Shown: piece by piece, positions 1 to 64,000 of the stretch
How positions within the stretch are numbered: position 1 is the stretch's first letter
Layout of the letters: every line of letters starts with the position of its first letter
Assembly (NCBI GenBank): GCA_051047955.1
Contig: JBPGPT010000014.1
Coordinates: 62,001 to 126,000, forward strand
DNA: 64,000 bases
Reading direction: 5' to 3'
Source of the DNA: Cystobasidiomycetes sp. EMM_F5
Lineage: Eukaryota
Program-made: the position numbers and the translations under genes
Notes under the pieces: generated by a model
Seen by the model: only the letters and a program-made list of their open reading frames with translations
Told to the model about the DNA's origin: nothing
Databases searched by the model: none

Positions 1-1798
1 AGCACGGTCCGTACTGTCCGCACAAATTGCTCACCATCAGGCGGTGTCCGCGAGATTTCGATGTACGTTCTCGCTTCGAGATCGCCGACCCATTTATCCT
101 GCACCTTTTGTCAATTCGATGCCGTTACGTTGCCAAGCGCGCACATTGGCTTACATCTGCCTCCGAAAGCCGAAATGGTAATTGCGAAGCGCGATTCGGC
201 ACAGTAACCGCCACGGACAGCTTTAACTTGCTGCTTTCCGTGAATGAATGTAGATATTGAAATAGAATCAAACACTGCACCAAGAACTGCTTGCGAAAAT
301 TGCCGTCCGCAATCTGGAAATTCAGTTGTGGTCTCATCAGCGACGGTATGTTTGCATCGGCAACACCTCACGCACTTCCAGATCGATCAGACTGTGGGAT
401 GTTAGGTATTTAGGATAGAAGAACATCTTTCGGATGTCATCCTCGGTGGCAGGCTTGGCGGATGCACTCTTCGTGTGCGAGCGAGATGATCCGTCCTTTG
501 CCCCTCCTTGCAGCGCCTTTTCCTTTTTGGATGCATCAGCAAAGACATCGAGCACTTTGGAGATAGCAACGTGAAGTAATGTGAGGTTTGGTGCGTCGGA
601 ACCGGTAGCTGCGCTGGCTGTTTTGCCATCTGATCCAACCTGTGGCACCTTCAGAATAGTGCTGGCGTACGTTGACATCTGTTGCGGAATGGAGGAACCG
701 TCTGAACTCGGCTGGAAAAGGGTGCGAGGATCAGAGAAGAATGTTTGAAGGGACCAAAACAATGTATAAAAGTCCGGTTCTGAGGGTGCTCGGTTGCGAT
801 CTGCGACTGCGGACGGTGACTCGAGTTTGGAGTCCGCTACAGCAGCTTTACTATCGACTGTCATCTGATCTTCCACCTCTTCTCCATCTTCTGGGGCTTC
901 AACGACTTGCTTGGCAGCGTCCTCATCGTCGGCCGGGCCGTCTACGGCGTCCACCTTCATGCTCGGCTCAGACTCATCAGGCGCCTCTTGAGGCTCCGTC
1001 ACTACTTCAAAGGTGGTCACATTTTCCTTGTTGAATTCGCCCCGCAAGTTGACGCCTGATCTCTCGCCAAGCGGGAAGATGCTGGCTAGAAACAGGAGAA
1101 TCCGACCGCAGAACACAGTGTGCGTGGATTTGCTGAGACGACGTAGAAGGTCATTCAAGGTTCTGAGAAAGATGAGTGCTTTGCCTTTGCCCGACACCAT
1201 GCCCTAACGAGGCGGACTTGAGCCGAGTACACTTTCGTTGGGATCATGAAAAGTTCCGCTCACCTTTGTAAGCCTATCCATACGCGTCTCGAGATAGTGA
1301 AATAGCTGCTCGGCATGCTGGACAGACTGAGCTTCGAACAAGATTTCGAGCGCCGTTGCGGCGAGTGAAGGTTCCACGAGTTGACGGTCGACGAAAGTGA
1401 GAAGAACATCCAACAGATCTTCATAGATGAGGAAATGAGGTGCATCATCCTGCCAGCCTTGCAGCAATTGTGGCTTAACAGATGGATCAGTTGCAATCAG
1501 ACATGCGCTGCAGGAAACGTACCAGACCAAGGACTGCACTCTCCAATGCCTTCTCGAGCGCAACACGTATCACATCCTGAGCATGCTCGTATACCGGTAG
1601 CTTGGCTTGTATACCGTCCACTACGCCGTCGACTTCTTCGATTGACATGGGCGACGTTTCGCCCAAGCTGACCCGTCGCTCTTCTGACGCACACGCAAAG
1701 TCCGATAGAGCATTGTTCAAAGATGCCACGTAGCTCCCGAACGCTTTCACAGGATCGCTAGGCCCGGCTTCTGGGACATCTCCTACCACTGCTGCCAT
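1..1798 (-). CDS. THOC1: THO complex subunit 1 (Hpr1/THOC1); 3' end runs off the window
   Basis: Exons encode LRTLNDLLRRLSK, FCGRILLFLASIFPLGERSGVNLRGEFN and FFYPKYLTS, which are THOC1 motifs. ATG at 1798. Confidence 0.92.
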
Positions 1799-2161
1799 GG
1801 TGGGGGTGTTGCCCGAGCTGATGAATGCCTTTCTTGACGGTCAAACTGAGCGAACGAGGTGAAGACAGTCAGGGTTCGAATATGTAGAAGCCGCTCGTCA
1901 TGCCAGCTCATGCAGCGCAGTTCCAGGTTGGGCAGAGTTGGACGGCTTCAGAGTGCATATGCAAGTCTGGTCGTCTATCCAAGTTGAACCATTCGTAGCT
2001 TTCTGCTCGAGGATACGTTGCTGTAGAGTCTTACTCTATAGAAGTAGCCATACGCGCAGTTCCATTTGAATCGCAAAGCACAGTCTTTCGAAATACCCGG
2101 TTACAAGCTGCCATTTTCGCGCACACAGTCTCGACTTGCGTCTGACTGACCTCTTGAAAGC

Positions 2162-4762
2162 ATGAGATTTCTGACCATCTCTCCACTGCTGACTGCCCTC
2201 TTGACATGCTCTCCCCTCGCACAGTGCTTGCCCAGCAGTGCTAACGATGACGATGCAGCCCGTCGCCACAGCACTGAAAGCTCCACCGGCTTCTTCGTCA
2301 ATGGACGTGTACCATCGCTGCCGCTGGCAGTAAAGTCTCCTTATCTATCGGCGTGGCTTCCGGTGGGAGACAAGGAGCCCGAGCTGGCTGGAAGATGGCC
2401 AGAGTTCTGGACGGGGCACCACTTGGAATGGGCTGGCATGATTCGCGTCAATAATGACAATTATGTCTTTCTAGGCGATGCAGCGCAATTAGATCAGCCA
2501 AGAGCTAAGCAAGTCTTTCATCAGGTGAGGCTGTTCAATGCCAGATCCCTCCATCGATCCATTTCTCAATGTTTTCCACCTTCTTATGCAGTTCTCCAGC
2601 ACTCGCACCATTTTTGGCTTTCAGATCCAAGATACTGTTCAATTCAACGTCACGTTCTTCACTCCAGTCGAGCCCGATGATGCAGTCCAGCATTCACTAC
2701 CTTTCAGCTTCTTTGAAGTCTCAGTAGTCGCGCTGAATGACAAGAACGTTGATGTCGCTGTTTATACCGATATTGGTGGTGATTGGCTTACAAACGACCT
2801 GGGTGTCCCAATCTTCTGGAAGACAGTCACCTCCGATGGGCTGCTGTACCACGCCATCGAAGCTTTCGCCCCCCAGGTCTACGATGAGCACGACGATAGG
2901 TCAATGTATGGTCGCGTAGTCCTCGCAAGCAATCAGGATGAAACCACGTCGTATAGTACAGGGCCACACTCCGAAGTACGGGGAGAATTTGTGCGGCACG
3001 GGCGCCTGAACGATAAAGAGGATTCAAAGTATCGCCGTATCGGTGACAACACACCAATTTTGGCCATGTCAAAACGTATGAGCGTCTCTGAAAGACCTGA
3101 ATCCGCGCTGTTCGCCATTGGGCATGTACGCGATCCTGCCATTAGCTATCGGCCGACCATACTCGAGGATCCTGTAGATCTCAAGTTGCTATACTATAGC
3201 AAATATGCCACTTGGCAGGAAGCAGTACGTGTCCGAGTTTACATCGAGTATGGAATGAAGCTAAGACAGGGTTATTTTCGTTACAGTTACATTACTTCTA
3301 TTACAACCACGGCCGCATGCTTCAATCCGCAATAGCTCTGGACTTACTGATATACAGCGACGCTTCAATGATCTCTGATGACTACGCCAGGATATGCGCC
3401 TTATCTCTTCGTCAGGCATACGCTTCAGTCGAGCTCACCGGCAATGACATGAACGACGTCCGGGCGTGGATGAAGGAGATCAGCTCTGATGGCAACTTAA
3501 ACACAGTAGACGTAATCTATCCTGCCATGCCACTTTTTCTATACTTGTCTCCAAAGTACCTGGGTTGGCTGATAGAGCCGGTGCTACGGTACCAGTCCGA
3601 AGGTGCAAAGTACGAGTCCTGTGCCCATGATTTGGGCTCGCATTATCCGTATGCGACAGGTCCATCGGATGGATCACAATCTCACATGCCAGTGGAGGAG
3701 TCTGGAGACATCCTCATAATCGCCTTGGCTCATGCTCAAGCTACCGGCGATATTTCGCTGATCAGCAAGTATTACAATCTGTTTCAGCAATGGACAGCCT
3801 ACCTGCTCAAGAAAGCTTTGACTCCAGAAGATCAGCTATCCACGGATGGTGAGTCATAGTGGCAGAGCATGCCACGTAAGCTGATCGCGCGATTCTAGAC
3901 TTTATGGGTTCCATCACCAACTCGTCTTCTCTAGCTCTGAAAGGAGGCATCGGAATCGCAGCAATGGCTCGCATTGCAGAGCTCACGGGTAGAGACGGGT
4001 CGAAGTATGCCAGTGCCGCAAACAAGTATATCAAAGCATGGCAGATACTGGCCACTTCTCACGCCAGACGAGGCAGCAATGCGCGGTTACTGCTCAATTA
4101 CCATCATCAGGATAGTTGGATGCTTGCATATAACCTATATGCAGAAAGGTGAGATTGCTCCAGCGTGCGATTTGCGAGGCATTCCCAACACTTTCCTCCG
4201 CAGACTGCTCGGCATCGATCTCATCCCAAAGGAGGTATTCGACGAGCAAGATGCTTGGTACCCAACGCAGTGGCATAAGTTTGGCGTGTAAGTCTGCACA
4301 GCGAGTGACTGGCACATTCTGATGTCCTGTACAGCCCGCTAGACTCTCGACGGACCCAGACTAAGTCTGACTGGCTGATCTGGGCGGCGGCAGCTACGCA
4401 TAATGAAAGCGTGTCAAAGATGCTGGTGCAAGGCGTTTCGAATTTCTTGTCTGGGGGCGGAAGGTTGGTTACTGATTGCAGGACCTGTTACATTACCACA
4501 CATAGCTGAATGTCTTGACGCGCAGCGATGCTCCATTCAGTGACTGGTACGAAACACTCGACGGCACGTCGCCTGGCTTTAGAGCGCGACCTGTTGTGGG
4601 AGGTGGGTTAAGATATTCAATTATCAGCATCAACTGACGCATTTGGGGAAAACAGGCCACTTTGCATTTTTAGCTCTAGATTCTCTGCATCGCAAGCAAA
4701 CGGCCCTGTCCATGCCATCAGTCCAAGCAACGCCCCGTCTAGTGGCGCAGTTTAACCTTTGA
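2162..4762 (+). CDS. Secreted glutaminase GtaA-like protein (DUF1793/DUF4965 family)
   Basis: Signal peptide; PLAVKSPYLSAW, MKEISSDGNLNTVDVIYP, HDLG..YP, MPVEESG, QLSTD and ARPVVGGHFA motifs across spliced exons. TGA at 4760-4762. Confidence 0.88.
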
Positions 4763-4815
4763 ATAGAAGGATGCCAATGTAGCAATACCTGAACGGCTTT
4801 GTCTAAACTATTGTC

Positions 4816-7623
<2,808 letters not shown>

Positions 7624-7936
7624 TTTTTAGAATTGCCTGTTTTCCAGATAGACGTGTTGGAACGGAGGCAAGCTGTTGGCTTCAGTTTGACTGCGAGATA
7701 TCGCTTCCAAACACAAACCACAGAGATGCAGCAACTCGAGCCAGCGTAACGGTCCAGCTCCCATCGTCACAGCTATCCTACAACGATATTTGCCGTTTTT
7801 GGTACAGGACAGCAGCGAGCCTGCCTTTGCGCGAGCACTCGCGGCCCGTTTCTGCTCTGCACAGGACCGACCATCGCGCTGTCCCAAAGTATACAGCGCG
7901 TTTGCTTGCATTTCTGCACGTCTTCAGTCGAGCAAC

Positions 7937-9391
7937 ATGCCCAGTAAACACGCACGATCGCCTGTTCCGGCAGCAGCAGCAGCAGCAGCGGAGGAATCAG
8001 ACGACGAGGTTTTCGAGGTCGAGAAGATTGTAGAACACAAGGTGAGCTGGGCGTGTCGTCTGGTCGTTCGTCAGGTCAAAGACGCGTGCTGACGGTCGGC
8101 TGTTTCGGTCCTGACGCGCGTATAAATTAGGAGGAATACGATGAGGATGGTCGCGTCGTCAATTCTTTCCGTGAGTTCATGACGTACAGCAACCGTAAGG
8201 GATACATTCGCTGAGCGGCATTACACTCTCAAGGTGTACGATGGAAGGTAGTGCACTTGAGCAACTTTAAATCATACTCCGCAATCTGACCATCACGATA
8301 CACAGGGATACTCATCCTCACAAGATACGTGGGAGCCACGAGACTCGCTCGAGGACGGCGCTCAGGACGCGCTCAAGAAGTATATCGAAGACCAGAAGAT
8401 GAGGCGCAAGCCAGTAAGAGACGAAGGCTCTCTCCCTAGCAAGGCCAAGGAGAAGGAAATAAAGAGATCTCGAGCCTCCGAGGGCGCTCGAGCATCGACT
8501 TACGATGACGACGATGCTGTCGAAGCACCCAAGAAGAAGAAGCGCGAGAGTGCTCCAGTCGAGCCTGATGCCAGCTTCAGACGCAAAACCCGGGATGTAA
8601 GCCCACCCGTCTCCACGTCTCGAGTCAAGGCAAAGAAGACTATCGAAATCGACGACGAGGAGGACTACGTCGAGGACAGCATTGCCGAAGAGGCCGAAAA
8701 GCCCAAGAGCAAACGCAAGGAGAAGGAGCGCAAAGCTCCAGAATCGCAAGATCAGGCCCCTCAGTCGCAGCGCTCCAAGGACAAGGATGCTTCTCGGGCG
8801 CAAGAGAAGGTCGCCAGCAAGCACAAAGAGAAGGAGGCTCCTCGCAAGTCCACCTCGCACCGTGACGAAGGGGAGCAAGCTCCCGCAACTAAATCTCCAA
8901 ACAAGTCTGTCCCTGTTGTCGAGGTGCCCGTCGCAGGCAGTACTATTCATCAAGCTAAAAGCTCGTGGGAGGTGAGTCGCACATGACCCATGTCAATATG
9001 GTGTCACAGCCAACGAGACGTTGCTTTGCAGGAACTTGTCAACATCGAGACGCTCGAAGTCGATCTCCACGGAGATTATCGATGGGCTATCAAATGGTCC
9101 GTTCTTCGCTGGGACCGCTCGTAATGTGTCGCTGATATTATTTGTGCACAGGTCGTCCCCTCCAGAAGCTGGCCGTACTGAGTGGATCTCGAACAGAGTT
9201 GCTCGCCACAAATTCCCGCAGAGGTACGCACTTATGCCCTTCGATACATCGAGCTCAATTACTTACCTATCCCGAGCAGGCTCATTGATTTCTACCAGGA
9301 TCACCTTCGCTTCAAGAGTGGCGAGGAGTACGGTGCAGACGATGAGGGAGCAAATGGTCATGCCGGAAATGCAAACATGCAGGTCGACTAA
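7937..9391 (+). CDS. HP1/Swi6-like chromodomain plus chromoshadow protein
   Basis: Spliced chromodomain VFEVEKIVEHK..FRVRWKGYSSSQDTWEP, a K/E-rich hinge, and a C-terminal chromoshadow-like ARHKFPQRLIDFYQDHLRF. Confidence 0.85.
7970..7987 (+). repeat. (GCA)6 coding microsatellite (poly-Ala) in the HP1-like gene
   Basis: Seen directly in the sequence. Confidence 0.9.
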
Positions 9392-10388
9392 TAAGCACAA
9401 TCTTTTCACTTCTGCATCTTCAATTTGTGCGCGCTCAGGCTGCTTAGAATCCTGAATATACTGTACGTCAGGCTGTGTACATGTTGATGGTTCGCGGAGA
9501 CGAGATCGAAGCAGCCATCTTCAAGCTCTCCCAATTCTCATTCACTTTGTTGGGCTCTCAATGCGTTTCTATCTATGACGGCGCGGCTCTGCATTCATCA
9601 ATTGCTTGATTGTCGTTCAGGCTTTTTCGTGTCTTCGAAGACATCTCATTCTCCTGTAGAGGAGTGCTTCGTTGCATCGACTTTTCCGGTGACCATTCTG
9701 CAGATTGCTGCTGGAAAGTAAAGCAAACGAATCTTATGTCTATAGTAATCACATTCATGTGTCTTATCAGAAAGCAAGCATTTGAAGTTCGAAGAAGGCG
9801 AAAGGCAGCCAAATTTGAAGTCCCTTTGCTGCGCTGGGCCCACCCGCGACTCTTCTGCTAAGCAAACATTGTAACGACAAAACATGGCCAGCTCTTGCTA
9901 ACAGGGACTGAGGGAGTACCATGCTCAAAGAATGAAAGTGCTACGAGTAGTGGACAGCGCCATACTGAGCGAGAGCTCACTTACGACTCTTTCAGGATAA
10001 CTGTCGCTTGCGAGCATTGCTTTCGTTTGAGCAGACTACACAACAATATATGAAGCGCCGCCAGAATAGCACACCATCTCCTTGATGGAATGGTCCGCTA
10101 ATGCACTAATAGGGCTTTTCGCAGCGGCACGGTCCGGCACGGGGTTGATGGGTCGGCTTGACGACAGCAGATGCAAGGGCGTCGGTCACCCCAACGCTCA
10201 GCTTTGTCGTCTTCGCTGTCCACTTACACATTCTCAGCTGCTGGCCAGCGTCTTTGCTCACTCTCATTTTCTTCACTCTTGCAATTTCTTCGGGCAGGAC
10301 CCATTCGAGTTTCTTTCCGCGGCACTGGATGGTGCAACAGAAGGCAAATATTTGAGCCTGGCGCATCCCTTCGGCGCCGACTCGCGCA

Positions 10389-11323
10389 ATGCGAAAGCAG
10401 ATTACTATCATTTGGACTATATTCGATTGTTTGTATCTGGCTTCAGCTGTCGTATGCTTCGTGTTTGCAGGTATGGTTTTCACGTAAAACAGTCCCCAGT
10501 CCCTTTTACTGATACAATCAATATGATGTAGGAGTATGGAGAGGCTTTGGAGCGGCAGACCCTGCCAACAACGACATGGCGTTGCGGCGATTTGTCGTAT
10601 CGGAGGAGAACAACCTTGGTCAGTCTCACCGAGCAGCAAGGACGCAAGTTCTTCAGGTCTGACTTGCAGGACTCTAGCTGCAGTAGCGCTTGCTTGCTGG
10701 ATCACCCTTTCTTTTGTTGTGTCTGCACCGGCAGCCTTGCATACTCGCAAACCGGGGACCAAGTCTACCTGGCTTAACGCGTTCACCATTACCGTCCTAA
10801 TGTCAACAATGGCTACAATAGCTATTGGCACATGCGTTTGGTTTTATACGCTGCAAGTACAAATAGAGTATGAGGGTGTGTGGACCGCAGCAAGCCCGGC
10901 AATGCATATATTTCTCCAAGATACCCTCCACTGTTGCGGCTACTACAATGCGACATTACCTGGACTCTTCGCGGAGTCCTCCGGCTTCTGTGCAACACCA
11001 TCCGTGGTGACTGAAGGTGACTCATCCCCCAGGATGCGATGCTGAATCAACTTCCTGTCGCAGAATCTGACCACCGTCCAAGGCTGTATGGCACCAATTC
11101 AGCAATATGCAGTAGGTGTATAGGCTATCATGAAGTCAATCAATCATACTCTTTCTCCACTCAGGATAACACCCTCAACAACATCTTCAGTACAGTGTAT
11201 GGATTCGTTGTCATCGAATCTGGACTATTCCTGGCGACATGCTGTCTAAGAGTGCTGAAGCGAGAAGACGAGCGAGCTCTCAAGATTGATAGAAAGAGTG
11301 GAGTCAAAGGTGGCTTCGTGTAG
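10389..11323 (+). CDS. PLS1: Tetraspanin, fungal Pls1 type
   Basis: Spliced start MRKQITIIWTIFDCLYLASAVVCFVFAG, four hydrophobic segments, EC2 CCGYYNAT, and tail NNIFSTVYG...EDERALKIDRKSG resembling Pls1. Confidence 0.8.
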
Positions 11324-11571
11324 GCTTCCCTCAATAGACAATCCTGCCGCCGCTGGGCTGTATGTACTAAGGGGAGAAACGTAGTATGAATGCAAGCCCA
11401 GTAGTGCGAATTGCGCAAACATTCACCGTGTAGCCAATAACCACACGTCGAAGCAGACTTGCTTGTTTGAGTGTCCATGGATCCCCTCGGGTGCTTGCCG
11501 TCACGGATCCCGATCAAGGGGGGCAACACTTACCGCACGCTCATCATCACCCTTGGCCATGCCCAACAACA

Positions 11572-13710
11572 ATGACTTCGACGCTGAAGGCTAGCAAGGA
11601 CTTTGATGCCGAAAAGTCGGACGAGCAGCTTGCGCAAGAAACGGAGACTATCGATGTCGCAGATGGGCCGGACGCAGAGTCGGATGCTGGCAAGCTGCGA
11701 CAGCTACTGGCCGTTCTCAAAAAGGTCATTGGCGTCAAGGACCTTGCGAACCTGAGACTCAGTCTGCCTGCAAATCTACTCGAGCCAATGAGCAATCTCG
11801 ACTGGTGGCATTACGTTGACCGACCCGACCTCTTTGCTGCTATCGGTGACCGTGAAATTGACGACTTGACCCGCTTTATCGCAATCATTCGCTGGATTCT
11901 TACCAAGGTTGCTCATACTGTGTGCATACTACGTCCACTGGCTAAGCCGCTCGCTACAGGAACTGCGCTATGTTCGGAACCGTGTCACTAAACCGTACAG
12001 TAGGTGGTCGCAGCCAAATACGCCGTGCTACAATGGCTAACAAACACGCTCTGTCCAGATTCAGCGTAAGCAGTCTTTTTCAACATACTTATCGGAGCTC
12101 ACTCTTACCTTGATATCAGTCTTGGAGAACGATTTCGGTAAGTAGCCGTTGACTGAGCGCCACCCTGGCTCACTATCTGAGGCACGTTTCGCAGATGTGC
12201 CTGGGACATCAATCCGGCGTCAGCATCCGAGTTTGCTGTATACCAGAACTTATACAATGGCCCAGCAGACGAAATGGCACCGACACCAGGCGGTTCGCCA
12301 TCCATTACCGCCAAATCATCGCCTATGTTGGGATCCAAGAAGAGCAGCCTGCCCGCTAGCATGTCCAATCTCAGCTTGAATGATACTTCGAGTAATTCTA
12401 TCAACAATGCGCACAAACGCAAATTATCGACCGGGGTAGCTTCATCTGCATCAAGCACCGCTGAATCGGAAGGACCGTCCAGTGCCGCACCTGCCGCAGG
12501 TGACGCTCGGGTGGCCTTTGTGACTGAACAGGTGCGGTTGCATGTATGACAAGCTGTTGATTGTTTTACTCATATTTCATTGGGGGCGTGACGTAGGTCT
12601 GCCATCATCCGCCGATATCAGCTTACTGGTATGAAAGCTCTTCTGACGAGAGCAGAGGCGCTGTGACAGCTACCGGCATTGACCAAATAACGGCGAAGTT
12701 CAATGGCACGAGCGTGAGCTGGTGTATGGCTCGGCTTCAGTCACGGCCAAATGCTGATGATCAGCCCGATGTAGATCAAGATTGCTCCAGGATCACAGAA
12801 TAAGGGCATCTTTGTAAAGGTGCCCGAAGTAACGACAGACGAATATCAGGTCCGTTTCGGCGATCCCTGTATACTTACCTGGCCCTGGACTGATGCAATG
12901 TGCTCGTTTAGATAACGCATCCAGTTGGCTATATAACTGGCTTCATATCCCGTGCACCGTACGCCACGCTCAGCGAGACGACCTACATCAATACCTTGAA
13001 GGAAGGAAAGAGTGGTGGGAAGGCGTATCGTGCCATCATCACGTACGCAGACGAGGTGAGTGGTGTCAAGGCGCGTCAACACCAGATCAAGCTGATTCGG
13101 CGCCGTTGACTATATGAAGTCATGGATCACCAAGCCCAAGTTCTTGATGGAGGGCGTAGTCTATGAAGTAGCAGAGGGGGGCGCCAAGGAATACCAGCGC
13201 ATCAAGGATGTACCCGAAAATGCTGTTGTTGTGCGTTTGAAAGGTACATGGCGAGGCAAAATTACAATGAAGAAAGGCAAAGATAAGGTGCGGACAATTC
13301 CCGCCGACTAGAACCAATACTGAGGCAATGGTCACTCAGACCGAAAGTGTCCTGTTAGACATGACGCGGTTAGACATTATCCCAAAGACAGTTCGGCCGA
13401 TTGAACAGCAAGACCCAATGGAGTCAAGGAAATTCTGGGATTCCGTCAGTCAAGCTATCCGGAGGAAAGAGTACAAGCAAGCCACGGTACATAAGCAGAC
13501 CATTGAGCAAGCGCAAAGAGATAAAGCTGCCGAGCGGGAGAAGAATAATGATCCGTAAGCGTGAATCACGACTCTTTCTTTAGTTAAACTGAGGTCGCAT
13601 CGTATAGTTTCGTTCCGTTTTACTTCAACCCTGATATCTCGTCTGGACGAGCTCAATTGACCACTTCTGGCAAACAGGCTTTGCAAGAGGAACTCACTGG
13701 ATCAAGGTAG
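11572..13710 (+). CDS. Oxysterol-binding protein homologue (short ORD-only, Osh6/7-like)
   Basis: LRLSLPANLLEP, KPYNSALGERF (assembled from micro-exons), EQVCHHPPIS, ESRKFW and IEQAQR. Confidence 0.88.
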
Positions 13711-13948
13711 ACTAGATTATGAGACAGCTTCTAGATATTGCTTGAGGCCGACACTGGTCCGGCCTCGTTATTTTGTAAACCTAGTGTTATCCGCATAGTG
13801 TGTTGCTCGTATGACCTGTACATTTACATTGCACAGCGTCTCAATCCGCAGCGCTGAGGGACTGCAAAGCAATCTGTCCTGGGTCCAGAAAGTCTACCGA
13901 TTTGAGGCTTGTCCAGCATGACGCGTTTTGAACCTGACCAGCCGATAC

Positions 13949-16548
13949 ATGCTGAGAGCAGCAAGATTCTTTACGGGACTGCCCACACATTCTCCAGCGA
14001 TATCCGTGAGCGTAAGGCATCTGGCAACTATGACGGGGGCTGCCTCGGCTGGGCCGGTCAATACGACCGAGCGGCTGCAAGCTCTGCGTAAACAGATGAA
14101 GAAACACGATATAAGCACATAGTCAGCAAAGATATGGTAACTGTGGACTCTCAGATAGACTTATACTGCTCCGACAGTCTTGTTGGATCCGAAGATGCTC
14201 ACTCGAGCGAGTATACGGCCCCTTGCGACCAACGCAGGGCATACATAACGGGCTTTACAGGCTCAGCGGGTGCGCCCTTTCGAGTGCAAATAAAGCGTAG
14301 TCTCATGCGCATTATACTCTCAGGGACAGCAATCATTCAGTCAGACCGTGCGCTGCTCTTTACCGACGGTCGATACTTCATGCAAGCCAGCAAAGAGCTG
14401 GATAGTAATTGGACTCTCATGAAATACGGAGAAAAGGGTACGTACACGCGTTCACCAGCTTTATTGTTTATCATGACGCGTGCTCCTATGGCAGATGTAC
14501 CGTCATGGCAAGACTATCTGTGCAAAGTAAGTCATTTGCTCAGAAGCTTGTCCTGCTGTTGATCATGCTGGACCTCTAGTTAGAATCGGAAAGGATAGGC
14601 GTTGATCCCTCTTTGGTGACTTATGGTGCGCGTCGCCGTCATTCAGGAGAGATGTGACAGCTGATGAGCACGTCTGAAAGATGACTTTTCCGAACTGCAA
14701 AAGTCCTTGCATCGATCGTCAGTTCTGCGGCCAATAGCAGAAGGGAATCTTGTCGACTCTATCTGGTCTGATCGTCCCCCTCGACCTGAACATCCTGTCA
14801 ATGTGCACACCCTCGAGTTCTCCGGGAGGAGTATCGAGGACAAGCTAATTGACATTCGCAACGCTTTGCAGAAGCTGAAGAAGCCTGCAGTAGCAACGGT
14901 ATTGAACATGCTGGACGAGGTTGCCTGGCTTTGCAATCTACGTGGAACCGATGTACCGTATAATCCGGTTTTCTTCGCCTACGCTATAGTCACAATGCAG
15001 GACGCGACTCTTTTCGTTGATGCGGCCAAACTCGACGATAGTGTTTACAAGCATTTGGGCAACGCCGTGAAAGTCAGACCGTACGAGCACATCATACTTG
15101 CCGGTCAAGAACTAGGGAAGAATCTAAAATCTGACGAGGTGGTAAGCCTCGAATTTGCCCAGTGATGAAACGATCCTGCCGATTCATGTAGAAAATACTA
15201 GGTTCTTTTTGGCAAGACAGCCTCTCTTGCTGTAGTGGAGGCGGTCGGCAAGCGAAGCGAGACTGCCAACAGTCCGCTTGAAAATGTCTCCTTTGGCGAT
15301 TCAGTAATCAACGAGGCCAAGTCTGTCAAGAACGATGTGGAATTGGAAGGGTTCCGGCAAAGCCACATTGTCAGTAAATGTTACAAGCGCATCAGGTTAT
15401 CTTCTGACACCCGGCCGGCAGCGAGACGGAGCTGCATTATGTGCATATTTTGCTTGGCTTGAGGAGACGCTGGCACAAGGAGTGAAAATCAACGAGTATG
15501 ACGCGGCTTCAAAGCTGGAGGAGTTCCGCTCGTAGGGGTTGTTTCCCATTTGATATTGCTTTAATTGACGCCTCAAACAGCAAGCAACCGCTGTTTCGAG
15601 GACTCTCATTCCCGACGATTAGCTCGACCGGATCTAATGGGGCCATTATTCATTACGGACCTCCTGCAGAAGGGTCGGCCATTATTGATCCGAATGATAG
15701 TAGGTTCTGTTCCTCTGGTGCAATTGTCATGCGTTGAAGACATATCTTCCGCAGTGTACTTGTGTGACTCTGGTGGACATTATTCGGACGGCACGACCGA
15801 TGTCACTCGAACGTTACACTTTGGCCAGCCTACAGCCGAGCAAATCGATGCTTTTACGCGCGTGTTGATGGGACACATTGAGATCGATATGTTCCAATTA
15901 CCAGTGACAAACCTCGGGTGTAACGGATACAGGCTAGACGCGCTTGCTCGCATGTACCTGTGGGAGAACGGTCTCGATTACCGGCACGGTGATTACGAGC
16001 ATGTTACCCTAGATGCGTTATGGCTGATAAGCTTGTTTAGGAACCGGTCACGGAGTAGGCAGCTATCTCAATGTTCATGAAGGGTACGTGTGCAAGACTT
16101 AGCAGGCTGCAGCTGATCTCATGCGGTTGCTACAGTCCAATGGGTATTGGCATGAGACCACATTATCGGGACCATGACCTCAAAATCGGTCAATGTCTCT
16201 CAAATGAGGTACGTAAGCATACTATTATGAAGGTCCCGTCTGACATTACATGCAACGCTCTTTCAGCCTGGTTACTATAAGGACGGTCACTGGGGCATTC
16301 GCATCGAAAATCTCATTCTTATCAAGGAGATCAAAAACAAAGACTATTTCGGAGGAGCATGGGTTGGCGCAGAGCACATCACCATGGCACCCATGCAGAC
16401 AAAACTAGTAGACAAATCTCTTCTGCGACCAAAACATCTGACTTGGCTGAATGACTACCACGCCGAGGTGCTGGAGAAGCTGTCGCCATTGCTCAAGGAT
16501 GATCCGCGTGCACTTGCGTGGTTGGAAAAGGAGTGCAGAGCTATATGA
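13949..16548 (+). CDS. Xaa-Pro aminopeptidase P (M24B)
   Basis: [62 protein letters not shown] and GIRIEN. Confidence 0.95.
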
Positions 16549-16791
16549 AGGGGCATGTGCACATGAGGATTATATTTCCGGTATGTATAATATTGGTCGT
16601 GCACAGCCTATTCGTGAGCACACCAGAAATAGATAGCACGCGATAAGGAAGCAGTGGTATAATGTTTTAGGCAGATGTACACATGTACGCGATGTGGAAT
16701 GGAAGCGGAGCTGTCGTAGATGAAAATCTGTATGTCGCGTACTCCGAATGTAGTCCTAGAACTCGGCGAAATTATCGAGGATCCGGCCATC

Positions 16792-18108
16792 CTAATTATT
16801 GGCTTCGTCCTCGGTAGCAGGTGTTTCCGGGACAGGCTCCTCCTGTAGCAGGGTGATGCCGATTTTCTGGCATGCTTGCATGACCTTGTCCGTGCAGCAT
16901 TTACTCGAGTAGGGACCTAGGGAGATGGATTCCATCCTGCCGGTAGGGAGTTTTCGAATCATTTCCAGAAGCGATTCCTCCGTCACTTTAGGTACGGCAT
17001 AGTTGAGCTCGAGCTGCGTCAAGAACAGGCTCGGCACTACGACCTGTAGGAAACGATCCGCGCTGGTAATCATATTTGTCCCGATGGATAATTCCGTGAG
17101 CAACGGACACATCCGTGGCAAATCGTCCAAGATATTAGAATCTGGCGTGACACCACCGCCGACGACCGTGGTCAAGAAGATGACCTTGTTGAGCGTCAGA
17201 CTGTGCAGATTTTTGCCGACTAATTGGAGTGCCTGCTTGAATGCGCTCCGATTAGGTTTAGCGCAATCAGATAAGTGTAAGGTCTGTAACGTATTGCGGG
17301 TTGCTACCAAGAGAGGAATGAAAAACGCGCTGGACAGATCGCTGTCTGCCATAGAAAGCGAGGTCAGGGAGAATGTTGTGCCTTCCAGATCTGATTCGGA
17401 TATTGTCGATATGTCATCGCCCAAACGTAACCCCCTGACATCCAACTCGGTCAGAAGGGGTGTGGCCTTGAGAATAGTCCACAGTCGGGTGAAAGATACT
17501 CTGGCTGAGACTTCAAATCTTCGTAGCAACGGAAGCTGAGTGATTGCCTGGACAACCTCGTCATCCAAGATAGTCCAGACATTTGGGAGGCGTATAGTGA
17601 GGTTGTTTATGTGCTGGAGGCGATTGAGTACCATGAGACCGCTTGCTCGCCGCAAAACTGTGGGCTTAGGGACTTTCGGCAAGTCGTCGTCATTGTCATC
17701 ATTGTCGGTTTCGTCACGGACCAGCAAACATAGCTTGCGGGTGTGAGTGTGGAGACCTCCACAACGCTCTGCGTTCTGGCGCAGGGTATTCAAGACGCTG
17801 GTTGCGTGGTCCTCATACTGCAGGACTACGTACGAAAACAGCTCGCGGATAGCTGGACCATACCTGTCGCGCGAGGTGGTCAGACGATATATGAGCGCAT
17901 CAGAGGAGACGGACAATTCGTTGTAAATTCAGCCTTACCACTGTTTACAAACGAGTGCCAGGTTGAGACAGTCGCGGCGTTTCGTGGATCTCGGCAGCAG
18001 CTCCGCAATCCGTTCCAAGACTTCGACCGGCAAGCTCGCAAACAGCCTCGCCGTCATCTGCTGCGTTTGGCGGTGCGACCACGCTGAGCGGTCTACGATA
18101 GTCGGCAT
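16792..18108 (-). CDS. F-box/LRR-like protein
   Basis: First exon encodes the F-box-like FASLPVEVLERIAELL...NLALVCKQW, followed by LxxLxL repeats. One intron. Confidence 0.75.
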
Positions 18109-18384
18109 TGAACACAGCTGGGCAGGACAGACCGTCTACACAGTACCGTCCAGTCCGTTTGCCGTTCGCAGAGTCGGTCAGATCGGAAGGTCAGCAACGG
18201 TCGACCAGGCCAGTCCAGATACATTTGTGCAAAACTTAATCTGATACTGAATGAGTGCAAAGGTTGAATGCAATACTCCCATATCAAGGTCTTTCCCGCC
18301 GCCTGTGTCTTTCGCATTCGTCCTTTTTTCCTATTCATCGAGTGAACGTAGGACAGATGAAACGGGTTTGGAAAACATTGATAA

Positions 18385-21300
18385 TCAAGCTGCTTTCGCG
18401 GCGTCCTTCTTGGCGCGTCGCGTCTGTTTCTTTAATAATTGTGACGCAGCCTTTGCGTCAACCACCATGGCTGCGGTCCCATCTGATATGGCCTCGGTTT
18501 CCCCATCTGCAGCTGCATCTCCTTCGAATTCGCTGAATAGCATTTGCAGTGCCTTGACATAGTAAGAGACTTTCCAAAAGTCGCCAATACAAATCGTCAT
18601 GAGGTCAAAGGCAACCGCGACGTCGCTTGTCTGCTCTTCTCCGTTTGAGCTATCGGCCAGCGGCGGAAATTTAGGATAGCGCTGCGAGAAGTGCGTGAGC
18701 AAGCATGTTTTGGCTTGCATCCTGTATGACAGTTTCGTTAAAGTACAGGACAGAAGGAAAGGTGAAGACTAACTGCTTCGCAACCTCAAGAGCCTGAGAA
18801 AACGTGGAATGCCCTGCAGACGGAGAAATAAATGTAAACTCAGAATCTCCTTGCGGACCATCCATCGATTCACAGACCTTTATACTCTGCTACCTCAGGC
18901 ATGTCATCCTCGAGCGTCGATTCATGAATCAATAAGGTCGCGCCCTTCCCAGCTGCAGCTAGCGCTGGACAAGGCTTGGTATCGCCAGAATAGCTGTCAC
19001 CACGTTCAGCAAACGTTGATTTGTCTGGACGACAGACAGACGTACACAATCTTACACCCATCTTCGAAATGTACAATTAAACCATGACAGACAGCTCTGT
19101 GCAGAACTGGCACCACGAGTATGCTTGTTGCGCTTATGCTTCGCAAGCATGCGTCCAGGTGCGTCATACGCTCCCGTTTCTCCAGCAGACCGCTGTCAAG
19201 GAACACGATGGATTCGTTACCATTGTTTGTACGTTTGCCCAGGCCAAGGTCTTGCAGTACATCCAGGTCTTGGATATAGTTGTTCACGCGAAAAGAGCCA
19301 AGGATATACAATGTGTTGTCGACGTTCAGCTGTGCATGACGAAATCAGGAGAAGCTGAAAGAAGCTGGAAGATTGGCAATTGAGACTCACTTTCGACCGC
19401 TCCTTCAGCAGATTGGCAAGGCCTCCATGGTGATCAGCGTGCATGTGTGATATGAACACAAGTGAAAGATTCCGCAGAACCTCGTCACATCTTTTGCCAA
19501 AGCGTCTCGCCAGCTGACCGTACGTCCCTTCGCCTGCATCGAGTAGGATGTATCCGCCTGAAGGCAGATGAAGTAGAGTAGAGCTGACTGCTCACGCCAT
19601 GCCATATTAGCCGATGAGTGGACGTCCGTAACGTTCAGACATACCGTTTCTGTAATTTGAAGGTACGGCTGAACCAGTACCAAGAGCAGTAACCTCGATG
19701 TCTGCACCAGGCAATGGCACTTGCGGTAATGCAGCACGTCTAGTAGTTTCAGCCATTAGTTCAATCTTAGCTTTTTCGACAAGTTGTAGGTATTCGCTCC
19801 AAGCTGCTTTGGAGTGCTCGATGTCTTGCTCTCCGCCTGTTGTCAAGCGGCTTTCAAGCTCGCGAGCGTGTGACGAGTCGACTTCACATTCAAAACTTCG
19901 CGGCCGATAATTGTGGTCGAGCACCGACGTGCCAGGGGCCATACTGTAGGAATCGCCCATTCTCAAGAGATCGCTGTTTGCAGGTAAGTTCGTAACTACT
20001 GAAGTGAGATCAGTACAGTGCTCGAAAGTACCCACGGCCGACGTTTACTGTCTTTCAATTGCTGTGTTCCAGCAAGCTGATATTGCGGAACCTTGAACAT
20101 GTTGTTGTCCAATCTTGACAGTCGCATTTGCAGGATGGCAGTCGAAACAAAACTAATGCTGTTGACCGAGAATCCAGGAGAACTGACGAAGTGCTACACA
20201 ATACTGACCGTTCAGCGCAAGCCTCTACCTTGCGTAGTGCTTGGTTCTGCCATACCTGTATATCGCTCGGGAAGGCATTCATCCATTGAGCATACCTAGC
20301 ATCTTCTACAACGCCTTGGCCAAGAAAGTGAAATACGCATCTTAGGCTTGCATGTTCTGACTGCAGCGGTTCCTGCGTCTTCAAAGCCACCGTACTTTCG
20401 ACATACTCCAAGCTTGGACAATATATCACGAGGAAAGCCTGTCCCGGATTAAGAAAGAGTCAGCGAACGCTCTTCACTGACTTGCTATGTCGTCAAAACG
20501 CACCATTGGCGGACTACCTCCTGGGCCCGCACAGGAAGCTGGCTCCACTACCGTCCCGTCCGGTAATTCGACGGGAATACCCGCAACGAGCTTACTGAAA
20601 TCTGGCCCAGGTTTGACACCTTGTTCCTTTGCTTTATTGGGCAGGAATTTGCCTCGTCGAGGCGGACCAATAACGAGATACGACAGCGCTACTTTTTTTG
20701 CATGATTAGGTGAAGGGAGTCGAGCATTGTTGTATGCTGGAGACGCCAGCCGCCTCCCCGGGGTGTCTATGTACGATTTGTCTTTTGACACCGAGTCTGA
20801 ATTGTTTGCTGCAGGAGGCGAGTGTTGACCACCGCGAAACATGTCTCTCAGAACCAAGGCACGCCATTCACTCGCGCGAGGTCCAGTCAAATGTCGTGGG
20901 TGAAAGCCTCGCCCCCACCAGTCTAGAGGTAGCCCTTCATCCCTCAGATCATTCTGTATTTGATGCTCCAATGTATCTTCGTCCGCGTGGCCGTTTTGTA
21001 GACGCTTTTGACCATTCTGTTGTAGGTTCGGAGGGGTGGGAGATCGACTTCGCTTGCTTCGAGCTCGTGCAATCGGTGATCCATTTGTACTTTTGTTAGA
21101 CTCCTGAGCCAAAGCAGATAGGGCAAATACGCGTATATTCTTGTCAGAAAAGACAGGTTGGGGCAGCTCAGAATGTATCTCCAGCTCGTCAGAAGTCGTG
21201 TCTGCTGGCAAGGGGTCGGGCGAGGGAATCAGATGCAGTTGGATCGTCATCTTGTCCCTAGAGTGGTGCGGAATTAGGAGTGCATAAGATGGTGCGTGGG

Positions 21301-21756
21301 AAACATCTTCATCAATGCAATTTACCTGCGAGTATGATATCGTAACGAAGCGAGGACATGATCAATTCCCTCAGGGCCATGAATGTCGAGCTTCGAACCA
21401 TCCTTCTCGCCCATACCCAACAGAAGTCCTATGAATCCGCGCACATTAGATTATATGAAGACGTGCAGGGACCAGGTATGACAAGTCATCAGTACGAATG
21501 TTTGCGTATTGCTTATATTCCGCGTACCTCCTAAACCAGAAGTAGATTGAATCTCTACGCTCGACGAGAGAAACACTCTGCCTAACTTCTTTCGTGATAT
21601 CCTGTCTTGCTGGTAAGCTCTTGTCGTATTTTCCGGACACTGAAACATGTAACGCTCGTCGGCAAACACGACAAGCAGCCCGGGATTCGTGTCCGATGTG
21701 AGCGAAGTCGTGCATTGGACGTGCCATTTGTCACCAGCGGCCATTGCGACCGTCAT
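18385..21756 (-). CDS. TRZ1: tRNase Z, long form (ELAC2)
   Basis: Exosite [54 protein letters not shown] and [10 protein letters not shown]. Confidence 0.95.
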
Positions 21757-22266
21757 GCTGGACAATTTGTCTGGGTGGCGCTTTAGATGTCGTCGATAAA
21801 GCTGACGACACAGCTGCAGTATTGGCCTACGCTTTGAGGAGTGAGAGCAGCGTGGAAAGAGCCTCAGTAGGCTGCATACAGGCCGCAGTTTGAGTTCGTT
21901 CGAATGACGTTCGAGTCAAAAGACGAATTATTCACAAAGCAAGCGCGTCATCTTCGGATCATGTGAAGCCGGACATCAAAGCGGTGCTACATCAACAGAC
22001 CTTATGCGGGAATGAATGCGTCGCACCTTAACTTGCGCATGCAACTTAGTGGAAATGCAATGTACTATAGCTACAAGATTTGAAACCACTACCGGTACTT
22101 CTTTCGAAAGCAAAGGCGCGAAAAGGATGAAGGAAGCATTGCATGGAGCACTGCAAATATCAGAGATGAGAAAACCCAATCCAGTTGGGAGTCCACCTTG
22201 ATGCCGTTTCGTTAGACGAGAACCCTTAGACCCCACTCCTGATACAAGCGATCCGACAGCGAACAG

Positions 22267-23973
22267 TTACGCTTTGCCTATTCGTCGTGCCCGCCCATGT
22301 ATAGCGCGCTTGTTGAAGCGTCGACCATAGTTGCGTTTTTGCTTCGTCTTTTGTGGATTGCTCGTAAGGACAGGATCGGCAGCTGCAGGAGCAGTGAGGT
22401 AGAACGTATGTGTCGCCGTCTCAGTAAGTGTAACCACTTCCATATCGGATGAAGTGATTCTGGCACTGGTCGAGGTGGTGGTAATTACTTGGCTGACGAC
22501 ATTGTTCTCTACAATCGCGGGCGGAGAGGTCTTGCTGGCATCGATGATAGATATGGCATGGGCAACATTTGCTGCTCGATTGTGAGTGGGAACAGCCGCG
22601 GAGGAAGACGCATCCTCTGTGAACGTGGACGTGGACGTGGACGAAGCAACCGGAGTCTCAGACGATGACGAAGTAGGGGTATCGCTTGGGGTTTGGCTAG
22701 TGCTTGAATGAGAAGCAGCTTCCTCGATCGGCTCGAATATGTCATTCTGAGCACCATCTTGGAAACCCCAGTCCATGTTGTAGGTCGGTGGACGCATAGG
22801 AAGGTTGGGCTTGGACAGGTTTGGAATATTCCAGCCGGTCAACTGTGCGCCTTGCCAGTATAATCCTTGCTTCGCGCCCTTCACACACTGCGAGGGATCA
22901 GACTTGCATTCCGCAGCAACTTTCGGGTTCGAAATCTTGCGCGTCGATTGAGTGTTGACGACGTTACAATCATACATGATCTGTCGCAGTTGCGGTATCG
23001 TCAGCCTGTCGATGTGTTAGAGGATGCATGGTCATGTATGGCCTACGTGGTATACTTCGTTCGCATAGCCCTCACCGTGACTGGCGCCGTGCATCCAATT
23101 CCAGGCGCAGATGCACTTGCCATTCGGGCAGGGAGGCAGATCAGCTGGGATCTGGAAATCAATCTCCCTCGTCCAGGGACAGGTAGCATTCGTAGTGAAA
23201 ATGACGAGATCTTCAGGAGTAACATCGTAGACGTCAGACTTGTAAGCAATAGACATGCTGCATCCGGCCGCGGTTTCTTTGGATGCTGAGAACGAGACGC
23301 TGAGTGTGAGTAACAAAACTACCTGCGGAGACGTGAAGAACCCTACCAGTGTGCATGGGACCATTGTCCGCTTCGACATCAGGATTACCGTAATGCTAGC
23401 GGGGAGACAGTGTCAGCTACATTACACCGGATGTGAAGTGTGAGATCTTCAACCCACTGCTTGGCCATCCCATACGTTTCTACACAGTCGGGCACAGTCA
23501 GTCAATCACAGTACATAATTATAACTGCACAAGCCAACGTACATATCACACGGCAGATCTCCAACCATACGAAGCTGCGATGGCACAAGTCCGTACTTTG
23601 TGAACGCTTTATTGCAAGAGATTTCTGCAGTAATTTTTCCGCCTGCTGGTAAATCGAGGATTGCACCATTACGAGGCGGCGCGCGGCGACACCCATGAGC
23701 CCACCAGGCGTCAAAGGAAAGACCTTGGTCCAGTCGCAAAGGGTTTCGCAAGAAATCTGTGTTCACGGGCGAGTCGTAAAGATGCGAGTCGTCACCCCAG
23801 CAAGTGGATGCATCATAACCATATGCAGCTGGATGCCACATTCCCTGGATATGCATCACGTCAGTAGACTGTAATAGCTCTTGTCGCGTCGCATTGATTC
23901 CATAACCCACCAAATGACCAAAGACCGGCGCGACCAAAGCGGACAAAAGCGAGGCGGCGATGAAGACAGACAT
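22267..23973 (-). CDS. AA14-family lytic polysaccharide monooxygenase with Ser/Thr-rich C-terminal extension
   Basis: Signal peptide followed by His1 (HLGMWHP), WWAHG, LPAGG..AEISCNK, GPMHT, GCSMSIAY, PPCPNGKCICAW, GAKQGLYW and FQDGAQNDIF. Confidence 0.88.
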
Positions 23974-24576
23974 GGTGAATTGAGAATGAAAGTACGAATA
24001 TGGATTACGTATAGATGGTATCGTGTGAGATAGTGAATGTGGGCGGGTGAATTTGCGACTTCAAGGCTGTGAATGGGCCTTCGTCGTCAAGGGAGATATG
24101 AGACGAGATATCGACTGCTGACCAGAGCAGACGAGGTAGGGACTGCGATGAATGAGTGAGTGTAGACTTCAGTCAATGAGTGTGGGCGAGCAAGAAGAGA
24201 AGTACGTGCGACAGAGAAAAGAAACAAGCGGCTGCAGGGGGTGAAAAGGGCGCTGTCAGGAGTGGGTTGACTTTAGCTTTTCAACCGTTGGCACCGCAGA
24301 GTCAGTAGGCGTTAGAGCTGGTGTCAGTTGTCGCAACTTCTATCCATGTCGTGCTTTGGGCTTTGGTCTTTGGAAGCAGTTTGACGGAGGTCAAGCGCGC
24401 TCTGCCCCATCAAAAGCGGGTCGTCAAGGAGATTGATTATGTCAGCAGGCGGAAAGCGGAGACACATGGGAATCGATAGGCCTTGTAAAGCCCGCAACAT
24501 AAACACGAACAACACACCAGACTGCTCTATCATATCTCTACCCCTTCCGTTTCTTCTGGCCGGCGGAACATACTAG

Positions 24577-27500
24577 CTAAACCTTGAATAGTTGATCGTC
24601 CTCATACACACCCAACAGCTCTCCCACAGCATCTTCGATAGTCTGTAGATGTACGCGAAAGCTAGCGACACTCAGCAGGTAACTCCACGCGCGCAAGAAT
24701 GCCAAGCTGTGCAGTACTTCCGCGCCGTTGTCCTGTTGTGCTATTCGAGCAGTGAGTACCAAAGCGTCGTGGTGTATTTGGCCAGCGGGGATGAGACGCG
24801 AAGAGAGACTATCCTGGAGCAGAGGTGTTTTGCTGTGTAGCGCTGTGGCGAGCATGAATATACGATGGCGGGTAAGCCGATTGTGAAAGCGACGATATGG
24901 GCTCAGCCTTTGCAGAACTGGCACGGCGAGTGCAGAGAACGCATCTAAATACGAATCACTTAGCACTGTACTGAGACAGGGAACATGGCCCCGCAGCCTA
25001 CCTCCATCATGCGTAGCGTCCGCAATCATGACTCTAGACTCGCGCATTCGATCCAGGAAAAGCTGAACATTGACAGCAATCTTGCGATAGAGATCTCCTC
25101 TAAATACAGTCGCAATCTCTGGTTCTAGTTTGGCAAATGCCATCAAGGGGTACATGGCGATGATTTGACCTTGGATCTGGGCTTCTTGCTTGGCAAGGGC
25201 GAGTGAAGTCCTGTCGATCAACTCGCGCGATAGTGGTTTGCCATCGAGTGTTTCGGACTCGTCTGACACTGTGTACAAAAACCGTCAGCGACATGCCTAT
25301 CGATGAAATTGCCGTCCAAACTCGCATGCAGAGGTGAAGCCAGCGAGGAGAGTCTGGTAGGCCAGCACACTGCTCATAAGGTCTGCTGTAGCCTGACGAA
25401 GCAGCTTGCGAGCAGGCGAGCGATCGATGAGGTACTGGAATGCGAATGCAATGGCCAATCCGCAGCACATCGATACCTGCATGAAATAGAATGTTCAGTA
25501 TACGCATCTACAAGGCGGGTCGCGAGACTCACCAAGTTCTGCCCGGCTCGCAAAGCAGGCGAGACGGTGTATGTTGGGACATTGGCATACACTACTTCTG
25601 TAAAGCTGTGTGTAATTTGATAGTTATCAGGCTGACATTCAGTCTATAACATGGAATGTCCTTACATTACTAGACTTGCACCATTCAGAGCGAGCAGTGC
25701 CAGCGGAAGAAGTGGCATGGACGTGTACACCAGGTAGCACATAATGACCGCCAGTGGCAGCAGCATACAAGTTAGGCCATATCTGCAGAAAGAATCGTAT
25801 ATCGATACCATCAGCTCTGAGCATTCGCTAGAGTGGAGTATGCACTTACGGATTCCAGTGATAGCCGCCAACGTCTTTGAATATGTAGAGCAGAATCATA
25901 CCGTATATACTGCCTGTGACTGTACCAATGACCTGATTCGTAAAGGCAGGAAGCAGAATTAGCTGAATAGAATGGTATCACAGCGAGCTTCGACATATCT
26001 AAAGGTGAAAAGAGTCTGGCGTGCCGAAAGATGGACAGGTAAGCCTTGGAATGGTAAAGCAATCAGATATGACTCATCTATGCTCGGTGACATTGCCACT
26101 GTGGTAGCAAAGGTTGTCAGCGACACAGCGATCAGGAGCGATGTGAGAGTGGTGTGCGTACCAATGACGCTCAGAACTCCTCCCGTGAGTGTGTACTGCA
26201 CAAAGAATGGCCGAGACGACGGAGCGAGCAAGATCGCTGCAAAAGTAATAGCCTACAGCGTTGACGGCATTCAGATTCCATGCTAGATTGGAACGCAGGT
26301 GAAAGCAGTCACATACCGCAGCAGTGGTCTTCATTGCCGAGATTGATATGTCAGAGCGTACGAGACCCTCAAGAGCCGCCAGTCGCAAGCCCAAAGTGAC
26401 TTTAGGCGGCACAACGGGAGTCCGGCCTTCGAGGCGTGCTAAAAGTTCGGTTTCTGGAATCGCCGAAATGGGTGCACCACGCTTCTCTTTCTCGAATATG
26501 TGTATATGCCATCTTTTCGACGGCCTTGCCGCAATTTCCTTGACATGTTCGTGCATGTGAACGAGATCCCGTGCAAATTGCCTGCTACCGGGTTCAGCTG
26601 ACGTCTGCTAATTGAAGGCCTAGTAGTGCAACGTACCCGCCTAAAAAGCTGAAAGACACCACGCCCAGTAGAAGTCTCTCTTGTCCAGACGGACCATCCT
26701 TTGTTCTTGTTAAGTCTGAAGCAATCTCCAGTCTTGACTTTATTTCATCATTCTCGAGATCTTTGGGTAAGCGGCCTCTCTTCCTGTTCGACAGCTCCGC
26801 TTCGGCCCTCTTTGTACGCTCGCTTGCAGCCGACCAAACTTCTGCCAACGGTCTACCTGCATTATCGACGCGTACGAGATCATCGCCTTCGTTGGCTTGT
26901 GCTAGAAGCAATTTCGCTACCACGGCTTGTTGGGATTGACGGAGTCTGAAGTGCGCTGCGAGGAGCGGATGATTGCGCTCCTCGTCTGTGACGGCGAGCG
27001 GGTCGACTTCGTTGACATTTGGGGAGGCGCCATCGCTAACATACTCGCCCTCTGCAGACTTGGCCAAATTTCCTTTTGTGATCCCGGCTTTCGTCACGTT
27101 ACTCTCGGCGTCCAAACGCTGACCAAGTCCGGCCTCGAGCGGATTATCCACAGTGTCGCAATGCCCGCCAGGAGTGATCGGGAGGCGGTTGCCAGTACTC
27201 ATAAAAGTTGCTGAACGGCCGCGTCCCGCAATAGGCGCCAGCTTCTTTTCCTTGTTCGTATCCACCAGAGTGCGCTGATCAGATTCGGAAAGATCATCAT
27301 CCGAATTTGAGCGGAACGCCTCGTAGTCTTGCAATTCGGCGACGGCTATTTTGTCACCTAGAACAGCGCATACAGACCGAATGACGTCGGCAACCTGCTT
27401 GCGAACTTCTGGCATCGTCTCATCCAGCTGAGCACTAAAATTCTGCTTGAAAGTCGCCGTGTTCTGGGCGTTGATTTCTGCAGAAGCCAAATCGCGTAGC

Positions 27501-28448
27501 TTGATTGTACTGTACATGCCAATCAAATCTTGCTGCATCTTGTGTGTCAGCCCTATCAATTTGCGATAGTCATCCATGCTGAATCTCGAGCGGTTGACCT
27601 CCAACATGCTCGTTCCCAGCTTCTGCTGCAGTACACCATAGTCGGCGCGAATGCTTTGAGCCAGCCCATCCCGAACTGCCTTTTCTTCTTCGGTAATCTC
27701 CAGCGTGTAGCTCTTGATGATGAGACTACGATGCATCTAAGCGTGTTGTAGAAATGATGATTCGTATAGCTTGCACTTACTGTGCAAATGTTTTGATATG
27801 GTCAAGCGAAGTGACCAGGGTTCGTCTGAGTTCCTTTTCTGAAGATATCGGCAGAATGGCAAGGTTCACTACAATGACAATGGCTCCTCCAAGAGCATAA
27901 GATTTGAGATAGTCTTCCAAGTAACGCGGGTTAAACCCGTAGGGCGGGGCGGCCAGAGACTGATATCGTAGGCGTCAGCTGCAGATACGGGAAATGTTGT
28001 GTATGGCACTCACCGTGTAGACACCAGCAAAGGCTACAAGAGTACCCAGCAGTGCGAAACCGAAGAAGATTATAGATTTTGCCTTGAACAGGGCGAAGAA
28101 ATAGATTATTATTGCAAGCACGAAACCTTGAGCGACTGGGCTTGAAGATAGAAGAGCCAGGATGGCGAATGCCCCACCTCCCAGACCGACACCGAGCATG
28201 CCCAGAATGACTCCAAACATGCACTGTCCAGTGTTAGCTCCTGGCATGGCCGCTACCACAACGACGACAGCTCCGGAGAGGGTAATTGGAAAGCTGAAGG
28301 CCGAACGAACTTTATCGCTCATGACCATCACGACTAGGGCCATGTAGGCCAGTGTGGCTTTGAAGATTGAAATCCACGTGCGGGTGGGCACCTTTCGAAC
28401 TTCATGGAGCTTGTCAGAGACCACCTTGGCTGGGTTGAAGCCTGCCAT
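24577..28448 (-). CDS. Polytopic membrane protein, ArAE/FUSC-like putative transporter
   Basis: Two clusters of TM segments separated by a long soluble region, with LMAFAKLEP near the C-terminus. The family call rests on architecture. Confidence 0.65.
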
Positions 28449-28817
28449 GATGACATAAGACTGGTGGAAGGTTGTATTGCTTCTCTTGCTCCCGGCGGTA
28501 GACGGTGGAGATGCTTTCGGCTCGTGAAGCGAGCAACAAGCAACCCGATACTGTAAGCGCGTCTTGAAGCCAGAGGACAGCTGAGAAATCAGGAGTCGCA
28601 ATTTGAGCAGTCAGGACAGCAGCATATGAGAATATTTTGGCAGCAGTCGCAGCTATTAGAAGGCAAGTCGCACCGACTCGGTCTCTTTGTGACCCGAGCC
28701 AGCTGCAGGAGCCCGATTACAGCTGTCTAGCAGCGTGTCAAGGTCAAGCGAGAGTCGTGCAATATCTCCAATTGCATTACTCCGACCCCTGCCAGACCTG
28801 ACGCTGTATCGAACATC

Positions 28818-29858
28818 ATGTCCAAGCAGGCCAACAGGCGTCTACAGAAAGAGTACGCCTCATTAGCGAAAGCGCCACCGCCATTCATTCTCGCCCGGCC
28901 TTATGAGAGCAATCTGTGCGTCTACACTGTGTCCAGAGCTCTACTTAGTCGCAATTTATCGCTGAACTAATGGCGTCCGCTTTGTGGAAACTGCAGGCTC
29001 GAATGCCACTTTATCCTACGCGGCCCAAACGATTCACCCTACGCAGGCGGAGAGTACCATGGAGTGCTCATGTTTCCTCAGCAATGTTTGTCTCTGTATA
29101 GTGTGCTCGTGGCTTCCCTCGTTCTGATCAGCAACATCGTACAGATCCCTTTGCTCCTCCAGGCATAAAGATGTTTACACCATCCGGCAGGTTCTACCCA
29201 GACAAGAAGCTATGCACATCGTTCAGCGACTTTCATGCTGGATCTTGGAATCCGGCGTGGTCCGTCTCGACAATCCTTACTGGCCTTTTGAGCTTTATGC
29301 TATCCGATGAAATTACAACCGGTTCTATGCGGACTACCGACGCAGACAAGAAGATACTAGCACAAACATCACACGCCTGGAATCTGTGAGTCTTGGTCCT
29401 GTAATATGTCATCCATCTAATTGACAAGCGGCGTCCATACTGTATCAAATATAGGAAAAACCCGAAATTCAAGGCTACTTTTGCAGACTACGCTACGCCC
29501 GAGATGAAGACGTTGCCAAACATGGGAGAGTCTGATCTAGGGAAATCAGACTCGAGCGAGCCACCGTTACCGAAACATCTTGGAAATCCTGATGGATCGA
29601 CGGCCAGTTTGCAAGCAAATGGCAAGGCGGAACAACTGAGTACGTCTATGGCAAACGTATCAATACAAACAAATTCGTAAGCATATCGCATTTGACACAA
29701 TATTCTGGCTGAGCGCCTATCTTGTCAGTGCAGCGGAACCAGGGCAGGCAGCTGACAGCGGTGTTCCGCCCGCGTCAAGGTCCTCGAGGCGGAATCTCAT
29801 CTACGCTGTTGGCATTCTAGTGATTGCTGCGGTTTTAGCGCGGCTACTAGGCGCGTGA
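28818..29858 (+). CDS. UBC6: ER tail-anchored ubiquitin-conjugating enzyme E2
   Basis: RRLQKEY, MFTPSGRF, LCTSFSDFH, WNPAWSVSTILTGLLSFM and a C-terminal TM (LIYAVGILVIAAVLA). Confidence 0.95.
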
Positions 29859-30051
29859 GCATGTTAGTCCTGATTAGCGCATGGTTAAATTGATATATTT
29901 GCGATTGTGTAGAGTGTACTGTAGTACAATGTTTTTGCGCACACTGACTCTGAGCTGCCGCGACTAGGACTGTTACTCAATGCCATATGCACCCTCACCT
30001 TTTGTGTCGCGCCAGCCAAGAACTGAAGATCGACATTATAGATTGACGATC

Positions 30052-30775
30052 CTACAAAAAACCTCGTACTCTTCCGCCTCTTTTCCCACCTGATGTGGCT
30101 GTCACTGTGACTGTCACAGTGGGCTGCGTCTCAGTCGGCCAACCAGTCTGAATGCTGGTCACTGACGAGGTCGCGGCGGGATAGACTTCGACCACTATAA
30201 TCTCAACCGTAACCGTCCGCAAGATCTCTGCCACGTTCTGTCCTGATCCTCCTGTGCCATCTCCGTTGCAGGTGCCATCGAACACGTATCCGTTGGGCTT
30301 GCCTGCACGGTAAAGATCCTCAGCAATGCCTTGCTGATCGTGCTAATTCTCGCTACTCACTTCTACATGCTTCACACCCAGGACCCCACGCTGTGTTGAG
30401 CCACAAGCCTCGATTTCCTGCTCCATTGGCACCGCCGGCGCAGATGCAGTAATCGTAATTGTCGGCTCCGCCCACGCAGCGATTTTGTTCGTGATTGCCC
30501 ATGTTACACGGATAGCTTTGCATGGCGGTATTACAAACGCCAGTCCCAATGACGTCGAGATATGAGCGGCCGCGCAGGCTTTTCATGTCGTTCGATAGCT
30601 CTGCTGCCCGCACGCGCAGTAGACTGGTGACGTTGGCACGGGGGGAGCCTTGTTGATTATTCAGATAGGAGACTGGGTTGCTAGGAGAAGGTTTGGTGGA
30701 TAGTGTCACAGCCTGTACAGCCTGAGCGAACAACAGGCTGCACAGCAAGGAGACTGGAATTGTCAACGATTTCAT
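30052..30775 (-). CDS. Small secreted Cys/Gly-rich protein with Thr/Val-rich tail, function unknown
   Basis: Signal peptide MKSLTIPVSLLCSLLFAQAVQA; one GT-AG intron joins two ORF-track segments in frame; 8 Cys in the mature region. Confidence 0.75.
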
Positions 30776-31023
30776 GGGTAGATGATTATGGCATTCGACC
30801 TGGTCACCAGCGGGTCAAGAACAGACACAAGAGTAGACAGGACCGGGCACAGATTAAATTCAAGAGTTGGAAGAAGTAGATGTTGGTTCGACGAGCTTCC
30901 GGTTGGACCCCGGGCTCGATATACGGGTCTAACGGCAGTAGATACTGTACGTAATTGCATTCGCATTTGAGACAGGATTCCCCGAAGTTCATGTAGGCGA
31001 CCTGTCTGTTCGCAACCTTTGCA

Positions 31024-31608
31024 TTACATCGACTTGACCAGCTTTCCAATTCGGGAGGACAGAGTTGGCTGATTCGTGTCGGCAGCTGATGGTCTGTTGC
31101 GACGCAGCAGGTCGATCATGCGAGTAGGCACTCCCTCGACTTCTGCTTCCAATTCGACGAGTCTTTTACGTGCATCCAACATCTTTCTGCGCGCCTCGCC
31201 CTGCTTGACTTCGTAGTACGCCCGTCTCTCCGTATATCGTACTTCATCCGCGCGCAACGCCGCGAGGCCGGCCGAAGCGTCAGCCAACGATGGACAGACA
31301 CTATCCATATCTTTCCGTACAGCCGCCAAGAACATGGTATAGTAGTGGACCTCCTTTGCGTAAGCGGTGCTGAGAGTGGCCCAATGTCTTACATCGCTGC
31401 GTACGCGGACGAGCTGAAAGTCCAGAGGGTGGGGTTGGGGACACCAGTACCATTCGTGCTCAGCACTAAGATGCTTAGCGTGATTGTTATACGTGCCCAA
31501 CAACAGCTCAGTCAGGGTGTTCACAATCGAGCCAAACGTTCTGTAAGTTAGGGCTGCGATGCTTGCACCAGTGCCCGGGAGCTGCTCTTCGCCTGTAGTG
31601 GAGTTCAT
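31024..31608 (-). CDS. Hypothetical intronless protein (194 aa) with coiled-coil-like C-terminal half
   Basis: ATG-initiated ORF with protein-like composition; no recognised family. Confidence 0.5.
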   Translation of the reverse strand: MNSTTGEEQLPGTGASIAALTYRTFGSIVNTLTELLLGTYNNHAKHLSAEHEWYWCPQPHPLDFQLVRVRSDVRHWATLSTAYAKEVHYYTMFLAAVRKDMDSVCPSLADASAGLAALRADEVRYTERRAYYEVKQGEARRKMLDARKRLVELEAEVEGVPTRMIDLLRRNRPSAADTNQPTLSSRIGKLVKSM

Positions 31609-31886
31609 TAGCGCAGAGTCGCAGAGTGACTAAGGTCAGCAGTTATCTTCAGATTGTGGAGTCTTTGACACCTTTCAGTACTGAAATTTGGTTAGCATAG
31701 AGCTGGCCAAACAACCCGTTTACCAGCCGAAACTTTCAATCCAGAAATGTTAACTTATGAATATTCCTTACGTAGTGGATCGGTGATTTATGCGTATGAT
31801 ACAGAAGCCGACTCTTGGTCGTATTCGTCAACAGAACGTCCAGCGAACTCGTTTTGTACAAGGTCAAGAAATCATCGCGCCAACCC

Positions 31887-32669
31887 TTACGATTTCTGCA
31901 AGGCCATCTTGTGGCCGTGGGAATACTTCAATGGGCGACGAGTACATTCTGCCCCATCCATGGCTGTATGTTAATTTCAGTCAAACGTGGCCAGGAGATG
32001 TGCGTAATGTGCGACTCACTCGGAATATACCCTCTCTGGCAACTCAGAATCTGGCATTGCCCTCCGCTACACCCGACTCCGTCGGCGTGCTTGATCTTGG
32101 TACAGTCTGTGCCTTGACCAGTGGAGGCGCAGCCACCACAGGATTCGAGTGAAGTCGATATATCCAGGCACTCGAAGCCGCCGGGACGAGCACTCAAAGA
32201 ATATAGCATATGTTCTGAAGGACCGTCATCAGATGGGAATTGATCGAAGCTTTTTGAGCCTCGGATTGGACAAGCTCTGCAATGGGCAAATTAGTAGGCC
32301 TTCATCAAGCGCGGCTTGGATACTTACGATTCGCCAGCGGGACATAACGAAATAGGCTTTGATAACCGTTGCTTGCGGTGTTGCTTCGTCTCCTTGCACA
32401 AATGCATCGTGCCCAAGTACCCTTCGTCGCACTCAACTTTGCAAGAACCGCTCTCGCAGTATACTCGTCCATGCGCCTTGGGCGGACAGACGTGGCCAAT
32501 CAGACCACAATTGTTCTGAGGGATATTCCGATCAGCTTGGAGCCCGTAATCTGACTCGGTCGAGCTGCAGGACGTAACTTACTACATCGGACTTGACATC
32601 TATCGCCCGCGCCAGGCTGATGTGCGACAGTGTCCATAAGATTATCACCGACGCTACCAGTGACCGCAT
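31887..32669 (-). CDS. Secreted CPL1/PriA-like Cys-rich protein
   Basis: Four-exon model: signal MRSLVASVIILWTLSHISLARA, DVNNCG..C, LCPAGESACPI, GFECLDISTSLESCGGC and DCTKIKHADGVGCSGGQCQILSCQRGY. Confidence 0.85.
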
Positions 32670-33312
32670 ATTCTCGAGATTTGTATCGTGAGAAGCTGTG
32701 AATAGAGCCCAGCAACTAGCCCTCAGTCGCAACTGCGCAACTGTCGATGTCCTGCGTGTGGTCGACCTCTGTGGGAAATGAGTCGTCAAGGGCAGAACCA
32801 GCTGCAGATGGTGTCGAGCAGCTGTACGGCAGCAGAAGAAGTGAGTTGACAAGCATGAACATGGCTCGCTCTGGCCCTCATCAGCTCGGTTGGCGTTTGC
32901 ATTGTCTTCCTGCCATTTTGGGCGGACCCATGATTCTAATTCATTTGCATCCGGATATGGTAGGAGATGTGCGGGTGCAACGACATTAGCATGATGTACG
33001 AAGTCTACCATTGCAACTGCAACTGCGCTGTCGACATTCGATATTCATGTGTAGGCAACATTGCAGCTGGTTGGACGAAAGTAACACTTCGCGAGTCGCG
33101 ACCGATTCTCATCAACCTTGGATAGCCTATCTCAGCCCAAACAGGCGACGAAAGATGTCTGTGTCTGCTAGCACAATTGTCGTATAGACATCCACAAACT
33201 GCACTGAACTTGTTGAAACAGTACAACGTGATTTTTTAAGGGTCGTTGAGACCCGATACACTGACCTATGCGCATACTGAAACGCTCCTCAAACCCATAA
33301 CTGACAGCGAAC

Positions 33313-35107
33313 TTATTGACCACCACTCTCCGTTGATTGTGGCTCTGCAGCGGGAGCCTGAAGCTTGCTGGTATCCGCAATTCCCGGGAGCGGGAACGCG
33401 GTAGCAAAAGCCTTTACATCCTCTGCGAGCTGCTCAAGCTGCTTGCGCCCTTCTCCACTGCCCTCGGTAGCGACGCGAAGGAAGTCCTTGAGGAGCTTGC
33501 TGCCAGCCTCCTTTTGCAGAGCGAGCGAGATTTGAACAGCACGATGGAGGAAGTCGGCAACCTTGATCATTTCTGGTTCCTTCATGCTGCGTGAAGTCAG
33601 GGCAGATGTCCCAACTCTCACACCTCCTGGAACCTGAGCGGATGTATCGCCGACTACTGCATTCTTGTTGAGCGTGATGTGGCACAAGTCGCACACCTTT
33701 TCAATCTTTGATCCGGTGAGACCAAGTGGTCGCAGATCCCACAGGCAAAGATGGTTCTCGGAACCGCCAGTCTGGAGCTTGTAGTCGTGCTTGACCAGCT
33801 CGTCTGCGATTGTCTTGGCATTACGGATGACTTGGGCAGCGTATTCCTTGAAAGCTGGGTCGGCTGCTTGTTTCAAGGCAATGGCGATACCGGCAATGGT
33901 CTGAGGACAGGTATAATGGTGTCAGTGGCGTGTCGTACACTGTAGAAGTTGGATACTCGGACTCACGTTGTTGTGCGGTCCACCCTGGCACGCTGGGAAG
34001 ACACCGTCATTGATACGCTTCTCGAGATCAGACTCCTTGTCCTTTCGGAAGAAAATCATGCCTGCTCGTGGTCCTCGAAGCGTTTTGTGACTGTGGAATC
34101 ATCAGTTTATGTCGTTGTTCTCACCTCTGCCACACTCACGTAGTAGTGCAGACTACATCGCAAAACTCGAAAGGGTTGTTTTGCACCTTCGCGGCAACCA
34201 GACCAGAGATGTGTGCGATGTCGGCCATCAGATACGCTCCCTGCTTGTCGGCAATCTTGCGGAGACGACCGTACTCCCAGTCACGTGGGTAAGCCGAAGC
34301 TCCGCAGATGACAATTCTGGGCTTGAAGAGGTTGGCATTCTTGTCGAGACCGTCGTAGTCAATTAATCCAGACTTTGGGTCCACTTGATAAGGTAAAGAT
34401 TGGAAATAGATTGAAGAGGCTGAAATTTTCCGTTTAGGAGTGAAAGCACCTATTTGAACTGAGTGTTAGTACATATCGGGATGCAAAATAGTGAACACTA
34501 TGCGACCATGTGTTAGATGTCCACCATCTGGTAGACCTAGTCCCATAATGCGATCTTGCGGCTGAATCATGGCGGTAAAGGCGGCAAAATTGGCGGTAGA
34601 TCCAGAGTATGGCTGGACATTGACACCCCAGATCTTTGGGTCGAGGTCGAACGCAGCAAGCGCACGTTGCTGACATAGCACTTCTAGCTGGTCGATGTAT
34701 TCGTTTCCTCCGTAGAACTATCAATGCAGCGTGTCAGTCGACGTTGAAAAGAAGGGAAGGAGTGTAGCCATACACGAGCGCCAGGAAGACCCTCAGAGTA
34801 CTTGTTCGTGAGGACTGTGATGTTATTTAGTAGGCGCGACCCTCCGATGCAGACGACTTCAGCATACAAGATCCATTGGCTTCCATCACGGCCATGCTCG
34901 TCAAATTTTCGGAAGCGATGAGCTCGAGCCCGCTAAATTGCCTGTAAGTCTCATTTTGGATGAGCTTGTAGACTTCACTGTTGGTGAATATCGGCTCGTC
35001 AATGAAACGCGTTTCGCTTCTTTCTCGGCAAAAGTGGCATACGGGTCTGCTTCTTCGAGCGGCTTGTAGAGACAGGCATTCTGCAGACATACGGATTCAG
35101 CAACCAT
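33313..35107 (-). CDS. SHM2: Serine hydroxymethyltransferase (cytosolic type)
   Basis: [52 protein letters not shown] and GVRVGT. Confidence 0.96.
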
Positions 35108-36362
35108 GGCTGAGAATTTTACAAGATACTGTTGCGTACAAAATCTGTCGGCACTTGAGTAGCCATTTTGGTTGCAGACGAGCTCAGGAAGCGAGGTCGA
35201 TTTATAACTGGGCGAGAATGCGACGCGACTGATACCTGTCTCGAGCAAAGGGTTCTGAGCAGGGAGGTCGACGAAGCGCGAATGCTCATATGCCGGTATG
35301 GTCAGGTGTGCTTGGAAAAGTCGGGTTTCAACAGATTTGCTAGCAAAAAACTGGGCAGGCATCGCTCGTTCGCAGGTTTCCCCTGAAAACGATCGAGCCG
35401 CTTTTTAGTCCGCTGACCCCGGTTTGTCTGGCAGCTAGTACTGGACAATCGTTGCATCAAAGACCTGTGAACGCCTTGCGAATGAATCCGGACGGCCTTC
35501 TTGCCATGACTTTGGCGCGCTTGGACGGGATCCTCCGTGTGCTTGCGTGTCCGGCAAAGCCCCGCATTCACGATGAAAGGTCGACAACCATGAGCTCTTG
35601 ATAATGTTGCTGATGCACCAACAAACCCGCTAACGAATTAGTCTCTGCTACGTCGGAAGGGTCTCAAGCAGCTTACAAACATTATTCTAACAAACCCCAC
35701 CGGCACGCACAAATGACTGCATCCGCAGGCTTTACATCTTGCAAGGACAGCATGACGGATCGCAGCAAGGTCGCCGAGGCTTCAGCTACATCCTGGCATT
35801 CTACCCCATACCGACTCTTCGTTCTGGCGATCCTCCTCGCTCATCTTTGGATTGCGACTAACGATGGTACCGGATGGAATATACCGCGCACGAGTGGCAT
35901 ATACGCAAGCAACAAACTCGCACTCCTCGACGGGTTCGTTGGTATCGTCAGAATAGTGGTACTCGTTTGGGGACTATGCTTGCCAGACTCGGCATTCCGA
36001 ACAGACACCATCACTACCAACAAATCCGCTTGATCAGCCTATACTTCAGCGCAATTTCATGCTCCCTGGCGGCTAGCGGAGGACAGTATGAAGAGGTGTG
36101 ATGGGCAACACGGGTCCCATGTATACCTCCATTGGTGTATCTCAAGATCTCAAGCACACATTCTTGAAATGTCAGTCCCAATTCCCGGGATGCCGAGACC
36201 AATAGAAGCACGTATAGAAGCCAGACTTTGCATGTTGCGATAGTTTGAAGCGCTTTAGCAATTTGGTATGGTGGCAAAGTAAAAGATATCGCCGACTGCA
36301 AAATTTCGATGATTGCCGCGTCTGCTTGGTTTCGGACACGATCCATTTGGAGCTGTACGAAT

Positions 36363-39000
36363 ATGCTTGCAAGACGTCTATATGGTGCTAGCTTAGGGCG
36401 GCTCGCGCAAGCGAGGTTACGTCGTGAGTTTCCGTGCTGCCTGAAAGCTGCTGCGACAGTCGCAATTTTTAACAATGATGCTCGAACACGTTCTCATCAT
36501 CAGCTGGCCTTGTACAAGCTACTCAAAGGTCTATACGATGGGAGTCTTCGTATCCCTCTACTTCCTCACAATCACCTTCGTCTTCTCTAGATTTCGATAA
36601 TTTGCTACAGAAACCTCGCAGAAGTTCCACATCAAATAGAACAAACACTTTCACCAGATCAAGCGAACCCTATGTGAAAAGCAGCGGTGGCAAAGAAGCA
36701 GTCACAGAAGCGTTGCGGCAGGAGAATGAAGTCGACGAAACAGGCGATGGCGAGGATTTACAGCCAGATCTTCAAGCTTTAGCGAGCGAGGATAGACAGC
36801 CTGCCAAGACTCCGTTGACTGCACGCGAGAAGACCGAAATGGCTGGACATCCTCCCGATAGCTTTAATTCGCTCAAAGGCTACGTATCCTACGACATTTT
36901 CAAAGCTCTCACAGATCGACCGTTTCGCTTCACAACAATGTCAGTAGTGCAGGAGAAGGTCTTTGGTCTCCTTCCAGAGCTATCGGAAGCTTCTGCTAGA
37001 GGTGCACAACCAGATCCAGTTGCTGAAGATGTCGATACCGAAAAGAGAGGAAATCGATCCATCGCGACAGATCTTCTGATTAAAGCAAAGACAGGGACGG
37101 GAAAGACGTTGGCTTTCCTTGTGCCAGCCGTCCAAGGTCGTCTGCAAGACATCAAACAGGCTGAGAAGGAGTATCTCCTCCAGAACCCAACGTGAGTTCC
37201 CTTTCTTGGAGTAATAGAGCATGCATGCGAGCCGGAATATTGACGATTGTGGGTCTCCCGAATAATAGTGCGGACAAGAACTCTAAATCACGATACATTG
37301 CCAATCTTGTCAAAACTTCCGTCGGTACAGTGATTCTTTCGCCAACGCGTGAACTGGCAACACAAATCGCCACGGAGGCGACACGCCTCACGTCACACAT
37401 CGATGGCTTCAAGACGCATTTGTGGATCGGTGGTGCATCCCGCATGATGCAATTGCGCGAGTTTAGCAGGTTCAATAACCGCAAAGACATCATCGTCGCA
37501 ACGCCCGGTCGTCTAAACGATATGCTGTCTGAGCCTGCCGTCGCTGCAGCTGTAACTCAGGCCAAAACACTCGTCTTCGATGAGGCTGACACACTCCTCG
37601 ATATGGGGTTCAGCAAAGAAATCGACGAAATCGTCTCCCGCCTCCCACCAAAGGAGTCTCGCCAAACCTTCATGTTCTCAGCGACCGTTTCGAAAGATAT
37701 CCAGCAAATCGCGAGGAAATATCTCAAGCGCGAACATACGTTTGTAGACTGTGTTCCACTGAACGAAACCAACACGCATGACAAAGTCCCTCAATTTGCG
37801 ACCGTTGTCGATACGGCCGACGAACAAATTCCACACGTTCTGCGTTTGCTATCGCGCGACGCTCTGCTGCATCCTGATGGCGGCAAGGCCATAGTCTTCT
37901 GTCCAACAACCAAGATGACGCAGATGGTCACCCAGATGCTCGCCGGCATGAGGTCCGAACTGCCGTGGGGTACAGCAACCAAGGTGTTTGAGATTCACGC
38001 GCAGAAGAACCAGAGTGGTCGGGATCATACATCAGCTCGTTTCCGCGGAATATCTGGGCCTGGCTACTCGATTCTCGTCACCACTGATGTAAGCGCGAGA
38101 GGCGTTGATTATCCGGGAGTGACGCAAGTCATTCAGCTGGGCATACCGACGGCCAAAGACATGTACGTGCATCGCGTAGGCCGTACGGGTCGCGCTGGCA
38201 AAGATGGACGGGCGGATCTTGTCTTGTCACCGTGGGAGCGAAAGTACATTACCAACATCCTGCCAGAAATGCCCATCACAATACTGTCCCCGACAGTCTT
38301 GCAGGAAGAACTCGAAGCTCTTGCATCGGAGGCTGACTCCAAGCCTCAAGAGAACGCAAGACCTAGAGACTATCGTTCGAGACCATCTCTGCAAGGTGCG
38401 GGACCTCTGCTCCCTCGTATGCAGAACCTTGCCGAACACTTGAAAACTCGAGTCCTACCAATGCTGTCGGAAGAGGAGACCAGCATGCTTTTCGGCGCTC
38501 AAGTCGGCTTCTACGTTGGACACGGAATGGAGGTCGGCTTGTCAAAGATGTCAGTTTATAACAACTTACAAGAGAACATGCGAGACATGTTTGCCATGCC
38601 AACAACGCCCACACTCAGCCGCAGCCTTCTGACTAGAATTGGTGTCTCAGACAATGCGCAGAAAGGCTTCGGAAGTAGGGGTGGAGATCGCGGTGGCTAT
38701 GGCGGTTTTTCCCGCTCAGGAGGCGATAGCAGGCCGAGGAACGGCAGGTCAGATACAAGAGAAGGAGGGGGATATCAAAGTCGGAGACCTTCCTTCGATA
38801 GAGACAGTGAGCGCGGGTGGGGATCATCAGATTTCTCTCGAGGCGAGAGGTCCGGCGACTCTTATAGACCGAGGTTCGGTTCGTCTGACGGAGGCAGAAC
38901 CCCCTTCCGCTCTACTCTGCCCCGCAGCCCAAATAGGGATTTCACGAGGGGCGGCGGGCGGAAGCCTTCGTATTCGCCTTCGTCATTGGACGACTTCTAG
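36363..39000 (+). CDS. MSS116: Mitochondrial DEAD-box RNA helicase (Mss116/CYT-19-like)
   Basis: Arg-rich presequence MLARRLYGASLGRLAQARLR, AKTGTGKT, PTRELA, DEAD, SAT, RGVDYP, HRVGRTGRAG and a basic RGG tail. Confidence 0.85.
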
Positions 39001-39161
39001 TATGACTTAGTATGTTAATGCTTGGATATGTGTGACTTTGTTGTTGTCATTAGCACAGCTGTCATCTCCACTCACACACAATGCAAAGAGTCGCAGTCCC
39101 TGCTTGAAAATGCGTGTTGGGGTTGTACAAGTTGTTGATGCTATTTACGGTACCGGTATGT

Positions 39162-41072
39162 CTAAAGACTCTTTCGAAGTATGTGCACTTGATCCCTGAT
39201 TCGCATTCTCACAGGGCTGATTCGCTTCAGCCAATGACTGATGGATTCGCCTGTTTGCGGCACCAGGCATTGTCGAAGCGACACTTGTCCTGACAACGCC
39301 GATGAGCAATGCAATCGCTGTCGACGAAGGCCGGCCCAGCCTTGGATAGCAGTATGCTTCTGCCATTCTCTCGTATGCAGTTCTGGCTCGTGCACTACGA
39401 GATACTGAAAGTTGCGATATGCTCCAGAGTTACCTTTCGTAATATTTTCCGATTTATCCAATCTTGCAAGATTTGGCTGATGTAACAGATTCGTCGCACC
39501 TGCTAAGCGGGTGTATACGTCCAGATGAACCGTAGTATTCGTGAAATGATGATCACCTGATACTAAAAGTCGATTCATGGCAAGCATGGCATGGCCTCCT
39601 GGATAATTGTAGCTTGAGATGGCCGTAGACGTTATAGTCGCTACCAGAGAGGTAGCACAAACCATCAAGAAGACAAGGCTCCCGAAACGGCGACTGATAC
39701 TTCGCCTACTATGTTGTATAACTCAGAATTGCACCAAAACAACGTCGGCGGCTCAACTTACATAAATACGATACCAGCTGTAGCCAGTATATTCAAGAAT
39801 GGAATAGTGTAGACGATGAAGCGCCACTCTTTGTGTCTTAACGAGCTCATGGCTGCCAGGTACACCAGTATGGGTGCGCACATTCTTCTTGCACTTGGGT
39901 TCGAAAGGCCACCCAATATCGCTAGTGGGAGTGCTAGTGTCATGATTTTTGGTAGCGATGATGTGAAGTATGTGTGCCAGGGCGAAATCTGTGCAATCTT
40001 CTCTCAAAAAGACGTCTTTGTCGATTTACTGCCGCAGACTTACGCCCCATTCCTCGCTCCGCTTGTCTACCACGTTGAATAGGAGAGAATGCAGTTCTGG
40101 CCAAACAGAAGTACGCCAGAAATGCGAGTCGACAGACAAAGTGACACCTTTCCTTTTGCGTCAGATGAAACGGCTGTACGACAGGAGACCTGCTATACAT
40201 ACTTAGAGAAGCAAGGCCAGATGCTGCAATGGTGAAGATACCCTCAAGCCAATCTAGTCTTTGCTGGTACCAAGCTTGAAGTGCGAGGGGAATCAAGAGT
40301 CCCGCGAGTTCCAAGCGCAATATCACTGATAGGCATGTAAGGATCGCTAAACCGTATAGGACGTCAGGCCTTGACCACCGCCGGGTTTCTCTCTGCTTCG
40401 GTAGTAAGATGCATGTGATAGCAATTTGAGCTGGGGAGTGCAAAGAGTCAGGAGCGATCTTATACCGCGCATGAACGATGACAAGCGCTACCTGGGCCGA
40501 ATGCCAGCATATTCGGAATGGTGCGACCCAGCCAGAAGGGAATGTGAAATTGGCAAGCGGAGAGCAGCAGAAATTGACGGGAGGCGCGAGAATGAAAAGT
40601 GTCTCGAAGTCGACGTGCAACAAACACCAGACATAGCGAATTTGACAAGGCAAGCGTCCAGCGGACTGATCTCAAGTAAGCCATTTTTGCGAGAGCCAAA
40701 TATTGCAAAAAGACGTACTGATCATCTGTCGTAAGAGAGGGCTGCTGATATGTAAAGCTTTTGCAGCAGTGTATGTTGGCCAGCTGGCAATTGCTACTGT
40801 TAGTGCACCGACAAAGCTGCGAGGCAGCGGTCCAGTAAATGTGACGTGGTCATACTGAGAGAAACAGATTCAGCCAACGTTAAGAATTGGTCTGGAGTCA
40901 GAGGACCGACATTCTGCACGGCTTGCTTGGATATTCCGCGTTCCAAAATGTCATGGATTGCATGCAGATTGAAGCTTTCTTCGACTTTGGTAAACGGACA
41001 TATGGCGACGTGAACGAGGCAGACAGTGACGAGCAGAGCTTCGAGCGCGATGTCTGTCCATTGGGCACGCAT
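39162..41072 (-). CDS. ALG12: Alpha-1,6-mannosyltransferase (GT22)
   Basis: [39 protein letters not shown] and NYPGG. Confidence 0.93.
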
Positions 41073-41231
41073 AATATTCAGGCATACGGGAGGGAACTAG
41101 AGGATACACATCCGAGCACTTGTGCAACCTGTCGAAAGCTGCTTCGGCCTGGTCTTCGCAAATAGATGATCGGGGACCGGGGATGTTTCGCACTTACGCA
41201 CACTTGCTGACGAGGTTCTGCCAACTATACT

Positions 41232-42628
41232 ATGGCTGGGATCCACTACCTGCAGTTCTCCGACGCGTCTTCCAGCAACGCCCAAGTCTCATACTCGTTG
41301 CTCGAATTGCCGGCGGCTTTGTTGTCTCAGCTCGACGCGCAAATTGCATCTGGCAGTTCGAGCTCTTCCTGGGTCATCAAGGGTCAACCGCAAGATGACG
41401 CAGTTCTGTGCACTTATGATGAGACGTACAATGTCCGCGGAGTGCAAAATTCCAATTCTCTGCTCTTGTGCCAACCGTCTGTGGACGCTGAAAGCGATAC
41501 TTTCGGGGTAAGCGATCCGAAAGGAAAGAGACGACGGCTGGACATTCAAGGAACACTGCATCAAACGTTAGAGCTGGAAAAGGCGATACCACGTCTCGAC
41601 AGGCTGACCCATATGTTGCGCAATCACGAATGGAGTCCGGATGAAGCTGACACTACCAACAATAAAGTAAGAGGGATGATACTGCAGCAACTACGTATAC
41701 TAAGTCTGTCTCTAATGCTCGCAGCAAAGAAAGCGTCCACACCGGCATACTGTCGAGGATATCTTAGAATTGCTGCCGGCGAGTGATGGCCAAATCAGAA
41801 AAGCAATGCGCGACAAAAGGATCATTGAGGTTGATGGTGCGATTTGTCATAATGAACCTTCGGCTCCATCAGACGCTGAATCTCTGCCCCCGCAGGCTAC
41901 TGTCGCCTTATCTCGCCTTCTACACTTTGTGCATTTCTTCAGAATGTACTGAGCACAATAACCGTGCTGGGATATACACCCGCATCCTTCGACATTGACG
42001 ATCTGTCTAGAAGTCTACATGCAGATGATGGTATACCAATAGAGGTGACTGGCCAGATTCTGGACTGGTTCGCTACACGCACGAAAGGCGACAGGTGGAG
42101 TATTAATGTGCAACAGGTCGCTCGCGAGCTTGGAAAGCGTCTCCTGTCAACTCATGGGGTACTGCTTCACGAGCTGTCGGTCCTGTAGCATTGCTGATGG
42201 CGTTCAAATCTGCTTTACAGAAAAAGCCAGTGCCCGTCTCAAGTTTCATGGCGGCGTGGAAGGAGGCTGTCGGTGAACAATTGGCAGATATTTGCGACCC
42301 AGATCTGCTTGAGGTGAGCTACGTGTCTGGCCTATGCTACTTACAATCGATCGACATGCATATACAGGGTTTGTGTCTAGTCAATCCTGGTCGCGCTTCG
42401 CTCGAGCCGAGCTTGGTGTACTTCCCGGTTGCGTCCCTGCCTACAGATCCAGCTTTACGGTTCTCGGAGCTATTCTCTGCGCGCCCCAAGTGGAAGGTCA
42501 AAGAAATCGCTCCGTTTCTGGTTGATTTGGCTATCGATTCGAAAAAGAGAGATGCGATAACACTCAAATTTACGAGGAAAGTCAAGGGAGATGATGGAGA
42601 GCCATACTATGCGGCACGCGTAAAGTGA
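41232..42628 (+). CDS. DCC1: Sister chromatid cohesion protein Dcc1
   Basis: YSLLELP, IKG..DDAVLCT, VQNSNSLL and LPTDPALRFSELFSARPKW. Confidence 0.9.
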
Positions 42629-42729
42629 ACGAGAAGTTAGATGTCGTTGGGCCGGTTACAGTATACACATAGATCGGAAGGTCAGGAGCCTTCATGACAG
42701 AAGCCGGGCCCCTACTGTTTTGCCAAATC

Positions 42730-43942
42730 ATGAATCTGATATCGCCTGCAGAGCTTGGGTATATTTCTGGAGCTCTGCTAGCTGGTCGTCGTACAGATGG
42801 TCGCGCCCTCTTCTCGTTTCGAGAAATCAGTCTTGCTACGAGCTGCATCCCACAAGCATCAGGCAGTGCACGAGTCGGCTGCGCTGGTACAGACGTCCTC
42901 GTTGGTATTAAACTGGAGACTGGAAGCATAAGCGCTCCTCTAGACGAACGGCTCCAGATCAGCATCGAAGTGTAAGTCGGAGCGCTGGCACAAGACTGTT
43001 TGATGGCTTCTTTCGAGAAATTACGTCCAGCTAAATTGGCATTCGTGACAGCTCTGAAAGTGCTCTGCAATCTCTACCATCTGACCCTACGAATGCTCTG
43101 TTGAGCCACGCATACGCTCTGACTTCTGGCCTGGTGGAACATAAACAGCTGGTTATCCTGCCGCAAAGCAAGAGCTGGCATTTGCAAATCAATACTACAG
43201 TACTGTCCTCGGATGGAGGAGGCAATCTATACGACATACTGGCCGTAGCAATCCGTAGCGCATTATGGGATATGCGGATACCGAATACCAGGCCCATTGC
43301 CTACGTAAAGGCAAAGCCAGCTGGGCGAACCGCAGCGGGTGCTTCTACCGCAGAAGATGAGGAAATGGATGTCGACCGCGGCATGGAAGCACTACTAAAG
43401 GGACGGAAAGGCGGGGCTGGAAAAGCCAAGCAAGCAGAAACGGCCGGAAGTTCTGCAGATTTCGAACTTCTCGATTATGAAGCAGGATCAGGACAGCATC
43501 TAACGAACAGAAACGACCTTCCGGTATCCATTACTATGAATCTGGTAAGTCGGTAAATGAAAGGCAATGAGCTCGACTAAGCAGCACTTCTGGCAGACGC
43601 CCAAATCGCTTCAGCCCTTCATCGATGCTACACTCTTCGAATCTTATGTTGCTCCCATACGATTGGTTGCGGTATACGATGGTCAAGGCAATGTCATACA
43701 CGTTCGACAAGAGATACCGGAGGCATCGGCAAGTCTTGAAAATAACGACTTACCGTACGATAGACTCGAGGGTCTCATTGACGTGAGTCAACGAGTTTCC
43801 TTGCGGCATACACAGACAATTGAAGCTTTTCAACGAGCAGATGGCATCAAATCTATCAAATTCTTTCATCGCCAGCTTAAATGAACGCCTAAAAGACCCA
43901 CTGACTGGCAGTGGAGGAGTACGCTTGGCGGCATTTCCATGA
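42730..43942 (+). CDS. RRP42: Exosome RNase PH-like subunit Rrp42
   Basis: ISPAELGYI, RTDGR, GSARV, VGIKLE, GGNLYD and ALWDMRIP. The last exon ends at TGA 43940-43942. Confidence 0.85.
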
Positions 43943-44072
43943 CGGTAGCGGACAGCATACAGCATAAAGCATTTGCATTTGCGACATGCGCATACGGACA
44001 GAGCACGCTCGATCTATGTTCAGATATACAAGATAGGCTACATCGGACACATGCTTCTGCGAGACAAACCGC

Positions 44073-45715
44073 TCAATGACCAGCCGACACTCGGGCATGA
44101 TATATCACTACGCCGAGGCAGACAAACATTACCAGGACGCCTGTCACTAACAGCGTCTTTGCCAACAGGCGGACCCCCTTGAACTCGTCCTCCGGGTATA
44201 ACTTTAGATAGAACAGCGCTGGAAGAATAAAGGAGATAGTAGTACTTCCGGTGCTCCCAACGAGACCCAGCACGAGCTCCAGTTGACGTACATTCATGGA
44301 GATTGTGAAAGTCAAGATCAGGAGGAACGTCGTTATGAGAATATGCTTCAAATTTGATTCTGGCGCTCGAAGAAGGTTGGTCACGGATGCTCGACACGGT
44401 AATATTTGGAGCGGGTAGCTGTCAAGGCCATGACGCCATTAGGCAACAATGCATGCACTATGCGAGCGTCCAGCTCACCTAAAGAGCACCAAGACGACGA
44501 TCCCAGCTCTGCAAATGTTGATGAAGAGACTATCGTGGTATGCCGTCATGATGTTACTGGGGACCTTCTCCCCGAAAGTAATGTCTTTGAAGAGGACGCA
44601 CTGTACTTAGCCTGGCTAGCACATCTTGCGCAGCGTACTCACAACCCAAAATGCCAATGACTTCGTATATACAGGCTGCGCCACCTATACTGAAGCCGAT
44701 GACGTGGTTCATACGACTTTGGCTGTTGTGTTGAATCTCGTTGAAGCACGAAAACAGGTTTTGTGCACAGGTGAAGGCGAAAATATAGACTGGTATGCTC
44801 GAAACCACGGTCGGGCTGTAGACAAACAGATGGCTGGGCGATGATTCTGGCAGAGAGTGCTGGAAGAAGAACTTGTACACGACCACAATAATCTTGTAAT
44901 CTCGAAGTGTTAGACTAGCCGGGGGTAGCATGAGAAGTGTACTTACCAGATCTGCCACAGCGACTAGAGCGATATACGACGTGAAGCGCAGTGAATGCAA
45001 TTGACGAAGATAGCACAGTGGGGTCAAAATGACCATGGCAGCTACAATCCATAGCTGTCTGTCGAGCAGCCAGTCTGGCGGATTGCGGTCAAATGAAAGG
45101 ATGACTCTGGGCATCAAGGCACCAATGATGATTAAATATGAGCAGGATACGCCTGCACATTTGATGGCAATGGCAGAGTCGAATAGGGCTCCTGCCTTCG
45201 GGTACGTCATATTTGCGAGCGCTTTGAAGGATGCGGTACGAGGTGGCTGGACTCGGGCAGCGGAGCGTGATAGCATCCAGAGGCCAAAGAAGGACATAAG
45301 GCCGCTGATGATGATCAGTGCGGCGCCGGGAATGACACCGCATGAAGCGACCGAGTGCGGCATGGCTTCAACAAATTACTTCGATATCAGCGGAGCTTGT
45401 AAAAGAAGAGCACAGATAGTATACCTAGCATGCCAGTGCCTAGGATGGTATTGGACACTGCAATGGGAAGTTCCCTTCAGTCGAGTCCCTGGCTATTGCC
45501 CTTCGTAACGGACAATTACTGATGCAGGACAGCATGGTCGCTGATCCGCCATCATCTGTGAGCTGGCAGCGTCACCGAGGAAAGCAGCACTCAATCTTCA
45601 CCTCAGTCTAATGCTCACCGCCGTCCTTGGCTATCAATGTTGACTGCTCGTCGGCTCCATCCTGATGGTTTTCACTAGACGGCACAGCTTGATAGCCATG
45701 TCCGTTGCTTGACAT
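44073..45715 (-). CDS. Vacuolar amino acid transporter (AAAP family, Avt5/6/7-like)
   Basis: NLSNTILGTGMLAMP, AIAIKCAGV..SYLIIIG, FAFTCAQN and VGSTGSTTISFILP. Confidence 0.9.
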
Positions 45716-45997
45716 TGCTTGCACAGGTTACCGCAGGGTAGTGAGAGCAATCCTCAATAACAGTCTCATATAGCAGATTTGCCTAATGATGTAGCAGAGG
45801 TCGCGGTGAGACCCGGAGACAAGCTGTCCCTAGCGAACGCAGTCGGCAACGGGCCTGACGATCTCTAAGTGATAGAATCATCGTACAATATTGATACGAT
45901 CTGGCTACAGACGTCTTGCCTACATTCTTTTTGCTACGCAGCACTGTCCTGGCGCATTGCGACTAGGCCGATGCTAGTCAGAGCGGAGAAATGCTTC

Positions 45998-47528
45998 TCA
46001 CTCAGTCTTCATTGGGCATCCACGATCAACAGATAGCGACTTTGTCTTCTCTGCGATGAGTTTCGTGCAAAGTGCCATCATATTTTCAGCGAGCTGCTCG
46101 TCATTTGCCAATGGAGAACCTGGCTCATCAACGGCTGGAGGGCAGAAGTATCGTCCAGACTTCTCGGTTGCGGTCTATTGTGGAAAGTCCATGTGAGCAG
46201 CGCACTGTAGATGTAATGCCAAACTGAACTTACGACTGCATAAAGGGTAGGCAGTGCCCCTTCGAACTGATCTTTCTTGAAGGGTGCCTATGAACGCCCA
46301 AGGTCAGCACGCGATCTCAATACCATTGTTCGGTAGTAACTGAGATCAAATGCGCACCATCACGTCTCGCATTAAGTAACCTCCAAGCGGGAATGGCTCA
46401 AGGATGTCTTCTTCCGACATCTTGGTCTTTACGAACCCAGGATGGGTCGAGTTGGCGAGGATATTGGGATGTTTGCTCGTGATGTGCTTGTTGAGATACT
46501 TTGCATATAGGATAGCACCAAGTTTGGCCACTCCGTACTGAGTATTTGGGCCTCTGTCCTCGTTGATTTCCTCCAAACTTTCAAATTTGAGGTCTTTCGG
46601 TGCAAACTGCGAAACTTCAGCTCAACTTTGTGACACGTAGAAACACAACAAGCTTGCGTACCTGGTGAGCGTTGGAAGATTGATACGAGAGCCGGACCTT
46701 ATGTCCCTGGCTTGCCGTCTTTTCCAGCAAAGGCAGCAGATGCGATGTCAGAATGACGTGTCCCATGACATTCTATAGCCGTACACAGTATGCGGTCAGC
46801 ATTGACAATTATGAAAAGGATGGTCCACAATGATGTACCGTCGCCATGTGTCGGTCGACACCATAATCCGTCAATTGTGCTGTCATGCTTAACAGACAGG
46901 CGTGGATTTAAGCTTTTGATTCCTTCAATCGTTGTCTCAGTAGTACTTACATTCCCCTTGCAGCGTTTCCGACAAGAATGTCCAGGCGGTCTGTCGATTT
47001 GGCAATTTGGTCCGCTACGGCTGCCACTGCAGCCCAGTCTGCCATGTCGCACCGAATCCATTCCGTCCTGTCTGCTTTATCTTGTCCGAGCTCCTCTGCG
47101 ATTGCCTTCTTGGCGCCCTCGACAACCTCCTTTGACAGCGAAAGAATGAAGACCTTCTCGATGCCTTTGCTGAGAAGGGTGTGCGTCACGCCGTAGCCAA
47201 TCCCCTCGCTGCCGCCAGTGATGACTGCGCATTTTCCAGCTTGCGATGGGATGTCATCGAGTGTAAATCTAATGGGAATGTTAGTCAGTGGTCAAGCGGG
47301 ACAAGAGGCTGCTACTCACTGATCTTTGGCGCTCGCAAGCTTAACACCTCCGCCGCTAATATCAGCACAGACTAGTCAGCAGACGATGTAAGTTGATGGC
47401 GGTCTTGACTGTTCTTCGTACAGGTTTTCTACAACGGTGTTCTGCAGAATCGAGACGGTCCTGTCAATCATTCATTGTACCTGGCCGCAACGACAGCTCA
47501 CCTTGATGTTCTCCAATACTCCTGCCAT
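45998..47528 (-). CDS. Short-chain dehydrogenase/reductase
   Basis: ITGGSEGIG, LDILVGNAARG, YGVAK (YxxxK) and HPGFV. The exact 3' end is uncertain. Confidence 0.88.
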
Positions 47529-47945
47529 GCTGTGCTATATCTTGATGCGATTTCAGTAGAGTCCGTTGAAGATGAGAAGGTGCTCTCAATGCTCGTTTGC
47601 GTAATCGATGATTGGCCGGCCGCGTGACGCACATATCGCGGCGAAGATCAGCAAGACTCGTTTGCCATCGGCGTGACTAACGCGTTGTCCGTCAATAATG
47701 CAACGTAGAGCTCGACATGTGTCTCCGTAAATGTTAGCAGAGCGTAGTTAATTGATATGTCATCGACGCTGGTCCCTACTAGTCTCCTGCTCGCAACAGC
47801 ATTGGCCAGCATAACACAACAATTCCATACGCAAAGCTATGTAGCAGCAGATATTGGACGTCCGAAAGCCGTCAGAACTCTTAAGTATCGCCTTGCTGCT
47901 GATTGCCCACTTTACACGGTCTTGCCTCTTCATTGGCTACCCACA

Positions 47946-49330
47946 ATGGACAGCAATATCGCCCAAAAAACCTTTGAGCTGCACAATGACATCAAGACTG
48001 TTGACAGCGTGTACGAGTACAATGGCGAAGCGCAGCGGCAGCTCAATAAGGACCGGCCGTGGAAAGGCGACCCGCACTACTTTAAGCATGTCCAGATTTC
48101 AGCAGTAGCTCTCGTAAAGATGGTCACGCACGCACGTTCTGGTGGACAGTATGAGATCATGGGACTCATGCAGGGCAAGATTGAAAAGGAGACGTTTGTC
48201 ATTCTGGATGCCTTTGCATTGCCGGTGTTGGGGACGGAGACTCGAGTGAATGCAGGCAGCGAGGCAGACGAGTACATGGTGCAGTACAAGATGACATCCG
48301 AGCAGGTAGGTCCGCATTAGAATGACTATCGCTGTTACGCAATCCCACTAATTGCGTACGCATGACGCAGGTTGGACGGCCAGAGAACATAGTAGGGTGG
48401 TATCATTCTCACCCAGGCTACGGCTGCTGGCTATCAGGAATAGATGTGTCAACACAGCACAATAATCAATCGTTTCAAGATCCGTTCCTCGCCATTGTCA
48501 TTGATCCGAACCGTACTATCTCAGCTGGCAAGGTCGAGATTGGGGCATTTAGGTCTTACCCAGAGGTAAGCTTCCTGCCATCCTAGATCTCCTGCACTGT
48601 CACTTACGTATTCCGTGCCCAGAATTATACACCCCCGAATGCGGCACCATCCGAGTATCAGAGCATTCCGCTGAACAAGATTGAAGATTTTGGCGTACAT
48701 TCATCACGCTACTATCCTCTCGAGATATCTCACTTCAAGTCGTCACTCGATACTCAGCTACTTGAGCTATTGTGGAACAAATACTGGGTGATGACACTAT
48801 CCCAGTCCCCACTCGTTGCGGTGAGCATGCGTTCACTGATCATCCTGTTGACGCTTCTGACATGTTTTTTTGCTTTCCAGAACCGGTCCTACATGACTTC
48901 GCAAATTACAGACATGACCGAGAAACTAGGTCGTACCGAGGCAAATGTGCAGTCCAGGAGTAGTCTCGCCGCACTTGCGCCAGAGGTAGTTGCAGCAAGG
49001 CAAGGGTCAAGTAGCAACGGCAAAGGGAAAGAAAAAGACGTGACTTCCTTCGAGAATGGGCAAGATGTGCAGCCAAAGGAAGAGAATGCCATGACGAGGG
49101 TTCTCAAAGACAGCAAGAAGATCTCAACAGAATGTCATCATGGATTGATGTAAGTCATTCTCGAGCAGACCTAGTACATAAAGACGCTGAACCCATTTTG
49201 TGTGTCCAGAAATCAAATACTCAAAGATCTGCTGTTCAATCGCTCGACCGTCCCAATCGAAATGGACGCACAGGGGAAGCCAGTTTCCGACGAGAACTTG
49301 GGTCGGGCGATGCAGTCAGCCATTGCGTAA
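47946..49330 (+). CDS. CSN5: COP9 signalosome subunit 5 (JAMM deneddylase)
   Basis: [22 protein letters not shown] and [18 protein letters not shown]. Confidence 0.96.
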
Positions 49331-49599
49331 GTTTAGGAGGAGTAGTACTGAGGCAGGGCAGCAGTGCGCAGTGCGCACAGTTCGTTCATGGTTTCGCTTT
49401 CAGCACGTAGTCATCATTCGCCCGAAAGCAAAGCAGTAGGCAGTTTCCATTGTTGTGACTTGTAGACATAACGGAGAGGAGGAATTCGACGTAGGAGGCT
49501 CAGGTTGCTGTCTCTGTAGCTTGTCCGGCTCGATCGCGCGTCATACAGGCCGTCTCGCTTTCGCCGGCCAGTAAATACCGTCCAACTCGTCAAGCAATC

Positions 49600-50390
49600 A
49601 TGGCACAAGGTGCGCTGAACGATGCTCTGCCATGGTTATTAGATCGCTGAGTGCTGACATGGCTGCTAATTCGTCTTCGACTGCTGAAACATCGTCGACA
49701 ACGACATACACAGTCCCTCGCAACTTTCGGTTGCTAGAAGAGCTGGAAAAGGGCGAGAAAGGTCACAACGAAGGATGTGAGTTGCGTCATGTAGAGAGCC
49801 TCGCAGGCGCGCAAGGGCTGGCCTGGCCTGGCTGACAGCTTGCGTGATCCAAACCCAACAATGCTATCATACAAACTGGACGATGTCGTCAATATACATG
49901 ATTCGCTGTTGTCTGGCTCACAGGGTGCTCCTACGGTTTGTCCGACTCGGACGACATCACCATGACGCACTGGAACGGGACCATTCTCGGACCACCGCAT
50001 GTCAGTTCCGTCTGGCATAGTGAGGGTATACGTCCTTCTGATCACTTTACACAAAACAGTCTGTGCATGAAAACCGCATCTATTCTGTCTCTATCGAATG
50101 TCCAGATTCGTACCCCGATAAGCCACCCATCGTTGCCTTCATTTCAAAGGTCAACCTTCCGGCAGTAGATAGCACGGGAAAAGTGAGCTAGGCTGCTTAG
50201 GTACTCTTCATGTAGCATTTGAGGTGGCTGACTTCCTGCTTCGTAGGTGAACTTCGCCAAGGTGGACGGACTTCAGACATGGCGCCGAGAGACAAACATT
50301 TTCGACATTTTGAGAGCCATCAGGAAATCCATGGGCGAGCCTGCCAACAAGAAGCTTCCTCAACCGCCAGAAGGCCAGACTTACAATTGA
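49600..50390 (+). CDS. MMS2: Ubiquitin E2 variant Mms2
   Basis: Spliced MAQVPRNFRLLEELEKGEKG, WNGTILGPP, HENRIYS and KKLPQPPEGQTY. Confidence 0.95.
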
Positions 50391-50840
50391 GAGGATCTAC
50401 GTTTGACCGCCTGCCGGAGTTACAAAGGAGCACACATACTGTGTGGCGCTGTTTCTGCCCTTGATGCACTTTAGAATTGCGGTAGTGTCGTCGTCTGCCC
50501 TTTGGGATGAGTAATTCCAATACAGTGATTATACTGATAATAATGAGCGCCCTGGAAAGTTGCGTCAGATCCGAGTGTAAGAAAGCTGGAATGTAACAGG
50601 TTGCGCTGACACAGTATGACCGCCATTGATACCCCCAAAAACAATTGAAGTAAACGCCAGCGCGTTACGACTCACCCCAATTTACAGCTGTGGATATCGT
50701 CTGGTGTGGAGATACCCTAAGTGCTGCCGACAACGGCATGTTTTCCCAATATGTTGAAGGACCACCGCAAAGCTGCACGAACCGCCCGAGATGTGTCCTA
50801 CGAGTACCTCATCCACCTCAAAAGGTGCCCTCATGCACGT

Positions 50841-50981
50841 CTGATGCACCCCTGTTGACGCTGACTTGCTCCTAACAGGGCTAATGCACCCCCGTCCAGC
50901 CTTAGCCGCCCCCAACATGTGTAATACACCCCTGTCAATGTTGACTCGCCCCCAAGCATGTCTGATGTACCCCCAAAGAAT
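50841..50981. repeat. Degenerate tandem array with about 40-bp period (two alternating 20-bp C-rich subunits, about 3.5 copies)
   Basis: Units ctgatgcacccctgttgacg / ctgacttgctcctaacaggg / ctaatgcacccccgtccagc / cttagccgcccccaacatgt / gtaatacacccctgtcaatg / ttgactcgcccccaagcatgt / ctgatgtacccccaaagaat. Confidence 0.75.
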
Positions 50982-51592
50982 TTATGCGGCTTATACTGAC
51001 CTCGGCAGGCGATACAATCAGAGTCTGTCGCTGACAAGATGTTGTGCGGGCGATCTGGTACGGATATATGCTACACTGCTGCCTCGCATGCCATTGTCAC
51101 TTCTACGTCATGCGAATGCATACATCCCCGCAATTACTAGTTTCTCGAAAAGGAGTCCAACATATTACAGCAGTGTCGAATGCGAAATCATTTGTACACC
51201 ATCTTATAGGACGCGTTGTAGTTATAACCATTATCTAAGCTGTTTCGTTCTCAATCCCCCAAACCTGGGTCTCCTATATATACTGTATTTCGCTCTCGCA
51301 CGCTCCAGCCTTTCGAAGTAGCTTGAGATGTATGCACACGGTAACGAACAGCAAGCCTGGCTCAAGATATTAACGTCGTGTTGGAAATCTGCTAATATAC
51401 CGTCGACTGATATGTGCGCTCTCCGATTGGTCGACTATATATGCCGCCGACTCCTTTTTTCGAAGTCGGTGGCGGCGGTGTCAGACCCAAACATCATTTG
51501 CGACACCCTCGTTCTCTTGCCCTTATTCTCTGCTTTAGACACAAACCCTTCAACCTCATTTGCAAACCTCTCACTTCATCTACTCATATACC

Positions 51593-52142
51593 ATGGCCTC
51601 TCAAGCACCTCCTGTCACAATCATCTGGTACGCCATTATCTGCTGTTGCAGCGCGTCATCGTAACTGACTTTACTGCTTTTCCTGCTATACAGCGGCATC
51701 AATTGCGCCTGCGCCGAGGAGTCCAAGGCTGCAGTCAAGACGGCCGACACGAGCGGCTGCGTCGCGCACGAGAACTGCAACTACGCCCAAGCTGGCAAGT
51801 GCAGTTGTGCAAATGGCCAATGCCAAGCGAGTCAAAACAAGAGACTGTGCAGTCTAGCAACAGAGGTACGTTGGTCTATTCCTACAATTGACTTTTCGTC
51901 GTTGCTGACTGTGTTGCATGTGTTTGCAGGGCAAGTGCGAGTGCGCTGTAAGTCTAACCAGCGGCCGCTTGCTAACTTTCCATTACATCCGATCTGATTG
52001 ACGTATATTCTGTCTTCCCATTACTGCTTTGTAGGCCGGCCAATGCAAGAAGATGGAAGAGACCCGTGCAGCCTGCCCTGCGAGCGGATCGTGCAATTGT
52101 GCCGCAGGCGTATGCAACAGAGCAGCTGTCCCTCTCCGCTAG
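51593..52142 (+). CDS. Metallothionein-like protein (110 aa, 16 Cys, modular)
   Basis: Exons 51593-51627, 51694-51865, 51930-51947 and 52035-52142 join in frame through canonical GT-AG introns. There are three CxC-containing modules, one aromatic residue and no signal peptide. Confidence 0.8.
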
Positions 52143-52261
52143 TCGCCGAGTACGGCAGACAGGCTGTCGGGCCTGTCGTCGTGACATGTATTGTAGCAAC
52201 ATCTCGTAGACTGACGTGTCAATCCTGCACGCAGCGTTCAGGAATGTCTCATCGCCCTTGC

Positions 52262-54675
52262 TTATTGAGATATCGAGCAGAGTTCTGATGGACCGGTTTG
52301 TTTTAGCCTTTTCTCACGTACTTTCCTGCCACCGCTCACCTTCAGTGCCCACTCCAACGCTTTCGCCGCCACCCAACACTCCCTGAACGTATTGTACAAG
52401 GGAACAGGTGCGAAGCGCATCACATCTGGTTCGCGTTCGTCGCCGTATACACCGGCTTGCTGCAGGAGATCGTTTGTGGGCGCAAGCATGCCGTAGTTGC
52501 GTGGCAGCAGCAGAACGGACAACTGAGCGCCACGATGCTGAGGGTCATCTGGCGTGATGATGGTAAATGCTGGTTTCCAGCGCGTTTGACTCTTGCTGAT
52601 CTTGATTGGGCTCGATGATACTTCGTTCTCATTGTCGTTCGCATTGTTTCTGCTGTGTTGCGCTTCTTGCCGTATTTTGTGCTGTTCCTCCTCAAAGGCG
52701 CTAATGTCTTTGAGCGGGACGTAGAAGCTTGACGATCGTAGCAAGAGGCTCAGATAGCATGTAAGACTCATGGACTTCTTTCGCAATTTCGAAAGGGCGA
52801 TGGCAGTCGTCGGAGGCACCTCCTGCTGTGCGGCATCCTCCTTGCCTATTGCTAACATTGTTTCCAGGGAGCCATGCAAGGACGCTAAATTCAGTATACT
52901 TGGAGTAGAAGTTACGAAACCTGCAGCCCCCGGAGCTGGGTCAAACTTTTCCGCCATGGTAAAGCGTGTATCGAGACTGTTGCGCAAAAATGTCTAACGA
53001 TTAGCCCTTGAAGTAGAAGAGACAGCATTGCCAAGTACCTGTTTCCCCACCAACCAGACAGACGCGGACGGTTTGCATGCCTTTCGTGGACAAAGAGACC
53101 TCCAATACCGCCAGGGCCACTATTGAGGTACTGGATGTTTGGTTTAAGATTGATGTCCCAAGCTCGTAGACGGAGCGATCTCACCTTGTATGTACACCAC
53201 ACTGCAAAGTCAGCGTTCCAATCGTGCAGCTTGAGAGGTACGTTGCCGATGGCATGAGCAAGATCCCAACCAACAAGGCACCCCTGTGCACGCCAAATTT
53301 AGGAGGAGATGCAAACGACACTTAAGGTTGTTGCCCTCACCTTCTTCTGAGCAGCCGCAGTAATCTTTTCCATTTCGAAGACTTGGCCAGAAAAGTAGTT
53401 GAGCCCGCTGAAGAAAACGACAGCCACTGAGATATCCTCGCATCAGAAACTACTCGAGTCGTTCAGGATTGTGTACATTACCTTGGTCGCCTTCTTTATC
53501 GATCCGTTCGAGAATGTCCTCTGTTCTGAGCGTATATTCACCGTCACGCGGGCCAACGACAACTAATGCGTCTGAGATATCTCGACTGTGCATCTCCGCT
53601 TGACTCGCAAATGCGTAGTGATCCGACGGAAAAGCCTTCTTCTCAAACATAATCTTGTATCTCTTGTCTGTCGGCCGGTAGAATGCGCACAATAGCATAT
53701 GTAGGTTTGCCGTTAGGGTACCCATTGTTGCTACTTCGCTGTCTTTGGCGCCGATCAATCCGCCAATCATGGGTGCGAGCCGTTCCGCTGCACCAGTCCA
53801 CGGAGCCTTGTAGGTATGGTTAAACCAGCCGGTGACTGCCTTGTCATGCCAAACAGACTGCTCTCGAGACATACGATCGGCGGAAGCGCGGGATTGCAGT
53901 CCTAGCGAGTTGCCAGCTAGATAGACTATGAGCTCATTCTCGTTTGGAATCGGGATATTTTCGCGATGCGCAGATCTTATCACTCTGGATCTCTGCTCCT
54001 CGGGCGATAGCTGGTCGGATCTAGCAGGCTGCATATGACCATTTCTAGCGGGCGCCTTGTTTAATCCAGAAGCAGTTGCAGGAGTGGATTCGTCGTCCTC
54101 CGAAGCTACAGCTGCTGCCAGTTCTTGCCGGACTTGCGTTGCCGTTCTAACGTCTACCGAGTCTTCCGATGATGTCGAGTCTGTTCGTCGCCTCTGGGGC
54201 CGGCTAGAGAGAATAGTCTGATGCGCCGAGGTTTCTGTAGTTCGGGGCAGGGACGTTTGCCGCACTGGAGGAGTGTGGGAAGACGGTGATAGCCTCCCAC
54301 TACGCGGAGATGCAGTCTTTGCGACTTTACTTGACGCATCCAGCTGCCTGTTCAACTCCTCCTTCAGCAGTTTGGCAAGTATCTCTTGACTTGGCTGACT
54401 GCTTCCTGCGGAGCTTTCGCCGTGGTATAGTCCATCTGTCGGCTCGACGACCTTTGTCATAGAATGTACGGTTGGAATTGCAAAATGGCTACGCATGTGG
54501 GAGATGGGGTCTGCAGAGTCCAGATACCTTGCAAATTTTGGGTCTGTAAACGTCGAGCAGCCTGATGCGCCCAGCATTGCTGCCAATTGCTGCTCGGGTT
54601 TGCCACTATTGCTTGCTCGGCTGCGAACAGTGTCAGTGATCCTTTCAACCGCCCAGACTACGAAACTCACGACAT
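52262..54675 (-). CDS. BNA5: Kynureninase with large insertions
   Basis: [54 protein letters not shown] and RFAPVPLYN. The start is modelled with a 5-nt first coding exon. Confidence 0.93.
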
Positions 54676-54986
54676 GATGGATCGGAAAGGTCGGGACAGG
54701 CTTAGCTAAATTGCAATAGTGTACACTTAGGGCAGTTGTCAGTGATGCAAGACTCGAGTTGTACATTCCACATCACGGCAGCAAACCAGATCGCCAATCG
54801 CACAAAGAAGGCTTATACGGAAGTACATTGCGTTTAAAGCATCAACAGCATCATTGCCTGAGATGACTTACGTTTCTTTGTCGTTGCCGCCCACTCGATC
54901 AGACGACGTGGGTTGCATGCCAGCGTCTTTGCTGTTAGCGCAACCGAAGCCATCTGATTCGAGGTGTTTAAATCAACAACAGCACC

Positions 54987-57851
54987 ATGTCGTCGACAGC
55001 CACGTCCTCGCGGCAGCCAGCCAGTGGGCCTATCAGGTCTTTGAAGCGGACTTTCAGCAGCTCATCGACGGCATCCGCAGCGGTGAGCGGCAAGGCTGCC
55101 GTTCTGACAACGGCCGCAGGAATTGCGCCCAAGATTATGAAGAAGCTCAATCATTCAGCCTTTGGTGAGCCGGAGTTGACGCGACTGGCCTGGCTCATCG
55201 GTAGCTAAACTTGACTCTTCGTATGTTTTGATGATCCAGTTGTCGATTTCGACGAGGGCATGGACGGCGATGACAGCTTTGACTGGGACAGTGTGGACAC
55301 ATCGAATGGATCAGGCAACAGCACATCGTCGACTGCCTCCATCTCTCTGCCGGGACTATCTTTCTCTGAACGGCCAGCCGCGTCGTCCAAATCGATCGCG
55401 ACTAGTATGAACCTTTCCAACGCGAATGCAAACAAGACTGCTGAAGTCTCACGACAAACGTCAGTCAATGTCCAAAGTCCACCTAGAGGACCGGCTCCCA
55501 TGCAATCGGCCTCTGCTATGCTCGCCGCAAAAGCCTCGACCTCTTCGCGTCCAACAATCACCAGCTCGAAGTTCCCACCAGCCTCACAATATCTTCCGAT
55601 TCCTGCTGGTTTGCCGAAAGTTGCGTCCATTGACACACAAATAGACAATTGTCGCAATGAGAACACTTTTGGCATGACTTCTGGTGCAACAGCGCACCTG
55701 CGTGGCCATCAACAAGTCGAGATGTCACTTCCCGCAGGAGCGCTCAAAGCGCCCTTCACATCCAAACAAGGTCGAGGACAGATGTCCCTATCCAACTACA
55801 GCTTCAAGGGCACATCATCAGCAGCATCTACTTCCTCCGCCTCCACATCCAATTCGAGAAGATCTAGCACATCCGCATTGTCGCACGTCGATTCCAATAA
55901 ACGCTCGGCGCCGTGGGACTCGGAAGGCTTGATTCGCGACGCAAAGTCTGCAAGAGTAGCAGTGGAGCAGGGCGGCGAAGGCAACTCGAAGGACAAAGGC
56001 AAGGAGAGGGCCAAGCTAGTCAACATTAAGCAGCAAATTGTTCTGTCTGTTGAGCAAACCAAAGTTCTCAAGATGGTCGTCGAGGAAGGAAAGAATGTCT
56101 TCTTTACAGGCTCTGCAGGTGAGTCCGTTCTCCACGTGGCGCAGGGCCGGTTTTAACATTCACCATAGGAACCGGGAAATCCATCCTGCTTCGAGAGATC
56201 ATCGCGTCTCTCAAGCGCAAGTATGCGAAACGTGGAGCTGACAGAGTTGCCGTTACTGCATCAACTGGTATGGCTGCAGCCAACATCGGCGGAACTACCA
56301 TTCACTCGTTTGCGGGTATCGGCTTGGGACTAGGTACAGGCGAGCAGCTTGTCGATAACGTGAAGAAGAATCGCAAAGCAACAGGCAGGTGGATGCGGAC
56401 CGAGGTACTTGTCATTGACGAAGGTATGTTTGCCTCGCAACACCTAGCTCAAACATGCTCGCATGGCCTGAAACAGACTGACGTCCTTTTCGTTTAGTAT
56501 CCATGCTCGATGGAGATCTGTTCGATAAGCTGGCGCATATTGCGGCACGCTTCCGTCGCAAGCCCGACAAGCCGTTTGGAGGCATTCAGCTCATCATGAC
56601 TGGCGATTTCTTCCAGCTTCCGCCAGTGACGAAAGGTGGCATGCCTCGCTTCGCTTTTGAAGCTAACTCGTGGAAAACTTGTATCGACATGACGGTCAAT
56701 CTGACCAAAGTCTTCCGACAGAAAGACACGGGTAGGTTGAGGTCCCCACAGCTTTGCACTACTTATACTGAGTACATTCTGCAGAGTTCGTTGACATGCT
56801 CAACGAAATGCGGTTCGGCCAACTATCGCAAGCGTCCATCGCCAAGTTTCACAAACTTAAGCGGCAACCCAAGTACGAAGATGGCCTAGATCCTACTGAA
56901 CTGTACGTCGATCATTTCGCAAAGCGTTTGACAAGTGCTAAACATCACTTGCAGATTCCCAACTCGAGAGCAAGTCGATGCGTCGAATCGAACGCGTCTA
57001 GCGGCCTTGCCTGGAGAAGAATATGTTTACACTGCAGAGGATGTGGGTGAGGAACCTCATGACCGCATGTTGAAGACGCTCGAGAACGTCATGGCACCTC
57101 GGCAATTGGTCCTCAAGCTCAATGCCCAAGTCATGTCTATCAAGAACCATGATGCAGCTACTGGAGTTGTGAACGGTACTGTAGGGAAGGTCATTGGCTT
57201 CAAGTACGCCAATGATCCAAACGACGAGGATGAAGACAATCCCGATGGCGACGCAGGCTTGGCCGACTTTAACGCCAAACTTGATGGGCTGAAGAAGCTA
57301 GAGAAGGACGACGAAAGACCCGGATGGAAGAGCAAGAAGATGCACGACGAGAAGGTACCTATTGTGGAATGGCAGCTAGCAACCGGGGAGAAGATGAGGA
57401 TGCGTATGAAGCGAGAGGAATTCAAGGTGGAAGATGTTGGTGACAAGGTCAAGGCCAAGCGAAGTCAAGTGAGACAACGTGCCACGCCAACCACATTGTG
57501 TCGCTGACTATTGCGCAGCTCCCGATGATTTGCGCTTGGGCAATGAGCATTCATAAATCGCAAGGCCAGACTCTGGAGCGAGTGAAGTGTGACCTGGGAC
57601 GTATTTTTGAAAAGGGCCAAGCCTACGTTGCTTTGTGAGGCCACTTCGCGAAGTGTGACAAGAGTATGATGCTGATTGTACCACGCCAGATCTCGCGCGA
57701 CCTCCCTGGACGGCCTGCAGATCTTAAACTTCGATGCGAAAAAGGTCCTGGCCCATCCTAAGGTACGCGATTTAGCAAGACTCTTTTTGGATTTAAGCTT
57801 ATAGAATCGCAGGTCATCACGTGGACGAAGACGTTGACCACCTTGACGTAA
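54987..57851 (+). CDS. PIF1: Pif1-family 5'-3' DNA helicase
   Basis: [55 protein letters not shown] and GQAYVALSR. Confidence 0.96.
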
Positions 57852-57996
57852 CCCTCAAATCTTCGCCAAATTTAGGAGGCGTTTGAACTATTTCCGCGTG
57901 CAAACCCCTCGCCCATTCCTCGTTCTGCCCGTCAATGTAGGCACTCCCCATTGACCGACCGATTCCAGCTGCTGTGCCTGGCTTAAGATATCACAG

Positions 57997-58023
57997 CCAG
58001 CACTAGCACCAGCACCAGCACCC
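57997..58023. repeat. Short (CCAGCA)-type microsatellite between the PIF1 and RGD1 stops
   Basis: ccagcactagcaccagcaccagcacc seen directly. Confidence 0.6.
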
Positions 58024-58179
58024 ACCATCTGCCCATTCGCCAAATTTGCATATTGGCCATTTTGCATTCTCGGATGATGATTGACACAACTACGTACTGC
58101 GAAGCCTTTGTGATTCTACAATCATCGTTGTTATTGATACATAATCATGCGTGCTCGTCATGTGCCAAGGAATACTGAT

Positions 58180-60516
58180 TTAGGATAATAATCGCACCCC
58201 ACTCGTAACATCAGGCTGCTGGGAATTGTCATGAATTGAATTAAGCTGTCGTATCGGCTCGTCCGGCCCCTCTTCGTCAAGGTCTATAAAGATTTCCGCA
58301 TAGTGATCCAGAATAGTCTCGATTGCTTTGCATTGCCACTGCATGTCCTGCAGTACAGCGGCAGCATCTTCAGGGGGCGGTCCAAGCAACGTAGGTCCAA
58401 ACACTATCGCCAAGTTTGACTTAGTCATGCTGTTTGCATCTCCGCGGGCTTGCACTTTATCGAGATGACCCAAGAAGAATTTACAGGTCGCATAATTTGG
58501 ATCTGGTAAATCATTGATGCGCTCGTGCAAGCGTATGTGTCGTAAGCGCGAGTTCTCGATTCCTGTGCGGGGTGTGACGAACGGTGATGAGCAAAGTATC
58601 AATGTGTGTGGAACGCACTTACTGGCAGCCTCGATAAATCCGTGGTATAGCCTATGGGTGAACAGGGGCTCCGGTAGTTCCCGAAAGAAGAGCTTTAGGA
58701 CTCCGGTAATATCATTGATATCGCTCAAGTTATCATCAGAGCGTAGATCAACTGCGTCGACATCTACATTGGACGCGTGAGCAGTTTGCTTACAAGTGCC
58801 GTGATGCTTTACATACCTTTCTCTAACTTCGCCTTCAAGCGTTGTATCCTACTGGTTGTTCCTGACAGTCGGTACAGACCAGTGATAGCGAGTCCATGTT
58901 GTTCTATGACTTCCGTGCACTTCTCCAGCACCTTTGGTATGTCAACACCGTCTCTTTGCATTTGATATCCAAGATCAACTCCGAAGTACATTGCCCCACC
59001 CTCCGACTGAATGTGGTGTGAATCGGTAAACTGCGTAGAGGTCCCGGACGCTACACTGAGTAGGGGACTGCCGCTGCCAGCGCTTGTAGAGGCTGCTGGA
59101 CCGTTTGAGGCTGTATGCGACGAAGAGTGTGACGGCGCGGGTGGCAGCTTGCTCATTCTAACAAAACCCTCTTCTGGGGGACCTTCTCTCCTTAGAACCC
59201 TCTGCCCACTAGCGGCAAACGTCACTGCATAATTCTGCATGAAGGATTTGAAGTCGACAGAGTTGTCGATCTTTTCAACTAACGACTTCAGCCCTTCTGC
59301 TTTGCGCGTTGTCAAAGGTGAAGATTCATCATGCAGAGTACTTGACGGTGGTGATATAGTTATTCCATCGCTCACAATGAGCGATTCGAATAAATAGGCG
59401 TATCGAGATAGATGGAATTGTGTGCCCAAGTCGATCTCATCTAGCGCCTCTTTCAGCGACTTGAGTAGTTTTGGCAGCTGCAGATTGAAGTATTCTTGCC
59501 TGATCTGTTGCGTTGTCAATACTTGCTGTCTGTACGCATCTGAAGTAAGCCGCGTCTTCAACCTGGCCTCTTCTTCCAATCGCTGTATCTGTGCAGCGTT
59601 CTTTGGTCCACCTTTGAGTTTGCCGATAGCTTTGCCCAGTGTACGACCTTTGCTGATCGTGCTCGTGGTATCGTGCGGGAGATTGGAACTGTCTCGAGCA
59701 TTTTCTCCGGCTTTCGATAGTAGCACACGTTCTAGCTCTTCAACTGCACTATCAAACCGGTTCCTGCACTTCTCCGCTTGACTTTCTGCGTCTACCAGTG
59801 CGCGCTCGTATCGGCCGCCAAGATCTTTACTCAGCTTGCGTTGTCTTTCTGTCTCGCGTGAAATCTCATTAAGCTGTTCGGCCATGTCATTCATCTGCGA
59901 CGCAACTCGTATTCGATTGTCGCCCAGAGTATCGTGCGTTGTCAAGATTCGGGTAAAGGCAGACTGAAACGTTCCCGGTTTCCCCTCCGAAGCTCTATAC
60001 GCTTCGTTGCGCTCTCGTGATAGCTTCTGTAGAGCTCTTCCGTACTCTTCTTCGATAGCAGCCCGTTTCTTCAAGAAGGTCGATGCCTCCTGTTACATCC
60101 CCAGCGCAATGACCCGTATTTAGCCTGGCCTTAGCGATGTCTAGCGCGCAACGTACCCTACAGCTTGCCATACTCTGTTTCGTTCTGTCCATCAGCAGAG
60201 GAAATCCACAGTCGAGATCGCACAGTGCCCGCAGGGTCCCCTCCTCGAAACCGACTGGGACCACCTGGCTCGATGTCGCCGCACCGGCGTTGGCTTGCAT
60301 GCTATATGAAGGATTCGGAGACATTGTGTACGGCAGATGAGAGCTATTGGTCACAGACCTGCCGGTCGATAGGGCTGTCTGGCCATCTGTCATTCCATTA
60401 AAGTTGGCAGAGCCGGTCGCAAGCGATGAATTTGACTGCGAGAAAGGCGATGTTTCATGCGCCAGCGAGTCTCCGAGACCTAGGCCATGCAGTGATTGTG
60501 ACCCTGAGATGCTCAT
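58180..60516 (-). CDS. RGD1: F-BAR plus RhoGAP protein (Rgd1/Rga7-like)
   Basis: KKRAAIEEEYG F-BAR region; YFGVDL, GLYRLSG, LKLFFRELPEPL and NLAIVFGPTL. Confidence 0.88.
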
Positions 60517-60908
60517 CTTTGCGGGCTGGCTTTGCTATGGTGCGCTGAGCGAGCTTCGCAGTGCTAGCCGGACAGCTAAAACGGACGCCAGCCAGCCAGC
60601 TCAGTGCGCTTTGTCAGCTAGCATAACCCGTAGTCATGAATTCATGTGCGAGCGTCATGCATTTTCCTTTTCATTTCGATGCCGTGGAACACCAAGATGG
60701 ATCCGGCAACCGCGGTGTGAGTGCGGGCAAGCCGACGAATTGCGCATGCGCAAACTTCGATAGATTGATGCTAATGATGTGTGTAGAATGCTAAAAGATA
60801 CATGATTCTGATGTGACAGAATCGTTGCGCACTATTGCTGTATTTTCGGCTCGTGTCCAGGAGAAACACTTTCGCGAAATGATGCGCACATCCGCGTGCC
60901 TACGCACT

Positions 60909-62141
60909 TCAATCGTCCTCGTTGATCACTTCGACGGCTTCCACAAGTAGCGATCCCTGAGAACAAAATCATTACTGGTAGATCAAGAGTGGTACTTTTC
61001 GCTTACAAGCTGCAAGACAATTTGGTTGACGTCGCCAATAATGCCAGTAACGTTCGTTGGTAGATGTTCCTTGGTACCACCGATCGGGATCTTGCCAATG
61101 CCAATAGTCTGGATGACACCAAGAGGATCCTTCGAGAGAGTCGCCATGACTGACGAACCGCCCGATGTGAACAGGCTTGTCGTAACATTTTCTGCCAGAG
61201 TAGTGGTAGTGCTGTGTAGCTCTACGACACTGCCATCAGATTGACTGTGAAAGACGGCAATGCAATCATTAGACAGGACAATTATCTCGAAAGTCGCGCC
61301 CCGTGAGATATACGCACTTTTCAGGATCACTGCAGGATTCGGAGGAAACACTGTTAGATATCTTCGTGGACGAGGACGAAAGGCTGGACACGGACGGGGA
61401 ATGTGCCGATGACACTGGATCATTGACCTTCGAAGATGATGACGCTGGTGCTGAAGGCCCGCTAGATTGTGACTGAGCCATCGAGCTCTGCGGAGGCGGT
61501 GTAGAGGATGACGGTGGTGGATTGACCTTGGAGGATGACGAGGCAGGTGGTGGAGGCGGGGGAGGCGGAGCTTGCGACGAGGGAGGAGGCTGCACGGACG
61601 AAGATGGCGATGGATTCCCATTTCCATCAGCCGTGTAATACCATGTCGCAGCGAAAATCCCGGCGTCCTGCGTCTGGAATTGGGTGAAAAGTGCCGGTAC
61701 GAGATCGATATCGCCGTAGCCGCAGGCTTCGCAAGCATCGGCAACCGTAGCAGTTCGGGTCACACCATTGAACGAGATTGTCACCTGCTTGCCGCAGTGT
61801 GCGCCGCTCTCATACTGGGCGAAGCCAAGCGCAATGGTCGCGCCCGTGTTCTTGAGCCAGTCACCGCATGCGCCCTTGTTGCCCGTTTCTGCGTGTCCAT
61901 AAAATGGAGCGAATGCCAATTGAAACGCGTACCTTGTACGTCAGCCACTCATCGCATCAGCAATTAGATGCGCACGCCTACCCGAGTTGTACCATGTAGC
62001 TGTACCTGTGTAGGCTCGCTTGATTAGGCTCCTCTCGATGGGGTCCGATGTCTTGTCCGTTGGTGCTCTGTTCCGCAGATCCGCTGCAGACACTAGCGCT
62101 ACCGTCCCAAAGAGACTCGCAGATAGTAGTAACGGAAGCAT
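60909..62141 (-). CDS. Secreted expansin-like/DPBB (RlpA-like) protein with Pro/Ser-rich linker
   Basis: Signal peptide, KR, GTATWY..TGNKGACG, CGKQVTI and ATVADACEACGYGDIDL. Confidence 0.85.
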
Positions 62142-62494
62142 TGAATGGCGCTCTCAGTTTCGTAGGACGTACGAACGGTGAAATACGCTACGGCAAAGTC
62201 GAGCTGGGCGAGAACCCGATACTTTACGGTTCTCTGCATTGGAGAGGGCTCCAAGAGTTTTGTAGCGCGACTCAAGCGGTATTACACCTTTTTGGAGACG
62301 ACGGAAAGCGGCCGAGCGGGCCCAGTCCGCGTAAGTGGCGACATCGCATTTGAGCAAGGGCGAATCGTGACAGCAGTAGGCGTATGGATATCCGCGGTGC
62401 ACTTCTGCTTGCGTGTTGGACCGATATGGTCCCAGTTTTATACGTTTGCATGGGCCTGTCGATTGCACGGGCCATTGAAATTGAGACAGCAGAA

Positions 62495-64000
62495 TCAAAA
62501 GTCGAGTTTCTGCTGCTTGAGCGCCTTATGGTCATCGCTGATTTCTTCCTTGGACTTTCTTTTCGTTGCAGCTAAGGCTTCGGCTTTGTCGACTTTACCG
62601 AAAGTGTTGAGATAGTCCGCAGCAGTGTCGTTCAGTACACGTGGATCATCCCCGTGTAGATTTGCCTTGTAGGCACGCTGTATGCGAGCAATACACTCTG
62701 CTTTACTAGCCTTGTCATCCACGATGGGTCCTGGGTAATCTTGCCCAATGATACAGCCAGCTTTCTTTTGGACATCGATTGGTGCCTCCCAAGGAGAGTA
62801 TATATACTTCGCAGGAAATTTCTTGAGCTCAGGCACGTATTCTCGAATGAAGGCGCCGTCTTTGTCGACTTTCTTGCCAAATGAAATGGGAGAGTAGACT
62901 CGGAAATATTGGCTAAAGAAACCGGATGCCGAAAGCCACATCCAGTTTGCACTGTTGCTGGCTGGATCCCAGTCAACCAGCCACGCTGATCCAGCGCAAG
63001 AGCATGCACTCAGCGTACGCAGTCAATCTGCACGCCGCACGACTCACAGTCAAAAACTTCTGCTCCGCGTTCCCATGAAATGTACAGTTGACGTGTTAGG
63101 AAACAAGCCGTGCTATGGCGGGCTAAATGATGGATCCAGCCATCATGCTTGAGCTTCCGCATCTGCGCATCGATCCAAGGGTAACCTGTCCGTCCCTCCT
63201 TCCAAGCCATGAAGCGTTCCCACGCATCTTGATTGCTCTCGTCGATCTTGAGTTCCAGGAGCTTCTCTCCTGTGTCAGGATCATACTGGTTGCGCAAGTC
63301 CCAATCAATGAATTTACATATTGGATTGCCTCTGATGCTTTCGAAATTTGGTGTTCCAGCTTGTGCGCAGTGAAAGAAATCTCTGAACGTGATTTGACCT
63401 AGGAGCGATACTGGAGGCCTCGAAGCATTCTTTGCCTTTGCTATTAGATCAGTAATGCTCCAAAAGAAGGTTCGGATAGACAGAGACCCAAACTTGAGAT
63501 GCGGCGAAAGGAGGGTTGCTGAATACATTACAAGCGTTAGCGACAGAGGGCTACTTGAGAACAGAATGGCTGAGACTGACTCTCTGGCTTGATGAATGCA
63601 GCTGGAGAGGTTTTTGGCTTTTCGAATATAATCGCTTCCTGCTTTCGTTCTGTCAGCCACTCCTGCATGATCTTGAGCGCCTCCGTTTCTCCTCCTCGAA
63701 TGAAGCTCGTCGCGGGTTTCATTGCCAATTCCTCCATTGTTGGCACTCCAAACTTGCCATCAGGTCCGGCGATGGACGTGTATGTAAAGTCTTCTTGGTG
63801 CTCGTGTCTATGCGGGGCATTGACGTCTCTGTCGCGAAAGTACTGAACTTCTGGCTTTTGCTTTTCTAAGATACTTGTGAAATCAATGTCGCTTGGCGGA
63901 GGCAGAAACGTAGGGCGCTCCAATGGACGATTTGGTAAACCAAGCCCGTCTGCTAGCTTCTGAAATGCGGCGTATGTTGTTGGCACCTTGCCTTTATTGG
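62495..64000 (-). CDS. (6-4) photolyase/cryptochrome; 5' end lies outside the window
   Basis: FEKPKTSP, LSPHLKFGSLS, GRTGYPWIDA, GWIHHLARH, NWMWLSAS and RVYSPISFGKK. Confidence 0.93.

Follow-up and report, generated by a model that had tools for sequence, protein, structure and literature searches.

The window, as the whole stretch of 64,000 nucleotides analysed here is called, is composed of intron-rich fungal DNA, and the genes flanking the locus under study were assigned by Pfam to a short-chain dehydrogenase, COP9 subunit 5, kynureninase and PIF1; a further gene at about 49660-50390 we take to be Mms2/UEV-like, two pieces of it having no Pfam match. Towards the end of the window are found a photolyase/cryptochrome-family gene (62495-64000, minus strand; Pfam FAD_binding_7) and a gene for a secreted-looking, Ser/Pro-rich protein (61269-62153, minus strand), which has no Pfam match and presumably resembles expansin-like proteins.

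Gene structure and transcripts

The gene of interest encodes a small Cys-rich protein and consists of the following elements, the modules being the Cys repeats described in the next section:

51560..52230 (+): minimum extent including untranslated regions, as covered by transcript contigs, which do not give the true ends
51593..51627 (+): exon 1, coding part; ATG in the context ACC-ATG-G; ends within the codon of Cys12; joint present in run X2
51628..51693 (+): intron 1, 66 nt, GT..AG, phase 2; skipped in one of four runs (X2)
51694..51865 (+): exon 2; remainder of the N-terminal C-x3-CxC, variable linker, lone Cys34, module 1 and the first Cys of module 2
51866..51929 (+): intron 2, 64 nt, GT..AG, phase 0; skipped in three of four runs (X1, X2, X4)
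51930..51947 (+): exon 3, a microexon of 18 nt with the G-x-CxC core of module 2; present in two contigs
51948..52034 (+): intron 3, 87 nt, GT..AG, phase 0; skipped in three of four runs (X1, X3, X4)
52035..52142 (+): exon 4, coding part; end of module 2, module 3 and the stop codon TAG

Once joined, the exons form an open frame of 333 nt (110 residues plus stop, 16 Cys), upstream of whose ATG there is an in-frame stop at 51536 and no in-frame ATG. Each of the three introns contains a CTRAY-type branch site, the GC content of the introns is 44-47% as against 59-67% in exons 2-4, and, with intron 1 retained, the reading frame ends after 23 residues. All three GT-AG joints are present in public transcript contigs (Logan) from four studies, at an identity of at least 99%; in particular, introns 2 and 3 are both skipped, with the 18-nt exon retained between them, in two contigs, and introns 1 and 2 are skipped together in one. 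Among the contigs of the four runs examined (out of seven sharing words with the region, their RNA nature being presumed from the records), none spans all three joints and none reads through any intron; Logan contigs give neither expression level, strand nor transcript ends. Since cDNA would be expected to lack exactly these three GT..AG intervals, as the contigs of the four studies do, splicing is shown, and the four-exon gene is real and expressed. The same model, with the same translation, had been proposed by a sequence-only reading of this DNA, which had also placed one module core on an 18-nt exon of its own; the transcript contigs bear out both proposals.

One copy of the gene is present in the 18.3-Mb assembly; a second match in the same genome (L004, E 0.025) was rejected, its frame looking non-coding and lying on the strand opposite another gene. 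On the 3' side, the convergent kynureninase frame ends only 120 nt beyond the stop codon (52142-52264), and contigs extend to 52230, so that the 3' UTRs of the two genes may overlap.

As to the origin of the small exon, the position of intron 2 is common to the window and to two Microbotryomycete-type loci recovered from metagenome contigs (L007 and L009), from both of which intron 3 is missing; the latter is seen only in the window and in the read-through model of one public homologue (P0017), where insertions flank the same six residues as the microexon on both sides. Because intron 3 is confined to these two, the 18-nt exon is, on this comparison, lineage-specific, having arisen within a single lineage, which refines the earlier proposal. 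Duplication of exons as the origin of the modules was considered and ruled out: since only one module boundary bears an intron, the modules are not exon copies.

The encoded protein and its family

The predicted protein (11.1 kDa, pI 8.15) contains 14.5% Cys, a single Tyr, neither Trp nor Phe, and four CxC pairs, its Cys being located at positions 12, 16, 18, 34, 40, 48, 50, 55, 64, 72, 74, 79, 89, 95, 97 and 102. The three repeats announced by the sequence-only reading as C-x(5-7)-CxC-A-x-G-x-C are present in the window protein, with Ala or Ser at the Ala position (C-x(5-7)-CxC-[AS]-x-G-x-C); in the family as a whole, the layout is an N-terminal C-x3-CxC, a variable linker of 9-31 residues, a lone Cys and three modules of the form C-x(5-8)-CxC-xxG-x-C, separated by conserved linkers of 8-9 residues, with CC and CxxC absent. 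When modules were compared against shuffled sequences in which the Cys were kept fixed, modules 1 and 2 scored 44.7 (shuffled 27.4 +/- 2.4) and modules 2 and 3 scored 47.1 (shuffled 23.6 +/- 2.6), the likeness between modules 1 and 3 being marginal by the same test (p 0.036); judged in this way, the likeness of the modules extends beyond their Cys and marks them as true repeats, and the Gly of the CxC-xxG-x-C core is invariant in 34 of 34 cores. A simple hydropathy scan of 12 sequences identified no hydrophobic signal segment in any of them, hydrophobic runs reaching at most 2-4 residues and the first Cys occupying position 7-12. The AlphaFold2 model of the Cystobasidium minutum homologue has a pLDDT of 36.5; the C-x8-C and C-x9-C segments coincide with helices of this low-confidence model.

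Homologues were retrieved by phmmer with the exon 2 frame as query (eight matches at E<=0.001, six of them relatives; the other two, P0002 and P0005, were dropped as CCCH zinc-finger repeats by eye) and by a profile built on four sequences, which matched 21 of 1,486 candidates. All 14 matches named by organism are hypothetical or uncharacterised proteins of Pucciniomycotina yeasts, belonging to Cystobasidium minutum, Rhodotorula, Sporobolomyces, Rhodosporidiobolus and Leucosporidium, three of these species having been verified as Pucciniomycotina, in two classes; the search was word-based, so that this distribution reflects the candidates thus retrieved and members in other fungi may be missed. 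Of the proteins with an organism name, P389DRAFT_93805 of C. minutum is the nearest (58% identity, 16 of 16 Cys shared), so that the window probably derives from a Cystobasidiomycete. Among 18 aligned homologues, an alignment which omits the partial P0003, P0006, P0026 and P0028, all 16 Cys are found in ten, with a non-Cys identity of 28-51% across two classes, and 15 in three; independently predicted homologues have identical Cys spacing end to end, and the metagenome-contig models L007 and L009 (from six loci of some two or three organisms) again carry 16 Cys with the same spacing. A form with 12 Cys and two modules occurs in three of the 18 (P0019, P0007 and P0018, from Leucosporidium and two others), which suggests the gain or loss of one whole 4-Cys module; two others of the set appear mis-spliced. 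More generally, the public models P0012, P0014, P0017, P0024, P0025 and P0027 look mis-spliced, with 5' extensions, retained introns or skipped exons, and the metagenome contigs L005, L006 and L008 contain long inverted near-copies of adjacent sequence, possibly amplification chimeras.

Other searches were negative within their respective scopes: no Pfam match, and in particular no metallothionein (MT) or CHCH family, was found for 17 members and two exon frames; NCBIfam yielded no match, PDB chains none at E<=10, and an atlas search with P0004 none that was usable. A word-indexed search with the exon 2 frame returned no candidates, none of the 37 pattern matches of a first metagenome scan was a relative, and no longer or fused form was seen among 8,000 scored sequences, the last being weak evidence. 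A published description of the protein or family, including the R. toruloides gene RHTO_04227, was not found in a search of mainly open-access papers; RHTO_04227 was not found in four of the five supplements of PMC11134681, and the word metallothionein is missing from the main text of PMC13692017. On the strength of its sequences, this is an unnamed, undescribed modular Cys-rich family of Pucciniomycotina yeasts. The suggestion that it might constitute an undescribed MT subfamily thus holds in part: the family is undescribed, modular, Cys-rich and devoid of a signal segment, and no curated MT profile matches it.

Small, with one Tyr, four CxC and a Cys content within the range of 13-35 mol% given for MTs (PMC12508003, excerpts), the protein fits the broad definition of the class by composition. 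With CnMT1/CnMT2 of Cryptococcus and TmMT of Tremella it shares a basidiomycete origin, tandem Cys modules and short exons and, with TmMT, a 3-Cys N-terminal piece and the CxC-xxG-x-C core, common to the middle of the Tremella unit (PMC4755600, excerpts). It differs from them in its 4-Cys units, Cys content of 14.5%, linkers of 8-9 residues and membership of another subphylum; moreover, the R. toruloides orthologue is repressed, not induced, by Cu, and TmMT itself appears constitutive (PMC4755600, excerpts). The 7-Cys units (CXC-X5-CXC-X3-CXC-X2-C; in Tremella CXCX3CSCPPGXCXCAXCP; same excerpts of PMC4755600) had no match in any of ten sequences. With the Agaricomycete heptaCys MTs (AcMT1/2, PiMT1, LbMT, HcMT) the protein has in common CxC-x4-C and growth by internal duplication (PMC12508003, excerpts), but it is about two to three times as long, and the heptaCys motif C-x4-CxC-x2,3-CxC-x4-CxC is found in 0 of 19 sequences. 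By these sequence criteria it is not a member of either the Cryptococcus/Tremella or the Agaricomycete 7-Cys MT families.

In language-model space the nearest clusters to the R. toruloides protein are ascomycete proteins of DUF7871 (PF25277), at 0.82-0.84 and of similar size, followed by a plant Ec metallothionein at 0.81; values below 0.9 are leads only, and the DUF7871 Pfam model matches none of 17 members. DUF7871 is possibly, we assume, the Crd2/CrdA MT-like family. Searches of the source genome for DUF7871, phytochelatin synthase and cytochrome c gave no match, the method being uninformative for intron-rich genes.

The R. toruloides orthologue and candidate control sites

Expression data are available for R. 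toruloides, where the family is represented by AAT19DRAFT_9276, a locus tag whose gene model is faulty. Its neighbours RTO4_9275 and RTO4_9274 are annotated as LSB3/YSC84 and as a KGD1-like E1 (PMC13692017, table rows), and YSC84 and KGD1-like genes also lie upstream of the homologue at L009; since the two neighbours match, RTO4_9276 (RHTO_04227) is the orthologue, its mapping being confirmed by synteny. The family gene lies directly downstream of YSC84/LSB3 in L007, L009 and R. toruloides and not in the window, which shows no synteny with the Microbotryomycete-type loci.

The figures that follow are from individual supplementary-table rows (21 samples) of a preprint on Cu and Zn stress (PMC13692017). 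RTO4_9276 is found at 320-387 CPM in buffer, 339-366 in 9 mM Zn, 279-321 in 3.33 mM Cu, 97-113 in 6.29 mM Cu and 86-125 in two Cu+Zn conditions, corresponding to 0.98, 0.82, 0.29 and, for Cu+Zn, 0.30 and 0.32 times the buffer value. No induction by Cu or Zn is thus seen in the conditions of these rows, a lack of induction being among the outcomes that the sequence-only reading had listed as counting against it; for comparison, Cu raises N. crassa cmt 3.8-13-fold in this study (PMC13692017). The fitness of RTO4_9276 insertions is -0.02 in Cu, -0.02 in Zn and -0.11 in Cu+Zn, none of them significant (padj 0.77-0.99 for Cu and Cu+Zn), as compared with -12.6 in Cu for phytochelatin synthase (PMC13692017); the IFO0880 gene model on which both the RNA-seq and the fitness counts were based is wrong at its 5' end, so that some of the counted insertions may fall outside the true coding region.

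Over the 21 samples, RTO4_9276 correlates with CCC1 (r 0.96), SDH2 (0.96), two aconitases (0.94 and 0.90), CYC1 (0.91) and ISA1 (0.84), inversely with FTR1 (-0.87), and little with TDH3 (-0.15), LEU1 (-0.17) and NOP1 (weak or none), these values being computed from the rows of PMC13692017 for some 21-22 hand-picked genes of one study. Where RTO4_9276 falls, in the most toxic Cu conditions, the counts for HapX (RTO4_14100) increase from about 5-6 to 36-57 CPM, and those for two genes of the siderophore-transporter family increase more than 20-fold; the iron-free mitochondrial genes ATP2, CIT1, COX4 and MIA40 show no consistent fall and the Rieske Fe-S gene passes from 974-1039 to 573-787, rows which were read off and not correlated (PMC13692017). 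The neighbouring YSC84 also follows (r 0.91), with a smaller drop to about 0.6-fold, and RIB4, two genes away, drops to 0.3-0.4 (PMC13692017); given this joint fall, a local effect or mis-assignment of reads is possible. Taken as a whole, the profile, from one study in another species, points to an iron-sparing pattern of the HapX type during iron starvation provoked by Cu.

Upstream of the gene in the window, three elements were identified:

50677..50698 (+): second CCAAT-N12-ATATC, 916 nt before the ATG
51409..51430 (-): CCAAT-N12-ATATC, candidate site for the CCAAT-binding complex (CBC) and HapX, 163 nt before the ATG
51436..51441 (+): TATA-like element TATATA, from a motif scan

Similar sites precede the homologues, namely CCAAT-N12-ATAT 211 nt before the ATG of L007 and CGAAT-N12-GTT 231 nt before that of L009; the latter matches exactly the Aspergillus CBC:HapX consensus CSAATN12RWT, and the sites of the window and L007 read ATA for RWT and are one base off it (PMC7144946, excerpts). 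In the source genome, the CCC1 promoter carries CCAAT-N12-ATATC about 214 nt before the likely ATG, with a chance of about 0.02 in 500 nt at the window rate of three per 64 kb; the ATAT form had been fixed before the CCC1 promoter was inspected, and the extension to ATATC was made after seeing it. The SDH2 promoter has CCAAT-N12-TTA. Genome-wide, the 22-mer of the ATATC form is not enriched (50 sites observed, 43.6 expected); two of the 50 fall in the 1.2 kb upstream of the gene, where 0.003 are expected, and beside 46 of the 47 other sites no iron-regulon gene was recognisable by Pfam on the longest frames. Given the near-misses to the motif and the lack of genome-wide enrichment, the promoter evidence is suggestive, and the CCAAT-N12-ATAT sites are candidates for a HapX control shared with CCC1.

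The source genome encodes a Hap4-motif bZIP-type protein and also has a copper-fist factor. The MRE, Ace1, CuSE and Mac1 motifs are not enriched upstream of the gene in the window (p 0.10-1.0), and one MRE is present upstream of L007 (p 0.037, one of 12 tests). Two minor features may be recorded: a degenerate tandem repeat at 50836-50955 (3 x 40 nt, 65-73% identity), 640-760 nt upstream of the gene, which is not matched elsewhere in the genome and includes two of the four MRE-like words (TGCRCNC); and, in the CCC1/VIT1 gene of this genome (L013; G000:C13, about 473,900), an apparent N-terminal extension with two CC doublets.

Metal and function of the putative thiolate protein

Four Cys are the ligand count of one Fe-S cluster or of one tetrahedral ion, and cells repress iron-consuming and iron-storing genes under iron shortage. 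Thiolate binding of metal by the family is plausible on sequence grounds, and is what 16 conserved Cys in the reducing cytosol would most plausibly be for; when the conserved Cys, the four-Cys modules and the co-variation with iron genes are considered together, an iron or Fe-S buffer is the simplest joint reading. It is possible, and tentatively preferred here, that the gene encodes a metallothionein-like protein of the iron-sparing regulon which binds iron or Fe-S clusters. Such a protein would be small, probably cytosolic and largely unfolded without metal; its 16 Cys would enclose iron, bound either in Fe-S clusters or as Fe(II)-thiolate, each 4-Cys module might act as one binding unit, and the N-terminal C-x3-CxC together with Cys34 may form a fourth. 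It would be transcribed when iron is sufficient and lowered, along with CCC1 and Fe-S and haem proteins, when iron is short, presumably through the CCAAT-binding complex and HapX, and would serve, in the manner of a metallothionein, to buffer iron or carry clusters, alongside storage in the vacuole. The more specific proposal of a Pucciniomycotina iron-thionein, i.e., a dedicated cytosolic Fe/Fe-S storage buffer made solely of tandem 4-Cys modules, whose spacing would be new among Fe-S proteins, under HapX control alongside the vacuolar importer, is rather doubtful.

The family has four-Cys clusters including CxC in common with the Fe-S motifs of HapX/Yap5, Dre2/anamorsin and SreA/Fep1; the patterns CGFCX5CXC, CX8CX2CXC, CX2CX7CX2C, CX5CX8CX2C and CDGSH were each found in 0 of ten sequences, those for Dre2, SreA and CDGSH being in what we take to be their usual form. 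LEU1 is a usual HapX target, and its flat profile, the co-variation of YSC84 and RIB4 and the absence of these known Fe-S motifs are points against the iron reading. HapX is described as having four Cys clusters, each of four Cys including CxC (PMC4232046, excerpts), and as repressing cccA and iron-consuming genes at low iron (PMC7714665, excerpts). The direction of regulation of the orthologue is that of CCC1/cccA, TYW1 (an Fe-S protein that buffers iron; PMC7714665 and PMC10616654, excerpts) and CUP1 in the HapX/Yap5 regulon, to none of which the protein, made up almost entirely of Cys modules and with no enzyme or transporter domain, is related in sequence.

Iron control does not by itself fix the metal, since in high iron Yap5 activates CCC1 and TYW1 and, with them, the copper metallothionein CUP1 (PMC10616654, excerpts); for this reason a Zn- or Cu(I)-thionein with a housekeeping role and a new type of sequence, which would buffer Zn/Cu or thiol redox under the iron regulator, is a close rival, if on balance an unlikely one. 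The small size, the Cys-rich composition with one Tyr, no Trp or Phe and four CxC, the core that recalls the middle of the Tremella unit (PMC4755600, excerpts), the plant Ec metallothionein neighbour (0.81, a lead only) and the existence of constitutive MTs such as AcMT2 and TmMT are all consistent with it; the orthologue, however, is unresponsive to 9 mM Zn and repressed in Cu (PMC13692017), no MT Pfam family matches any of the 17 members, and the spaced 4-Cys units, with linkers of 8-9 residues and neither CC nor CxxC, differ from the densely packed 7-Cys units of MTs.

An inducible Cu/Cd detoxifier like Cryptococcus Cmt1/Cmt2, the likeness that had been drawn from the sequence at first, is improbable. 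Modular Cys repeats and short exons do recall Tremellales MTs, a copper-fist factor is encoded by the source genome, and this species may regulate the gene differently from R. toruloides, in which the Cu/Zn expression data were obtained; yet the orthologue goes down in Cu while N. crassa cmt goes up 3.8-13-fold, its insertion fitness is about zero as against -12.6 for phytochelatin synthase, strong Cu induction and a Cu-sensitive deletion belong instead to RTO4_15446 (all from rows of PMC13692017), none of the four metal-response motifs is enriched upstream, and the 7-Cys units are absent. Hardly more can be said for a disulfide protein of the mitochondrial intermembrane space (CHCH or Mia40-substrate-like) serving the respiratory chain: co-variation with SDH2, CYC1 and RIP1 (PMC13692017) and the C-x8-C and C-x9-C segments at the helices of the low-confidence model would fit it, but there is a single clean 9-residue Cys gap, with no twin Cx9C (a loose regex match permits Cys inside the gap) and no CHCH Pfam match, and the best correlate is the vacuolar CCC1, while COX17, COX4 and MIA40 do not follow (PMC13692017). 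Most improbable is a secreted or wall protein with eight disulfides, whether EGF-like, effector-like or hydrophobin-like; the Cys count is even and exon 4 weakly matches EGF_integrin (E 0.018, 15.5 bits, cut-off 27), but just one of 17 members matches this family at all (E 0.089), and the signal segment is lacking in 12 of 12 sequences.

The preferred iron or Fe-S reading would bear on how fungi store iron: ferritin is absent from most of them, and iron is thought to be stored in the vacuole and in intracellular siderophores (PMC10616654, excerpts), so that a HapX-controlled Fe/Fe-S protein would, if real, represent a third storage route and a new Fe-S ligand pattern. Even with Zn or Cu bound, this would be an unnamed metallothionein-like family across a fungal subphylum, and not one for copper detoxification. 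The question is testable, R. toruloides being tractable, a hapX deletion strain existing and the orthologue RTO4_9276 / RHTO_04227 being identified.

In the same rows, the hypothetical gene RTO4_15446 rises from about 275 to 4,400-30,800 CPM in Cu and stays flat in Zn, and its deletion is Cu-sensitive (PMC13692017); by behaviour alone, it resembles what a true copper metallothionein of R. toruloides might be.
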